This document shows, piece after piece, positions 1 through 64,000 of a stretch of 64,000 nt of DNA. The stretch is from assembly GCA_963758495.1 (NCBI GenBank), contig CAVWVI010000003.1, positions 1,408,001 through 1,472,000 of the forward strand. Direction: 5' to 3'. The notes under the pieces are model-generated. The model saw only the letters and a program-made list of their open reading frames with translations, was not told where the DNA came from and did no database searches. How positions within the stretch are numbered: the first letter of the stretch is position 1; each line of letters opens with the position of its first letter. The position numbers and the translations under genes are program-made. Origin of the DNA: Oligoflexia bacterium. GTDB taxonomy: Bacteria; Bdellovibrionota; UBA1018.

Positions 1-1667
1 TCCAACTGTTTCAGCATGATTCGATAACCCGCCACCTGCTCTAATGAAACAAAGGGATGGATTTTGGAGAACTCAGGCCATGTGATCGGTAGCATTTCAC
101 TGGTAGCATTTAATTTCATGGTACAGGAACCCAAGGGGATCATGGAATGGGCTAAAGAAAGATCTTTGGACTGCAATTTAAAAATATATCTCAACATCTC
201 TGTTTCAGATCGATGAGTATTAAATACAGGATGTTTGAGGTAAGAACTTTTTCTATAATGTGAAGATCGAAATAATTTGGCTTCCTGATGAGGGAGTTCT
301 GCTAATTTAAAATTAAATTTTTTCTGTGCAGGTTGTGCAAATACCTCTAAAAGCTCTTGAATGTCTTCCTCAGAAGTAGTCTCATCTAATGAAATAGTTA
401 AAATTCCTGCATCTAGAACTCTTAAATTGATTTGTCGGGCTCGTGCCTGACCTAAGATCGCCTCCATCTCTTTCTGTCCGACAGAAACCCGCAAGGTATC
501 AAAAAAATAATGATCACCTGTTTCATAGCCCAGACGTTGGAGTCCATCACTCAATAAAGATGCGAGCCGATGAATCCTTTCTGCAATTTTAAAAATACCT
601 TCAGGGCCATGATATACAGCGTACATTGAAGCAATAACCGCCAAGAGAACCTGAGCCGTACAGATATTGCTAGTTGCCTTGTCTCTTCTGATATGTTGCT
701 CACGGGTTTGTAGCGCAAGACGGATCGCTGCCTTTCCGTTTACATCACGAGAGACTCCCACGATACGTCCCGGAAGTTGGCGCTTAAATTCTTCTTTAGT
801 TGCAAAAAATGCGGCATGAGGACCTCCAAACCCGAGAGGAACACCAAAGCGCTGAGAATTTCCAACAGCAATATCGGCTCCCAACTCTCCAGGAGGAGTT
901 AAAAGCGCAAGACTTAAAAGATCCGCCGCCATCACCACCCAACCACCCTGTTGGTGAACTTGATCTATGCATGCCTTGTAATCATGAATGACTCCATCCG
1001 TTGCAGGATATTGAAGAAGAGCACCAAAAATGGATGTATTTCGTTCAAGCTTTCGATGATCACCGACGATGATTGTAATACCCAAAGGCTCTGCACGGGT
1101 TCTCACTACGGCAAGTGTCTGCGGATGACAGCTCTCCGAAACAAAGAATGCTCGATTTAAATCTTTTCCACTCATGGCAAAACACATCGCCATAGCCTCA
1201 GCAGCGGCCGTTCCTTCATCGAGCATCGAGGCATTAGCAACCGGGAATCCCGTTAACTCCATGATCATCGTCTGAAAATTAAGAAGAGCTTCGAGTCGTC
1301 CTTGCGCTATCTCCGCTTGGTAGGGCGTATACTGAGTATACCAACCTGGATTCTCTAGTATATTTCTTTGAATCACAGGTGGGGTGATGCAATCGGCATA
1401 TCCCATTCCAATATACGAGCGATAAACTTGATTCTTTAAGGCTACCTTTTTGAGTTCAGCTAAGACTTCAAACTCACTTCGACTCGGACCTAGTTGTAAT
1501 TTCTGTCGAGTACGAATCTGCTCCGGAACCGTATATGAAACCAGTTCTTCAAGAGATTTTAAACCAAAATATTGGAGCATTTTCTGAATATCATCCTCAC
1601 GGGGTCCTATATGACGATTAACAAATGAGTCTGAATGCTCCAACGACGGTCTTATTTTATGATTCAT
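1..1667 (-). CDS. gcvP: Glycine dehydrogenase (glycine cleavage P protein), 5' part; runs off the window's left edge
   Basis: Missing from the ORF track. Manual translation from ATG 1667 gives [22 protein letters not shown]...YIGMGY...[30 protein letters not shown]...[15 protein letters not shown], which are diagnostic GcvP motifs. Confidence 0.95.
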
Positions 1668-1728
1668 GAGAAATTACTCATATCAAACTTTTTTATAAAA
1701 AAAAGCCTTGACGTAAATTCTCATAAAG

Positions 1729-2166
1729 TTGCTTGTGATGTATCGTTCGCTGGGGGTATGTTATTCCGGTAACTTCGATAGCGTAATGCGGGATAACTCA
1801 CTTCAAATGCAAAATAGATCTTTTGATACAAGAACTGCTATTTCTACAGCAAAGACGTCAACTCATAAATCATCTACAGCGAAGGCGACGCCCGCTAAAG
1901 ATGATTTAAGTCGCACATTTAATACAGCTTTAGTTTCAACTCAAGCAGGGGGAAAAAGAGATTTTTCCCATGAGCTTTTTGAGCTCACTCAACAAGCTCC
2001 TTTTAAAGCGATCCTCAGCGCAGTCAGACAGCTCGCTCGAGTTCAAGGAATCGATGAGCGACTCGCTGCAGAACAGGTGATTGAAACCTTTCGCAAAGTG
2101 GATAATGTTTGGAAAGACTATGTCTTTCAAGAAGGACTGGATCGTATTCGTGGACCGAGAAGATAA
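1729..2166 (+). CDS. Hypothetical protein (start uncertain, possibly ATG 1786 or 1807)
   Basis: 145-aa ORF filling the gap between gcvP and the tonB-like gene; helical C-terminus, no recognised family. Confidence 0.55.
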   Translation: MLVMYRSLGVCYSGNFDSVMRDNSLQMQNRSFDTRTAISTAKTSTHKSSTAKATPAKDDLSRTFNTALVSTQAGGKRDFSHELFELTQQAPFKAILSAVRQLARVQGIDERLAAEQVIETFRKVDNVWKDYVFQEGLDRIRGPRR

Positions 2167-2189
2167 TGATTCTGCTCAAGGGATTTTCC

Positions 2190-3029
2190 TTAGGTTTTTA
2201 ATATAAAATCCCAGGGAACTTGAACTTCACGGTTCTGATCAATCATACCCTTAGGTGGATTAGGGAATGGACCTGCTTGATTAAAAGCACCAATAGCAGC
2301 AGCATCTAAATCACTGATACCAGATTCACTCACGAGTTGAACTCGAGTAATTTCTCCGGTTTCATTTAAAAAAACGAGTACTCGAGTGAGGTGCTCCATA
2401 TCACTTGCTAACTTGCGACCCGATCGATGGAACTGTAAAAGCTTTTCTCTAAGAATAGGAATCCAGGCTTGATCTAAACGACTCCTAATTCTTTGAAAAT
2501 ATCCATAATATTTGTACTCTCTTGTATTCAAAGCAGTGCGGTCAGATTCTTTCATACCGTCAACAAAATCCTCTGGACGAGAGCCCAACGTTGCCCAATT
2601 GGGCTGATCCAAATCTGCTTTTGGCGCACGCGGAATAAGAGGTAATCCCAAACTACTGATAGAAGTTGATTTAACGGGTTCATTTACAGACCGATTCAGA
2701 GACTTTTTTGGCATTTTGGGGGTCGATCCCATTGCCGTCATCTTATTTTTACTCACGGTCTCACGATCTACGGTTTGATTTTGCCACCCTAAAAAGGATT
2801 TTGGCTCTGGAGTTGTCACTTTATTGCCAGGAGAGGTCTGTACTATTTTGTTGCGAGTTTTATCTAAGGGCTGCGGCAGTTTCTTCGTCTGCGTAGGAAT
2901 CAAATTGACAAAAAGAGGTGGGTTAACCCGATTTTTGGCTGCTTGCTGCTTTATTATAATTCCACATATTCCAAATACGATGAAGAATAAAACGTGTAGA
3001 ACTATTGATCCGAATAAAAAGCGACGCAG
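2190..3029 (-). CDS. Energy transducer TonB family protein, probable CTG start
   Basis: TonB C-terminal domain (ESGISDLDAAAIGAFNQAGPFPNPP). The frame stays open upstream of the track start to CTG 3029, adding RRFLFGSIVLHVLFFIVFGICGIII (TM anchor with SxxxH). SD AAGGGAG lies 7 nt upstream. Confidence 0.85.
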   Translation of the reverse strand: MRRFLFGSIVLHVLFFIVFGICGIIIKQQAAKNRVNPPLFVNLIPTQTKKLPQPLDKTRNKIVQTSPGNKVTTPEPKSFLGWQNQTVDRETVSKNKMTAMGSTPKMPKKSLNRSVNEPVKSTSISSLGLPLIPRAPKADLDQPNWATLGSRPEDFVDGMKESDRTALNTREYKYYGYFQRIRSRLDQAWIPILREKLLQFHRSGRKLASDMEHLTRVLVFLNETGEITRVQLVSESGISDLDAAAIGAFNQAGPFPNPPKGMIDQNREVQVPWDFILKT

Positions 3030-3077
3030 ACGTCAACTCCCTTGTTAGATGTATTACTACTCTAAAGGGGATCGGTA

Positions 3078-5762
3078 CTATTCCTGATCTTCTTTAAAAA
3101 AATCACTTTGACTCTCAGATTTCATCGGTCCGGTACCGACTGTTTCCGTAGGCTGAGTTCCTTCAACAAAAGCTTCTTTAATTGCAGTAGACGAATTCGG
3201 AGAGGCTAATTTGCCCGAAGTTGCATCAATACTCGCAAAAACAACTCCAGGCGGTACTATAAAATCAGCCTCAGGATAAGATTTAATGGCTTCTTTCATA
3301 AAGCTAAGCCAAATAGGAAGGGCCGCTCGTGCTCCGGTTTCTAATGGCCCAATACTTTTTTGATTATCAAATCCAACCCATACACCAGTCACTACTTGGG
3401 GAGTAAATCCCATAAACCATGCATCTAAATAATCATTCGTAGTTCCAGTCTTACCCGCGGACATACGACCCAGATTCTGAGCACCATGTCCGGTTCCAAA
3501 TGTAACCACCTCTTTCATGAGATGGGTCATCACAAAAGCAATACGTGGGTCTAACACTTGACTAGGATCGTCTGGCAACGGGTAAGTAGGAAAGACCACC
3601 TTAGAAGAAACGGGCTGCACCTGGTTTTGCGCCTGGTCAATACTGCCAGAAACCTTGGTATTGGTATTGGTATCGGTATCGATATCCGACTTGGAACTGA
3701 CAGGGATTTGCTTTTCAAGTGACAATGGCCGAAGGTCTGCCTCTTCCAAAACTTGACCTTCTCTACTCATTACCTTTGAAATAAAAATAGGAGTCACTTT
3801 TTTACCTAGCCTAGGGAAAAGAGCATAAGTACGGGTCAAGTCGATCAGCGACATCGAAGCACTCCCTAGAGCGATGGATAAATCTGCGTTGAGCTGAACA
3901 TTCATACCCAGTCGTTTTGCATACTCAATCACATAGGGCACTTGAACAGCTTGAAGAATTTTAATGGTTGGAATATTTCTGGACTTAATGAGGGCTTGTC
4001 TAAAAATAGTATCACCATAAAATTTTTCTTCAAAATTGCTCGGCTTCCAAGAACCTATTCCGTCAGAATCTCTAAAAACGATGGGAGAATCTAAGATGAC
4101 AGAGGCAGGAGTAAATCCTTTTTCTAATGCTGATGAATAAATAATGGGCTTAAAGGCAGACCCCACCTGTCGAATCGCTTGAGTCGCGCGATTGAATTCT
4201 GATTTATCAAAATCATAACCTCCTACCATTGCCAAGACACTACCGGTTTTTACATCAATCGAAAGAAGACTTCCTTGCACTACAGGCTCTTGCTCAAGAG
4301 CTACTTTTACAGGTCCATTGGGTTCTAAGTCACTTCCACTCCCTGCCAAACTCACCCAAATCACATCACCTTTTTTGAAAACATTTGACGGCAAACTAGG
4401 CTCGAAGCGTGGGGTCTGGGGATTTTTGTCATTACGGGGAGCCTTTGCCCAACGCATTTGATCAATGGATAACTCTCCTTGAATAGCACCTATCATCACA
4501 TGTGCAGTTTTATTTCGATTATCGAAGCTAGTCACCACCGCTTGATACATTTGATCTGGCTCAAGAAGTTCAGCGTCTGATTGCATCCCCGCAAAATGCA
4601 TCGCCTCAATCGAGTCCAGGCGACCATCTGGCAGAAATAATTTAAAATGAAGTCTATTCTCAATTAAGGCTATTCTCGACTCCTTAAGAAAATTCTCAAT
4701 TTCCTTTGTGTTATTGAGAAATTTAATGGGCCCCCGATAGCCATTCCGTTTATCAATAGCAAGAAGACCATCACGAACCGCTTTCTTTGCAGCGAGAGAA
4801 AGTTCCGCATTGGTCGGGACCGTAACGGTTAAGCCCTCTTCATAAACTGCCTTCTCTCCATATTTTTCAACTAAATATTTTCTAATATGCTCTACATAAT
4901 AAGGAGCAAATCGATTATTCAGATCATCCCCATGAAAAATTTTCAGGGATTGGGCCGCTGCTTCTTTCATTTGCGCTTGCGTAATATATTTATTATCAAC
5001 CATACGACGTAAAACATAGAGTTGACGTTCTTTTGCCTTCTTTGGACTTAAAAGTGGACTATATTTACCTGGCGCCTGTGGCATTCCGGCAAGAAGTGCT
5101 GATTCCGCTAAGGTGATTTCGGAAATATCTTTTCCGAAATAGGTCCTACTTGCTGATTGAACCCCATAGGCACCATGTCCTAAATAGATTTGATTCAAAT
5201 ATAAATAAAGGATCTGCTGTTTAGTTAGATTTTTTTCAATTCTGTTAGCTAAGATTAATTCCTTAATTTTTCTATCTAGACTTTTTTCTCTTTGTTCCGA
5301 GATCAATAAAAGTGACTTCGCAACCTGTTGGGTAATCGTACTACCACCCTGTACGACACGACCCGCTTTAAAATTAGCTATTCCAGCCCGTATAATGCTA
5401 AAAACATTTACGCCAGGGTGTTCAAAGAATCGATCATCTTCCGCAGAAACAAATGCCTTAACTATACTGTCAGGAATTTTGTCATAGGGGATGAGATAAC
5501 GGCGCTCTTTAAAAAACTCACCTATTTCTGCTTCCCCTTTTCCACCCGTGCCAAACACTTGAGTGACACCTAAGGGATGGTAATCTGCTACGGTAATAAT
5601 TTTTGGTAAATTACGGGAGAAATACCAGTAAATTCCAGTTGCACCTACCATAGCTAAAAGTGTTCCAGCCACCAATGAAATAAAAAAAGCTTTCACAATC
5701 CAATCGCTCTCTTTTTGTTTTAAAGAGCTAGGCTCCATCCTCTTTTGAGAATCCATTCTCAT
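3078..5762 (-). CDS. mrcA: Penicillin-binding protein 1A (transglycosylase/transpeptidase)
   Basis: EDDRFFEHPG and GGSTITQQVAK transglycosylase motifs; SAFK, SRN and KTGTT transpeptidase motifs; N-terminal TM. Confidence 0.93.
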   Translation of the reverse strand: MRMDSQKRMEPSSLKQKESDWIVKAFFISLVAGTLLAMVGATGIYWYFSRNLPKIITVADYHPLGVTQVFGTGGKGEAEIGEFFKERRYLIPYDKIPDSIVKAFVSAEDDRFFEHPGVNVFSIIRAGIANFKAGRVVQGGSTITQQVAKSLLLISEQREKSLDRKIKELILANRIEKNLTKQQILYLYLNQIYLGHGAYGVQSASRTYFGKDISEITLAESALLAGMPQAPGKYSPLLSPKKAKERQLYVLRRMVDNKYITQAQMKEAAAQSLKIFHGDDLNNRFAPYYVEHIRKYLVEKYGEKAVYEEGLTVTVPTNAELSLAAKKAVRDGLLAIDKRNGYRGPIKFLNNTKEIENFLKESRIALIENRLHFKLFLPDGRLDSIEAMHFAGMQSDAELLEPDQMYQAVVTSFDNRNKTAHVMIGAIQGELSIDQMRWAKAPRNDKNPQTPRFEPSLPSNVFKKGDVIWVSLAGSGSDLEPNGPVKVALEQEPVVQGSLLSIDVKTGSVLAMVGGYDFDKSEFNRATQAIRQVGSAFKPIIYSSALEKGFTPASVILDSPIVFRDSDGIGSWKPSNFEEKFYGDTIFRQALIKSRNIPTIKILQAVQVPYVIEYAKRLGMNVQLNADLSIALGSASMSLIDLTRTYALFPRLGKKVTPIFISKVMSREGQVLEEADLRPLSLEKQIPVSSKSDIDTDTNTNTKVSGSIDQAQNQVQPVSSKVVFPTYPLPDDPSQVLDPRIAFVMTHLMKEVVTFGTGHGAQNLGRMSAGKTGTTNDYLDAWFMGFTPQVVTGVWVGFDNQKSIGPLETGARAALPIWLSFMKEAIKSYPEADFIVPPGVVFASIDATSGKLASPNSSTAIKEAFVEGTQPTETVGTGPMKSESQSDFFKEDQE

Positions 5763-6802
5763 GGGTTGCCACTCCTTTCAGAGTCGATTTCAGGCAATCC
5801 CACTAAACGTCGGATTTCTGAAATATTTTTAATGATCGCCCTTTTACCTTGAAACGCGGCATCAGTTCTTTTTTGAAAGTCCATATAACCTATTCCAAAA
5901 ACATTGGGTCTGATCACCAGATCAGCTTGTTTAAGCTCATCTAAAGCGGGCGCCTCATCAGCACTATTCAAAACATCAACTACGATAATAGGCCCCATTC
6001 CCAAATTCTTTGCCTCAGTAATCAGGAAAGGGCGAGTACTTCCTGCAGACACACCTTCGCCTGGATTGTCATTACGTGGGTTATCATTACCCTGATTGGC
6101 GTTATCTAAAAGATCTCCTGGCGTAAAAACTTCTGGATTAGCAATTGCTGCACGAATAATTTGGGTCACTTTGCCATGATCTAAAACGACAGGAACTCCG
6201 GATTCTTTATTTTGGATTGCGATACGAATTGGAATTTTCGCTTCGCTTAAATCTTTATTTTTAAATATTTGTTTGAGTTGTTCTTCTAGTTTTTTGCCAT
6301 CTGACAGATTACTTTTACTATTTGAAAAAAATTTCTTTGGACTACGAAAGAGACTTTCTTTAAAACTCAACAAGCCCCACTCAAACTGATTAATACTACT
6401 ACTCATCGCATACAGCGTCCCAACGAGACTCCCCATTTCGGTAGCTAAAATAGCGCCGACAGGAATCTTCGCATCTTCTAAAGCCTGAAATACACCGACA
6501 TAAGCAAAACCACGCGCCAATCCAGGGCCCAGCACTAATATGACAGGTCGGAGCTTCACAGGTTCGGGCCCGTACGTGGGAGAAATCATGGACGCAGGGG
6601 GGCCGTATGAATCAGGAGAATGAGTAGAATCTCCTGGATCTCTTGGACCAGCTGGATCTCCGGGTTCAGCGACTCCTGTTGCACCTACGAGAGGAATAGG
6701 AATTGAATTTGGCGGATGAGGTGAGATCGTAGGCTTTTGCGCCGTTGCACACCCTTGTCCAACAAGAATACATAAAAAAAAGATTAAAATATTAATTCGC
6801 AT
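5759..6802 (-). CDS. Patatin-like lipoprotein with degenerate catalytic motifs
   Basis: Likely start MRINILIFF (6802) with lipobox-like LVGQGC; LVLGPGLARGFAYVGV and ILATEMGSLVG align with the patatin Gly-rich and GxSxG motifs; C-terminal ADLVIRP. Confidence 0.75.
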   Translation of the reverse strand: MRINILIFFLCILVGQGCATAQKPTISPHPPNSIPIPLVGATGVAEPGDPAGPRDPGDSTHSPDSYGPPASMISPTYGPEPVKLRPVILVLGPGLARGFAYVGVFQALEDAKIPVGAILATEMGSLVGTLYAMSSSINQFEWGLLSFKESLFRSPKKFFSNSKSNLSDGKKLEEQLKQIFKNKDLSEAKIPIRIAIQNKESGVPVVLDHGKVTQIIRAAIANPEVFTPGDLLDNANQGNDNPRNDNPGEGVSAGSTRPFLITEAKNLGMGPIIVVDVLNSADEAPALDELKQADLVIRPNVFGIGYMDFQKRTDAAFQGKRAIIKNISEIRRLVGLPEIDSERSGNP

Positions 6803-6843
6803 TTTTAGTTCGCATTTAATTTCGCATTTAATTTCGCATTTTA
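6794..6843 (-). repeat. About 12-bp tandem repeat (AAATGCGAA-core x4) covering the patatin-like start codon
   Basis: Minus strand reads AAATGCGAAATT AAATGCGAAATT AAATGCGAACTAA AAATGCGAATT. Confidence 0.85.
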
Positions 6844-6852
6844 ACGATGATC

Positions 6853-7587
6853 TCAGCGTAATTTCCAATGAGCGAGAAACTCCTTATTTCCTTCAGTGCC
6901 CATGATCGGAGATTCTATCAAGCCGCACCGAATCAATCCAAGAGATTCTCCAAATCGGGACACGCGATCCACCGCTTCTTGTCGATCGATTTCGGAAGTC
7001 ACAATGCCACCTTTACCGACTTTCTCTTTCCCCACCTCAAATTGAGGCTTGATTAATGTAATCCAATCTGTCGAAGGGAGTGAGAATTGTAACAAGGCTG
7101 GTAAAATTTTCTCCACGGAAATAAAGGAAACATCCATGACAATCAAGTCAACTTTTTCCCCGATTTGCTCAAACTCCATATATCTTGCATTCACTTTTTC
7201 TTTCACGATAACACGTGCGTCATTTCTCAGAAGCCAATCCATTTGATTGTGTCCTACATCAATTGCATGAACACGCTTCACTTGACGCAATAAGAGGACA
7301 TGAGTAAATCCCCCGGTTGATGCCCCAATATCCAATGCGACTTTTCCGGTCACATCAATTTTAAATGTATCTAAGGCCGCTTGTAATTTTAAACCCCCTC
7401 TAGAAACATAGGGGTGATCTGACCCACGAATGCGAATATTTACGGATTCAGAAACTGAATGACCCGGCTTTACTGCTGGATGATCATCGACTAAGACTTT
7501 CCCCGCCAGGATGAGACTTTGGGCCCTTGCACGCGTGGGAGCCAAGCCTTTCTCAACTAAGAGCTGATCTAGCCGCTTCTTTACCAT
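6853..7587 (-). CDS. tlyA: TlyA family rRNA methyltransferase
   Basis: MVKKRLDQLL S4 start; YVSRGGLKL, LDIGASTGGFT, DVSFIS, LIKPQFE motifs. Confidence 0.95.
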   Translation of the reverse strand: MVKKRLDQLLVEKGLAPTRARAQSLILAGKVLVDDHPAVKPGHSVSESVNIRIRGSDHPYVSRGGLKLQAALDTFKIDVTGKVALDIGASTGGFTHVLLLRQVKRVHAIDVGHNQMDWLLRNDARVIVKEKVNARYMEFEQIGEKVDLIVMDVSFISVEKILPALLQFSLPSTDWITLIKPQFEVGKEKVGKGGIVTSEIDRQEAVDRVSRFGESLGLIRCGLIESPIMGTEGNKEFLAHWKLR

Positions 7588-7621
7588 TATTTTGAGTATG
7601 ATTCTGTTTTGGAGTTTTAGC

Positions 7622-7903
7622 TCAGTTTTTTTGATTCCCAAAAGGCTGGAGTTCAGAATGACCTTCTGCATTAGGTTTCATGAGTATTTCCACTCGCTGT
7701 TCAGCAGAACTTAAATACTCCTGGCAAACCCGAGTGAGCCTGACACCATCCTCAAACTGCTTTAAGGACTGCTCTAAACTTAATTCGCCACTTTCTAATC
7801 GCTTAACGGCCACCTGGAGCTGCTCAAGGGCTCCTTCAAATGTTGGCTTTTCTGGGGCTGAATTTGGATTTGGATTTGAACTTGAATCTGGCAAAGTACT
7901 CAT
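7622..7903 (-). CDS. xseB: Exodeoxyribonuclease VII small subunit
   Basis: TFEGALEQL...LESGELSLEQSLKQFEDGVRL...AEQRVEIL. Confidence 0.93.
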   Translation of the reverse strand: MSTLPDSSSNPNPNSAPEKPTFEGALEQLQVAVKRLESGELSLEQSLKQFEDGVRLTRVCQEYLSSAEQRVEILMKPNAEGHSELQPFGNQKN

Positions 7904-7972
7904 ATTGCAAACAGTCCTATCATGACCGAATAAAAGCTCAAGGGGTTCCTTTTTTGGTTTTCTAGCGAAACT

Positions 7973-9583
7973 CTAATACGGTCCCACCACATTGATCACT
8001 CCGGGCGAAGACACATTTAACTCTGACCAAATTACATTTTTATTTTCATCGGTAACTTGAGTCACGACAGGACCTTCTGGAATCTCAACTCCTAAAAATC
8101 GATTTGAGTCCCCTATAAGCGGGGAATTCACATGAAGATCATTTTCTGGTGAAAACGTATAGGTCTCTGGCACTAATGAAGTAGAAGAGGGAATCGATCG
8201 GACACTGGGAATAAAAGGATAACCAGGATGGCTATTCACTAAATGAGGCAACGCAGCAACTACCACTCCACTCGATGAACTCACCCCTCCCTCAAGCTGA
8301 CCTAAATAATCTCGGATCTGCCAAGAAGGAATGCGAAATAGGGAGACCTGATCCATATTTCCTGGAGCCATTCGATAACGATGCGTAAAGCCAGTGCTCC
8401 CTTTATCCGTTTCTATAAAAAATGGATAATCACTGAAAGTCAGTACGTTATCCAGTGCAAAAGCACCTACTGGATCTGTACTCGTAACGGCAGACGCTTG
8501 CCCAATGACTCTCACGATTACATTTTTTAGATAATTTGCCTCTCCAGAGGGTCTGTTATTCACACTCAAGACCTTCCCAGTCAAGCTACTACTAGTAATC
8601 TCAGTCAAATCCAAATAAGTCGCTGTCCCTGCCATAACAGGAAAAGTGACAGCTCCGGTACCATAACCTGTTCTCGAAGTGAGATAAATTAACTGGGCCC
8701 CTGGCGCAGCATTTAACATCACAAAATAGCCACCCATTTTCGAGCTGTAATCAGCTCTTGGAGGATCTTGATTATCCAAAAAAAGAGGATGTTCTGCTCG
8801 CCCTGAAAACTCTACATCCCATCCACTTGGAAATTTTCCAAAAACTATTCCTGTCTGGGATTGGAGAGTCACTCCTGCTAGTCTTGCGAGTGTTAACGCG
8901 GTGTTATTTGAAAGAAGGGGAACTACATCTGACTCGCTGGGCTGCAAATTACTCCAACTCACTGTAGACCAATGAGAGGGGGCAATCGATACTTGCCAGC
9001 CTTTTGAACCTTCTTGAGTAATCCACTCGGCCTTAACATCTTCAATTTTTATATTGGATTGAAAGGCTTCTACAAAGGGAGCTAAAGAGACATTTTCTTG
9101 AGCACTGGTGGGTGTTACTGGATCCTCTGTGGGATTCTGGGGATGCGCGGCTGTCAGAGTTAATGGGGCACTTTCTGGCTGAGTATTCTCTGAAACTTTT
9201 TGAGTTTCCATTGCAAGCACGGCGGGTACAACCGTGATGGGTGCTACTAATCTACGCTGTTGAAATCGAGTAAAAACGGAACGAGGTACACCCGCAAGAA
9301 TAGGGTCTCCCTTTGTGTTAAACTGAGCAACTAAACTCTCGTAACTGATTTGCTGCGGAATCCACCCATATCTAAAATGAGCATCATCTTGAAGCATCGC
9401 AAGATGTTTACCTAAAGACTCAAATTCTTGATTTGCTAAGATATGATGAAGCTCAGTGAGGGTATCATCTGATTGATCAACTACTGTCAAAGTCGGGAGG
9501 GTAACAGCAAATGCCTCTGTTGGTATCATTAAACGTAAAGCAAGTAGCAGATTAAGTAATTGTAATTCTTTCTTTTTGCTCAA
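7973..9583 (-). CDS. Hypothetical exported protein, beta-rich C-terminal half
   Basis: 536-aa ORF with signal-peptide-like N-terminus (AFA). Confidence 0.7.
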   Translation of the reverse strand: MSKKKELQLLNLLLALRLMIPTEAFAVTLPTLTVVDQSDDTLTELHHILANQEFESLGKHLAMLQDDAHFRYGWIPQQISYESLVAQFNTKGDPILAGVPRSVFTRFQQRRLVAPITVVPAVLAMETQKVSENTQPESAPLTLTAAHPQNPTEDPVTPTSAQENVSLAPFVEAFQSNIKIEDVKAEWITQEGSKGWQVSIAPSHWSTVSWSNLQPSESDVVPLLSNNTALTLARLAGVTLQSQTGIVFGKFPSGWDVEFSGRAEHPLFLDNQDPPRADYSSKMGGYFVMLNAAPGAQLIYLTSRTGYGTGAVTFPVMAGTATYLDLTEITSSSLTGKVLSVNNRPSGEANYLKNVIVRVIGQASAVTSTDPVGAFALDNVLTFSDYPFFIETDKGSTGFTHRYRMAPGNMDQVSLFRIPSWQIRDYLGQLEGGVSSSSGVVVAALPHLVNSHPGYPFIPSVRSIPSSTSLVPETYTFSPENDLHVNSPLIGDSNRFLGVEIPEGPVVTQVTDENKNVIWSELNVSSPGVINVVGPY

Positions 9584-9754
9584 GTTAAGACCCTCGTTTC
9601 GATATCTACCTAAAAACTGTTCGGTAGCAAAATTTTTTGTCTTAATTTTTTACATTTATTTCGCAGTGCGTTCATGACTTGATTTAGCTTGAGTCCTTCC
9701 TAGACTTGTCGCGCCTTCTATTATGCTAAGGGCTAACAATTAAAATAACAAGGA

Positions 9755-9782
9755 TTTCTAAGCTGCCTGTGCGGCAGCGAAC
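9755..9782 (-). CRISPR. Solitary type I-F (Csy4/Cas6f-type) CRISPR repeat; no array and no cas genes in window
   Basis: Minus strand GTTCGCTGCCGCACAGGCAGCTTAGAAA (28 nt), about one substitution from the canonical I-F repeat GTTCACTGCCGCACAGGCAGCTTAGAAA as recalled; CTGCC/GGCAG stem and CTTAGAAA handle intact. Confidence 0.85.
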
Positions 9783-9813
9783 TAACGTAACTACTTACTT
9801 AAATTCTAGCGGT

Positions 9814-10287
9814 CTAACCCAGTTTTTGATGGAGACAACATCGTTTATATTTTTTTCCGCTACCACAGGGGCAAGGGGCATTCCTAGGCACTTCCTGATT
9901 GACGGAAGCTTGAAATAGAGAGGTAGTGAGTGGAATGACCTTAGGTGGCGAAGGCTCTTGCTGCCTTGGAGGTTCTGCCTTTGTGGATGCAACTTCCACT
10001 TCGACATCTTTTGGTTCTGCTCGAGTCAGTAAAGAAGGCGATACACGCCAGTGATGGCCATCCTCAGCACAAAGGCTTACGCTTTTACGATTTAGTCGAA
10101 GAATGGTGCCAGTAACCTTCTTTCCGAGTTCTGAAGTAAAGCTGACCTTGTCTCCTGGTTGCAAGTCCAACATCTGATGGTGGGCCTTCGCATCTCTGAT
10201 GAATCGGAGCCTTTCAATAACTTTTCTATTCAGTTCGATCAGCTCTTCTTCGGAAAATAACGTGAGATCTATTTTTAGAGTAGACAT
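9814..10287 (-). CDS. SEC-C motif protein (N-terminal SH3/KOW-like domain plus C-terminal zinc motif)
   Basis: C-terminal PRNAPCPCGSGKKYKRCC. Confidence 0.85.
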   Translation of the reverse strand: MSTLKIDLTLFSEEELIELNRKVIERLRFIRDAKAHHQMLDLQPGDKVSFTSELGKKVTGTILRLNRKSVSLCAEDGHHWRVSPSLLTRAEPKDVEVEVASTKAEPPRQQEPSPPKVIPLTTSLFQASVNQEVPRNAPCPCGSGKKYKRCCLHQKLG

Positions 10288-10478
10288 GCCCTAGTATATT
10301 CAAGACAACGACGCTGGGATCAAGAGCAAAAGAGCGATGAAGCCATTTGAGTAAAACTCTGACATCTCTTTGCGACTGTACGAATCATGCTTATCAAAAT
10401 AGTATATCCAAAAACCAGGTAACATCCCGGCTCGGCTTATTTGTCTACAGGCACACTCCATGACCTCCCGGAGGATTT

Positions 10479-10820
10479 TCAGGCCAATTTCTTTAGTCTC
10501 TTTTCAATGAATTGATTTAAACTCTCTCCCTCGGCATTGGCGCAAATAGCTAAATTACGATGCAGAAAAGGGTCAATCCGCAGAGGGATCTTTCCAGAGA
10601 ACTTCTTTGAAGCAAGTGCTGGCGGAAGGGGTTTGCCTTCAGAGTCTAAAGACTCAAGGTACACATCAATTGCCTCATGAGCGTTTGCGGCAGCTTCTTC
10701 AATAGAAATCCCATCAGTGACACAACCAGGAAGCTCTGGGACTCTAGCTACATAGCATTTATCTTCATCACTCCATGAGATATCAATTTTATACTTAATA
10801 GGCGCTTTCTTGTGCTTCAT
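10479..10820 (-). CDS. hicB: HicB family antitoxin
   Basis: WSDEDKCYVARVPELPGCVTDG...A.EAI and C-terminal RHH (FSGKIPLRIDPFLH...SLNQFI); start MKHKK with SD GGAGG. Confidence 0.9.
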   Translation of the reverse strand: MKHKKAPIKYKIDISWSDEDKCYVARVPELPGCVTDGISIEEAAANAHEAIDVYLESLDSEGKPLPPALASKKFSGKIPLRIDPFLHRNLAICANAEGESLNQFIEKRLKKLA

Positions 10821-10830
10821 ATGCCCTCCA

Positions 10831-11049
10831 TTAGGGTAATAATACCTTCTGAACATCTTTAATTTGATAAGGCTTGAGTTGGACACGTCCCGCAATTACA
10901 ATGAGCATTTGAGTCCCATTACTCCACACCTGATGGCTCCCATTCTGACGAAGGGAATACCAACCCAAGCGGCCGAGTAGTGTGATCAGCTCATTTCCGT
11001 CAATTGTACCATTGCTTAGCTTAGCAAGAAGCTTATCGGTTTTGCTCAC
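10831..11049 (-). CDS. hicA: HicA family toxin (mRNA interferase)
   Basis: LGW...RQNGSHQVW...LKPYQIKDV; directly upstream of hicB. Confidence 0.88.
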   Translation of the reverse strand: MSKTDKLLAKLSNGTIDGNELITLLGRLGWYSLRQNGSHQVWSNGTQMLIVIAGRVQLKPYQIKDVQKVLLP

Positions 11050-11084
11050 AAAATGATGATATCAAAACGATATCATCATTACAA
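11050..11084 (-). promoter_or_regulatory. hicAB promoter overlapped by a 12-bp inverted-repeat operator
   Basis: Minus strand TTGTAA-17 nt-(TGn)TATCAT-6 nt-GTG; perfect inverted repeat AATGATGATATC (11052-11063) / GATATCATCATT (11069-11080). Confidence 0.8.
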
Positions 11085-11300
11085 GCGTACTTTCAAGGGA
11101 AAATTAAGTGTCCCTCTTTTTCACATCAAGATGAATGCAAATGTGGAGCTAAGGAAAGATTGCTATGAGGAAACTAAGCAAACTCCTGTTATTCCCACAG
11201 GATATTCAAAAAACGCTCTGCGTTTTCTTCGATTTCCTGTTGAAATAACAAGATTTTACCTTGCACTTTCATTTAGAAGGGAGGAACAAGGACAGGAACT

Positions 11301-11714
11301 TCACTCCCGCCCAGCAATCTGCTGTCGAATAATGGATCTCTGCAATTTGAGCTGATACTCTTTAAAGTGATGCTCGTCCAGCTCAGCATTTTTCAAAGTT
11401 TCTTCAGCCAATTGCTGAGCTTTACGAGCGCGATCTACGTCGATTTCACTCTTGAGTTCAAGCGTTTCCGCTAAAACATTCAGTTCATTGTTCTTCATCT
11501 CAAAAAAGCCCGCTGAAATAACTCCTTCAACTACTGGCTTTCCAACTGAGTGATATCTGAATAAACCTGTTTGAAGCGAACCCACCATAGGAGCGTGATC
11601 AGGCAAAATTTCAATTTGTCCTTCGCTCCCTGGTAGAGTGACTTCCTCTACTTGAACTCCTTCAACTAAACGTCTTTCCGGAGAAAGAATACTGAGTTTA
11701 AAACCAGAACCCAT
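11301..11714 (-). CDS. atpC: ATP synthase F1 epsilon subunit
   Basis: LSILSPER...LPGSEGQIEILPDHAP...LAE; last gene of the operon. Confidence 0.95.
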   Translation of the reverse strand: MGSGFKLSILSPERRLVEGVQVEEVTLPGSEGQIEILPDHAPMVGSLQTGLFRYHSVGKPVVEGVISAGFFEMKNNELNVLAETLELKSEIDVDRARKAQQLAEETLKNAELDEHHFKEYQLKLQRSIIRQQIAGRE

Positions 11715-11734
11715 GGTCACTTCTCCTCGTCAGA

Positions 11735-13183
<1,449 letters not shown>

Positions 13184-14116
13184 TTAACCTTTTTGGGATT
13201 CGCTACCTGAAATGATTTCTAAGAGCTCCTTCGTAATACCAGCCTGTCGCTGCTTATTGTACTGAAGGGTAAGTTTACGAATCATCTCACCTGCATTTTT
13301 AGTAGCATTTTCCATTGCCGACATTCGAGCGCCATGCTCTCCTGCCTGCGATTCTAATAAAATTCTAAAACATTGAATTGCAAAATTCTTCTCTAAGAGC
13401 TGTTTCAAAACTTCTTCTTTACTTGGCTTTACAATATAATCTGGCTGATCATTTGAACCAGAAATCTCTTCTTTTGTACCTTGTGGTGTACCTTGTGGTT
13501 TACCTTCGTTAGGAATACAGCTCAAAGGTAAAAAGGGCTCAACAACTACATTTTGAGTCGCTGCGTTTTTAAACTCATTATAGATCAGCTTAATCTCATC
13601 AAACTCGCCTTTGAGATAACGATCCACCAAAGCATCTGCTAAAAACTTGGCTTTTGAGAATTCAACTTTTCCGCTCGCCTCTTGATAATACGCAGCTATT
13701 TTCATCTTTCTATTTTTAAAGAAATCATGACCTCTGCGTCCAACAAAAGCTAATTCCACGGAAGTAGCTTCATTAGCGTTTGCTTGAATCCACTTCAAGC
13801 AGCTTTTAATCACGCTACTATTAAAACCACCACAAAGTCCTCTATCGGAACTCACAACTACGAGAAGAACTTTTTTAGTGTTTGAAGCGTCAGTCGCTTT
13901 TTCCCTTTTCATCAAGGGAAACTGATCTGACAACTCAATCACAGAAGAAAGTTTGCCAATCAACTCCAATATGCGCTTAGCGTAGGGACGTTGATTTTGA
14001 ATGGCTTCTTGGGCTCTCCGAAGTTTTGCCGCAGAAACCATTTTCATTGCGCGAGTTGTTTGCTGTGTATTCTTCACAGTTGCAATACGCTTTTTGAGAT
14101 CTTTGGTACTCGCCAT
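13184..14116 (-). CDS. atpG: ATP synthase F1 gamma subunit
   Basis: TRAMKMVSAAK, DRGLCGGFN, RQAGITKELLEI. Confidence 0.97.
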   Translation of the reverse strand: MASTKDLKKRIATVKNTQQTTRAMKMVSAAKLRRAQEAIQNQRPYAKRILELIGKLSSVIELSDQFPLMKREKATDASNTKKVLLVVVSSDRGLCGGFNSSVIKSCLKWIQANANEATSVELAFVGRRGHDFFKNRKMKIAAYYQEASGKVEFSKAKFLADALVDRYLKGEFDEIKLIYNEFKNAATQNVVVEPFLPLSCIPNEGKPQGTPQGTKEEISGSNDQPDYIVKPSKEEVLKQLLEKNFAIQCFRILLESQAGEHGARMSAMENATKNAGEMIRKLTLQYNKQRQAGITKELLEIISGSESQKG

Positions 14117-14137
14117 GGATTCGCCTATTCCGTTTCC

Positions 14138-15649
14138 TTACGCTACAAATATACCGTCAAATTCCTTCAAAGCCTGTTGAATCTTAGCTTTCAACACATC
14201 TTCAATTTTTCCAGAGCTCACAATATCCTTAAATATTTCCGGATATTTCTTATCGATGAAAGAAGCAAGCTGTTGTTCATATTCATGCAACTTCTCAAGA
14301 GGATATTTATCCAAATAACCCTGAGTTCCTGCAAAAATAATAACCACCTGACGCTCAACTGGCATCGGAGAGTATTGTCCTTGTTTCAAGATCTCAGTCA
14401 AACGCTGTCCTCGCGCCAACTGCTTCTGAGTAGCTGGATCAAGATCGCTCCCAAATTGAGCAAATGCCGCTTTTTCTCGAAACTGAGCCAAATCAAGACG
14501 CAGAGTGCCTGCTACCTGTCTCATCGCTTTAATCTGTGCACTGCCTCCCACACGAGAAACTGATAAACCCACGTTAACAGCAGGTCGTACACCAGAGTAA
14601 AACAAGTCTGTTTCTAAGAAGATTTGACCATCGGTGATTGAAATCACGTTGGTTGGAATATAAGCAGAGACGTCACCCGCTTGAGTCTCAATAATAGGGA
14701 GAGCAGTGAGTGAACCTCCGCCCAATTTATCTGATAATTTCGCAGCACGTTCTAATAAACGAGAATGCAAATAGAATACGTCGCCCGGATAAGCCTCACG
14801 TCCTGGAGGACGACGAAGCAAGAGGGAAAGCTGTCTGTAAGCTTGAGCTTGTTTAGTCAAGTCATCGTAAACAATGAGAGCATGTTTGCCGTTATCTCGG
14901 AACCACTCACCCATAGTCACGCCTGTGTAAGCCGCTAAAAATTGAAGGGGAGCTTGCTCTGCTGCCGTCGCAGCCACAACGATCGTATGTTCTAAAGCAC
15001 CGTTTGCCCGAAGTTTGTCAACCACTTGGGCAACCGTAGATTGCTTCTGCCCAATAGCTACGTAAATACAAAATACGCCTCTGCCCTTTTGATTAATAAT
15101 GGTGTCTAGAGCAACAGCCGTTTTGCCAGTTTGACGGTCACCAATAATCAATTCTCTTTGTCCTCGACCGATAGGAATCATGGAGTCGATTGCTTTTAAA
15201 CCGGTCTGAAGTGGTTCCTTGACAGACTGTCTTTCAACAATCCCAGGTGCCTTAATTTCAACTTTACGAAATTCTTTTGCGTTGAGATCACCCTTGCCAT
15301 CGATAGGTAAGCCCATCGCATTCACTACACGGCCAAGAAGGGCTTCACCGACAGGAACCTGAACGATCTTATTTGTACGCTTAACTGTGGAGCCTTCCTT
15401 GATGAGTGTGTCATCTCCTAGGATTGCAATACCCACACTCTCCTCTTCCAAATTCAAAATCATTCCGCTCACGCCGCCACCGAAGTCTACAAGCTCTCCT
15501 GCCATTGCCTTTTCGAGGCCATAACATTTAGCGACTCCGTCTCCAACGGAAACCACAGTGCCGGTCTCAGAGACATCCAGTCTCTTTTCAAAATTCGACA
15601 ACTGTGTTTTCAAAATCTGTGTAATTTCTTCAGGGCGAATTTTCTGCAT
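14138..15649 (-). CDS. atpA: ATP synthase F1 alpha subunit
   Basis: [29 protein letters not shown]. Confidence 0.98.
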
Positions 15650-15681
15650 ACTTTCCTCGAAACAAATTATCTCGTGATCTA

Positions 15682-16242
15682 CTAATGAGCGCCGGGTAAT
15701 CCAGCGACAAAACTATCACGGAGTTTTAGAAGTTGAGAACGAAGCGTACCATCATAAGTAACTCCATTCACGGTGACTTTCATTCCTGCCAAAAGCGAAG
15801 GATCAGTGGAAACTCGGAAAGTCACCTTTTTTCCAAATTTATGACTAAATACCTTCACCAAAGTACCAATATCTACATCACTCATTGGCTCAGCAGCAAC
15901 CAGTTTACCTGCTACACCACCATCCAATGTGAGACGAATAGAACCAAATGAATCTTTTATCCGACTTAAAATTGAGAGCCGTTTCTTTTTTGTCAAAAGT
16001 ACTAAAAATTCGCTCAAAAGCTGAGATAATTCGAGCTTTTTTGCAAATTCTTGAATGACTTCAATTTTCTCACGTGCAGTTGTCAAAGGACCATAAAGGG
16101 CTACTTGAGCATCTTTAGAGTTTTCCATCATGGATTGAAATAAATCCATTTGCGCTTCAATTTGCTGAGTGTCCTCTGCAGACAACCCTCTCTCCTGAAC
16201 TGCCTCATATAATGCTTTTGCGTAGGAATTTGCTACACTCAT
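15682..16242 (-). CDS. atpH: ATP synthase F1 delta subunit
   Basis: VANSYAKAL...DPSLLAG...YDGTLRSQL; operon position. Confidence 0.93.
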
Positions 16243-16715
16243 TGCACAATCTCCATCTGCTGAGAAAACTCTTGGCGAATTCGAGCTTGATCATCACCGG
16301 TGAGTCGCTTTTTCAGCAAACATTCTGCTCGCTCTAAAACTTGCGCACTCCACTCTGAATAGAGTTGCCCTTTAAACTCAATAAATAATCCATCTGCTGC
16401 ATTTTTCGCATCGACTGCTGCCATTGCGGCAATTCGACGAGCTTCATTCACAATTCGTTGTTTCATAGCAACAGTATCTTGTTTTGTTTGCTCTCTTAAT
16501 GCGGAAACCTCTACGTCAATTGCTTTAAGCTTTGCGGAAAATTCATCATATTTTTCTTGAGCCTGATGAAGTTGTTCGCGCACTCTTTGAAGTTCGTCAC
16601 GAATTGAATGATGTCGCTGAGAAACGAAATGGATCACAGGCTGCCGAAGCTTGTAGACCATGAAACCGACCAGAATCAAAAAATTTATACTTGAAGTAAT
16701 TATCGGATCCATCAC
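16239..16715 (-). CDS. atpF: ATP synthase F0 subunit b
   Basis: INFLILV TM followed by coiled coil; upstream of atpH. Confidence 0.88.
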   Translation of the reverse strand: MMDPIITSSINFLILVGFMVYKLRQPVIHFVSQRHHSIRDELQRVREQLHQAQEKYDEFSAKLKAIDVEVSALREQTKQDTVAMKQRIVNEARRIAAMAAVDAKNAADGLFIEFKGQLYSEWSAQVLERAECLLKKRLTGDDQARIRQEFSQQMEIVQ

Positions 16716-17155
16716 TCTTTCCTTAAAAGTAACTTATCAGAAATATTTTGAGCTATCACTTCAACGTCAGCTTCTAATTGTTTTTTCAATAACTCGCGTT
16801 GACGATTTACAGAATCAGCCGCATTCTGCGTAATGATTTTGGCTTCCTCTCGAGCATGACCTAACAACTCGGACTCTTGTTTTCTAGCTTCAGCAAGAGC
16901 TAAATCATATGCCTTTTTAGCAGCCAACCGTTCGTCTGCAAGCAAACGTCTATATTCATCCAATTTCGCATTTGCCTGAGACATGAGTCGCTCTGCAGCT
17001 TCTTTATCTTCAACCGTTCTCTTATGCCGAGACTCAAATAGTTTAAGAAAGGGTCGAAAATAGAGGCGAGACAGCATTACAAACACGAATGCAATGAGTC
17101 CAAGCTCGAGAAAAAATGAATTGTCTAAACCAAGCTGGTCAAGAAGTGCGTTCAC
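16712..17155 (-). CDS. ATP synthase F0 subunit b'
   Basis: TM, then YFRPFLKLFESR, then coiled coil; tandem with atpF. Confidence 0.85.
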   Translation of the reverse strand: MNALLDQLGLDNSFFLELGLIAFVFVMLSRLYFRPFLKLFESRHKRTVEDKEAAERLMSQANAKLDEYRRLLADERLAAKKAYDLALAEARKQESELLGHAREEAKIITQNAADSVNRQRELLKKQLEADVEVIAQNISDKLLLRKE

Positions 17156-17319
17156 ATCACGCTCCAGGCAATCAAGGCCATATTGTTTCGGAAACTAAAT
17201 TGCTGGCTAACACACAGCTCAAGCGGTGGTCAAGACAACATTTTATTAATTTACAAGACAGCTACCATTTTATGACAAAAAGCTCAAGACAAGAACTGAA
17301 CTACTATGCACTTCGTCTG

Positions 17320-17718
17320 TTAGGCATCACTTAATACTGACGCCTCTGGAGATATGGGTTGATGAGCCATTTTACTGCTCCCCTCAAAAATAACCCCTTC
17401 GTCTACACTTAAACTAGGAGTAAGAATGTCACCTCGAAAAACTGCCGGGCGGTGTATTTCAACGCGGTGCTTGGCTCGCAAGCTGCCGTTGACTTCACCA
17501 CTAATAATAATAACTCCTGCGTCAATTTGAGCATCCACTCGCGCCCCTTCTCCAATAATCAATGTATCAGGAGTATAAATTTCGCCTCTAAAAGTGCCGC
17601 CGATTCGAACCGTTCCATGGAAGCAAAGTTTTCCCTCAAACTCACAACCCTGATCAATCACAGCCGTTATAGCGCCATGCGTTAAAGGTACACTTAAGTC
17701 TTTTGATCTATTTATCAT
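17320..17718 (-). CDS. Bactofilin (polymer-forming cytoskeletal protein)
   Basis: VIDQGCEFEGKL...VRIGG.FRGEI...IISGEVNGSL...LSVDEGVIFEG beta-helix repeats. Confidence 0.9.
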   Translation of the reverse strand: MINRSKDLSVPLTHGAITAVIDQGCEFEGKLCFHGTVRIGGTFRGEIYTPDTLIIGEGARVDAQIDAGVIIISGEVNGSLRAKHRVEIHRPAVFRGDILTPSLSVDEGVIFEGSSKMAHQPISPEASVLSDA

Positions 17719-18674
17719 TTCTTAATTTGCATCCCTTCCAAAATCCGATCTAACTCTTGACGAGAAGCATAGTGCAGCACGATTTTACCACGCCGCTCTG
17801 AACCTTTAATTTCAACTTTAGTTGACCAAAATCTAGCCAACTCCTGAGAAAGGTTCGTGATCCTCTGAGCAAAAGCAGTCTTAGGATGAGGAGAGATCTC
17901 TTCTGTTCCTTTTTGATCTTTTGATGCTTTTTTCATAGCATCCACTAGAGCCTCAGTCTCTCTGACACTCAATTGCTCTTTAATCACCTGAGTACGCGCT
18001 CGAATACGCAGATCTGCTTCTTCTAATCCCAAAAGAGCTTTTCCATGACCAAATGTGAGAATCTGATTTTTTAGATCATCTATAATGACTTCTGGCAAAC
18101 GCAATAGACGAAGGTAATTAGCCACCGTTGCCCGTTCTTTGCCCACTCGATCTGCAACCTCTTCTTGGGTCAGAGAAAAGTCCTGAATGAGCTGAAAATA
18201 AGCTAATGCTTCATCTACACAATTAAGGTCTTGTCTTTGTATATTTTCAATAAGTGCAAGTTCAAGGGTTTCACGATCCGTAGAGCGACGAATAACGATG
18301 GGCACTTGTTTAAGTCCAGCCATTTTGGCGGCCCTTAAACGCCTTTCTCCTGCAATGAGTTCAAGACCGTCTTTTTCAGTTTTGCGTACAACGAGAGGTT
18401 GAATGATTCCACTGGTTCGGATGGATTGCGCAAGTTCTTTTAAATGAACTTCATTAAATTCTCTTCTGGGCTGAAAGTGATTTACTTGAATGTCGTCCAC
18501 TGATGCCATGCTGATTCCCATGTGTCGATCCCGATTGGAACTTTCAGATGGGGTAGACTTCAGTGCTGAGGAGGGAGTAGGACCAAATGCAGATCCCCCC
18601 GCCGCGAGGTGCGGTGATTGTGCATTAGGTAGCAATGAGGCTAAACCTTTACCAAGAACAGTTTTTTGTGCCAT
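17715..18674 (-). CDS. parB: Chromosome partitioning protein ParB/Spo0J
   Basis: LGKGLASL, QPRREF, LIAGERRLRA, ALIENIQRQDL. Confidence 0.96.
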   Translation of the reverse strand: MAQKTVLGKGLASLLPNAQSPHLAAGGSAFGPTPSSALKSTPSESSNRDRHMGISMASVDDIQVNHFQPRREFNEVHLKELAQSIRTSGIIQPLVVRKTEKDGLELIAGERRLRAAKMAGLKQVPIVIRRSTDRETLELALIENIQRQDLNCVDEALAYFQLIQDFSLTQEEVADRVGKERATVANYLRLLRLPEVIIDDLKNQILTFGHGKALLGLEEADLRIRARTQVIKEQLSVRETEALVDAMKKASKDQKGTEEISPHPKTAFAQRITNLSQELARFWSTKVEIKGSERRGKIVLHYASRQELDRILEGMQIKK

Positions 18675-18697
18675 GCGTTAACAATCTCCAAAATAGG

Positions 18698-19564
18698 TTA
18701 AGAACTACTGACTAGAGTATCATTATGATGAGTGGACCTTAAATCAGACTTACTTTGATTGTGAGTGAGCTGAGACTGCGCTAAACCCACCTGATTTTGA
18801 TTTTGTGCAAGTACTTCTTTTGCAAGATTCAAATAAGCTAAGCAGCCCTTTGAATCGATGTCATAAAGTACAATCGGCTTCCCAAAACTGGAGCACTCAC
18901 TCAGACGGACATTTCTAGGAACAACGGTGGTAAAAACCTTATCCTTAAAATGAGAGCGGACTTCTTTGACGACCTCATTTGCTAAGTTGTTACGACCATC
19001 GTACATCGTCAAAACGATCCCCTCTTGTGTGAGGTTCGCATTTAAATTTTGCTTGACCAACGATACGGTGTGCAAAAGTTGAGTCAGCCCTTCAAGAGCA
19101 AAATACTCACATTGCATAGGAACTAAGAATGAATCTGCTGCGGTCAGGGCGTTGATTGTAAGCAGACCCAAAGAAGGTGGGCAGTCAATCAGAATAAAAT
19201 CGAACTGATTTTTAATCTCAGCAATGGCCGCTTTCAACTTGCCTTCACGTGCAAATGCACCTACCAATTCGATTTCAGCACCCGCCAAGTCACCATTTGC
19301 AGGAGCGAGAAATAAACAGTCCATTTCCGTAGGCCGGATTACTTTGGAAAGCACAGTTTCAGCAATCAAAGCATGATAAATAGTGTCACCGTCTCCTATT
19401 GCTGCGCGATCAATCCCAAAAGCAGAACTTGCGTTGCCTTGAGGATCAAAGTCTACGACCAAAGTTCTTTTTTCAGCAATAGCCAAGGAAGCTGCTAGAT
19501 TGACAGTAGTAGTAGTCTTTCCCACACCTCCCTTTTGATTTGCGATCGCAATCACTTTGCCCAT
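18698..19564 (-). CDS. parA: Chromosome partitioning ATPase ParA/Soj
   Basis: NQKGGVGKTTT, DFDPQGNA, IDCPPSLG. Confidence 0.96.
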   Translation of the reverse strand: MGKVIAIANQKGGVGKTTTTVNLAASLAIAEKRTLVVDFDPQGNASSAFGIDRAAIGDGDTIYHALIAETVLSKVIRPTEMDCLFLAPANGDLAGAEIELVGAFAREGKLKAAIAEIKNQFDFILIDCPPSLGLLTINALTAADSFLVPMQCEYFALEGLTQLLHTVSLVKQNLNANLTQEGIVLTMYDGRNNLANEVVKEVRSHFKDKVFTTVVPRNVRLSECSSFGKPIVLYDIDSKGCLAYLNLAKEVLAQNQNQVGLAQSQLTHNQSKSDLRSTHHNDTLVSSS

Positions 19565-19771
19565 CGATACTCCTTAAAAATGCTAATCTAGAGGCGCTTA
19601 TTAACGCCCCTAGATAAGTATGGTTGTGGTTGGTGTGGATAATCAAACTTTTTGGACCGCCAGAGCGGTTACCTCCACTCAAGGCTAGCCGCGAATAATC
19701 GTGTTAGCAAGTGGTTTCTTCAAGAATTTTCAGGGTTAATCCGAAACTCAAACCTTTAAATAAAACTAGAC

Positions 19772-19787
19772 TGTTCCACGTGGAACA
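19772..19787. promoter_or_regulatory. parS: parS site (perfect palindrome)
   Basis: TGTTCCACGTGGAACA, intergenic upstream of parA. Confidence 0.92.
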
Positions 19788-19801
19788 GGAGCGCATACTC
19801 A

Positions 19802-20446
19802 TTAGGTGTTTTTTAAAATCCGTCGTAACTGAACAATGCAGCGTTTTTTCTGCTCAGGCCCTACCGTATAAAAATGTTCCGCCTCAAGAATCAGTTCTTT
19901 TCGAAATCGGGTCTGCTGAAAAGCTTTCCACTCTTCCTCCCAGCTCGGACCTTTAAATAAAACTAGACTGTTCCACGTAGAACATTTTTGAATCCAACTG
20001 TAGATTCGCTCCACCGGACCTACTGCTCTCGCCATGATGGATTGAACAGAATGCATTTTTAAGTAGGCTTCTGCTCGAATTGGCGCAACCTTGACGTGAG
20101 ATTTCAACCCCAAAAGATCCAATGCTCGTTCAAGATACTCAGCTTTTCTCTTCTCTGATTCTGCCAGTACCCACTCATCTCCTCGAACCAAGGCTGCAAG
20201 TATACCTGGAATCCCGACTCCAGAGCCTAAATCGAGCGCAGGGTATTTTACTTGGTTTATTTTTAAAAGCTCTAAAACATCCACAACATTTCCATAGTAG
20301 AAATCTAAGGGAGAAGTGAGTCGAGTTAGATTTTGAAGTTCATTCTCTCTTAGGATGATTTCATAGAATGAAAGGATTCGTCCAATGACTTCATCTGTAA
20401 GTCCGTAAGCATCCCTTAATAAGTATTGTTTTAATTCTTCAGACAT
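19802..20446 (-). CDS. rsmG: 16S rRNA m7G527 methyltransferase
   Basis: NLT, LDLGSGVGIPG, ARAV, FKG; between mnmG and parA. Confidence 0.93.
   Translation of the reverse strand: MSEELKQYLLRDAYGLTDEVIGRILSFYEIILRENELQNLTRLTSPLDFYYGNVVDVLELLKINQVKYPALDLGSGVGIPGILAALVRGDEWVLAESEKRKAEYLERALDLLGLKSHVKVAPIRAEAYLKMHSVQSIMARAVGPVERIYSWIQKCSTWNSLVLFKGPSWEEEWKAFQQTRFRKELILEAEHFYTVGPEQKKRCIVQLRRILKNT
19969..19984. promoter_or_regulatory. parS: Second parS site, inside rsmG
   Basis: TGTTCCACGTAGAACA, one mismatch to the intergenic copy. Confidence 0.8.
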
Positions 20447-22328
20447 GTTTTTTCTGTTCTTTATTAGAGTGCATTTTAAGATAAATCATCAAATTCGCGA
20501 CTGCCGCTGGGGTAACTCCCGCCATCCGAGACGCTTGCCCGATTGTTTCAGGTCGAGTCTGCCTCAAACGTCCTTTAATTTCATTCGAAAGACCGGGAAT
20601 TTCATCAAAATTAAGCATCAACGGAATTTTGGTCATTTCGCTTTTTCTGACCCCTTCCATGAGCTCTAAATCTCGTTTGATATAGCCTTCATATTTTGTC
20701 TGAATCTCGACCTGCTCTTGGATATCATGTTCGACATCTATTCCTGGAAATCCAAGCTCGCAAAGTCCTGCCCAATCCACTTCTGGCCTACGTAAAAATG
20801 CTTCAGCTGAAACCCTATCTTTTAGCGGGCTCATTCCCTGATTTGATAACCAACCATTCACTTCTTTGGTAGGTAAAAAATGAAATCCGGCTATTTCCTT
20901 ACGCCATTTTTCAATGTTATTTCTTCGCTTCTCAAAAAGTGCATACTGATCATCACTTAAAAGACCTAGCTTATGCCCTGCCTCACTTAAACGAAGGTCA
21001 GCGTTATCTTCTCGCAATAACAATCGATACTCTGCCCGGGAAGTAAACATACGATAAGGCTCATCCGCACCTTTTAGAACCAAATCGTCCGCCAAAACCC
21101 CTATATATCCATCCGAACGAGATACAATAAACGGATCACGCTCTTTCACAACTAAAGCCGCATTAATTCCAGCAATCAGCCCCTGGGCTCCCGCTTCTTC
21201 ATAGCCAGAAGTTCCATTGATTTGACCCCCAAAAAACAGCCCTGAAATATCTTTAGATTCAAAACTTGCGCGAAGCTGCCTTGCATCGATGCAATCGTAT
21301 TCCACGGCATAGCCGTAGCGAACAAAAACAGCCTTTTCGAGGCCTACTATCGAATGAACGAATTTCTCTTGAACATCTCTAGGTAGACTTGTGGAAATCC
21401 CATTCACATAGACTTCTTCTGTCGTAAGCCCTTCTGGCTCGAGAAAGATTTGGTGCCGATCTCGCTCTCGAAACCGTTTTACTTTATCTTCGATAGAAGG
21501 ACAGTAACGAGGTCCAAGTCCCTGAATCATTCCCGTAAACATAGGAGAACGGGAGAAGTTCTCCTCAATAATCTCGTGAGTTCTTGCATTAGTGTAAGTA
21601 ATAAAACAGTTAATCTGAGGCAGTACCGGAAAGGTAGGGGGCTTATAGTAAAAAGAGAAAGGAATCGGCCTTTCATCACCTGGTTGGGGCTCTACCTGAG
21701 AATAGTTAATACTATCCCGATGCAATCGAGGTGGCGTTCCTGTTTTCAGCCGCCCCAAACGAAAGCCAAGCCGTTCCAAGCTTCCACTTAATCCTAAAGA
21801 TGCTTGATCTCCTAGCCTTCCTCCTTCCGTCTGTTCAAACCCTGTAAACATGACGGCCTTTAAAAAGGTTCCAGAAGTAATCACTACGGCTCGGCAGTGA
21901 ATCTGGCTCTCGTCTGAAAGCTGAACTCCTAGAACGCGCTTTCCATCCGACAGAATTTCAGTCGCTTCCATGGGAAGTAGGGTTAAGTTTGGAACTTCGA
22001 GCAAGTATTCTTGCATTCGCTGAGCATAAAGAGCCTTGTCGCATTGTGCGCGTGATGATCTGACAGCAGGTCCTTTGCTAGCATTGAGTCGACGGTATTG
22101 AATCGCTGTCTTATCGGTGTTCATACCCATCACCCCACCGAGAGCATCGATTTCCTTAATGAGTTGCCCTTTAGCCAACCCTCCCATTGCGGGATTACAC
22201 GACATAAAACCAATTCGACTAAAATTTAAAGAAAGAAGTGCCGTTGAACAACCCATCCGCGCAGCGGCGTGAGCAGCCTCACAGCCAGCATGGCCTCCTC
22301 CAATAACGATAACATCAAAACTTTTCAT
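20439..22328 (-). CDS. mnmG: tRNA uridine-5-carboxymethylaminomethyl modification enzyme MnmG/GidA
   Basis: GGGHAGCEAA, MSCNPA, GPRYCPSIEDK, GQINGTSGYEEA. Confidence 0.98.
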   Translation of the reverse strand: MKSFDVIVIGGGHAGCEAAHAAARMGCSTALLSLNFSRIGFMSCNPAMGGLAKGQLIKEIDALGGVMGMNTDKTAIQYRRLNASKGPAVRSSRAQCDKALYAQRMQEYLLEVPNLTLLPMEATEILSDGKRVLGVQLSDESQIHCRAVVITSGTFLKAVMFTGFEQTEGGRLGDQASLGLSGSLERLGFRLGRLKTGTPPRLHRDSINYSQVEPQPGDERPIPFSFYYKPPTFPVLPQINCFITYTNARTHEIIEENFSRSPMFTGMIQGLGPRYCPSIEDKVKRFRERDRHQIFLEPEGLTTEEVYVNGISTSLPRDVQEKFVHSIVGLEKAVFVRYGYAVEYDCIDARQLRASFESKDISGLFFGGQINGTSGYEEAGAQGLIAGINAALVVKERDPFIVSRSDGYIGVLADDLVLKGADEPYRMFTSRAEYRLLLREDNADLRLSEAGHKLGLLSDDQYALFEKRRNNIEKWRKEIAGFHFLPTKEVNGWLSNQGMSPLKDRVSAEAFLRRPEVDWAGLCELGFPGIDVEHDIQEQVEIQTKYEGYIKRDLELMEGVRKSEMTKIPLMLNFDEIPGLSNEIKGRLRQTRPETIGQASRMAGVTPAAVANLMIYLKMHSNKEQKKHV

Positions 22329-22422
22329 GAGGAGGGCAGAACTACCATTAGACGTCAGTTCTTGTCAACCATTGGATCCCCTGCTTGAGTAATCGCCTTA
22401 GATTTGGCAGAGTCACCTGGAC

Positions 22423-22773
22423 ATGGAACACGAAACTACCCAAAAAGAGCGAAATATTGCAGTGATCATGCACCTTAGCCCTCTCATGGGAGTCCTCATA
22501 CCCTTACTTGGATTCATTATTCCTATTGGACTATGGTATTTCAAAAAAGAGGAGTCTGAATTTATCAACGAAAGAGGAAAAGAAATCTTCAACTTCATGA
22601 TTACTGCTCTCATTGAAACCGCGGTTTCAATGGGGCTTACCTTCATCTTAATTGGTTATCTTTTCCTGTATTTAATCGGTCTGTATGTCGTCATTTTCTC
22701 TATCATTGCCGCTCTAAGAACCAGCGAAGGCGAAGAATACCGATACCCTTTCATCATAAGATTAATTAAATAA
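22423..22773 (+). CDS. DUF4870-like small membrane protein
   Basis: ER..A..MHLS...P..LW...GKE.FNF...YRYPF.IRLIK pattern with 3 TMs. Confidence 0.8.
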   Translation: MEHETTQKERNIAVIMHLSPLMGVLIPLLGFIIPIGLWYFKKEESEFINERGKEIFNFMITALIETAVSMGLTFILIGYLFLYLIGLYVVIFSIIAALRTSEGEEYRYPFIIRLIK

Positions 22774-22811
22774 TATCAATTAAATTAGGTACTTATTTTA
22801 TTTTTAAAGAA

Positions 22812-22850
22812 TAAGAAGCACCCTGTTCTTTTCGAAAAAGGTGCTTCTTA
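22812..22850. terminator. Hairpin between convergent genes, probable bidirectional terminator
   Basis: TAAGAAGCACC ... GGTGCTTCTTA 11-bp inverted repeat. Confidence 0.55.
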
Positions 22851-22857
22851 CCTGATT

Positions 22858-24435
22858 TTACATCAAAGGACTACTCGACTGATTTTTATCAGCCAACTGC
22901 TTCGCCCCCGTATCGAGATTCTCATGGAAAGCATTATAGATTTCCGACAGATCTTCCACAGTCATCGTAATTGTGGAACCTGCCTTACAACTATCGAGCT
23001 GTGAAACCTTGACTTTCAGAGAAACTAAACCGGAGTTTCCAATCATTTGCTCTCTTTGGATCATGTCTCCTACTTCCAGGATACAGCTTCCATTGGAACC
23101 ATTATCATAGGTCTTGCCGGAATTACTCGATACCAAGAAAACATACCGATCGTCTTTAAGGGCTGCCTCAAATCCTGTATTCATCGGAGTGCTATTCTGT
23201 CGATCCTGTGTAACCTGCTCAACCTGACTTGCCAGTTGATCCTGGACCTCCTGATTCACTGCTGTGGAACCTGAAGCCTGGTTTGAAACATCCGCGGCTG
23301 CCTGGGCAGTTTCCGCCGCAGCTCGGGCGGAATCGGAAGCAGCCTGTGCCGCTTGCGCAGCTTCAGCGTCTACCTGAGCCCGGATTTGCTGAGCTTCTTC
23401 TTCAGACTCAGCCGCCGATACTCGATCAGCATTCGCCTGCCTAGCAGCTTCTCTCGCTGCTTCAAGCCTGGACTCCCAGGCCACTTCCAAATTGGAGGCG
23501 ATAATCCAATCCACTAGAGCATAGCTAGGACGATAGTAGTTTCTGGCCCAGTATCCATAAGGACGCCAGTACCATCCCGAATAGTGATGGTACCAACCAT
23601 AAGAAGGCCAAGGGTTATTATTCCAATAGTTATATCCCCAAATTGGATTATAGGGATTGCCGTAACCCCCGCCAAAAAGGGCAAATTCAAACGCACCGAA
23701 AACTAATGAGCTTTCATAAAATCGAAGGGGTGAATGCCAGTATTGGCAGCCAAAACTCCCGTAGCTTCGATTGAACGACAAATTGCCGTTGATCAAACTA
23801 CTATGATACGAATAATTTCGAACTACGATCGATTGATTATTCCGAATCACGATTTTTTCGTTGAAGGTCTGATTGCCGCGCTGGACTGTCCGGCTTCCGT
23901 CAGCATGATAATTGATTTTCGTACCCCCATAAGCTTCCGAAGTCGGCTTCCCGGCAGAATCAAAAGAAGTCGTTCTTCCTCCCGAATGCACCACTTGCGA
24001 ACCATCCTGATGCACCACGGTTCTCGATCCATCTGCGTAGTGGCGAACTTCGCCCCCTCTCGGTAATGGCTCAACGTGATGAGGTGCGGAAGCGGGTGGG
24101 GCTGGTGGATTATGTGCCACCGGTGGGTTGTGTGGCCCGGAAGGTTGTCCGGGAGGATTGTGAACTACGGGCGGATTAACGTGTGAAGGTGGGTTAACAT
24201 GCGGAGGATTAATATGCGGGGGTGGGTTAACGTGGGGTGGCGGATTAATGTGCGGTGGCGGATTGACGTGTGGAGGTGGATTAATGTGCGGGGGTGGGTT
24301 GACGTGTGGAGGTGGATTAAAATGCGGCATTGAGCCTCCTCCCCCAAAGTGAGGCATCGCCAAAGTGGAGGAAGTGCCACCTAGCAAATTGGCAATGATC
24401 AATAGACCGAAAGCTTGGATTGATGTGAATTTCAT
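22858..24435 (-). CDS. Secreted protein with H(V/I)NPPP repeats, Tyr/Trp/Gly-rich segment and Ala-rich coiled coil
   Basis: Likely start MKFTSIQAFGLL with signal peptide; the ORF track extends to 24561. Confidence 0.8.
   Translation of the reverse strand: MKFTSIQAFGLLIIANLLGGTSSTLAMPHFGGGGSMPHFNPPPHVNPPPHINPPPHVNPPPHINPPPHVNPPPHINPPHVNPPSHVNPPVVHNPPGQPSGPHNPPVAHNPPAPPASAPHHVEPLPRGGEVRHYADGSRTVVHQDGSQVVHSGGRTTSFDSAGKPTSEAYGGTKINYHADGSRTVQRGNQTFNEKIVIRNNQSIVVRNYSYHSSLINGNLSFNRSYGSFGCQYWHSPLRFYESSLVFGAFEFALFGGGYGNPYNPIWGYNYWNNNPWPSYGWYHHYSGWYWRPYGYWARNYYRPSYALVDWIIASNLEVAWESRLEAAREAARQANADRVSAAESEEEAQQIRAQVDAEAAQAAQAASDSARAAAETAQAAADVSNQASGSTAVNQEVQDQLASQVEQVTQDRQNSTPMNTGFEAALKDDRYVFLVSSNSGKTYDNGSNGSCILEVGDMIQREQMIGNSGLVSLKVKVSQLDSCKAGSTITMTVEDLSEIYNAFHENLDTGAKQLADKNQSSSPLM
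24170..24327 (-). repeat. 18-bp-period coding repeat (about 9 units of H[V/I/F]NPP[P])
   Basis: PHFNPPPHVNPPPHINPPPHVNPPPHINPPPHVNPPPHINPPHVNPPSHVNPP with synonymous codon variation. Confidence 0.9.
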
Positions 24436-24651
24436 TCGTTTTACCTGTTTTACCTTTGCTTTTGATTCGAGAATTTCGACTGACTGTGACTGGAATGACG
24501 CGTGAGTTCGAGAAAGCCCCCCTTTCTTCAGTTGCGCGTCAATATTTGCCGCTCGTCGCAAATTGTCAAAGGTAAAATAACGCTCGATGACAAGTTTATT
24601 TAGTGTCGCTTCGTGAGTTTCTGGGTCGAAGCTTTCGATAGTGGAGAAGAC

Positions 24652-26133
24652 TCAGAAATCCGATGAAATCCGAGGACGAGACAATACCTCATCCGCGTAC
24701 TTAAAAAACTGCCCCAAACCTTGATCGTTTTCCTTATTAACATTAAGGTGTCCATACCATCTGACCTTTTCTTCTCTGTCAGACATGAACTCTTTTCCTA
24801 GTTTTCCAAAAAATTTTCCCAAAGGACGTCCTAGTTCAGAACGGGTATCAAAAAGCGCCATTTCCCAGGGATGGTTCCAAGATCGTATCCTTTTTTCAAT
24901 TTTTTCAAGTTCTTCTTTTGATAGCTGGCTCAAGAACAACTCGGGGTTGAGGTCATCCATATCGTGAATCAAAGCATTATGACGAAACCGATCTCTTAAT
25001 TTTTCAACATTGCGCTCCGGACCATATGAATTCTTCAGCCATTGGATAAATTGATCAGCAAGCAAATCCTTCGGCTGTCCACCAAAAACAGGTGGATCGT
25101 ACTCAAATCCATAGGGTGCCCAAATGTACCCTCCATACTCATACCCCATACCGTATTCGTAACCAGTCCAGGCTTTAAGGGTTATTTGTGCATTAGGATT
25201 TTCTGTAAACTTTCGTAGAAGTTCGATATTGGCCATCATGAATTTGGCGGTAAGTCCTGCTCCCCTCAGCGAACGATCTTTCATGAAAATCTGCTCAATA
25301 CAAAGGTGAGGAAATCCTCCCCCAATCAGAGTCATTTCTGCCATTCCAGCAAAATCACCCTTTTGATTTTTAAAGCGAAGTGAAAGTTTCATGGATTCAA
25401 TTGGCCAGCCTTTTTCTGGACTTCTTCGAGTGATCTCCACTTGCGTTGACCCTGTTTCCAAGAGATTTTGGAATATTTTATCTATCACTTCTTGAGTCAA
25501 GTGTTCAACATGGGCTATCAGTGAATGTATTAAAGAGTGGTTATTGTCATTGTCTCGCTTTTGCTTGATTTTGCTTAATTCAGCGTTGATTCCACCGTTT
25601 TTAGATCCCACGATACCCATGGAATCCGTGAGACACTCCGTCTCAGCTTTTTGCTCCTGGTGTGAGCGGTTTGAAATAACGTGCTCGAGAGCATTGAGTG
25701 CTATCTCCGTGAGCACCTTTTCGTAATCCACATGAGGAGCGTCCCCAATGTGTTCTAAACCTCGCCAGATCTCACCATAGAGTTTGATGAGTTCGATTTT
25801 ATCAGTCATTTCTTTGAGCTGATTCGTGGGCTGATGAGTGGCCTCATGAGTTCCTTTGCTCTTCAGTTCTTCATATTGCTCTTCAGCCTTTTTCCTCAAA
25901 ACGTCGATCTGACTTGCGGATTTCTCAAGAGCAAACGAGACGATTCTTTTTTTGGCTTCATCTGAACGCACATTCGGAATATAACAGGCTGCGTACGCAA
26001 CATTGTCCCGAACGTATGTTTTAGCTTCTTCAAGTGGATTGTTTGCAAAACTAGCAATTGGAATAAAAATGGAAACAAAAACGAAAAATGTAGCCTCTAC
26101 GCACCACCTTAAACCCCATTTAGTATCCAGCAT
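24652..26133 (-). CDS. Secreted hypothetical protein with possible GNAT-like C-terminal domain
   Basis: Signal peptide (ASFA); LRGAGL acetyl-CoA-loop-like motif followed by ITLKA...GGYIWAPYGF. Confidence 0.6.
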   Translation of the reverse strand: MLDTKWGLRWCVEATFFVFVSIFIPIASFANNPLEEAKTYVRDNVAYAACYIPNVRSDEAKKRIVSFALEKSASQIDVLRKKAEEQYEELKSKGTHEATHQPTNQLKEMTDKIELIKLYGEIWRGLEHIGDAPHVDYEKVLTEIALNALEHVISNRSHQEQKAETECLTDSMGIVGSKNGGINAELSKIKQKRDNDNNHSLIHSLIAHVEHLTQEVIDKIFQNLLETGSTQVEITRRSPEKGWPIESMKLSLRFKNQKGDFAGMAEMTLIGGGFPHLCIEQIFMKDRSLRGAGLTAKFMMANIELLRKFTENPNAQITLKAWTGYEYGMGYEYGGYIWAPYGFEYDPPVFGGQPKDLLADQFIQWLKNSYGPERNVEKLRDRFRHNALIHDMDDLNPELFLSQLSKEELEKIEKRIRSWNHPWEMALFDTRSELGRPLGKFFGKLGKEFMSDREEKVRWYGHLNVNKENDQGLGQFFKYADEVLSRPRISSDF

Positions 26134-26349
26134 CTAACTTACCCCATATTTACATTAGAATGAATTGAACTTTTGATCTCGGAGATCCATATCTCATATA
26201 TAAATTTATCATATATATTAACTTCTTATCCAATCCTATTTTCTGAAAACCCTTTACGATAGGCTCAGATTTCGCTAGAATTATTTCTAGCCAAGCAAGC
26301 CACTCGACACAAACCGGTTTTTTATCCACCTGCTAGTACGGAGTTAGAA

Positions 26350-27288
26350 ATGAGAAATATCTTTAAGAATAACACCAAAAAAGCCATCCCAGCATTGCTC
26401 TTACTGTTTCTCAGCAGCTCCATATTCGCCGGAGGTGGCAGCAGCGAAAATGAGGCAAAGCATATTTACACCCCAGGTGAATGGGGCTTCTCTTCGGATC
26501 ACTTGCCAATTGGAGCTAAAATTCAACTAGGTCAGGACTCTGTACGCATCGCTAGTTTCAACGTGCTCAACGAAAACTTCAAAAAGTCGATCAAAGCAGG
26601 ACAGAAGCTGGAGGGAAGTACTTTAGATCAACTATCCGAGGACGAGCGGAACAAGGAAAATCTGAATATCATCATTTATTCTATGAACCATGACAAGGTA
26701 GGAATTTTTTGCCTTCAAGAAGTGAATTCAAAATTCTTCAACTTACTATCCAATGCTTTGGACTCCACTCAATACGCGATCAAGCGTGCGCAAAGCGGAA
26801 CTAAAGATGACTACGGTCTGATCATCTATGACAAAACTAGATTTGAGGAAAACACGACTCAAGAGGACTGGGAAAAAATCGAGGCCTACTCCGGTAAAGA
26901 GGGTAAGAAGAATAAATACATTCATGATCTTTCTCTCATTCATAAGAAAGGGCATGAAATATTCCATTTCATTAATACCCACGCGGAATTTCAAGAAGGA
27001 GATCATCTGGCTCAATACCTCAATCGAGTCAATGGCCCTGTTGTAGCAATGGGGGACTTAAACCTTGGCTTTCATACAAAAACGCCGAAGACCCATATTG
27101 AACATGACCTTATGCAACAATTACCGCACTACCACTTGCTGAAGGACCACTCTACCTATACTCATGTGAGTACGGATCAGAATCTGGATGTATTTGACCA
27201 TATTCTTTACAAAGACCTGACGATCTTGCCCGATCCAGAATTAGTTCAATCTATGCGTAAAACATTTACTCTTAAAAATAGAAATTAA
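26350..27288 (+). CDS. Secreted endonuclease/exonuclease/phosphatase (EEP) family protein
   Basis: IASFNV, FCLQEV, INTH, MGDLN, FDHILY, SSDHLPI (the last near the N-terminus); signal peptide. Confidence 0.85.
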   Translation: MRNIFKNNTKKAIPALLLLFLSSSIFAGGGSSENEAKHIYTPGEWGFSSDHLPIGAKIQLGQDSVRIASFNVLNENFKKSIKAGQKLEGSTLDQLSEDERNKENLNIIIYSMNHDKVGIFCLQEVNSKFFNLLSNALDSTQYAIKRAQSGTKDDYGLIIYDKTRFEENTTQEDWEKIEAYSGKEGKKNKYIHDLSLIHKKGHEIFHFINTHAEFQEGDHLAQYLNRVNGPVVAMGDLNLGFHTKTPKTHIEHDLMQQLPHYHLLKDHSTYTHVSTDQNLDVFDHILYKDLTILPDPELVQSMRKTFTLKNRN

Positions 27289-27371
27289 ATGCATTGAAAA
27301 TGCTTGGCTATAATTCACCCTATTAAAATTAACACAACTCCTATAACAGAAAATAAGTGTAGGGTGGCCCC

Positions 27372-28109
27372 ATGAAAGAAGAAAAAAATCATCAACACCG
27401 AGTCATTTTAGTTTCAGGAGCAAATAAAGGAATTGGATTTGAGCTATGCCGACAATTTGCACAAAAAGGGCTCTCCGTGATCTTGACAGCCCGAGACTCA
27501 GATCGAGGAAATGCCGCAGTCAATCGACTTAAAAAGGAGAGCCTCACCACTATTTTCTGTCCACTCGATGTCAGCGACGATTCTTCCGTCGATCAGTGCT
27601 TTCAGTTTGTGAAAGAAAAATTCGGGCGCTTAGACTATCTGGTAAATAATGCAGGAGTCCTCTTTGATTCAATGAGTAATCCGCAAAACCATGGCAGCGC
27701 ATCCATCCTCAAGACCAACCTCGACGTCATTCGTAAATCCATTGAAATCAATACCTTCGGAGCGATCCGCATGGCTCAACATTTTGCTCCACTGATGTTA
27801 AATAATAAATTTGGCCGTATTATAAACATCTCCAGTGGAATGGCGCAATTGAGCGAAATGAATGGTGGTTGGCCCGGATATAGAATCAGCAAAGTTGCTT
27901 TGAATGCTGTCACCCGAATGTTAGCAGATGAACTCTCAAGCACTCCTATTACTGTCGTGTCTGTTTGTCCCGGCTGGGTAAAAACCGATATGGGAGGTCC
28001 GCAAGCTGAGATTCCTGTTCAAGAGGCCGCAGAGCATATTGTACGAACGATGCTGGAATTCAATAACACGGGAGAGTTCGTTCGATTTAATAAACAGATT
28101 GATTGGTGA
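27372..28109 (+). CDS. Short-chain dehydrogenase/reductase (carbonyl reductase-like)
   Basis: SGANKGIG, NNAG, YRISK, VCPGWVKTDMGG. Confidence 0.93.
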   Translation: MKEEKNHQHRVILVSGANKGIGFELCRQFAQKGLSVILTARDSDRGNAAVNRLKKESLTTIFCPLDVSDDSSVDQCFQFVKEKFGRLDYLVNNAGVLFDSMSNPQNHGSASILKTNLDVIRKSIEINTFGAIRMAQHFAPLMLNNKFGRIINISSGMAQLSEMNGGWPGYRISKVALNAVTRMLADELSSTPITVVSVCPGWVKTDMGGPQAEIPVQEAAEHIVRTMLEFNNTGEFVRFNKQIDW

Positions 28110-28157
28110 ATTTTTGAGTGCTTCCATTAATATATACTTAAATAAAACCTCAAAAAA

Positions 28158-29333
28158 CTATAAGTCCATTTCACGTAACAGCTTTTGTATCGGCAAAACC
28201 CAGGTGTCTTCAATTCTCTTTTCCTGATCGTCCATCGTAACAACGACAGGTGTGTAATTCTCCCCAATATACCGGGAGAATTCGCGTAGGGGTCGTATGT
28301 CTCCTGCGGTCAGATTTGAACTCGCTTTAACTTCGATTGCCCAGACATGGTTCCTAAGCTTTATTATGAAATCAATTTCGAGCCCTCCTCGGGTCCTAAA
28401 ACTGGAAATTTCGATTCGCTCATCCTTGGACTGGGCCGACTGTATCAGTTGGTTAAACACCAAATGCTCCGCCAGTAATCCAATTCGATCAGATGATGCA
28501 ACAAAATTTCCAAGGATTCCATTGAGGACCCCCTGATCGAAAAAGAAGAATTTAGGGTGTTTTACTAAATCTGCGCCTTCAGTATAAGTACACGGGAGAA
28601 CTTTACGCGCTACCAAAGTGTCTTCAAGAATCTCAAAAAATCTGACACACGATTGGCGAGAGACTCGAGCTTTGGTGGATACCTTGCTCAAATCAAGAAC
28701 TTTGCCTGAGTTTTCAGCAGCGACAAAAATAAAGCGTGAGAACCCCTCAAGGTTACGGGTAAGTGCTTCGGCTTGGATTTCTTCAGTTAAATAGGTTGCA
28801 GCATAGCTCTCAAGTAACTTTTCCTGAAATTTCCTTTCGTTTGATAAATAAGGTTCAGGAAGAAATCCCATTTCCAGCCCTTTTTTTATATCAACATTAT
28901 ATTTTAATTCATTCCCGGCCAACGGGCCAAGTTGAAAGGTAAAAATTCTACCGGGAAGAAGATTTGCTCCTCCTCGCCGTAATTTTCGAGCACTGGAGCC
29001 TGAAAGAAAGAATTTTAGATTTCCCCACTTATCAGGTCGATCTAAGAGACTTTGAACTGTATTCAGCAGAGTTGTTAATTTTTGAACTTCATCAATAAAA
29101 ACAGTGAACTGCTGCTCAAATTTCCCGCCACCAGGAAGAAATGCTTTCAACTTCTGCTCAAGCAACCCAGGATTACTAGAAAATGCCAAATATTCCGATT
29201 GATTAGCAAGATTAATCTCTAAATCAGGCGACAGTGTGCGGATTAACGTGGACTTCCCTACTTGGCGTGGACCGAGTAAAAGAACACTTTTTGGAGAAGC
29301 TTCAAGACTTTTAGATATCAATCTGTTAAGCAT
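28158..29333 (-). CDS. AAA_14 ATPase with DUF4143 (PD-(D/E)xK-like) C-terminus
   Basis: GPRQVGKST, IDEVQ, LSGSSARKL, LPGR, EIDF...AIEVK. Confidence 0.9.
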   Translation of the reverse strand: MLNRLISKSLEASPKSVLLLGPRQVGKSTLIRTLSPDLEINLANQSEYLAFSSNPGLLEQKLKAFLPGGGKFEQQFTVFIDEVQKLTTLLNTVQSLLDRPDKWGNLKFFLSGSSARKLRRGGANLLPGRIFTFQLGPLAGNELKYNVDIKKGLEMGFLPEPYLSNERKFQEKLLESYAATYLTEEIQAEALTRNLEGFSRFIFVAAENSGKVLDLSKVSTKARVSRQSCVRFFEILEDTLVARKVLPCTYTEGADLVKHPKFFFFDQGVLNGILGNFVASSDRIGLLAEHLVFNQLIQSAQSKDERIEISSFRTRGGLEIDFIIKLRNHVWAIEVKASSNLTAGDIRPLREFSRYIGENYTPVVVTMDDQEKRIEDTWVLPIQKLLREMDL

Positions 29334-29586
29334 ATGGACAAATTTACATACTTTTTAGCCAAAAAGCTATCGACTTGCATGTTTTTTTATAGCTTCAGGT
29401 ATGTTTTAAGTATTCAGAGGAAGCTTGACGTCCTCCCCTGCCTAAAGGCTGGCCTTGCGGCCACCTGCCCAACGCAGGAGGGGATTCCCTTAAGCGACTT
29501 TCGTCGCTCTTAGCGACAATGTAAGAAAGCAACGTCCCCTCAGAGCTGCGGTACTAAGACCGTAAGCTTTGTGGGCTAATCGCTCA

Positions 29587-31228
29587 ATGGGCCTCAATCT
29601 GGGGAGTGGTATAATAGAAACTGCTTCGTAAAGTAGTTTCAACCAGTCTAACCAGCGTGCCAAGGAGGGAACGTTGTTATGAACTATTATATTGGAATGG
29701 ATGCACATGCAGCAACAACAACCGTCGCAGTCGTGGATGAAAAAGGGAAAAATATTGATCGCCAAAATTTTGCCACTACAGAGGCAAATTTACTTGGATT
29801 CATAAGAAAGATTAAGGGGAAGAAGTTCCTGACATTTGAAGAAATGCATCTGGCTCAGTGGTTGTATATCATACTAAAAAAAGAGGTAGATCACCTGGTA
29901 GTTTGTAATCCTGTTTATGTAGCTGAAAAACAGGGAGCAAAAACAGACTTTAGAGATGCTCTACATTTAGCTCAGGAACTTAGAACGGGGCATTTGGTTG
30001 CCGTTTATCATGATGAAAGTCACTGGATCCAGCTGAGGGTTCTAGTGTACGGCTATTTGGCCTTAGTAGAAGAAATCATTCGAACTAAGAATAGACTGAA
30101 GGCAGTATTTAGATCCGAGGCGATCGATACATCACAAACAGATTTTTATGAAAAAACGAGAGACCGATTAAAAGAACTGTCTCATGAGAGTGCACGGTTT
30201 GTTGCTGAGAATCTTTATTGGCAGATTGATGGTTTAGAGAAAAGAAAACGAGAATACCGTGAGGTTCTTCAGCGTAATTCTAAAAAATATAAACCTATTA
30301 AAAATCTCATGACTATTCCCGGGATTAGTACGGTTCGAGCAAGTATTATCACAGCTGTAGTTTGCACACCGCACCGTTTTAAGAATAAACACCAATTCTG
30401 GGCTTATTGTATGTTGGCAAGACATATCCAAATGAGTGATGGAAAAATCTATGGAAATAAAAAAATTCATGGAAGGGCAGATCTAAAAGAAGTTTTTTTA
30501 GGAGCAGCCGAAAGTGCAATGAGAAGTGAAGGGTTCTTACGAAATTATTACGAAGAACAAAGAAAAGAGATTCCTTATCAGGACGCTAAAAGGGCTCTAG
30601 CTAGAAAAATTGCGGCACTCAGTATAGCCCTTCTTAAGAATAATGGAACTTATCAAGATGACTATGAAAAGCAACAAGAGGAGAAAGCTCAATTTCGTAA
30701 AATGCTAAATAAAGACGTTTGAAAACATTTCAAGTAATCTGATTACGCATGGAAAATAGGCGTATCCTGAAGACCGAATTTGTTCCTCCTTGTAGGACGT
30801 TCAAACTGAAGGTCAGTGGAAGATCTCTGGAAGGGATACTGATTGCTTGGGATGGGGGATGAGGCCCATTAGGAAGCGTGGTCGTCTAACGATAAGACAG
30901 GCCCAAAGGTAGCGACTGGCACGCCCCCGTATTATATCCAAAATTGTCATGGCACGGGCTGTATTCAAAAATACGTATTGTTCGGTCGACGATTTTTTCA
31001 CAGGCGAATGAAGGCGTGTTTAAACGGACTTTCTATTTAGACAATTGAAAAGCAATCATAAAAAAGTGGTCCCTCTATTGAAGATCGTATTTGCGTCGAT
31101 TTCACTTACGAATCAGATTCTGAGCTAGTGCGGAGTCCAGGGACGCCAGCGTTGATCATTAAAATATCAACAAAGGTGATTGGAGATGTGTATCAAAAAT
31201 CGCTTGCTTTCTTACAGGCACTTTCGAT
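29587..31228 (+). mobile_element. IS110-family insertion sequence with short left end and about 500-nt structured right end; exact ends uncertain by about 15 nt
   Basis: Transposase ORF; TATAAT at 29610 and TTGCTT at 31204; the flanks GGGCTAATCGC (29573-83) and GTGATTAGTCC (31230-40) re-form a stem when the element is removed. Confidence 0.75.
29679..30722 (+). CDS. IS110 family (DEDD/RuvC-like) transposase/recombinase
   Basis: YIGMDAH, FEE, KTDFRDA, LMTIPGI, F..YCML...SDGK, ALARKIA; SD AGGAGG. Confidence 0.93.
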   Translation: MNYYIGMDAHAATTTVAVVDEKGKNIDRQNFATTEANLLGFIRKIKGKKFLTFEEMHLAQWLYIILKKEVDHLVVCNPVYVAEKQGAKTDFRDALHLAQELRTGHLVAVYHDESHWIQLRVLVYGYLALVEEIIRTKNRLKAVFRSEAIDTSQTDFYEKTRDRLKELSHESARFVAENLYWQIDGLEKRKREYREVLQRNSKKYKPIKNLMTIPGISTVRASIITAVVCTPHRFKNKHQFWAYCMLARHIQMSDGKIYGNKKIHGRADLKEVFLGAAESAMRSEGFLRNYYEEQRKEIPYQDAKRALARKIAALSIALLKNNGTYQDDYEKQQEEKAQFRKMLNKDV

Positions 31229-31659
31229 TGTGATTAGTCCTGCATGATCTTTGACAACTTCACGTTGCTTGGATTGAGCCGGACCTTCGCTAACGGATAG
31301 CGCCGATGTTTTACCAACTAAATAAAGCTACACACTCAGAGGCGCTAAGCACGCCCTAAAAAATGCTGCAGGGGACCTACAGGGAGCACTCCCTTGTCTA
31401 ATTTCACTGCCTAGAGGCGGAGGTGATGCCAAATTCTGGGCGCACGAAGGCCCTTCCATCCCCATCGAGGGGAACAGAAACAAAAATTTCTTCTAAAAAT
31501 GACCTGTTTTTAAAGTGTCTGATTCAAAATGCGGATTTGGGTTCCAAATAAATCGACCCGATTCCAAACGCAAGCCGAACTTGCGTACTCACAAATAAAA
31601 AACCCCGCATATTATCAAGGGGTTACCATTTTTAAAGCTTCAACAATCATCATTTAATT

Positions 31660-31736
31660 TGGAGCGGGCGAAGGGGCTCGAACCCTCGACCTCAAGCTTG
31701 GGAAGCTCGCACTCTAGCCAACTGAGCTACACCCGC
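31660..31736 (-). tRNA. tRNA-Gly (CCC) with encoded CCA
   Basis: GCGGGTGTAGCTCAGTTGGCTAGAGTGCGAGCTTCCCAAGCTTGAGGTCGAGGGTTCGAGCCCCTTCGCCCGCTCCA folds into a cloverleaf with anticodon CCC. Confidence 0.96.
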
Positions 31737-31845
31737 GTTGGGTATGAACCCTACTGCAGTTCCTTTCCAAAATCAACAACTTACATCTCAACGCCGCATC
31801 AGTCTACAATTTGCTCATTAACCCACTCTTTGATATGTTTACCCA

Positions 31846-33402
31846 ATGGCAAAATTGACTTCTCGGAACCCTGCAACAAACGAAATCATCCAAGAAATTG
31901 AAGTCACTCACGCAGAACATCTGCCGGAAATCTTTCAGCGGGCCCATGCGGCTCAAATTCATTGGGCAACATTTCCCATACGCAAACGGAGTGAGTTTTT
32001 AATTCATCTTCGTGAAACGCTCCTGAACCATGTCGATGATCTTGTGACTTTGATTTCAGAAGAAAATGGGAAGCCCAATTACGAAGCAATGGTAAATGAA
32101 ATTTTGCCCTGCCTTGATATGCTGACCCACTTTGCCAAACGAGCTCCAAAGTTACTCCAAAATCGCACTATCCCCTTGACCTTAATGAAACATCGAAAGA
32201 GCTACCTAAACTACTGGCCATTGGGAGTGGTCGCCATCATTTCTCCTTGGAATTATCCTTTCTTGCTTCCTTTTGCGGAAATTCTCATGGCGATCGTGAG
32301 TGGTAACGCGGTTGTCTTTAAACCCAGTGAAGCAACTCCTTTAATTGGGCTTAAGATACAAGAGCTCTGCAATGAAGCAGGTCTACCTCCCTATGTGCTT
32401 CAGACCGTTATCGGGGATGGTTCCATCGGCGCTGCCATCATACAACAAAAACCCAATAAAATATTTTTTACTGGAAGTGTGGCAACAGGGAAAAAGATTA
32501 TGGCTGCAGCCGCAGAATATCTCATTCCTGTCAATCTTGAACTTGGCGGAAAAGATGCCATGATTGTCCTTCCTGACGCTGATTTAGATTACGCTACCAG
32601 TGCCGCCCTTTGGGGCGGCTTCAGCAACTCAGGACAAGTTTGCGCATCTACCGAGCGAATTTTGGTTCATGAACGAATTGCTCGCCCCTTTCTCGAACAA
32701 CTGAAACTGAAAGTAGAAACCCTTCGCCAAGGTCCTTCACTCGATCGAAATAACGACCTAGGCCCACTCACCTACGAAAAACAAAAAGAAATCTACTCAC
32801 GACAGTTGAACGAGGCTAAATCAAAACATGCACAGATTACTACCGGTGGCGACTTTTCTTCGAATCAGCGTTACCTTAAACCTACAATTGTGACTGGCTC
32901 CGATATTGAAAAACTAGAAGTTTATAATGAAGAAACTTTTGGACCAGTGGTAGCCGTTTCGACGTTTAAATCCATTGCAGAAGCCATTGAGAAAGCCAAT
33001 AACAATAGATACGGGCTTTTGGCGAGTGTCATTACTAAAAACCTACCTCTCGGCGAGTCAATTGCAAAACAACTTGCAGTAGGAACAGTGACCATCAACG
33101 AAGTCGTTTATACTGCAGGATTAGGAGAAACACCCTGGGGAGGTGTGAAAGAGAGTGGATTTGGCCGTACTCACTCGGATATCGGAATTTATGAATTTGT
33201 GAACATACGGCACATACACAAACCCAAGTCTCAACTCTTTGTATTTAAATCTTTGTGGTGGTTTCCTTACACATCTTTTCAATACTCTACATTTAGACAC
33301 TTCCTTGAACTCTACAGAACAAGCTGGTGGCTTAAACTCAAAGCACTGCCCCACTTTTTATGGAATTTCGCAAATTTCATCAAACACGAAAAAAGAGTTT
33401 AG
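31846..33402 (+). CDS. Aldehyde dehydrogenase family protein
   Basis: ISPWNYP, FKPSE, FTGS, LELGGKD, NSGQVC, EETFGP. Confidence 0.95.
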   Translation: MAKLTSRNPATNEIIQEIEVTHAEHLPEIFQRAHAAQIHWATFPIRKRSEFLIHLRETLLNHVDDLVTLISEENGKPNYEAMVNEILPCLDMLTHFAKRAPKLLQNRTIPLTLMKHRKSYLNYWPLGVVAIISPWNYPFLLPFAEILMAIVSGNAVVFKPSEATPLIGLKIQELCNEAGLPPYVLQTVIGDGSIGAAIIQQKPNKIFFTGSVATGKKIMAAAAEYLIPVNLELGGKDAMIVLPDADLDYATSAALWGGFSNSGQVCASTERILVHERIARPFLEQLKLKVETLRQGPSLDRNNDLGPLTYEKQKEIYSRQLNEAKSKHAQITTGGDFSSNQRYLKPTIVTGSDIEKLEVYNEETFGPVVAVSTFKSIAEAIEKANNNRYGLLASVITKNLPLGESIAKQLAVGTVTINEVVYTAGLGETPWGGVKESGFGRTHSDIGIYEFVNIRHIHKPKSQLFVFKSLWWFPYTSFQYSTFRHFLELYRTSWWLKLKALPHFLWNFANFIKHEKRV

Positions 33403-33422
33403 GCTCCACCAATAAACGCTTT

Positions 33423-34890
33423 TTACAATAGATTTTGTATCGCCTCTACAGCTTCTCGAATGACTGGATCATGATCCATGCCTGCTTCAATTTTACTACA
33501 TGCGTGTAAAATGGTGGTGTGATCTTTGCCGCCAAAATAACTACCAATCTCCTTGAAGCCAAGACCCGTGTACTTTCGCATGAGATACATCGCAATTTGT
33601 CTCGGAAGTGCTACAGCTCGAATTCGAGTAACAGACTTTAGGTCTTGAATTCTCAAATGGTAGTGCTTCGCCACTGCTTGTTGAATCGATTCGATTGTAA
33701 AATTAGACCCTTCATCAGGAACGGCCGTTTTCAACTCATGTTTTGCCATCTCGAGAGAAATTTCAGCTCCAGTCAATGATGCTTGAGCTTGAAGCCGAAT
33801 TAAAACACCTTCTAACTCACGAACATTAGACTTAATATAAGAAGCTAAAAAAGTCGCGACATCATCTGGAAGATAGATATCATCTCGCTCTGCTTTCGCT
33901 TTAAGAATCGCAATTCTGAGTTTCAATTTCGGGAGGGCTAATATCGGCGACTAAACCCCACTCAAATCGAGTCCTCACACGCTCTTCCAATCCTTCAATT
34001 TCCTTCGGAGGCCGATCACTTGAAACCACGATTTGCCTCTTTGAGCTATGGAGTGCATTAAAAGTATGAAAAAACTCTTCCTCACTGGTGTTTTTGCCTG
34101 CAATAAATTGAATATCGTCGATCAAAATCATGTCGTAACTGTCGCGATACTTCGCTCTAAATTGTGGCATCCGCCTATGCTGTAAAGAATCAATGAGCTC
34201 ATTCACAAATTTTTCAGCTGAAAGGTAGGCCACCCGTGCATTTGGGTTTTGTGCGAGCAAGCGATTTCCAATTGCATGAAGTAAATGCGTTTTTCCTAAT
34301 CCAGGAGGGCTATAAAGGAAAAGGGGATTGTATTGGCGTGCAGGCTGTTCAGCTACCGCAACTGCAGTTGCATGCGCAAATTGATTACTCGCACCCACAA
34401 CGAAACTATCAAAAGTATATCGAAGATCCGGATAATCGTTACCCGATCGAAGACTGGTATGCACTACCCCAGGCGCTGAAGTGACTAATGGAGTGCCGCC
34501 TGAGGACTGAGGGGCGGATATCTGAAAGTCTTGTTCGATCAGGTTAAATTTAAAATCCTTTATAATTTCTTTCACTTGAAGCTGTAGCTCACAGGGTGAG
34601 CCTGCCACTTGTGCAAGAGCGCCCTCAATGGCTTTTTGATAATGATCTCGCACCCATTGGGCCGAAAAGTCATTAGGGGCAGCCATGACTGCTTTATGGC
34701 CATTTTGAACTTGCTCTATCTCCAGCAATTCCAATGGATAGATCCACGCATGGAACTGGTTGGGTACCACCGTCTGCTCTAAAAGACGACAAGCAGCCTG
34801 CCATAATTCGGGCAGTTGCCCTGTGTTGAAGTGAATTGAATTATTCATAGCCGAACTAATTGAACTAACATGAGGGCTTCTACTTGACAA
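33423..34890 (-). pseudogene. dnaA: Chromosomal replication initiator DnaA, split by a +1 frameshift near 33918 (real lesion or sequencing error)
   Basis: N-terminal part has GLGKTHLL, IDDIQF and RTRFEWGL; C-terminal part has RIAILKAKA, SNVRELEG and GGKDHTT. Junction GAA ACT C AGA ATT; removing one base restores ...PPEIETRIAIL... Confidence 0.93.
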
Positions 34891-34946
34891 TGAGCCTTCT
34901 CTCCGATAATTCCTTTTGATCTTATTTTTTTGGAGCTTTATTTAAT

Positions 34947-35096
34947 ATGAAAAGAACTCTTCAGCCTAGCAGAACAAAACGTCGTCGTCGGCACGGCTTT
35001 CGCGCCCGTATGAAAACAGCCACTGGACAGCAAGTCTTAAATAGACGCAGAGCCAAAGGCCGTAAACGCTTAACTGTATCAGTTGCAGGCAAGTAA
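34947..35096 (+). CDS. rpmH: 50S ribosomal protein L34
   Basis: Manual translation [49 protein letters not shown]; below the track length cut-off. Confidence 0.97.
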
Positions 35097-35464
35097 TTAC
35101 GACTTCTCAAGTTCGCTCTCAAGCCTTAACTACTCAGCGACGACTCCATTACTCATGGGAGTACAAGCTTTTTTTTAACCAGAGTCAGGTTTTTAGACTT
35201 TCTGAATGCACTGTATTTAGAATTAAGAACAATCTGAGCCACTTCCGGTTAGGAATTACTTTAAAAGCTCGAGGTTCGTCCGTAGATAGGAATAAGGTTA
35301 AAAGGCAAATTCGGGAATCATTCCGAATCCAAGGTGAATCTCTGGGATCATTTGATTATAATGTGGTCATCCCAGGCACTAAGAAAATGGGGTTTCCTTA
35401 TCCGAATCGCCTGGGAAAGTGTTTGCGAGGGCAGTTGATCCATGCGGTCTCCTCAAGCCGTTAG
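35096..35464 (+). CDS. rnpA: Ribonuclease P protein component, no canonical start codon (ATT candidate)
   Basis: Manual translation ...[10 protein letters not shown]...[28 protein letters not shown]...; canonical position after rpmH. Confidence 0.88.
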
Positions 35465-35753
35465 GTCCTTTGTCCTGAGAAGGATTTTCGGCATTTATCA
35501 GCTTGTTATTTCACCTCTTTTTCATCTCATTTCTGGCCCCTCTATGGGCTGCCGTTTTGTTCCCTCTTGCAGTCAATATGGAGAAGAAGCGCTCCGGACT
35601 CATGGTTTTTTTAAGGGGATGGGGCTCCTCATAAAAAGAATTTCTCGATGCCAACCGTTTGCTAGGGCTGGCTTTGACCCCGTACCTCATGTTATAGCGA
35701 AGTTTCACTTAAACCCCAATCCTGAGTTAGGGAAGGTAAAGCATGGATCGTAA
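35442..35753 (+). CDS. yidD: Membrane protein insertion efficiency factor
   Basis: YQLVISP...[10 protein letters not shown]...HG...KRISRCQPF...GFDPVP. Confidence 0.95.
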
Positions 35754-37302
35754 GACCATTTTAGCAGTTGTATTATGTTTTCTTATTTATACGGGTTGGC
35801 AAAAGTTTATTCTTGAGCCAAGATTTCCTCATCAGACGCAACTTGCTCCAGTCACAAGTCAAAATGAAAGCGTATCTGATCAGGCGATCACAAGCCATTC
35901 TAAGACGGTCGAAGCGACACAGCCTGAACCCATCCGCCACGCACCTCAATCTGTGACCTTGCCTACATCGATTGGACAGGCTGTTCTAGGTGATGCGGGT
36001 CAGTTTTTTGTGGGTTGGAATCTAAAGGGCTATAAACTCAATATTTCTAAAAATGCTGCAGCCGTGGACATGCACTCGGTTACAAATGAACAAGGTGAAA
36101 TGAGCCTGGCTTTTGATGAACCCAGCTTCGCTTACCTCAATGACGTACAAGGCACTCTCACTTCCACTCCACAAGGGGCAAAATGGACTTTTGATGATGC
36201 CAATGTAAAACTCTCTCGAGAAATCGTATCCTCGGAACAAAAGCCTTATATAGATATGGTTGTTAAAGCAGAATTTAAAGGCAAACGGCCTAAATTTGCT
36301 TTTATTTCCCTTTCAGGCCAAGGGATCGATAAAGATCCAGAAGCTCAAGATCGCCAACTCTCCTACTGGACTAATCAATCTCTTGAACGGGTACCTCTTA
36401 AAGACACCCTCAGCCAAAAGGAAGTTGCAACTCCTGTTAAGTATATTGCTGCTACCAACCGTTACTTCATCATGTCTGTCCTTTCACAGACTCAAACTGA
36501 ACCTAACGGACTCATTCAGCCTTTAGGGTTCAATGCCGGTCGCATCAGTCTAGTTTATTCCGTATCCGAAAATTCAATTACTATTCCTTTGCGTGTCTAT
36601 TTCGGCCCAAAGGAACTCGATCTTCTTCGACAAGTCGATTCTTCTCTCGATCACACCGTCGACTTTGGGTGGTTTACGATTTTTGCTTATCCCTTACTTA
36701 AAATTCTGAAGTGGCTTTATCAGTTTGTCCAAAACTACGGTGTTGCAATTATATTCTTAACGCTCATGCTCAAAATCGTTACCTATCCACTCACTTACAA
36801 GAGCATGAAAAGCATGAAGAAAATGGCTAAACTTCAGCCACAGCTACAAAAAATTCGCGAAAAGCATAAAGACGATAAAGAAGCATTGAATCGCGAAATG
36901 CTCACCATCATGAAAACCCATGGCTACAACCCAATGGCGGGTTGTCTTCCTATGCTCATTCAGATGCCTATCTTTTTTGCTCTCTATCGAGTTCTTTATA
37001 GCTCAATTGAGCTTTATCATGCTCCTTTTGCTTTATGGATTCAGGATTTGTCCAGTCGTGACCCTTTTTATGTCACGCCCATTCTTCTGTCTTTGACCAT
37101 GTTTGTCCAACAGAAATTGACGCCGAATACAGCAACTGACCCTGCACAAGCCAGAATGATGCAGTTCATGCCCCTCATTTTTGGAGCATTCATGATTGCC
37201 CTCCCTTCAGGCCTCACTATTTATATGTTGGTGAATGCTCTCGCAAGTATTGTGCAGCAGATGATTCTGAACAAAAAGCTTGATGTTACGCCAGCGAGAT
37301 AA
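35743..37302 (+). CDS. yidC: Membrane protein insertase YidC
   Basis: [33 protein letters not shown]. Confidence 0.97.
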
Positions 37303-38707
37303 GTCGGGATATCTATCAGAAGACACGATTGCGGCTATCGCAACCGAAGTCGGGGGAGCCATTTCAATTGTAAGAGTAAGTGGTCCCCTAGCCTTCTCTT
37401 CTCTAGATCGAGTGACTCAATCCACTCTTTCTAGTCTTTCCGAACCTCGCAAACTCATTCGCTCTCATCTCTTTCTTGAGACGGGTGAACCCCTAGACGA
37501 CGCGTTGTTTACACGTTTTGTGCAACCGCAAAGTTATACAGGCGAAGACCTGGTTGAATACCATCTTCACGGAAGCCCTTTTATTGCTCAACGCTTGATG
37601 GAAACCCTGGCTTCATTCCAAGTGCGTCAAGCCCTCCCTGGTGAGTTCAGCTTTCGAGGGGTGCGTAATGGCAAAATGACTTTGCTTCAAGCAGAAGCTG
37701 TTGCGGATCTAATTTCTTCTTCAAATGAAGGTGCGGTTTCACTCGCCTTAGAGAAGATGTCGGGCTCACAGAATCAACTCTTAGAGGAATTAGCAGCTAC
37801 TTTACGAAAGATGGCGGTCCTAAGCGAGGTAGGAATTGACTTCTCAGATCAAGACATTGAAGAAGTTTCACTTCCTCATTTAAAAAAGAAAATTGAACCC
37901 ATCATTCTGCTCTTAAAAAACTTGCATGGCAGTTATTCGCGTGGTTTCCGACTCCAAGATGGAATTAGAATCGCATTTATAGGTCTCCCCAATGTAGGAA
38001 AATCCAGTTTCTTTAACGCGATTTTAGGCGAAGATCGATCCATTGTATCAGACATTGCAGGAACCACTCGAGACGTAGTCCGAGAACGCCTCACCCTTCG
38101 TGGAAAGAAAAAAACAGTCACACTCCGGCTTGAAGATACTGCAGGCCTTCGAATGACTGATCATCCAATTGAAAAAATGGGCATTGATCGTACCCATAAA
38201 GCCATTCAAGAAGCAGATCTCATTCTCTTTATGGTGGACCCTACTTCTTCTTTCGAAGCGACAAAAGAGCAATGGCTTCTCCTAACACAATCCGCAACTC
38301 AAACTCTTGTTCCAAAAACTCTCGGTGTCCTCACTAAATGTGACTGCGTCAGTTCAGAGCAACTGACTCAATTCCTCCAAAAGACCCAGATCTTTGGTAT
38401 TCAAAAATGGGTTTCAACTTCATCTCTCACAGGCATGGGCATTCAAGAAGCCATAGAGACCGTCATTGAACTCTGTGAGCAATGGACACATCGAGCCCCA
38501 GGAGAGATTCTTCTCACTCGACTCGATCATCTCACTGCAGTCAGTGCTGCACTTGAGCATCTACAAAGAGCTCAGCTGACTTCAGAAATAGACTTATTTG
38601 CGGCTGATATTCGCCAAGCACTCCACGAGTTGAGCATTCTTATTGGAGACACCCCCCCAGATGATATTTTAGGAAAGATTTTTTCTGATTTTTGTATTGG
38701 AAAATAG
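37280..38707 (+). CDS. mnmE: tRNA modification GTPase MnmE/TrmE
   Basis: DTIAAIAT, SYTGED, GLPNVGKSS, GTTRD, DTAG, FCIGK. Confidence 0.97.
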   Translation: MMLRQRDKSGYLSEDTIAAIATEVGGAISIVRVSGPLAFSSLDRVTQSTLSSLSEPRKLIRSHLFLETGEPLDDALFTRFVQPQSYTGEDLVEYHLHGSPFIAQRLMETLASFQVRQALPGEFSFRGVRNGKMTLLQAEAVADLISSSNEGAVSLALEKMSGSQNQLLEELAATLRKMAVLSEVGIDFSDQDIEEVSLPHLKKKIEPIILLLKNLHGSYSRGFRLQDGIRIAFIGLPNVGKSSFFNAILGEDRSIVSDIAGTTRDVVRERLTLRGKKKTVTLRLEDTAGLRMTDHPIEKMGIDRTHKAIQEADLILFMVDPTSSFEATKEQWLLLTQSATQTLVPKTLGVLTKCDCVSSEQLTQFLQKTQIFGIQKWVSTSSLTGMGIQEAIETVIELCEQWTHRAPGEILLTRLDHLTAVSAALEHLQRAQLTSEIDLFAADIRQALHELSILIGDTPPDDILGKIFSDFCIGK

Positions 38708-38754
38708 CTTGGTTTTTGGGCAAATGGATTCGCAGTAACTTAAAGGGGTGCTCT

Positions 38755-39615
38755 ATGACGCTTGATGGTATTCAAATTGGTATTCTAGGAGCTGGACAAA
38801 TGGGCGCTGGAATCGCTCAAACAGCATCTCAATTTGGTTTTAATGTGCTTTTGGCAGATATGAATTCTGAAATCACAGAAAAGGCTAAAAAAGGGATTGA
38901 AGCTCAACTTCAGAAGCAAATTGAAAAGGGAAAGCTTTCAGAAAAAGAAAAGCCGCTCATTTTAGATAGAATACAGACCGTCAAAGGAATGAAGGACCTA
39001 TCTCAGGCAGGACTCGTGATTGAAGCAGTAACGGAGAAACCTGACTTGAAGTTTCAGCTATTTCGTCAACTGGATGAAATTTGTTCGCCTCAGACCCTCC
39101 TGGCGTCAAATACCTCTTCAATTAGCATTACAGCCATCGCCGCTCAAACGAAGCGCCCTGAAATGGTAGCAGGAATTCACTTTATGAATCCGGTACCGAT
39201 CATGAAGCTAGTAGAAGGAATTCGGGGGCTTCAAACATCTGATGAAACATTTAAAATAGTCAGATCCGTGGCTGAAAAAATGGGAAAAGTATTTATTGAA
39301 GCCAAAGATCAACCTGGTTTTGCAGTGAATCGCATTTTAATGCCCATGATCAATGAAGCAATCACGGCTCTGAACGAAGGAATCGCTTCTGCCGAAGATA
39401 TTGATACCGCCATGAAACTAGGCACCAACCAACCCATGGGGCCCTTGGCTTTAGCAGACTTTATTGGCTTAGATACTTGTTTAGCCATTATGGAAGTCTT
39501 ACACCAAGGATTAGGCGATTCGAAATACCGTCCCTCTCCCCTTTTGAAACAATATGTCGCAGCTCATTGGCTCGGTCGAAAAACCAAACGAGGATTTTAT
39601 CGCTATGACACTTAA
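38755..39615 (+). CDS. 3-hydroxybutyryl-CoA/3-hydroxyacyl-CoA dehydrogenase
   Basis: GAGQMGAGIA, SNTSS, GIHFMNP, PMGPLAL; start MTLDG. Confidence 0.92.
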   Translation: MTLDGIQIGILGAGQMGAGIAQTASQFGFNVLLADMNSEITEKAKKGIEAQLQKQIEKGKLSEKEKPLILDRIQTVKGMKDLSQAGLVIEAVTEKPDLKFQLFRQLDEICSPQTLLASNTSSISITAIAAQTKRPEMVAGIHFMNPVPIMKLVEGIRGLQTSDETFKIVRSVAEKMGKVFIEAKDQPGFAVNRILMPMINEAITALNEGIASAEDIDTAMKLGTNQPMGPLALADFIGLDTCLAIMEVLHQGLGDSKYRPSPLLKQYVAAHWLGRKTKRGFYRYDT

Positions 39616-40393
39616 TCATCTCATTCTAGAAGCCGTACAACCAGGAATTCGGATTATTAAAATTTCAAGACCTCACGCTCTGAATGCTTTAAACACAGAA
39701 GCTCTAAAGGAATTGAAAGAAGTTTTGATTCAAGAATCCCACGATCCGACTACAAGAGTGATTATTTTAACGGGTGATGGCGAGAAAGCATTTATTGCAG
39801 GAGCAGACATTACAGAAATGAGCGGAAAATCCGTCCGTGAGGGAGTTGAATTTGCTCAACTCGGTCATGAAGTGACCAAACTTCTAGAATTGATGCCCAA
39901 ACCTACGATCGCGGCTGTGAATGGCTTTGCCTTAGGTGGAGGCACGGAAATGGCAATCGCCTGTGATTTTATCCTAGCGAGTGATACTGCTATCTTTGGC
40001 CAACCTGAAGTGGGTTTAGGAATTATCCCAGGTTTTGGGGGCACTCTTCGACTTGCTAAATTTATTGGCCTACCCCGCGCAAAAGAACTGATTTTTTCTG
40101 CTCGAAGAGTTAAGGCTGAAGAGGCTTTCGCGATTGGCTTAGTCAGTCATGTTTTTCCTCAGCAAGAATTTATGGCTCGAGTCTTAGATTTGGCAAAAAC
40201 AATCAGTTCTCAATCGATAACAGCGATTGCGAGAGCAAAACAGTTGCTCAATGAATTCTCTGAGTCTGCTGGTCTTAATTTTAAATTAGACGCAGAAGCT
40301 CAAGCATTTGGAAGACTGTTCGAAAGTCCTGACCAGAGTGAAGGCATGACTGCATTTATTGAAAAACGTAAACCGCATTTTCAGGGATTATAA
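39605..40393 (+). CDS. Enoyl-CoA hydratase (crotonase)
   Basis: AFIAGADI, AVNGFALGGG.E, GQPEVGLGIIPGFGG. Confidence 0.93.
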   Translation: MTLNHLILEAVQPGIRIIKISRPHALNALNTEALKELKEVLIQESHDPTTRVIILTGDGEKAFIAGADITEMSGKSVREGVEFAQLGHEVTKLLELMPKPTIAAVNGFALGGGTEMAIACDFILASDTAIFGQPEVGLGIIPGFGGTLRLAKFIGLPRAKELIFSARRVKAEEAFAIGLVSHVFPQQEFMARVLDLAKTISSQSITAIARAKQLLNEFSESAGLNFKLDAEAQAFGRLFESPDQSEGMTAFIEKRKPHFQGL

Positions 40394-40395
40394 TT

Positions 40396-41559
40396 ATGAT
40401 GCTCTATGGATGGCCAGAAACCGACGAATCAAAAAAACTTCTTATTGAACAAGTGCGATCTTTCGCTCAGGAAAAAATACTTCCTCAAGCCAAAGAACTC
40501 GATGAGACTGGCACATTCCCGACCGAAATTATAAAGCAACTAGGTGAGATGGGAATGATGGGAATGATGGTACCTGAACAATGGGGTGGTTCCGGTATGG
40601 ATACCGTCTCTTATGCGATTGCCCTGGAAGAAATCGCGGCTGCTTGTGCATCCACCGCAGTCATTATGTCAGTAAATAACTCGTTGGTTTGCTCCCCCAT
40701 CCTCAAATTTGGAAATGACTACCAAAAACAGAAATTTCTAACTCCTCTCGCAAAAGGGGAGAAATTAGGCTGTTTTGCTCTTTCTGAGCCAGGTCATGGT
40801 TCAGACCCTGCCGGCCTCGAATGCCAAGCAACACCTGTTTCAGGAGGCTACACGCTTCGTGGAACTAAAAATTGGATTACCAGCGGCAAAGAAGCAGACT
40901 ATTGTATAGTTTTCGCAACCGTAGATAAAAACCTGGGTCATAAAGGAATTTGTGCCTTTATCGTAGATACTCATTCAGAAGGTTTTCAAGTTTCAAAGCT
41001 CGAAGACAAATTAGGAATTACGGCTTCCTCTACAGCACAACTGTTTTTCGATGACGTATGGGTTCCTAACGAATGTTTATTAGGAAAAGTAGGCGAAGGA
41101 TTTAAAATCGCTCTTTCAACTTTGGATGGAGGACGAATCGGTATTGCATCACAAGCCTTAGGTATTGCGAGATCTGCATTTGACGCATCGAAAAAATTTG
41201 CATTAGAGCGCGAACAATTTGGAGCACCCATTGCAAAACTTCAAGCCATCCAGTGGTTTATTGCTGATATGGCAACTCGCCTTCAAAGCGCGCGCCTTCT
41301 CACTTGGGCAGCAGCCAAAGGACGAGATTCTGGATCTCCGTATACAAAAGAAGCTGCAATGGCTAAATTAGCCGCATCTGAAGCCGCAATGTGGATCACA
41401 ACCAAAGCGATCCAAGTGCATGGCGGTTATGGTTACACGAAAGAGTATGTTGTAGAGAGAAACTTTCGCGACGCAAAAATTACTGAGATCTACGAAGGAA
41501 CATCGGAAATTCAAAGAATCGTCATTGCCGCTCAAGAATTTGCTGAAACCGCTCGCTAG
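40396..41559 (+). CDS. Acyl-CoA dehydrogenase
   Basis: FALSEPG.GSD, GTKNWIT, REQFG, HGGYGY, IYEGTSEIQR. Confidence 0.95.
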   Translation: MMLYGWPETDESKKLLIEQVRSFAQEKILPQAKELDETGTFPTEIIKQLGEMGMMGMMVPEQWGGSGMDTVSYAIALEEIAAACASTAVIMSVNNSLVCSPILKFGNDYQKQKFLTPLAKGEKLGCFALSEPGHGSDPAGLECQATPVSGGYTLRGTKNWITSGKEADYCIVFATVDKNLGHKGICAFIVDTHSEGFQVSKLEDKLGITASSTAQLFFDDVWVPNECLLGKVGEGFKIALSTLDGGRIGIASQALGIARSAFDASKKFALEREQFGAPIAKLQAIQWFIADMATRLQSARLLTWAAAKGRDSGSPYTKEAAMAKLAASEAAMWITTKAIQVHGGYGYTKEYVVERNFRDAKITEIYEGTSEIQRIVIAAQEFAETAR

Positions 41560-41611
41560 GAAAAGGGACGGCGCAGCATCCTCCCTAGGTACTCAACTTC
41601 ACCAGAAACCG

Positions 41612-41679
41612 TTTTGATATCCCAATTTGGGATATCAAAAATGGAATCTCACGGTGAACGACAAAACCCCCCTTTCTTC
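41612..41679 (+). pseudogene. Relic ORF6N gene fragment retaining the palindrome TTTTGATATCC-CAATTTG-GGATATCAAAA
   Basis: From 41614 it reads LISQFGISKMESHGERQNPPFF, aligning with LNSQFPISSTEHGGRRYLPYIF in the ORF6N protein at 53185. Confidence 0.6.
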
Positions 41680-41925
41680 AGACGGGTAAGAACAAGTACT
41701 TAAACGAACTACGCAAAGAGAGTAGTTTAGCCTCTAAAGTCTACGACTTCCACCGCCTTAAATGACACTTTAAGTATGTTCAAAAAGTATCTTTGCGACC
41801 TTATTAAATTCATACAAATTAGTCAAATATCCAATTTAAAATCAGATAAATTTAGTCAACAATTTATTACAAAAATCGCCTTAACTTCGAAAATACTAAA
41901 AATTATTACTCAGGTACCGTTTTTT

Positions 41926-42410
41926 TGTGGATAAGTCTGTGGATAAGTGTGTGGATAACTTTTCGTCAAAAAACTTATCCACAAGTTATCCACAGGGTTA
42001 TCCACAAGTTATCCACATCTTACACAAGATGTTTGTCTATAATATCAATACCTTATAAAGTTATCCACATCTTACACAATTTCTATCCCGAATGGAATAT
42101 TTGATTAGTTAACTTTATTACTAGGTCTTTGTGGATAACTCTAAAAAATGACCTCAAAAAATGGCTGTTTTTAGTCAATACATGACTACCCATATCAGGT
42201 AAAAAAGTTATCCACAAAATCGTGTGGATAAGTGTGTGGATAACTTTTTTTTAGGGGTAAAATAAAGTTATCCACAAAATTGAAAAAGTTATCCACAGAC
42301 TTATCCACAAAGTTATCCACATGGTTTCTATATTAATTTCAATAAGTTAAGTGAGTTATCCACTTATCCACACGCCCTACTACTACTACTGTCTTAATAT
42401 ATATATAATT
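41926..42410. other. oriC: Chromosomal replication origin oriC
   Basis: 17 perfect DnaA boxes (TTATCCACA/TGTGGATAA) by hand count plus one single-mismatch box; IHF site TATCAATACCTTA (42043); terminal box pair followed by CGCCC, (TAC)4 DnaA-trios (42378-42389) and an AT run; directly upstream of dnaN. Confidence 0.96.
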
Positions 42411-42551
42411 CTTAAGAGGGGGGCCGGGATAAAACGTTAAAAAATTGATCACAAATAAAACCCAACTCTTTTCTAACGCTATCAAGAGTATGTAGATTAC
42501 AAACTAGAAATGGGCTAAGATAAGCACCGATAAGAAAGGACTGCCTGAGCC

Positions 42552-43658
42552 ATGAACTTTTCAATTGATCGCTCACCGCTATTAGAAGCACTTCAAAAAG
42601 TGCAAACCGTGGTTGAGAAAAAAAATACAATACAAATTCTTGGCAGCATTCTTTGCACAGTGAAAAATCAAGAGTTATCTCTTTGTGCAACAGACTTAGA
42701 AGTCGGGATTAAAGTGAATCTCCCAGTAGAGGCTCAGCAGGAGGGAAAGATTACTCTCTCAGCAAAGCACTTTCTAGATATTGTCAAAGAACTTCCAGAG
42801 AAGAAGCTGACCATTACGAGAAAGGACAATAGTTGGATTGAAATCAACTGTGGGAAATCCCGCTTTAATATAGTGAGTCTTTCAGCGGATCAGTTTCCGT
42901 CCCTTCCTGGGTTTGAAGATAAGATTTATTTTGAGGCACAAACCAAGTCTTTAATTGATATGATTGATCGGACACAGTTCGCTGCTTCTACGGACACAAC
43001 ACGGTATCACATTAACGGGGTATTCTTTGAACACCTTGAAAACAGCGTCATGAGAATGACCGCAACAGACGGTCATCGATTGTCCTTTGTAGATCAAGAA
43101 GTCTTTTTGAATAACCCTGATCTTAAACGGGGGATTATTATCCCGAAAAAAGGGTTAGCAGAATTTAGAAAAATTTTAGATGAAGGTAGTCAAACTATCG
43201 GTCTTTCTTTTGAGAGAGGCTATATTTTTGCAAAGTTGGAAAGTACTTATTTGTTTATTCGTTTGATCGATGGCGAATATCCTGATTATAGACCTGTGAT
43301 TCCCAAGGCCGTTGATCGGTTGGTGAAAATTGATCGACAAACTTTTAATTCTGCGCTCAAACGAGTCAGCTTACTCGCAAACGAGAAAAGCAGAGGAATC
43401 AAACTGACTCTACAAGCAGGTTCTCTTGTTATTTCTTCCAGTAATCCAGATATGGGAGAAGCACATGAAGAACTTGAAGTTGAGTATACAGGTGAATCCA
43501 TGGAGATTGGTTTTAACTCTAAATACTTGCTTGAGAGTTTAGCTGTCATGAAGTCAGAAAAACTAGAATTTCATCTTAAAGACCGATTGAGTCCTGGAAT
43601 TCTGCGAGAAGTGGATCACCAAAACCATACTTACGTTATTATGCCTATGCGAATTTAG
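42552..43658 (+). CDS. dnaN: DNA polymerase III beta sliding clamp
   Basis: ATDLEV, ATDGHRL, LIDGEYPDY, IGFN.KYL, IMPMRI. Confidence 0.98.
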   Translation: MNFSIDRSPLLEALQKVQTVVEKKNTIQILGSILCTVKNQELSLCATDLEVGIKVNLPVEAQQEGKITLSAKHFLDIVKELPEKKLTITRKDNSWIEINCGKSRFNIVSLSADQFPSLPGFEDKIYFEAQTKSLIDMIDRTQFAASTDTTRYHINGVFFEHLENSVMRMTATDGHRLSFVDQEVFLNNPDLKRGIIIPKKGLAEFRKILDEGSQTIGLSFERGYIFAKLESTYLFIRLIDGEYPDYRPVIPKAVDRLVKIDRQTFNSALKRVSLLANEKSRGIKLTLQAGSLVISSSNPDMGEAHEELEVEYTGESMEIGFNSKYLLESLAVMKSEKLEFHLKDRLSPGILREVDHQNHTYVIMPMRI

Positions 43659-43666
43659 TCAATTTA

Positions 43667-47339
<3,673 letters not shown>

Positions 47340-47373
47340 GAATTGTAGCTATAAAGGCGGATAAGTAAAGATC

Positions 47374-49941
47374 ATGAGTGAAACACTGCCTCAGGAAAAA
47401 AATGTAATTGTTGTTAATATTGAAGATGAAATGCGTGGAGCCTACCTCGATTACGCCATGAGTGTCATCGTAGGTCGAGCGTTACCAGACGTTCGTGACG
47501 GTTTGAAGCCAGTTCACCGACGAGCGCTCTATGCAATGTATGATTTAGGTAACGTTCACAATAAACCTTATAAAAAATCAGCCCGTGTCGTGGGTGACGT
47601 TATTGGTAAATACCATCCGCACGGAGATGTACCAGTCTATGAAACCATTGTCCGAATGGCACAAGGCTTCTCGCTTCGATATCCGTTGATTGATGGACAA
47701 GGAAATTTCGGCTCCATCGACGGTGATTCTCCGGCAGCCATGAGGTATACCGAGATTCGAATGGCAAAGATCACAGATGAACTTCTGGCTGATCTGGATC
47801 GCGAAACAGTAGATTTCACACCCAATTACGATGATAGTTTAACGGAACCTTCCGTTCTTCCAGCTAAAATTCCAAATTTACTCATTAACGGTTCAACAGG
47901 AATTGCAGTTGGAATGGCAACTAATATTCCTCCACATAATTTGTCAGAAGTGATTCAAGCAACGATTGCTCTGATTGATAATCCCAAGTTAATTGCGGAT
48001 GAACTCACACAGTATGTAAAGGGACCTGATTTTCCGACAGGTGGTTTTATATTTGCAGGACAAGGACTAAAAGATGCCTATCGAACTGGACGTGGCGCAA
48101 TCACGCTCCGAGCGAAGGTAGAAATAGAAATTTGGAAAGGCGATCGAGAGAGGATTATTGTTACCGAGCTTCCTTATCAAGTGAATAAAGCAAAGCTGAT
48201 CGAAAAGATTGCTGATTTAGTGAAGGATAAGAAAATAGAAGGCATTTCAGACTTAAGAGATGAGTCTGATCGTACGGGGATGAGAATTGTAATTGAAATT
48301 AAAAAGGGTACGAATTCAAATGTACTTTTGAACCAGCTTTATAAGCTGACTCAGCTTCAAGATAGTTATGGAATTAATTTGCTGGGAATTCATCAAAATC
48401 GTCCCAAGCTCTTTAATTTAAGAGATTTGCTTTGGGCGTTCATTGAACACCGCAAAGATGTTGTCGTTCGTCGGACCCTCTATGACTTAAAAAAAGCTGA
48501 GGCCAGAGCTCATATTTTAGAAGGATTGAAGAGAGCGGTTGAGTATATTGATGAAGTCATTTCATTAATTAAGCAGGCAGGAAACCCTGAAGAGGCTCGT
48601 TCCGGATTAATGGGACGTTTCGAGTTTTCAGAATTACAAGCACAGGCAATTTTAGAAATGCGTTTACAACGGCTCACTGGCCTTGAGCGCGATAAAATTG
48701 TGGATGAATATAAGCAGATTTTACTTTCAATTGAAGCCTTGAAGAAGATTTTATCAAGTGAAGCTCTTGTATTTGAGGTGATTAAAAAAGAACTTTTAGA
48801 AATACAAAAGAATTATGGTGATAAAGATAAGAGACGTACTGAAATTATCCTGGGGGGATTGAATGATTTTGAAGTGGAAGATCTCATCTCTGACGAGGAT
48901 ACGTTAGTTTCAATTACGCATGCAGGTTATATTAAGAGAGCTGATCCTAATTTATTTCGAAGTCAGCATCGTGGCGGACGTGGAATTCGGGGCGTAAGCA
49001 CGGGAGATGAAGATTTTGTTACGGCAATCTACCGAACAAACACTCTGAGTTACCTACTCTGTTTTACGGATAAGGGAAGATTGTATTGGCTCAAAGTTTA
49101 TAAAGTTCCAGAAGCGAGCCGAATTGCTAAAGGTAAAGCGATTGTAAACTTAGTGGCCCTTTCTCCTTCAGAGAAGATAAAAGCCATTCTTCCCGTTCGA
49201 GAATTTAGTGACCATGAATTTGTGGTGATGGTCACCCGTGCGGGAGTTATTAAAAGGACCGCATTAAGTGAATTTAAAAATGTCAGAGCGGCTGGACTAA
49301 CTGCGATCTCAACAGATGAAGGGGATGAACTCGTCAGTGCAAAATTGACTAAAGGTAATAATGATATTTTCCTTTGTTCCAGAGATGGAATGAGTATTCG
49401 CTTTAATGAGCAAGACGTAAGGGTGGTTGGACGCACTGCTCGCGGTGTAGCGGGAATGAATCTTTCCGATGATGACCGTGTGGTAGCGATGGAAGTTTTG
49501 GATATTTCTGATGGAACTCCACAACAAGAATATGAAATTCTCACTGTGACCGAAAACGGTTATGGAAAGAGAACTCCTGTGAGTGAATATCGTATTCAAA
49601 GTCGTGGAGGGGTCGGCGTTATTACGATGAAGACGAATGACAGGAATGGAACCATTATGGGTTCTCGTCAAGTATTGCCTAAAGATGATGTCATGTTGGT
49701 ATCGAGCAAAGGGCAAATGATTCGTATTCATGTAGGTGAAATCTCTGAGCAAGGACGAAACACCCAAGGGGTTCGACTCATTTCCTTGTCACCTGCAGAA
49801 AAGCTAGTTTCATTTGAATACCTGGCAGAAAATGCAATTGAAGCTGTAGTAGAGCTCACAAGTGAACAGCTTGTGCCGGAACCCGTCTTAGAGGGAGAAG
49901 TTTTCATTGACGGAGCAGAAGGTGATGGAGGTCTCAGCTGA
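47374..49941 (+). CDS. gyrA: DNA gyrase subunit A
   Basis: [29 protein letters not shown], GyrA-box QHRGGRG. Confidence 0.98.
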
Positions 49942-49955
49942 CGAGGACAGCCAGC

Positions 49956-50798
49956 TTGAGATCTTTAACGCAATGGACCCGGGCGTTAAATCCGCTATTG
50001 ATAAGTGGTTTGCTAGTGATTTCAAACAGTGCATGTAGTGTGGATAGCGCCCGAAGTCACTACGTTCTAGCTGAGAAGCTTTGGACTGATCAAAAATATA
50101 CTGAGGCAGTTTCAGAGTTTGAGAAAGTCATGAGTAAAGATTCCCATGGAAAGCTTGGCCTTCAAGCGATCTACCGTGCGGCTATGACTCAGTTTTTATT
50201 TCTTTCTCAATATAACGATGCTGTCCGAAAGTTTAGGGCGTATGCTCAAGAAAGTACGGATCAGAAGTCAGCTTGGATAGCGCAGTTGCAAATCGGTGAG
50301 ATTTTATTTTCAAAAACTGAACAATACGATCAGGCTATTCTTCACTACCAGTCCATGCTTAAACTGGATCCTTTAGCTCCAGAAGCACCTGAGCTTTTAT
50401 TTAGAGTTGGAAAAAGTTTTTTTTATCTCTTTCAATTTAAGGAGGCCGTGAGTACCTACGAAGACTTAATTAAGAAATATCCTCAGTCGGCTTGGGCTGA
50501 AAAGGCGATGTTTGAGATTGGGTCCACTTATTTCACTCAAGGAGAGCAAAACTCTGACGTTGGAATGGAAGCCTATCAGGTAGCGATCCATGCCTATGAA
50601 AGGTTTATTAAGCACTATCCTCAGAGTACTCGAGTGGTAGAAGCTCATTTTGGAATGGCCTCTTGCTTGGAGGAGTTAAATCAACTCAGTGAAGCTTGTC
50701 GAGCCTATGAAGCTTTAAAAGGGATTTATCCGTCCCCTCACGTGATTGAGGTCAAACTCCTGCGAATTCACAAACGAATCGCTCAACGGAATCGGTAA
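49956..50798 (+). CDS. Tetratricopeptide-repeat lipoprotein (BamD/CpoB-like)
   Basis: Lipobox-like NSAC; repeated TPR helices with YPQS motifs. Confidence 0.8.
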   Translation: MRSLTQWTRALNPLLISGLLVISNSACSVDSARSHYVLAEKLWTDQKYTEAVSEFEKVMSKDSHGKLGLQAIYRAAMTQFLFLSQYNDAVRKFRAYAQESTDQKSAWIAQLQIGEILFSKTEQYDQAILHYQSMLKLDPLAPEAPELLFRVGKSFFYLFQFKEAVSTYEDLIKKYPQSAWAEKAMFEIGSTYFTQGEQNSDVGMEAYQVAIHAYERFIKHYPQSTRVVEAHFGMASCLEELNQLSEACRAYEALKGIYPSPHVIEVKLLRIHKRIAQRNR

Positions 50799-50992
50799 TG
50801 GATTGGAAAAAACTAGGCTTATTTACGGCTATCTTGACTGAATTTATTGCATACTCTGGCGCTGGGTTTGGCTTAGGATACCTGGTTTGGGCTAAGTGGG
50901 GGGCTCCCTGGTGGGTGCTTGGAATTTTCAGTTTAAGTGGGTTGAGTCTAGGAATTTACAAAATCTATCAGCTTTCCCAGAAAGAACTTTAA
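50798..50992 (+). CDS. AtpZ/AtpI-like small membrane protein
   Basis: Two TMs with G..LGY...WG.PWW pattern; upstream of atpB. Confidence 0.7.
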   Translation: MDWKKLGLFTAILTEFIAYSGAGFGLGYLVWAKWGAPWWVLGIFSLSGLSLGIYKIYQLSQKEL

Positions 50993-51142
50993 CGAAATTC
51001 TGGAAAAGAGAAGAGGACGACAGGACCCATTCCAGAGAATTTGCCCGAGAAGTTGGTCGAGCCGCAAAGCTCGCGGTTGACGGCAGGGCTAACCAAGTGT
51101 ACAAACGAAAAACGCCTATGGAACCGATGAGGGTATTATCTA

Positions 51143-51856
51143 ATGCATGAGGAGCATGGTTTTAATTTACTGTCTTATATTCCTCTTTTGAAGGAACTTC
51201 CCAATCATGTCGCAATGACCATTGTGGTATGTCTGGTTTTGGTTGCAACTACGTTCATTGCAAAGCTTCAGTTAGTTCGCGCAATGCAAGGACCGGATGG
51301 CGGTTTAGTTCCTGATGTAAAACTGACTTATAAAAACTTTTTTGAAATTATTGCGGAAAGTCTCTTTAAGTTGACTGAGTCTGTAATTGGACATCACGAT
51401 GCCCCTCTTTATTTCCCTATCATCGGATCGCTTTTTGCTTTGATTTTTACCTGCAACATTGTGGGGCTTGTTCCAGGTCTTTTGCCTCCTACAGATAATC
51501 TAAATACTACTTTGGCTTTAGGTATCTTTGTTTTTATTTATTACAATTACGTTGGATTCAAAGCCCATGGGTTGGCTTATTTGAAGCAGTTTCTAGGACC
51601 AGTTCTTTGGTTAGCGCCCTTGATGATCATCATTGAATTAGCTTCCCACCTTTTTAGACCACTTTCCCTTGCGTTTCGTTTACGCGGGAATATTATGGGC
51701 GATCACGTCGTCCTCGGAGTTTTTAGCACATTGGTACCCTACCTCTTACCTGTAATTTTTTATGGGCTGGGAGTGTTCGTGGCCTTTATACAGGCCTTCG
51801 TCTTTTGTTTGATGACGATGGTCTATATTTCCCTGTCGACATCACATGATCATTGA
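51143..51856 (+). CDS. atpB: ATP synthase F0 subunit a
   Basis: [25 protein letters not shown]. Confidence 0.96.
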
Positions 51857-51876
51857 GAAGAAAGGATGAATTGAAA

Positions 51877-52185
51877 ATGAATTTTCGTAAGACCCTGTTA
51901 TTAATTGGGACTTTAGTAATGACTTTTGGCGCTTCGTTCGCTTTTGCTGATGAAGCAGCAGCGGCACATGGAGCAGGTATGGGTTCACTTGGAGCCGCAT
52001 TAGCTATCGGTATTGCAGCATTCGGTGGAGCTCTCGGACAAGGTAAAACAGCTGCAGCAGCCTTGGAAGGGATTGGACGTAATCCATCTGCTCAAAATAA
52101 AATTTTCGTACCTATGATTATCGGTCTTGCCTTGATCGAATCTCTTGTTTTGTACGCATTCGTTATCGCTTTCGTCAAATACTGA
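51877..52185 (+). CDS. atpE: ATP synthase F0 subunit c with signal-peptide-like N-terminal extension
   Basis: GALGQG...GIGRNP...GLALIESL; N-terminal MNFRK...SFAFA. Confidence 0.95.
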
Positions 52186-52200
52186 GATCTGTATATATGT

Positions 52201-52271
52201 AAGTTCTCGACGACATCTGCGGGGTTAATCATTTTTTGTGACCCCACAAATGTTGTTGAGAACTTTTTTTT
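52201..52271 (+). terminator. 27-bp imperfect hairpin followed by a T-tract after atpE
   Basis: AAGTTCTCGACGACATCTGCGGGGTTA pairs with TGACCCCACAAATGTTGTTGAGAACTT (3 G-U pairs, 2 mismatches), then a T run. Confidence 0.7.
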
Positions 52272-52351
52272 CAAACACTTTCCTCTCCCTTTTTAAATTC
52301 CCTTTTTCCTCCTCATATTTTTGTAACTTTTCTAAAACCTGAATCAAGTGT

Positions 52352-52423
52352 AAGCACTACGCGGAGTCCTGTTGCGCCGGGAATCCAAATCTTTACGGCA
52401 CAACAGGACTCCGTGTAGTGCTT
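52352..52423. repeat. 28-bp-arm inverted repeat with 16-nt loop
   Basis: AAGCACTACGCGGAGTCCTGTTGCGCCG / CGGCACAACAGGACTCCGTGTAGTGCTT, 26/28 Watson-Crick pairs. Confidence 0.9.
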
Positions 52424-52480
52424 GTCAACAGCCCTAAAGGAATTACTTACGATCAAGTGAAGTGTGACATGGCTTCCTCG

Positions 52481-52571
52481 TTTAAGGACGCAATTTGCGA
52501 CCTTAAAGAAAAGTGAACATGGTAACTATCAGAAATACTTATCTTTTACGGAGATGAGTATGATTCTTTAA
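52481..52571 (+). pseudogene. Relic ORF6N gene fragment containing a palindrome copy
   Basis: From 52482 it reads LRTQFATLKKSEHGNYQKYLSFTEMSMIL*, matching the ORF6N L-x-x-Q-F-x-x...HG...Y-L...FTE segment. Confidence 0.7.
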
Positions 52572-52625
52572 GGTCGCTGATGTGCCGTCAGATAGCGAAA
52601 TGAGAGAGTTGTGAATTGTTCTCCA

Positions 52626-53119
52626 AACTTGAGGTCGCAAATTGCGACCTCAAGTTGCGATGCGTTATTTATAGTCTTAGATATCAAAACTTGAGATGCC
52701 AATTTGGCATCTCAAGTTGTAATTTTCTCGGCGTTCATTGGGTTTTACATTTAAAATCAACTAGTTATATAGGAAATCTTGAGATGCCAATTTGGCATCT
52801 CAAGTTAGATTTACCTAAATTTGCCTACCAATTTTTATTTTAAAATTCATATATACATAAACTTGAGGTCGCAAATTGCGACCTCAAGTTGCGATGCGTC
52901 ATTTGTTATTTCGGGTACAACTTGAGGCGCCAAATTGGTACCTCAAGTTGTAAGATTCTAAAATTTAATAAAAATTCACATTTAAAATCAATTAGTTAGA
53001 TAATAAAACTTGAGGTGCTAAATTGGTACCTCAAGTTTTATAAGCTTTGGAAGTTCAAGTTTTGGGGTGTTAATTTAAGATTTCAAAAAACTTGAGGTCG
53101 CAAATTGCGACCTCAAGTT
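52626..53119. repeat. Array of seven 31-bp palindromes, A[A/T]CTTGAG-N4-[C/T]AAWTTG-N4'-CTCAAGTT
   Basis: Copies start at 52626, 52688, 52776, 52860, 52919, 53007 and 53089; spacers are 31, 57, 53, 28, 57 and 51 nt. Confidence 0.97.
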
Positions 53120-53184
53120 ACAGAAGTAAATTTTACTATGATTTAATATGGTGCGAGATTCTAAAAGGGTGTAGATCGCATGCC

Positions 53185-54102
53185 ATGCAATTAACAATTA
53201 GCGAAATTAGGCGACGGATCTACTTTATGCGTGGTCAGCGTGTAATGCTGGATGTCGACTTAGCAAAATTCTACGAAATTTCAACTAAGCGTTTAAATGA
53301 GCAGGTAAAGAGAAATATCAGTCGGTTTCCGGAAGATTTTAGATTTCGACTTACAGAAAATGAATGTGATGAATTGAATTCACAATTTCCAATTTCAAGC
53401 ACTGAGCATGGAGGAAGGCGATATTTACCTTATATTTTTACGGAGCATGGTGCCACAATGTTAGCAAGTGTTTTGAATACTGACCGGGCCATTCAAGTAA
53501 ATGTAACTATTGTTCGTGCTTTTGTTCAAATCCGTGAGTCCTCAATCCAAAAAGAGCTAGCATTAAAAGTAATGACACTAGAGAAACAGTACACTGAGGT
53601 CTCGAAAGTTATCTCCGATGTTCATTTAAAACTTATGGCCCTGACTTCGCTACAAAAGACTAATTCTTTTAAAACTCGTTACAATAAAGCTGACTTAAAA
53701 GAGCAAGAACATGTCTCGCTTGATACTAAGTTAGAGACACTGACTCTCGTTACAAAGGAAGCTAAAAGAGATTTCAATAACGCTAACGCTATCAATGAAG
53801 TGCCTCACAATCTTATAATCGGCGAAATTCAAAAAGCTGTAGCAAGATATTATAATGTAAAAATTCAGGATTTACGAAGTACAACTCGCATCAAGGTAAT
53901 CGCATTGGCCAGACAAATCGCGATGTATTTAGTCCGAAAACATACGGGGATGAGTTTTAAAGACATTGGAACTCATTTCGGTGGTAAAGATCACACAACA
54001 ATTATGCATGCTTGTAGTAAGGTTGAAGTGAGTATAAAAATAGATGCTTCAATTCGGAACGCTATAGAGTCGATTGAAGGGGTTTTGTCAAAAAATATTT
54101 AA
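53185..54102 (+). CDS. ORF6N-domain protein fused to a DnaA domain IV (DnaA-box-binding HTH)
   Basis: N-terminus IYFMRGQRVMLDVDLAKFY...LNEQVKRN..RFPEDF.F.LT...GGRRYLPY.FTEHG..MLASVLN; C-terminus RQIAMYL...FGGKDHTTIMHA. The frame is also open from TTG 53092 in the last palindrome. Confidence 0.92.
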   Translation: MQLTISEIRRRIYFMRGQRVMLDVDLAKFYEISTKRLNEQVKRNISRFPEDFRFRLTENECDELNSQFPISSTEHGGRRYLPYIFTEHGATMLASVLNTDRAIQVNVTIVRAFVQIRESSIQKELALKVMTLEKQYTEVSKVISDVHLKLMALTSLQKTNSFKTRYNKADLKEQEHVSLDTKLETLTLVTKEAKRDFNNANAINEVPHNLIIGEIQKAVARYYNVKIQDLRSTTRIKVIALARQIAMYLVRKHTGMSFKDIGTHFGGKDHTTIMHACSKVEVSIKIDASIRNAIESIEGVLSKNI

Positions 54103-54197
54103 ATTATTAAAGTTTATACTCTAAACGATTTTCAGTTGTCTAAAATATAAACACTATTTTCTTAAAACACCCATAAAAACAGCATAATTCCAATACT

Positions 54198-54443
54198 TTG
54201 TCGTCGGCACCATTGTTGCTTAAGGTAAATCCTACGAAGGATGGAGTTATGATAAGTAAGTCTTCTGCAGGTTTAGATGAAATATTAGAAATACTAGATC
54301 TATTCAGATATGATATGAGTGATTCTGAATACGATCACGCTCGAAAAGTGATCTTATCTAAGGGGAATGGTTTATCAGCTGAATTTGATTTAGCTGTCAG
54401 GGCTGATCAACAGAAAGTCATTGAATTCTTCAGGGAATTATAA
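54198..54443 (+). CDS. Small hypothetical protein (start uncertain)
   Basis: 81-aa ORF; GGAG precedes internal ATG 54249. Confidence 0.45.
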   Translation: MSSAPLLLKVNPTKDGVMISKSSAGLDEILEILDLFRYDMSDSEYDHARKVILSKGNGLSAEFDLAVRADQQKVIEFFREL

Positions 54444-54477
54444 TGAATTCATATTTTATCGTATATGAATTCATTAT
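54440..54477. promoter_or_regulatory. 15-bp perfect inverted repeat upstream of the 54494 ORF
   Basis: ATAATGAATTCATAT-8 nt-ATATGAATTCATTAT. Confidence 0.6.
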
Positions 54478-54493
54478 GTATTTTTAAGTAATT

Positions 54494-55387
54494 ATGAATA
54501 AATTAACTAAATATAGCTATAAGCTAATGGTAATTAATTTCTGGACTTTATTGATAGCGCTCGGTCTGAGCCCATCATGGGTACTTGCATGTAATTCACT
54601 TTTTATTGACGAAGGTACGATTAAAAAAATACCGAGCGTTATTAAGGCAACTGAAAATAGTTCCAATAATTTTCAGGCTTATATTGATGCCTATGAATCA
54701 GCATGTAAGGAACAAAATGAACTCATGACGAGGATCTTAGGCCAAATGGCACCTCATGATCCAACAAAAGACGCTCAAGATCATGAGGTTGTCGTGATCG
54801 ATAATACTCTCTTATCCATTAAAAAAATGATTGAATCCAATTACAGCTTTGAAGAAAGCTGGAACAATAATAGCAGCAGAATAAATACAAACCCGTTTGA
54901 TTATCTTTATCAGGAAGTGTGTCAAGGTAGAATTACTCATTCTTATATACAGTATTCTATATCTAAACTAAGAGAATCTATTTTTAATGGAGGATCTACT
55001 CAATTCAGTACTCAAGAAAATGCTTATCCGCAATTAATAACAGTATTTGAAGGAAAAAAGTTGGTGGGTCTTGCATTTTATGAGTATCACGGTAGAGACG
55101 GCTTCACGGAAGATTCTGTGGTTATTGATTTAATCTGTGTTGCAAAGGGAAAGCAGCTTGGAGAAAAAATAATTACTAGTTTAGAAAATAAAAATCTTAA
55201 AGCCACAAATGCAAATCCAGGTTCTCTGAAGAGAAGAAAAATTACTTTAAACTCTATCGCTAACCCGAAGACATTTAGTTTTTATGAACGAATGTCATTT
55301 AAGGTAGACATGTCTGGAAATTCAGAAGAAGGTATTCCAATGATTAAGGAAATTGAATTCAACCTTACCCAGAGAATTCTCAATTAA
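54494..55387 (+). CDS. Secreted hypothetical protein with GNAT-like C-terminal domain
   Basis: Signal peptide; KLVGLAFY...IDLICV..GKQLGEKII...ITLNSI...FYERMSF. Confidence 0.65.
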   Translation: MNKLTKYSYKLMVINFWTLLIALGLSPSWVLACNSLFIDEGTIKKIPSVIKATENSSNNFQAYIDAYESACKEQNELMTRILGQMAPHDPTKDAQDHEVVVIDNTLLSIKKMIESNYSFEESWNNNSSRINTNPFDYLYQEVCQGRITHSYIQYSISKLRESIFNGGSTQFSTQENAYPQLITVFEGKKLVGLAFYEYHGRDGFTEDSVVIDLICVAKGKQLGEKIITSLENKNLKATNANPGSLKRRKITLNSIANPKTFSFYERMSFKVDMSGNSEEGIPMIKEIEFNLTQRILN

Positions 55388-55509
55388 AGAGAACATGCGT
55401 GCGTAAATAATTAACAAATATAATTTAATTAAATTGTATAATACTTAGACAGTTGTTAACGTAATTCAAGTCGCCTTTCTTTTTTTAATCCCATAACCTA
55501 CTGTTTGTA

Positions 55510-56088
55510 TTGATGAAAGCGATGGCATCTGAATTGCTTTTACTATCATTAACTATGATAATAAAAAGCACAAATTTAAAAAATAATACATTAAATACTT
55601 TAATCGCCGGTATCGTGGTCACCACTTTAGTTGCTCTATTCGCCGTTACAGAAAACTCTTCTTATGCTCACTCTCAAAGAGGCGAAATTGCAAGTGCTAG
55701 TGCTCATGTATCAGTTACAGTGGTAACCCCACTCGGTATGGATACAAAGAAGAATTTTACTTTGAATGAAGTGACTCAAGGTTCAAAACCCCAAGTGATA
55801 CAGCCTACTGATCAGGGTGCTACTCAATTTTATGCAACTGGAGAGAAAGATCATCTGATTACACTCTCATTTGATTCTCAAGTTTCCTTAAATGATGGGG
55901 CTGGTAACCAGATTGGTTTTAATCATATCAGATCGAATGTAGGCGATGGAAGTTCTGGAAATAGTACTAAGTTAAATGCTGCAGGAGTCAAAGGTTTTCA
56001 GTTGGGAGGAAGCAGAGCTGCTTTTTCCAAGAATCAGGTAGTCGGGATGTATTTAGGCTTTCTAAAAGCAACTGTTGTTTACCAATAA
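55510..56088 (+). CDS. Exported beta-rich protein, DUF4402/fimbrial-like
   Basis: Signal-like segment, ASASAHVSVTVVTPL, FQLGG, GMYLG.LKATVVYQ C-terminus; start uncertain. Confidence 0.55.
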   Translation: MMKAMASELLLLSLTMIIKSTNLKNNTLNTLIAGIVVTTLVALFAVTENSSYAHSQRGEIASASAHVSVTVVTPLGMDTKKNFTLNEVTQGSKPQVIQPTDQGATQFYATGEKDHLITLSFDSQVSLNDGAGNQIGFNHIRSNVGDGSSGNSTKLNAAGVKGFQLGGSRAAFSKNQVVGMYLGFLKATVVYQ

Positions 56089-56127
56089 AGTGGAAATATT
56101 CCGTTTTAAGGATATTCTATTTTTAAA

Positions 56128-56451
56128 ATGGAGGTCGTCGTGACGAAAGCATTCTTTTATCTGATTCCAATCTTTATATTGTCTGCCTGCGCTTCGCCTC
56201 GGGTGGGTAATATGGGTCTTCTCTATACGGATACAGAAACGGGTCTAGCTGTGACTCAAAACCTTGCCGGAACTCGAGTCGGCGAGGCATGTTTACAGTC
56301 CTATTTAGGATTGATCTCAACTGGAGATGCGAGTATTGAAACCGCGCGACGTACAGGAGGAATTACCTCTATTACGTCTGTAGACGAGAAATCCACGGGT
56401 ATTCTAGGTTTTATTTATCGAAAATATTGTACCGTTGTTCGTGGAAGATAA
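56128..56451 (+). CDS. TRL-like family lipoprotein
   Basis: Lipobox LSAC; GEAC..SYLGLISTGDASIETA...GIT.I..VD...CTVVRG. Confidence 0.8.
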   Translation: MEVVVTKAFFYLIPIFILSACASPRVGNMGLLYTDTETGLAVTQNLAGTRVGEACLQSYLGLISTGDASIETARRTGGITSITSVDEKSTGILGFIYRKYCTVVRGR

Positions 56452-56459
56452 GCCGGGTT

Positions 56460-59120
56460 TTATTCAAGGTAAGATTTTAAAAATCTTCCGGTATGACTCG
56501 CCTTGTTTTTAACTACTTCTTCAGGGGTTCCAATAGCGATAATAGAACCACCCGCTGTTCCTCCGTCCGGCCCTAGGTCAATAATATGATCTGCGACTTT
56601 AATGATGTCTAAATTATGTTCAATGATGATGACGGTGTTTCCTTGGTCTACCAGAGCTTGTAAGATGGCAATCAGTTTATTGATGTCATCAAAGTGTAAC
56701 CCTGTAGAAGGCTCATCTAGTATGTAGACAGTTCGACCTGTACTACGACGAGAAAGTTCTTTAGAGAGCTTAATTCTTTGTGCTTCACCCCCAGAAAGAG
56801 TGGTGGAACTTTGCCCGAGATGAAGATAGCCTAGGCCTACTTCATTAAGGATCTTGAGTTTGGCTTTGATGTGAGGGATTGCCTCAAAGAACGGATAGGC
56901 TTCGGCGCCAGTCATTTCAAGAACGTCCGCAATATTTTTCCCTTTATAGCGAATCTCCAGGGTCTCTCGATTGTATCTGCGGCCTTTACAGATGTCACAT
57001 TGAACATAGACGTCAGGGAGAAAGTGCATTTCAATTTTTGTGGTGCCATCGCCTGCACATGCTTCGCAGCGTCCTCCTTTTACATTGAAGGAATATCTTC
57101 CTGGACCGTACCCCCGAACTTTGGATTCAGGAAGTTGCGCGAAAAGTTCTCTAATGAAGCTGAAAAGGCCAGTGTAGGTGGCGGGATTGGAACGTGGAGT
57201 TTTTCCAATCGGGCTTTGATCAATGTCGATCACTTTATCAATATGGTTCATGCCGTGAATTTTACGGACATGAAGATCGCCATAATTAATCTTATAGAGA
57301 GATTGAATTAAGGAGCGATAAAGGGTGTCAATAATGAGAGTGCTTTTACCGCTTCCAGAAACTCCGGTGACGCAAGTCAGGACACCTAGTGGCACATCCA
57401 CATGGATGTTCTTTAAATTATTTTGAGTAGCCCCTTCCATTCGTAGAGCGCGGTCAGACGTCCATGGGCGTCTGACTTTGGGAATTGCAATTTTTAAGTC
57501 ACCTCGCAAATAGCGACCGGTTAAACTTTTCTTAGATTTTAAAATATCTTTGACGGTGCCAGCTGCAACAATATGTCCACCTAAGTTGCCTGCTCCTGGT
57601 CCTAAATCTAAAACCCAATCTGCTCGTTCAATTGTTTCTCGGTCGTGTTCGACAACGAGTACTGTGTTCCCTAAGTCACGAAGGCGGGAGAGGGTGGAAA
57701 TGAGCTTTTCATTGTCGCGTTGATGGAGACCAATACTTGGCTCGTCCAGAACATAAATGACACCTACCAGGGAGCTTCCGATCTGAGTCGCTAATCGAAT
57801 TCTTTGTGCTTCTCCACCGGAAAGGGTTTGAGCAGAGCGACCTAGGCTGAGGTAACCGACACCGACTTCATTGAGGAAATGGAGACGTTCCTTGATTTCC
57901 TTTAAGATTCGATCGGCAATCATTTTTTCACGATCTTTCAAATTTAGAGTTTCGAAAAAACGTGCGACTTCTAGGATGGAAAAGCTACAGATTTCGGCAA
58001 TATTTTTATTTACGAGTTTGAAACTTAAGCTTTCTTTACGGAGTCGTGTTCCGAGACAGGATGGACACGCATCTGTTTCTGCAGTGATTTCACGGGGAGC
58101 TATGATTTCATCACGTTCGTTTTCACGTTCAGTTTTAAGAAGAGCTTCTTCATCTTCTTTGTCCTTTGCTTGACTCTTTGCTGGATCAATTCCCAGACCA
58201 TCACATTGAGGACAAGCTCCCATGGGGCTGTTGAATGAAAACGTTCTGGGTTCAGGCTCTGGATAGCTGATATGACAATTCACACAAGAAAACTTTTCTG
58301 ACATGAGAGTTTCTTTGCGGACAGAATTTTCTTGAGTTTCGAGCAGGAGAAGACCTTCACCTAGTTTCAAAGCAAGTTCTACGGAATCGCTGACACGAGT
58401 GCCAAACATTCCCAGATCGTCTTTATTCGTTGAAGGACTAGCGGCTGGATTAATTATAGGTATAATTAAACGATCAATGTAGACTGAAATATCATGTTTT
58501 TTGTTTTTATCTAAAGAAATATCCTGTGAAAGGTCGAGGACCTCTTGATCTACTTTCACCCGAACAAATCCCCTTTGGCGAAGCTGCTGCAGTTCCTTTT
58601 GGTATTCTCCCTTTCGTCCACGAACGATAGGAGCGAGAACGGATATGCGTGTTCCCTGAGGAGAGGAGAGGATATGATCCACAATCTGTTGAGGGGATTG
58701 CGATTGGATGGGCATTCCACATTTCCAGCAGAAAGGCTTTGCTATTCTAGAGTAAAGCAGTCGTAGGTAGTCATAGATTTCGGTAACAGTTCCTACCGTG
58801 GATCGAGGATTGTAGCTCGTGGTTCGTTGCTCGATTGATATCGTAGGGCTTAATCCAGAAATGGATTCAACATCTGGCTTTCCTAACTGTTCTAGAAATT
58901 GCCTGGCATATGCAGAGAGGCTTTCCACATAACGACGTTGACCCTCGGCATAAATAGTATCAAATGCGAGTGACGACTTGCCAGAACCCGATGGCCCCGT
59001 GATCACGGTGAGTCGATCTCTCGGAATGACAGCATCAATATTTTTAAGATTGTGCACTCGAGCGCCTCGCACGACGATGGCTTCGTCATTATTAAGAGGT
59101 GCACGACGTTTTGTTGTCAT
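56460..59120 (-). CDS. uvrA: Excinuclease ABC subunit A
   Basis: [19 protein letters not shown], two LSGGEAQR motifs, zinc CxxC motifs. Confidence 0.97.
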
Positions 59121-59145
59121 AAAATCAACTTTCCCTCGGTGGCCT

Positions 59146-60579
59146 TTAGTGGCTTGCAGATGTGCGAAGATCTAATGGCTTGTGTCCAATTGTTTTTCCA
59201 GCACTGATCAAAGCACTTTCTACAATGTGTCTGACTTCTTGTAAACGTTGAGAAGTAGAGGCTTCAAAACGTAAAACGAGTACCGGTTGGGTATTAGAAG
59301 CGCGGACTAGTCCCCAGCTATCTCCGAAATCAACGCGGACTCCATCAATGTCTATGATTTTGTACTGGGCAGCCAGGCGGCTTTTTGTTTCATCCACCAA
59401 TTTAAATTTCTTGTCCTCCTCGCATTCCACTCGAATTTCAGGAGTGGATTCGGTGTGAGGTAAATCAACTAAAAGTGAAGAAAGAGGTTCCGGGGTATCT
59501 GATGCAATTTCATAGACACGAAGTGCAGCATAGATGGCATCATCATATCCAAAATACCGGTCTGCAAAAAAGATGTGGCCTGACATTTCTCCGGCGAGGG
59601 CTGCCCCAGTTTCTTTCATCTTTGACTTAATGAGCGAGTGACCTGTTTTCCACATGATGGGTTTGCCTCCCCTCGCTGCAATATCATTATAAAGCTTATG
59701 ACTTGATTTAACTTCAGAGATAATGGTGGCACCAGGATTGGTTTTTAAGATACTGCGAGAGAAAAGAACCATCAATTCGTCACCAAATAGAATTCTTCCA
59801 GTCTCGTCTACTAAGCCAATTCGATCCGAGTCACCATCGAACGCGATTCCAAAGTCTGCTTTGTGTCGAATGACGGCCGCTACCAGGTCTTTGAGATTTT
59901 CGGGTACGGTAGGATCAGGGTGGTGATTCGGGAAGCTTCCGTCTAGCTCACAAAAAAGAGGAATCACTTCTGCTCCGAGTCGTGTAAACAACTCAGGAGC
60001 AACGGTGCTTGCTGTACCGTTTCCCGCATCTAGAACAATTTTTTTTCGTTTTAATGGTTTTGCATTTTTCACAAGGTAGTTGAGATATTGAGGAATGACT
60101 TCAAAATCTGAAACTTCACCCGTTTTCTGTTTAAAAACAAAGCCCGAGCTTAGTTTTTCCATTAATACTCGAATTTCCTGTATCTGTTTTCCATAAATTG
60201 TATCTTTGCCAATGCAGATTTTAAAGCCATTGTAGGTGCCAGGATTATGGGAGCCGGTAACCATGATTCCACCATCTAGATTTTGATCGAAGGTGCTGAA
60301 GTAAGTGAGGGGTGTCGGACAGATGCCTAAGCGAATGACATTTAGCCCTCCTTGGGTTAATCCAGAAATCAGGGCTGTTCTATAGCTTTCGCTGGAGAGT
60401 CGACAATCCCATCCTACAGAAACAGTCAAAGTTTTGCGCGAAGCTACAGGTGATCGGTCTGATATATAAAGCGCATAAGCTCTGCCCAGGCATTCAGCAA
60501 ATTCTGGTGTCAATTCTGTGTCTGCAAGACCTCGAATATCATATTCACGAAAGATGGAAGATGGAATTTTTAATGTCAT
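59146..60579 (-). CDS. Phosphomannomutase/phosphoglucomutase
   Basis: [33 protein letters not shown]. Confidence 0.95.
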
Positions 60580-60584
60580 TTTAT

Positions 60585-61676
60585 TTAACCTGCGTTTCTC
60601 TTTTGGATAAACCGAGTTGCTAACTTGATAGCGGCCAGGAGGCTAGATGGGTTCGCTATACCCTTCCCTGCGATATCAAATCCAACGCCATGATCTACCG
60701 AAGTTCGAATGATCGGTAGACCCAACGTTACATTGACGGTATTGTGGAAATCAAGCAGCTTCACAGGGATTAATCCCTGATCATGGTACATACATACGAC
60801 GGCGTCAAATCGATTTTGAACAGGAGTAAGAAGCTGTTTTGCAAAGAATGTATCGGCCGGAAAAGGGCCCGATACTTGGAACTGCCCTTGTGAGGCTTGA
60901 TTTAAACTTTGAATTTCTGGTTCAATAATGTCGATTTCTTCTTTTCCAAAAAGTCCATTTTCGCCAGCATGCGGATTGAGGGCCGTAACAGCGATTTTGG
61001 GTCTATCGAGACCCCAAAAACTTTTAAGGCCCTGAATGGTTTGCATCACCGCTCGTTTAATTTTTCCCCGAGTGATGGAAGCAGAAACCTCGTGTATTCC
61101 TAAATGAGTAGTGACTAGAGAAACGCGGAGGAGTTCATTTGCCAGCATCATTGTTACTTCGGGAGTACCACCGGGAATGTTATCTGAGTTGCTAGCTGAA
61201 TTGGTACCCACATTGCTACCCACATTGCTACAAAGATGAGCCAGAAACTCCGTATGACCTGGATAATGATAGCCACCCTTTTGTAAATGATCTTTGCTGA
61301 TAGGGCCTGTGACCAGAGCAGAAGCAAACCCATTTAACACAAGTCGCGTTGCATGTTGAATCGACCAACCCGATTGAAAACCTTCTAGAGACAGACCAGG
61401 AGGAGCTTTGTGGGGTGCGGGTAAAAGCCAAACCGTGGAATGGGTTCCTGGTGGAGGCTCAAAAGTATCCGCGTCAATAGGAACCTCTTTTATCGGTGCT
61501 TGGAGTGCTTCAAAAGGTTCTCGAGCACCGATGCATAACAAAGCTATGTTTTCTTGATCGAGCAGACCTGAACGAATGGCTTTCCATGTAATTTCGGGCC
61601 CTATTCCTTTGGGGTCACCTGGTGTAATCACAAGAATTGATTTTTTCGTCATAAGAATATCCAGGGAAATATCCAA
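60585..61676 (-). CDS. pdxA: 4-hydroxythreonine-4-phosphate dehydrogenase
   Basis: GDPKGIGPEI, GHTEFL, LNPHAGE, MYHDQG, RTSVDHG. Confidence 0.95.
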   Translation of the reverse strand: MDISLDILMTKKSILVITPGDPKGIGPEITWKAIRSGLLDQENIALLCIGAREPFEALQAPIKEVPIDADTFEPPPGTHSTVWLLPAPHKAPPGLSLEGFQSGWSIQHATRLVLNGFASALVTGPISKDHLQKGGYHYPGHTEFLAHLCSNVGSNVGTNSASNSDNIPGGTPEVTMMLANELLRVSLVTTHLGIHEVSASITRGKIKRAVMQTIQGLKSFWGLDRPKIAVTALNPHAGENGLFGKEEIDIIEPEIQSLNQASQGQFQVSGPFPADTFFAKQLLTPVQNRFDAVVCMYHDQGLIPVKLLDFHNTVNVTLGLPIIRTSVDHGVGFDIAGKGIANPSSLLAAIKLATRFIQKRNAG

Positions 61677-61683
61677 GCAAAGG

Positions 61684-62706
61684 TCAAGGAGCAGCTCGAT
61701 GAATGGATACGGTTTGTCTCTGTCTGTCTAGCCAAAGTGAAATTTGGTGTTGATATTCGGCAGCATTCAACTGATTTCTAATTTCTTCTTTCATTTTGTT
61801 GAGACGCTCACTGTCATCTGATTTCACATCGACTAATTTTAAAATGTAATTTCGCTTGGATAAGCTATCCGTAAAGACGTCACTGACTTCCCCAATCTTG
61901 AGTTTTTTTGCGTGCTCTCGAATCACTGGGTGCATCTGATCTTCAGTGAGCACACCTAAATCTCCTCCAGAGGTGGAAGACGCATCATCGCTGACGCGCT
62001 TTGCTACTTCTTCAAAAGACTCGCCCCCTTTGATATCTTTTAGAGCTTGAATGGCTACTTTATTTGCGGCGGCAAAGGTTTTATAGCTTTTAGGTGATAT
62101 TGTAATAATTTCTAAATGAAAGGCGCGAGAAGAGAAGGAAGATTCTCGAGCGTAGTGATTATAAAAATAATTTTTTATATCATCATCTGAAATGCTGACT
62201 TTAGTTCTGATATCCCGGTCAATGAGATCTCTTTTACTTCCTGAATCTCGAATAAGATCGAAGTAATCTGAGAATTTAAATCCTTCTCTTGTAAGGGCTT
62301 CTTTTAAAGCAGCCCGATCCAGATGATTAGTGGCTTGAATCGAATTGATTTCTTGTTCAACCTCTCCGTCTGTTTTTGGAAATTGTTGAGAAATGATACG
62401 CTCATCAATTAGAAAATCGACAATTTCCTGGGTAGGTGCATCACTTCCCTTGGCAGCAACTGGAGTTCCCGCAAATAGAGGATCAAGCTGAGATCTCAAT
62501 TTTACTATTTCCCGGAATTTGGAAACATCAGACGTTAAAATGAGGGAGGAGTTCACAGATGCCTCAAGTCGATCCAAAATGACTCTCGCTTGAAGTTGTC
62601 TTTCTGAAAATGACGCTAATGCAACAAACGACGTGAGTCCAGTTAATATAAATAATGGAAATCTATGCATACTGAGTAAGTTTTTGCATATTCTGTCGAA
62701 AATCAC
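61684..62706 (-). CDS. surA: SurA-like parvulin peptidyl-prolyl isomerase/chaperone
   Basis: SurA N-domain pattern, FEEVAKRVSDD...GGDLG; mfd-surA-pdxA synteny. Confidence 0.8.
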   Translation of the reverse strand: MIFDRICKNLLSMHRFPLFILTGLTSFVALASFSERQLQARVILDRLEASVNSSLILTSDVSKFREIVKLRSQLDPLFAGTPVAAKGSDAPTQEIVDFLIDERIISQQFPKTDGEVEQEINSIQATNHLDRAALKEALTREGFKFSDYFDLIRDSGSKRDLIDRDIRTKVSISDDDIKNYFYNHYARESSFSSRAFHLEIITISPKSYKTFAAANKVAIQALKDIKGGESFEEVAKRVSDDASSTSGGDLGVLTEDQMHPVIREHAKKLKIGEVSDVFTDSLSKRNYILKLVDVKSDDSERLNKMKEEIRNQLNAAEYQHQISLWLDRQRQTVSIHRAAP

Positions 62707-62715
62707 TACTAGAAA

Positions 62716-64000
62716 TCAGGAAAACTCCTTAAATAGGCTTTCGAGTCCAAAGAAAAGATCGCGGGGTGAGGTCGTCGCTATTTTTGCGATCAGTTTAGAG
62801 TCTGGCTTCAATTGGTACCGATCGGGGTATGCAGAAAGCAAGGCTATGGTTCGAATGGGATTCAGGAGACTATGAGGTCCTGGCAAAAGAGAAACCTTTT
62901 CTGGACCTACGGTGAGTGCATCAATTCTACATTTTTTTAAAAGGATTTTAATACGAATTAACCAAAGTAAATTCTGTGCTTCAATGGGAGGATTTCCAAA
63001 GCGGTCTCTCATTTCTTCTTCGAGATGATCAATTTCTGTCTCTTGGGATGCTGCTGAAAAGCGGCGGTAGAGCGAAAGTCTTTGGTGAACATCGGGGACA
63101 TAAGCTTCCGCCAAAAAAGAGGGGAAGGGAATTTTAATTTCGGGTTCTCTACTGGATTCTAGAGTGGCCGAATCCTGACCTTGAAGCTCTTGGATTGCTT
63201 CTTCAAGAATTTCCGTATAAAGATCAAACCCAACAGCTGCAATACTCCCAGATTGCTGTGGACCTAAAATATCACCCCCCCCTCGAATTTCGAGGTCATG
63301 TGAGGCAATGCTAAAACCACTTCCAAGTTCGACAAATTTTTGAATGACTTCGAGACGACGTTTAGCATCTTCCGTGATTCGTTTTTCATGTGGAATCAAA
63401 AGATATGCATAAGCTCTTTGCTGTGATCGCCCGACTCGGCCACGAATTTGGTAAAGCTGTGCTAACCCCAAGGTATCTGCACGGTCTATAATAATGGTAT
63501 TTGCAGATGGAAGGTCTATTCCTGATTCTATAATTGTTGTGCATATAAGAACATTGCTCTTCTTATGATAAAATGAGTCCATTGCAGTTTCCAGTTCCCG
63601 TTCAGGCATTTGTCCATGGGCAACAAGAATTTGTGCGGCAGGTACTAACTCCTGAACTCGAGAAGCCGTTTTATAAATAGAGTGCACTTTATTATGGAGA
63701 AAAAATACCTGACCTCCTCTAGAGAGTTCAAACTCAATGGCGCGTTTGATTACGGCGTCATCATATTGTGAAATATAAGTTCGTATAGGCAGACGGTCTA
63801 TAGGTGGAGTATTGATTAGACTAATGTCTCGAAGGCCGGAGAGCGCCATGTGCAAAGTTCGAGGAATAGGCGTAGCTGTCAAAGTCAAGACATGGGTATT
63901 TGTTCTTAGCGTTTTTAAACGCTCTTTATGTTCAACCCCAAAGCGGTGTTCTTCGTCTACTATGATAAGGCCCAGATCATGAAAAATGACATCTTTTGAG
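62716..64000 (-). CDS. mfd: Transcription-repair coupling factor, 3' part; start beyond the window's right edge
   Basis: [46 protein letters not shown]-terminal domain. Confidence 0.97.

Follow-up and report, generated by a model that had tools for sequence, protein, structure and literature searches.

The window, i.e. the whole 64,000-nucleotide stretch of DNA analysed here, carries a gene that joins an ORF6N domain to domain IV of the replication initiator DnaA. The listed open reading frame starts with a TTG at 53092, within the last of a series of palindromes. Alignment with homologues moves the start to an ATG at 53185, resulting in a plus-strand gene (53185..54102) for a protein of 305 amino acids, whose parts were delimited by Pfam, the homologue alignment and an AlphaFold2 model. 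The ORF6N domain (53215..53472, plus strand like all parts of the gene) was found by Pfam at 1e-33 and matched phrog_4792 ('anti-repressor') at 3.6e-26; its score with PF10543 was 115.9 bits (cut-off 27.8) over profile positions 2-86 of 86. It is followed by a long helix (residues 100-157; 53482..53655) and a disordered linker (residues 158-205; 53656-53799), both assigned from AlphaFold2 secondary structure and pLDDT. Residues 208-304 (53806..54096) constitute the DnaA domain IV, recognised by Bac_DnaA_C (PF08299; 7.8e-30, 103.2 bits versus a cut-off of 31.5), by phmmer with 1j1v (2.3e-17) and by Foldseek, which superposed the AlphaFold2 model of the domain on 1j1v_A with a TM score of 0.94 and an rmsd of 0.8. 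Thus, the gene fusion described in an earlier note on this DNA is confirmed. Neither of the initiator domains AAA+ domain III (PF00308) and domain I (PF11638) appeared in a Pfam scan of the protein at E values up to 0.01. Judging from the model, the long helix is a possible coiled-coil dimerisation region; complex prediction with two copies of residues 1-160 gave a score of 0.16 (mark 0.42).

A repeat search recovered seven palindrome copies between 52625 and 53133 with start-to-start spacings of 62, 88, 84, 59, 88 and 82 bp. Together with pattern searches of the window, it defines an array of seven 31-bp palindromes at 52626..53119 (strandless, like the other palindromes and boxes given here), upstream of the fusion gene as the earlier note had stated, and adds a degenerate eighth copy, TTAAGGACGCAATTTGCGACCTTAA, at 52482..52506, 120 bp before the array. 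The copies follow the consensus AACTTGAG-N4-CAA-W-TTG-N4'-CTCAAGTT. Those at 52626, 52860 and 53089 have perfect 15-nt arms around a single central base, those at 52688 and 52776 are near-perfect, and those at 52919 and 53007 are imperfect hybrids. Along the array the core types run A B B A C C' A. The presence of four different N4 cores counts against the interpretation preferred below, as a single protein would need tolerance for all four. The pattern TTGAG-N4-CAAWTTG-N4-CTCAA, with at most two mismatches, had nine matches in the window versus 0.04 expected, a number reached by 0 of 100 shuffles. In the 3.66-Mb genome, CTTGAG-N15-CTCAAG has 12 matches; seven are the window array, four adjoin a second fusion gene (paralog 2), and the twelfth, on C4, is non-palindromic, deviating from its reverse complement at nine positions. 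Beyond the immediate surroundings of oriC and of the two fusion genes, the only hits were three weaker CAAWTTG palindromes, with arms of 10-11 nt, and one non-palindromic match to the pattern.

The origin itself, identified by a box search upstream of dnaN (42552-43658), is a cluster of 17 perfect TTATCCACA DnaA boxes at 41926..42372. It is the only large box cluster of the genome, comprising 17 of 49 perfect boxes, and its last box lies 10.1 kb from the first array palindrome. A solitary palindrome of the same family, TTTTGATATCCCAATTTGGGATATCAAAA, with perfect 14-nt arms is located at 41612..41640, 285 nt before the first box. Both the 17-box origin at about 10 kb and a related palindrome at about 290 bp had been described before and were found again here. 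Read in frame, the solitary copy gives L-I-S-Q-F-G-I-S-K. It differs from the array copies by about two positions per arm, which we count against the preferred interpretation.

Palindromes of ORF6N genes in many phyla

When translated in frame, each array copy yields the ORF6N motif N-L-R-[SCR]-Q-[IF]-[AG]-[TI]-S-S. The array palindromes belong to the same family as palindromes that accompany ORF6N genes of many phyla, inside the gene or beside it. The usual place is one fixed codon within the coding sequence, and extra copies often adjoin the gene. The palindrome had been taken as a hallmark of the fusion system; it is instead a general ORF6N palindrome. Among 45 ORF6N ORFs picked by protein similarity only (relatives, plasmids of six phyla and phage-metagenome records), the best palindrome was centred on profile positions 68-72 in 42 and scored 9 or more in 36. 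Conversely, of 85 sites found in many phyla by the DNA pattern alone, 56 lie within an ORF6N ORF and 14 within 4-130 bp of one. The free N4 positions were perfectly complementary in 57 of 87 sites and had at most one mismatch in 84, a count that includes two duplicates from the overlapping locus L272. The covariation score of the palindrome was 0.284 compared to 0.116 in shuffles, and none of 500 shuffles reached 0.284. By this sequence measure, the palindrome is maintained by compensatory changes. Copies within one locus have locus-specific arms in common, as seen in genome G239 and on a Butyrivibrio plasmid.

The internal palindrome, a feature found in this analysis and outside the Pfam definition of ORF6N, is situated at the motif N-L-R-S-Q-I-A-T-S. 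It is kept in the fusions of G239, G323, G334 and G417:C313 and absent from paralog 2 and from the window gene. In the latter it has decayed, the peptide there being ELNSQFPISST, another point counted against the preferred interpretation. Iyer, Koonin and Aravind reportedly gave a comparative description of ORF6N-, Rha- and KilA-N-type domains in 2002. Going by their titles and opening abstract text, the papers found to use the term ORF6N do not appear to address the function of any ORF6N protein or of its site. In a tblastn search of 50,697 phage records, the ORF6N part matched five, all of them unannotated gut-metagenome entries named 'Bacteriophage sp.'. A cognate in-gene palindrome, kept by compensatory mutations across phyla, would provide a first concrete hypothesis for this large family.

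Such palindromes might act as nucleic-acid structures, i.e. RNA hairpins, terminators, insulators or recombination-prone cruciforms, with the array as a duplication by-product unrelated to domain IV. Three array copies indeed score as terminator-like (five terminator-like sites versus 1.5 expected), and all three arrays adjoin the 3' end of a gene. Tandem duplication of the motif within some genes would also fit, as would the opposite orientations of the gene at the atpE-uvrA site shared by the window genome (G000) and G417. However, mismatches on the sense strand are without clear G-U bias (17 wobble-type, 10 A-C type, 29 other), the sequence itself is conserved at TTGAG, CAAWTTG and CTCAA beyond what pairing demands, and a T-run is missing from most copies. 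As the palindromes are moreover confined to ORF6N genes and the oriC side, we consider a purely structural role very improbable.

A simpler protein-based explanation is an ordinary self-regulated ORF6N regulator. In this case the palindromes would be operators, domain IV would be a second module for promoters with DnaA boxes or merely tolerated, and the gene would lie near oriC only because the fusion originated from the dnaA 3' end. In support of this, genes with ORF6N only likewise have one internal and one flank site, typically 250-315 bp apart. On the other hand, the arrays of paralog 2 and of G417 are found at gene 3' ends, flanked by convergent genes, and thus not in a promoter. This also bears on the earlier proposal that the array acts as an operator: the window array is indeed upstream of its gene, but a promoter operator is not required given these 3' arrays. 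Taking this together with the descent and position of the fusion genes, considered next, we judge plain self-regulation unlikely.

Descent of domain IV and location of the fusion genes

Equivalents of E. coli R399, R407, Q408, D433, H434, T435, T436 and H439, which together with P423 we take to be positions contacting the DnaA box, are present in the window protein, and K stands in place of P423. Across 106 fusion clusters, the box-reading positions were occupied by R in 106, R in 106, D in 95, H in 102, T or S in 100, T in 100 and H in 85 clusters, a conservation that argues against a merely tolerated domain. The P423 position holds K, R or S in the fusions and likewise in the DnaA proteins of the Bdellovibrionia family to which the window genome belongs. 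A family-specific GFKEIG signature at this position is common to the fusion, the genome's own DnaA and the DnaAs of the family.

The genome's own dnaA (33423..34890, minus strand), split into two ORFs by a single extra base near 33915, encodes the closest relative of the captured domain. Identity between the two was 54% in the alignment and 58.9% over 95 amino acids by tblastn, in agreement with the similarity noticed earlier, and the stretches RQIAMYL and GGKDHTT are present. In a phylogeny with host DnaA, a comparison the earlier note had also pointed to, nine of ten fusion domain IVs and six family DnaAs formed one clade (support 99/94) with 76 metagenomic DnaAs outside. By sequence, domain IV derives from the DnaA of this Bdellovibrionia family. 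The nesting of the fusion domain among family DnaAs is also what a self-regulator born from dnaA would show.

Among 127 genomes of the class, the fusions are restricted to this one family: 10 genes were found in five genomes, i.e. in five of 75 family genomes and in none of 52 others. As a patchy accessory gene, the fusion cannot be a core regulator, and its patchiness is also in line with self-regulation. The literature searched on ORF6N and on DnaA domain IV with phage contained no account of either the fusion or the in-gene palindrome. To this extent the earlier statement that the architecture is undescribed stands, but it is not unique, as it recurs in at least 106 clusters at 50% identity. 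A metagenome scan with the fusion alignment returned at least 599 pattern matches, mostly ordinary DnaA, and none of the 80 loci listed covers the ORF6N half. Likewise, a scan of viral contigs gave domain IV matches only, with no fusion among the 80 loci listed.

All fusion genes that could be placed are located within about 57 kb of oriC, a stronger link than the earlier note could draw from the window, although these are only 4-5 distinct sites in three related, hence non-independent, genomes. Two adjoin the origin: in G417 the gene C260 ends 224 bp from a 17-box oriC, and in G239 an intact fusion lies about 0.7 kb away, with another fusion at 49 kb. In G000, the distances are +10.8 kb and −45 kb for the fusion copies and +86 kb for a truncated domain IV fragment. 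G417:C464 occupies the atpE-uvrA site of the window gene and carries a four-palindrome array, and paralog 2 of G000 has arrays of its own, again with an array at the 3' end of the gene as in G417. A proposed synteny between paralog 2 and the G239 locus based on neighbouring PIN genes was rejected (28% identity over 54 amino acids). As a control, nine ORF6N-only genes in five relatives lie either on contigs other than that of dnaN or at a distance of 205 kb from it.

Proximity to the origin may be no more than a relic of how the fusion originated, namely from the 3' end of dnaA, since dnaA abuts oriC in four of five fusion-less relatives examined. This would suit a self-regulator. Against it, fusions are inserted at four or more separate sites whose flanking genes are unrelated and none of which is farther than about 57 kb from oriC, and perfect palindromes beside oriC outlast decay of the gene. 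In G239, a relic with a perfect palindrome and a domain IV fragment lies 273-560 bp from oriC. G000 and G239 have kept a perfect palindrome of the family at a distance of about 280 bp from the outer oriC box; the oriC flanks retrieved for ten fusion-less relatives contain none. Alignment of the G000 and G239 flanks was convincing for the palindromes and boxes only. Around the oriC-flank palindrome of G000, no relic of an ORF6N or fusion gene was detected by tblastn (E up to 10) or by PF10543 over the genome. Because the fusions lie beside their own palindromes and always near oriC, they probably act on the origin.

Outside oriC itself, no DnaA box within one mismatch was found at the fusion loci L107, L110 and L004. 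The fusion loci L108 and L007 have one or two single-mismatch boxes without enrichment, which counts against the preferred interpretation. A 17-box oriC is not exclusive to fusion carriers; G008 and G001 have 17 and 16 perfect boxes, respectively, and no fusion was detected in either, which likewise counts against the preferred interpretation.

Possible action at the origin

DnaA domain IV alone binds DnaA boxes and cannot open DNA. The interpretation preferred here, to which we give about even odds, is that the fusion protein binds with two heads, one for its own palindromes and one for the boxes of oriC, and thereby occludes, titrates or tethers the origin. In this model, the ORF6N head would recognise the 25-31-bp palindrome found with ORF6N genes everywhere. 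This site is normally present as one in-gene copy, sometimes with another in the flank, and would here have been amplified to an external cluster of 7+1 sites. The long helix and flexible linker would provide a probable dimer matching the two-fold symmetric site. The captured domain IV would read DnaA boxes, for which oriC, its presumed target, is the sole large one in the genome. A fusion family born at oriC would have remained adjacent to it. The protein would occupy the boxes of the origin; in G000 and G239 it would in addition occupy the palindrome about 280 bp off the origin, while its own site clusters might serve as loading, titration or bridging platforms. Initiation would be restrained or gated as a net result, or the origin region held. 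Binding by either head, the dimer and the effect on initiation are what we infer.

Such a mode of action, in which initiator sites are occupied or titrated, has parallels. CtrA, Spo0A, SeqA, MtrA, AdpA and HP1021 are origin-binding regulators, and the datA locus is a titration site. Being placed near oriC, the gene would have its dosage tied to replication, as is the case for datA. In contrast to CtrA-type regulators, which have their own folds and sites, the fusion would use the reading head of the initiator, brings along its own cluster of sites and, as an accessory gene, is limited to one family. Its domain IV matches those of E. coli (1J1V) and M. tuberculosis (3PVP) in sequence, fold and box-contact residues and in this respect resembles truncated DnaA competitors. 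Unlike DnaA, the protein lacks domain I and AAA+, and domain IV is joined to an unrelated DNA-binding head. With ORF6N proteins of phages and mobile elements it shares a clear ORF6N domain, the phrog_4792 match, the palindrome family and its nature as a small gene of an accessory region. It differs from the usual members in that DnaA domain IV takes the place of the C-terminal tail, the gene is chromosomal and near oriC, and the palindrome lies outside the coding sequence and is multiplied there.

According to PMC11500499, RacA, RocS and pSK1 Par consist of a winged helix-turn-helix, a coiled coil and a C-terminal anchor and need no dedicated NTPase to hold or segregate DNA. The fusion protein resembles them in its three-part build, with an N-terminal DNA-binding domain, a long helix with linker and a C-terminal targeting domain, and in having repeated sites beside the gene or near the origin. 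This raises the alternative of a centromere-like or tethering module, in which the palindrome cluster is a cis site linked by the protein to the origin region. It would organise or anchor origin-proximal DNA or, in the past, have enabled an episome to travel along with the segregating origin. Site clusters up- or downstream of the gene, like plasmid centromeres, and the clusters of G000 on either side of oriC would be expected of such a module. However, the neighbourhoods of paralog 2 and of the G239 fusion, up to a distance of about 8 kb, revealed no partition NTPase, replication gene or integrase, and searches for ParA-, ParM- or TubZ-like neighbour genes were negative. Most family members have only one or two sites. 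Unlike those of the three proteins, the tail of the fusion is predicted to target DNA, namely DnaA boxes, and not membrane or pole proteins. No sequence relationship was detected by Pfam, neither to the RacA, RocS and pSK1 Par families, including pSK1 Par/RocS DUF536, nor to ParB, ParR and ParG. On balance, a centromere-like module is decidedly unlikely. An iteron-type origin with a Rep protein was likewise rejected because the protein is without a Rep domain and the repeats are palindromes, not direct iterons.

Returning to the two-headed binder, a wider and somewhat doubtful proposal joins both lines of evidence. ORF6N proteins may read a palindrome in their own coding sequence, the DNA symmetry dictating residues of a loop. 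One such gene may have landed in dnaA beside oriC and captured its DNA-reading head. The resulting accessory 'anti-initiator' or tether would bridge its palindromes, among them the one kept about 280 bp from oriC, and the 17-box origin and so gate initiation in a bacterium whose attack phase is non-replicating. Should the protein act at oriC, the initiator's own DNA-binding head has been recycled as an accessory origin controller or tether, and, if true, this would offer a handle on how Bdellovibrio-type bacteria hold off and release replication.

For annotation, it follows that a Bac_DnaA_C match near oriC need not be dnaA. Bac_DnaA_C also occurs in stand-alone viral proteins of about 170 amino acids; it was the sole Pfam family in 13 of 24 viral ORFs scanned, and one more combined Sigma70_r4 with Bac_DnaA_C. 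These are likewise mobile-element genes with only the DNA-binding domain of the initiator, but without ORF6N.

Palindrome arrays and fusion genes

The stretch between atpE (end 52185) and uvrA (56460-59120, minus strand) is poorer in G+C (0.33-0.37 vs. ~0.42 elsewhere). It opens with a 72-bp hairpin (52352-52423; 28-nt arms, 16-nt loop) belonging to a dispersed REP-like family, followed by a degenerate palindrome (52482-52506). The seven 31-bp palindromes described in the earlier note directly upstream of the gene (52626-53119) were recovered, with start-to-start spacings of 59-88 bp and nine pattern matches in the window against 0.04 expected. Three identical perfect copies have the core GTCG and two have ATGC; the remaining two are imperfect hybrids. 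Read in frame, each copy encodes N-L-R-[SCR]-Q-[IF]-[AG]-[TI]-S-S, a peptide conserved in ORF6N. The fusion gene itself (ATG 53185-54102) encodes 305 amino acids, and Pfam bears out that it joins an ORF6N domain (1e-33) to a DnaA domain IV (Bac_DnaA_C, 7.8e-30). An AlphaFold2 model based on eight family members (mean pLDDT 74) consists of an alpha/beta ORF6N domain (residues 1-100) joined through a single long helix (100-157) and a disordered stretch (158-205) to a compact helical domain (208-304), which superimposes on box-bound E. coli DnaA domain IV with a TM score of 0.94 and an rmsd of 0.8 Å.

The second fusion gene of the genome, paralog 2 (C3:1403653-1404606, outside the window), is 39% identical to the first. 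Two palindromes precede it, and four of the type CTTGAG-RTCACA-N3-TGTGAY-CTCAAG lie directly past its stop codon between convergent genes. A fusion on contig C464 of the related genome G417 is likewise followed by four palindromes, with a period of ~70 bp, between its stop codon and atpE. At both genes, an array is thus found at the 3′ end, and it need not be a promoter operator. A 63-aa truncated fusion-type domain IV fragment adjoining an XRE-type HTH gene (C3:1535.8 kb; L004 1435-1626) is probably a dead third copy. Across the genome, family palindromes are limited to the surroundings of the two fusion genes and a single copy next to oriC, if three weaker CAAWTTG palindromes (arms of 10-11 nt) and a pattern match that is not palindromic are set aside. 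The REP-like hairpin family has 29 arm matches across the genome, several of them paired, with one copy just before the array and another (C3:1405910-1405981) 1.3 kb upstream of paralog 2.

A word-indexed protein search returned six other fusions among its best 120 matches. An exhaustive profile search of 1.84 billion cluster representatives led us to examine 152 proteins (seven found before and 145 that were new among the best 150), and 106 of these best-ranked matches contain both domains (195-370 aa). The genomes compared were related MAGs, many of them fragmented. The fusion was not found in the 40 nearest relatives in a first search and occurred in two of 400 genomes of a phylum sample. 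Among species-representative genomes, it is confined to one Bdellovibrionia family, with at least nine genes in at least five of 75 genomes, and was not found in any of the 52 other genomes of the class. These counts are lower bounds, since the searches missed a tenth gene and a relic, both in G239, which came to light on reading the oriC flank. The fusion is accessory, and its function, whatever it is, can be dispensed with by most of the family. ORF6N and Bac_DnaA_C are known families. The earlier note knew of no description of the architecture; the proteins are present in public protein sets as unnamed 'hypothetical' or 'Rha-like' entries. In the searched literature, nothing appears to have been described of the fusion family, the arrays that go with it, its residence at the origin or the host origin of its domain IV.

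A palindrome inside ORF6N genes

How many ORF6N genes contain the palindrome was answered by 44 loci picked by ORF6N protein similarity alone, in which 45 ORFs span the relevant part of the domain. They derive from relatives, gut phage-metagenome records and plasmids of Bacteroidota, Campylobacterota, Spirochaetota, Fusobacteriota, Bacillota and Gammaproteobacteria. The best palindrome of the ORF was centred at profile positions 68-72 in 42 of the 45, and 36 of the 45 reached a palindrome score of at least 9. The three exceptions have two copies just upstream instead (L009) or weaker internal copies (L118 and L119). A scan with the DNA pattern, one genome per species, yielded at least 121 stretches in many phyla. 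Because it was selected by the palindrome, this set informs on where palindromes lie, not on the share of ORF6N genes with one. Among the matches listed, 85 sites in 79 kept loci (one overlapping duplicate locus was left out), 56 lie within an ORF6N ORF and 14 at a distance of 4-130 bp; for 15, a small HMM detected no ORF6N ORF within 1.5 kb.

All N4 arm positions pair in 57 of 87 sites, and 84 sites show one mismatch or none (matches listed, two duplicates included). In an alignment of 92 sites, both-sided changes occurred at 10 of 16 pairs and 88.4% of cells were paired vs. 79.1% in shuffles; the covariation score of 0.284 (0.116 in shuffles) was reached by none of 500 shuffles, and shifting the partner by one column lowered pairing to 43-47%. 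As judged from this covariation and pairing excess, the symmetry is maintained through compensatory changes, synonymous positions included, and pulls the encoded residues along, giving pairs such as S/V, S/A, F/G, C/G, F/E, L/A and T/A. The encoded stretch (residues 68-82) is a low-confidence loop in the AlphaFold2 model; the motif occurs in tandem in P0006, P0122, L208 and L217, a duplication that the loop tolerates.

A rival and unlikely reading takes the palindromes as structure only. Sense-strand mismatches (17 wobble-type, 10 A-C type, 29 other) show no clear G-U excess, which makes a duplex-DNA site more likely than an RNA hairpin without amounting to proof. Extra palindromes just upstream (L009, L019, L119, G239, G323 and G334) or just downstream (L114 and L271) of genes have the same locus-specific arms as the internal copy. 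On the simplest reading, dimers of ORF6N proteins recognise the palindrome, and its binding by ORF6N is quite probable. In the searched literature, no description of such recognition was found, and the family-wide palindrome within ORF6N coding sequences appears to be undescribed.

The 4140-bp Segatella copri plasmid L120 has only two annotated genes, one encoding an ORF6N protein and the other a protein for replication initiation, a hint at a possible role of ORF6N proteins in maintaining or controlling plasmids. Among L114, L117 and L121, ORF6N genes on Legionella plasmids adjoin tyrosine integrases, and that of a Treponema plasmid lies inside a type I restriction-modification operon, between methylase and S subunit.

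The host origin and the domain IV of the fusions

The origin, placed by the earlier note about 10 kb from the fusion gene, was found with its 17 perfect TTATCCACA boxes at 41926-42372, upstream of dnaN-recF-gyrB-gyrA. It holds 17 of the 49 perfect boxes of the genome, and the only other cluster has three. An acyl-CoA dehydrogenase gene and dnaN flank the region (41560-42551); the named relatives of DnaN come from Bdellovibrionia and Bdellovibrionota MAGs (75-84% identity). Here dnaA is not adjacent to oriC but lies 7 kb off, on the opposite strand; in the fusion-less G004, G250, G034 and G032, a dnaA of ~500 codons abuts the box cluster. The origins of G000 (the genome holding the window), G417, G239, G008 and G001 have 16-17 perfect boxes, with no fusion detected in the last two, and six other relatives have 0-6 (loci L361-L364, L366 and L369 among those compared).

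The dnaA of the host (33423-34890, minus strand) is split by one extra base near 33915 (PPEIET-QNC vs. ETRIAIL in relatives) into a 329-aa ORF covering domains I-III and a 167-aa ORF with the lid and domain IV. Relatives have a single open frame; the split may be an assembly error or real. An IS110-family transposase gene (29679-30722) and a DUF4143/AAA_14 ATPase gene (28158-29333) separate the aldehyde dehydrogenase/dnaA block from upstream genes, signs of rearrangement in the origin region.

In the comparison with structure 1j1v, the residues of the window protein equivalent to R399, R407, Q408, D433, H434, T435, T436 and H439 are kept, with K replacing P423; the numbering follows the E. coli literature. 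Across the 106 fusions, R399 and R407 are invariant, and H434 (102), T436 (100), D433 (95; N in 10), H439 (85; Y in 15) and T435 (79; S in 21) are largely retained. None has P at the P423 position. The K found there, in GFKEIG, is common to the window fusion, the DnaA of this genome and the DnaAs of family members, and was not seen in the best 80 metagenomic DnaA matches, most of which have S-L/F-P-E. Built on 95 alignment columns only, a maximum-likelihood tree of 92 domain IVs addressed the suggested relationship to host DnaA: nine of ten fusion domains and all six family DnaAs form a clade (support 99/94) that leaves out 76 metagenomic DnaAs, the long-branched P0008 being the fusion domain outside it. 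By these sequence criteria, the fusion domain IV looks functional and is of host origin, and it probably binds DnaA boxes. For B. bacteriovorus, the sequence recognised by DnaA is NN(A/T)TCCACA (PMC5124646), making TTATCCACA a reasonable candidate target for a domain of this lineage.

Many IMG/VR viral contigs (L122-L181) encode proteins of ~170-250 aa with an unknown N-terminal part and Bac_DnaA_C; in one, Sigma70 region 4 is joined to Bac_DnaA_C. PHROGs assigns no function to these viral proteins.

Residence near oriC and possible action at the origin

In G000, fusion copies lie 10.8 kb to the right and 45 kb to the left of oriC, and the domain IV fragment 86 kb to the right. On contig C260 of G417, 224 bp separate the end of the fusion gene from a 17-box oriC, behind which lies dnaN; on C464, the fusion sits between atpB/atpE and uvrA homologues, the site of the window gene, but inverted. 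The oriC side opposite dnaN in G239 contains a perfect palindrome, TTTTTGAGGTCACAAATTGTGACCTCAAAAA, 273 nt from the outer box, with a 19-nt core that recurs unchanged in the sites at the G239 fusion lying 49 kb away, together with a 70-aa domain IV fragment and an intact second fusion (283 aa) ~0.7 kb from the boxes. The distal fusion of G239 and G323 adjoins serS, TPR and nuo genes, whose G000 homologues are 44-58 kb from oriC. Leaving aside both G334 copies and G417:C313 (short contigs), the placeable copies thus occupy at least four non-homologous sites, none further than ~57 kb from oriC (genome sizes 2.8-3.7 Mb). As a control, nine ORF6N-only genes from five relatives were placed, either 205 kb from dnaN (G004) or on other contigs. 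The oriC-flank palindrome of G000 (41612-41640) has perfect arms, and no coding remnant was detected around it; the family palindrome was not found in the stretch of oriC flank covered in ten out of ten fusion-less genomes (two flanks cut by contig ends). Together, placements and controls suggest that the fusion arose at oriC, from the encounter of an ORF6N gene with the 3′ end of a dnaA copy located there, and that its palindromes beside oriC were retained. P0126, a fusion, and P0279, a close DnaN relative, are each on a 16,075-bp Logan contig; if this is one and the same contig, a further fusion would lie no more than 16 kb from dnaN.

The fusion combines two DNA-binding domains, conserved box-reading residues and residence near the origin with matching sites beside its genes and oriC. 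Less likely rivals are a plain autoregulator whose position is historical and a tether or centromere-like module. We consider a two-headed binder of palindromes and boxes acting at oriC to have an even chance of being correct. Its ORF6N head would bind palindromes, probably as a dimer via the long helix, and its domain IV head DnaA boxes, with oriC and its 17 high-affinity boxes as the presumed dominant target given the distribution of perfect boxes in the genome. The multivalent protein might compete with DnaA for boxes. Alternatively, it might clamp oriC to the adjacent palindrome or to the arrays at distances of 10 and 45 kb. An effect of the two-headed protein on initiation or origin handling is conceivable, if somewhat doubtful. 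The fusion would belong with origin-binding regulators and with site-cluster-plus-binder modules, both known kinds. The arrays could load, buffer or titrate the protein, and being close to oriC, they would double in copy number right after initiation, as has been argued for datA of E. coli.

Follow-up and report, generated by a model that had tools for sequence, protein, structure and literature searches.

The seven 31-bp palindromes located at positions 52626-53119 of the window (the whole 64,000-nucleotide stretch of DNA analysed here) are best explained as copies of a site that normally lies inside ORF6N genes and is likely bound by a dimer of the ORF6N protein. For the ORF6N-DnaA domain IV fusion protein encoded next to the array, in whose gene the internal site has decayed, the predicted operators are the A copies, three in number, and a degenerate eighth palindrome at 52482-52506. 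This reading, which is drawn from sequence comparisons, is given a probability of approximately 75%.

The array lies in an AT-rich island after atpE and before the fusion gene. Its members are odd-centred palindromes of the form AACTTGAG-N4-CAAWTTG-N4-CTCAAGTT, starting at 52626, 52688, 52776, 52860, 52919, 53007, and 53089, and the seven matches to this pattern compare with none expected from 100 shuffles. They are arranged in the order A-B-C, A-B-C, and A, i.e. a unit of ~232 bp containing three palindromes is tandemly duplicated and followed by one further A copy, and the three inner-arm classes are thus not seven independent events. As originally proposed, symmetry is maintained while the inner arms vary: all 12 pairs are matched in five copies and in a further site at 41612, and 10 of 12 in copies 5 and 6. 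Palindromes A1 (52626..52656; half-site TTGAGGTCGCAA), A2 (52860..52890), which is identical to A1, and A3 (53089..53119), which is nearest to the gene with its centre 81 bp upstream of the ATG at 53185, are predicted cognate operators. B1 (52688..52718; half-site TTGAGATGCCAA) and C1 (52776..52806), which shares the core of B1, are non-cognate sites of the R class. B2 (52919..52949) and the decayed C2 (53007..53037), i.e. copies 5 and 6, are also of the R class, and the left half of B2 is identical to one half-site of an R-class array at the corresponding atpE locus in another genome (G037). The degenerate eighth copy is of the E class, with 11 of 12 pairs. No strand is assigned to any of these palindromic sites.

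Two exact plus-strand matches to the IHF consensus, one to the left of C1 (52755..52767) and one at its duplicated counterpart (52986..52998), are tentative candidate IHF sites; both come from one duplicated unit, and the window contains 12 such matches versus 5.7 expected. Near other external sites, three were found versus 0.3 expected from a lenient mononucleotide shuffle. Matches within ORF6N genes coincide with codons of the helix and of FQL, and the protein sequence itself may account for them. The array was not detected by Tandem Repeats Finder, no DnaA boxes were found inside the arrays, and a promoter scan yielded 7 hits versus 7.1 expected, with no promoter across A3.

The fusion gene (53185..54102, plus strand) encodes a protein of 305 amino acids and probably starts at the ATG at 53185, where its homologues begin. 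The ORF6N profile (PF10543) matches with 116 bits (cut-off, 27.8) over positions 2-86 of 86, and the DnaA domain IV profile (PF08299) matches with 101.8 bits (cut-off, 31.5). The latter domain (Bac_DnaA_C; 53824..54024, plus strand) retains the basic-loop arginine and the DHTT..H motif when aligned with the host DnaA; in Escherichia coli DnaA, these residues read the DnaA box. Neither the AAA+ domain III nor domain I of DnaA was found, PF08299 being the sole DnaA match in the fusion protein, which therefore does not qualify as the replication initiator DnaA; the host dnaA gene lies at 33423-34890. Three PADLOC PDC-S05 models match the fusion protein (best E-value, 1.7e-48), as does the pRha profile, weakly and below its cut-off, and PHROG anti-repressor models also match ORF6N proteins. 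ORF6N proteins are present in viral contigs, and a viral scan with the whole fusion protein returned only DnaA-like pieces. The best E-value in a PDB sequence search with the protein was no lower than 0.079; in the search for a KilA-N/Dachshund-like putative DNA-binding fold, the best Foldseek match, to a Ski-like structure, was not significant (0.037), and the VIA alignments to Dachshund (Z 6.2, rmsd 3.1, 84 aligned) and Mbp1 (Z 4.5, rmsd 3.5, 85 aligned) both fall below Z 8. A search of 401 genomes of the phylum and 116 of the order found full-length fusions only in the host's family; others come from one metagenome contig and from five database proteins without genomic context. The nearest named fusion homologue is labelled Bdellovibrionia, which suggests the group of the host, and an 86-column tree does not decide between single and multiple origins of the fusion.

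The original prediction described the repeat unit as the coding sequence of an ORF6N motif. Its translations were reproduced, i.e. the copies read from TTG give LRSQIATSS (three copies), LRCQFGISS (two), LRRQIGTSS, and LRC*IGTSS, and positions 53374-53400 in the gene encode LNSQFPISS. Symmetry is largely lost there, as stated: the decayed in-gene site (53374..53398) retains 8 of 12 pairs, both of its halves are non-cognate, and it matches none of the seven array copies. The direction of the relationship did not stand, and on the sequence evidence it is a DNA site that, when translated, yields the ORF6N motif, not the reverse. The peptide is not the conserved unit, because the palindrome is read in another frame in 10 of 218 genes and the peptide drifts in genes where the symmetry of the site is lost. 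The R, A, T, and S of the motif are >90% conserved in 60 stand-alone homologues, and the LRSQ..TS form is missing in all seven fusion proteins of alignment A1. In the AlphaFold model of one homologue (P0011), which also has a long C-terminal helix (105-142), the site-encoded peptide forms a loop without secondary structure, with pLDDT partly <50.

Palindromicity across ORF6N genes, which had been proposed as a check, is pronounced. A set of 244 loci gave 236 domain matches, of which 214 had full anchors and 180 remained at <90% identity, and 168 of these 180 domains contain a palindrome of at least 10 of 12 pairs in the linker, compared with none of 358 control windows taken from these genes. 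The mean after synonymous shuffling is 6.9 pairs, and 153 of the 180 domains exceed all 100 shuffles. The palindrome is also present in 72 of 74 domains found with patterns outside the helix and site, and in 218 of 233 domains of an enlarged set. The site has been lost in five of nine fusions (four retain it) versus 10 of 224 other ORF6N genes. One homology search gave at least 7999 ORF6N matches among 8000 candidates scored. Several unusual arrangements were observed: in the fusion gene at L093:2290-2390 (G037:C313), the in-gene site is doubled 75 bp apart and the linker is lengthened in frame; at five loci (L060, L097, L109, L111, and L129), adjacent ORF6N genes differ in specificity class; and a single open frame at L095 contains two ORF6N domains.

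The sequence of the site is tracked by a small set of protein residues. The codons of the predicted recognition helix, T34-N44, lie at 53284..53316 (plus strand), with K35, R36, E39, and Q40 corresponding to profile columns 29, 30, 33, and 34, respectively. In the P0011 model, column 33 is inside a helix (39-48). The residue at column 33 predicts half-site positions -5/-4, namely E with CG (103/104), Q with CA (151/156), K with TC (22/24), and R with NC (48/48), and 90 of 96 scorable half-sites obeyed this rule in a held-out set of 53 domains, 50 of which have a site. Excess mutual information with the site is highest at columns 33 (1.42 bits), 30 (0.94), and 34 (0.30), which form an i/i+3/i+4 face of the helix; helix-side information is confined to these and columns 27 and 29, column 29 tracking position -7 (K with G, 272/276). 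The variable columns 39-57 lie between the helix and the site and carry no more than 0.08 bits although they are nearer to the site, which argues against linkage. The outer arm is tracked by columns 73 (position -10; R with G, 293/298, and K with A, 78/78) and 74 (position -8), to which R79 and Y80 of the GGRRY loop (53410..53424, plus strand) correspond, but columns 71-74 adjoin the site in the gene and their covariation could be due to linkage. At each of the five positions examined, leave-one-out prediction was more accurate than the majority baseline (e.g. 421 versus 187 of 436 at -4 and 424 versus 346 at -10).

On trees that were built without the helix, site, and loop and rest on <90 columns, the helix requires 93 changes and the site 95, and specificity classes are therefore not lineages. 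In 39 of 40 sister pairs differing in the helix, the site also differs, and both members match the rule in 37. A strict phylogenetic test on starred branches left 5, 5, and 3 independent pairs, all of which are concordant, with p values (0.06-0.25) that are not significant. The helix disagrees with the in-gene site in 8 of 217 genes.

The locus in the window provides a natural control, as the array next to the gene is still predicted by the protein although the internal site is gone. When rules are derived from genes with a retained internal site, they predict TTGAGGTCGCAA for this protein, which is exactly the half-site of the three A copies. Agreement is complete (5/5 positions) for each of the six half-sites of A1, A2, and A3, 4/5 for the 52482 copy, and 2-3/5 for those B and C copies that were scored (C2 was removed by the core filter of the scan and is unscored), although three of the five predicted positions are also the family majority, so that discrimination rests on -5/-4. 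Across the family, 11 of 233 domains retain eight or fewer pairs, and two of these (L171 and L241) still show a degenerate site. The other nine lack an internal site, and a cognate site outside the gene is present in eight of them, the exception being L094, for which upstream sequence is missing. By a fixed rule that leaves out the present gene and genes with <200 bp upstream, an upstream site was found for four of seven genes without an internal site versus 31 of 216 others (p = 0.013, with kin that are not independent). Among the eight genes with a helix-mismatched internal site, four have any external site, and all four have a cognate one. In related loci, 26 of 38 nearest upstream sites are cognate and 12 are non-cognate, whereas sites further upstream are cognate in only 2 of 13. 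A second preferred position of external sites was observed ~520-580 bp after the ORF6N start, near the expected stop and often of a non-cognate class (L110, L112, L114, L132, L178, L260, L014, L019, L120, and L149). The contig carrying the closest relative of the fusion gene ends within an identical A site (L088:2166-2194; G058:C318), and short-read assemblies may break at ORF6N arrays and thus under-report them.

These results favour the proposal that the copies are self-derived operators, with binding as a prediction: the residue-to-base code and the presence of external cognate sites where internal ones are lost both support it. The ORF6N protein would bind the palindrome as a dimer, occupancy of the nearest site (A3) would repress transcription of the fusion gene itself, and the upstream copies would provide additional binding sites or titrate the protein. 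Simple promoter occlusion does not explain why the site is intragenic in most genes. Four of the seven array copies are of the R class, which is the weakness of the operator reading. The simplest account of them is gene turnover at the atpE locus: they may have been left by an earlier R-class gene, and may have multiplied when the ~232-bp unit, which also contains the A copy, was duplicated in tandem. A fusion gene with an R helix and an R-class array is located beside atpE in G037, in the opposite orientation, and no R-class ORF6N gene was found in the present assembly, which is 92% complete. A second ORF6N-DnaA domain IV gene of this genome (L003; G000:C3:1403653-1404585) encodes a Q helix and has Q-class sites on both sides, i.e. 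two upstream as an inverted pair and four downstream in units of 65-66 bp with similar spacers (region G000:C3:1403419-1404809).

An unlikely alternative is that the array acts as a decoy or sensor platform, in which sites of several classes titrate ORF6N proteins of incoming phages or other elements, or the adjacent gene reads their arrival. It would suit the perfect symmetry of B1 and C1 in a genome with no assembled R-class gene, the predominance of non-cognate sites further upstream in relatives (11/13), and the viral, anti-repressor, and PDC-S05 associations of ORF6N proteins described above. However, decay is seen in B2 and C2, the R-class copies produced by the duplication, while the A copies are all perfect, the R-class gene at the atpE locus of G037 accounts for the R copies historically, and the array of the paralogue is almost wholly cognate. 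That the palindromes are instead a cassette pool, by which the in-gene motif is rewritten through recombination or gene conversion, is hardly credible. The copies do translate to alternative versions of the motif, and the non-cognate in-gene site of L132 has the same core as an upstream site. The last copy alone is in frame with the gene, as had been claimed (the seven copies are in frames 2, 1, 2, 2, 1, 2, and 0, and the in-frame reading that joins A3 to the gene is open from the TTG at 53092 through the stop at 54102), but this carries no weight, the nearest upstream copies of relatives being in frame in 10 of 38 cases, as expected by chance. An ORF6N-like coding flank is found upstream at 0 of 69 external sites, and a GG-type motif downstream at 6 of 69, compared with a background of 144 of 1306. 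The use of other frames, the free drift of the peptide without the site, the rarity of helix-site mismatches, and an in-gene relic unlike every array copy also argue against such a pool.

The original prediction had further offered hairpin-forming mobile or RNA units, and a reading in which the unit is a DNA hairpin or cruciform (a recombination site, HUH substrate, or mobile element) or a structured RNA, with protein covariation as a secondary feature, is very unlikely. Symmetry does far exceed the column-wise expectation out to position 13 (0.86 versus 0.43), sites often occur at both ends of ORF6N genes as cassette ends would, and the RNA folding of the region is strong (z -13), as that of any palindrome array would be. 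However, positions -2, -3, and -6 are fixed in sequence, and mismatches show no sense-strand G-U bias either in genes (22 G-T, 38 A-C, and 43 other) or at external sites (18 G-T, 26 A-C, and 26 other); in view of the mild A-C excess, a hairpin of the bottom strand is conceivable. An Rfam scan gave 58 hairpin matches below threshold and no family at gathering score. Nor are the sites dispersed: a profile scan of the 3.66-Mb genome, with five weak matches of 6-7 pairs set aside, located symmetric sites in three places only, namely the array, the surroundings of the paralogue, and 41612-41640. Short palindromes arrayed beside a gene also resemble REP/RAYT, MITE, CRISPR, and DGR systems. The restriction to three places rules out a REP or MITE family. 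A CRISPR array is ruled out because the repeats fall into classes, the spacers are mutual duplicates, and no cas family occurs in the five adjacent ORFs, and the absence of coding-like flanks at all 69 external sites argues against antigenic-variation cassettes or a DGR. No transposase, cas, or reverse transcriptase genes were found among the adjacent ORFs.

Cis sites within the gene of their own binding protein are known, e.g. the iterons of lambda O and parS in spo0J/parB, and in lambdoid operators and the helix swaps of 434 and P22, specificity is set by the recognition helix. The operator reading resembles these cases in placing a site within or beside the binder's gene and in the role of the helix. 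Unlike the lambda O and parS sites, the ORF6N site is one palindrome of 27 bp, whose class has changed together with the helix on many occasions in a large family, and no replication or partition partner adjoins the ORF6N array. By analogy, the closest precedent would be Roi of phage HK022, reportedly a helix-turn-helix protein that binds inside its own gene beside an IHF site. The similarities are a palindrome in or beside the gene of its predicted binder (intragenic in most ORF6N relatives) whose sequence tracks the recognition helix, and the weak pRha match; the two tentative IHF-consensus matches in the array may be a further parallel. Roi is one phage gene, unlike the ORF6N family, and we know of no family-wide residue-to-base code or relocation to external arrays for it. 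The Roi work (Clerget and Boccard 1996, J Bacteriol 178:4077, PMID 8763934) is cited in PMC3430580. ORF6N is one of ten domain-swapping, DNA-interacting families of the Bro network, with Bro-N, KilA-N, pRha, ANT, and P22_AR (PMC10111431), and its fusion to a new C-terminal domain fits this pattern, although the accessible text of that paper gives neither a DNA site for ORF6N nor a DnaA domain IV fusion. In the available text of the PDC-S05 study, the sole tested member has a RhuM domain and lowers T7 and T5 plating ~1000-fold (bioRxiv 10.1101/2024.09.26.614923), whereas the present protein has ORF6N and is a candidate member of this group by profile match. A literature search, with most subscription journals outside its scope, found no paper on ORF6N palindromes or on the fusion.

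ORF6N is a very large uncharacterised family that is listed by defence catalogues without a mechanism. If the operator reading is correct, the DNA target of each member could be read from its sequence and the family would be directly testable, and its changes of protein-DNA specificity would constitute a natural data set; its best-conserved peptide would be a by-product of the DNA site.

A connection with the replication origin is suggested by the DnaA domain IV fusion and the flanks of oriC, which point to a possible replication regulator. The predicted oriC (41926..42372; no strand assigned) lies upstream of dnaN and comprises 17 clustered DnaA boxes. An orphan R-class palindrome with TATCC/GGATA arms (41612..41640, centred at 41626; no strand assigned) lies 286 bp from its first DnaA box and is non-cognate for both resident ORF6N proteins, and a tentative E-class half-site (41793..41803, plus strand) lies 133 bp before that box. 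The orphan was ruled out as a gene remnant by flank scores of -27 and -32. An ORF6N site or gene flanks oriC in all three fusion-bearing genomes with an assembled origin (G000, G051, and G037), the distance from bare site to DnaA boxes in G051 being 277 bp, compared with 0 of 27 other dnaN loci at their DnaA-box clusters; a match was obtained in 62 genomes, the survey covered the 30 best of their dnaN loci, and several non-fusion loci were short-flanked. Ten extended dnaN loci yielded no further ORF6N site or gene. A half-site near oriC in G016 was left out of the count, as it lies in coding-like sequence and has no left arm. The interval between the acyl-CoA dehydrogenase gene and oriC varies from 0.4 to ~11 kb, which indicates a general insertion spot; like the non-cognate class of the orphan, this speaks against a functional link.

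Also against a functional link, the fusion may simply have arisen where the 3' end of dnaA once abutted oriC. In Bdellovibrio, a dnaA-dnaN origin is described (PMC5124646). A more far-reaching and rather doubtful idea is that ORF6N is a naturally reprogrammable DNA-binding family in which ~5 residues specify five bases and the code lies beside its own target, that in one family of Bdellovibrionota-like bacteria the module, fused to DnaA domain IV and having lost its internal site, forms a bridge between ORF6N arrays and the DnaA boxes of oriC as a new regulator of replication initiation, and that stacked arrays record past specificities.

Beside oriC in G051 (L358:10858-12150), a bare Q-class palindrome is joined to a DnaA domain IV remnant and followed by an intact R-class fusion gene, an arrangement that looks like gene turnover beside the origin. 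The host dnaA gene (minus strand), which is the sole full dnaA in the assembly, lies ~7 kb from oriC-dnaN and faces away; near 33901-33926, its coding sequence breaks into two frames that overlap, likely owing to an assembly error. A fourth DnaA domain IV match (G000:C3:1535855-1535989; L037) is partial and contains an internal stop. A hairpin element at 52352-52423 has at least 40 dispersed copies in the genome (76-91% identity), including one 1.3 kb from the second ORF6N gene; it is REP/MITE-like, and its dispersal rules it out as part of the ORF6N system. The window also contains an ORF of 347 amino acids that resembles an IS110-type transposase by eye (29679-30722, plus strand) and an 18/36-bp tandem repeat of ~8 units at 24170-24327.
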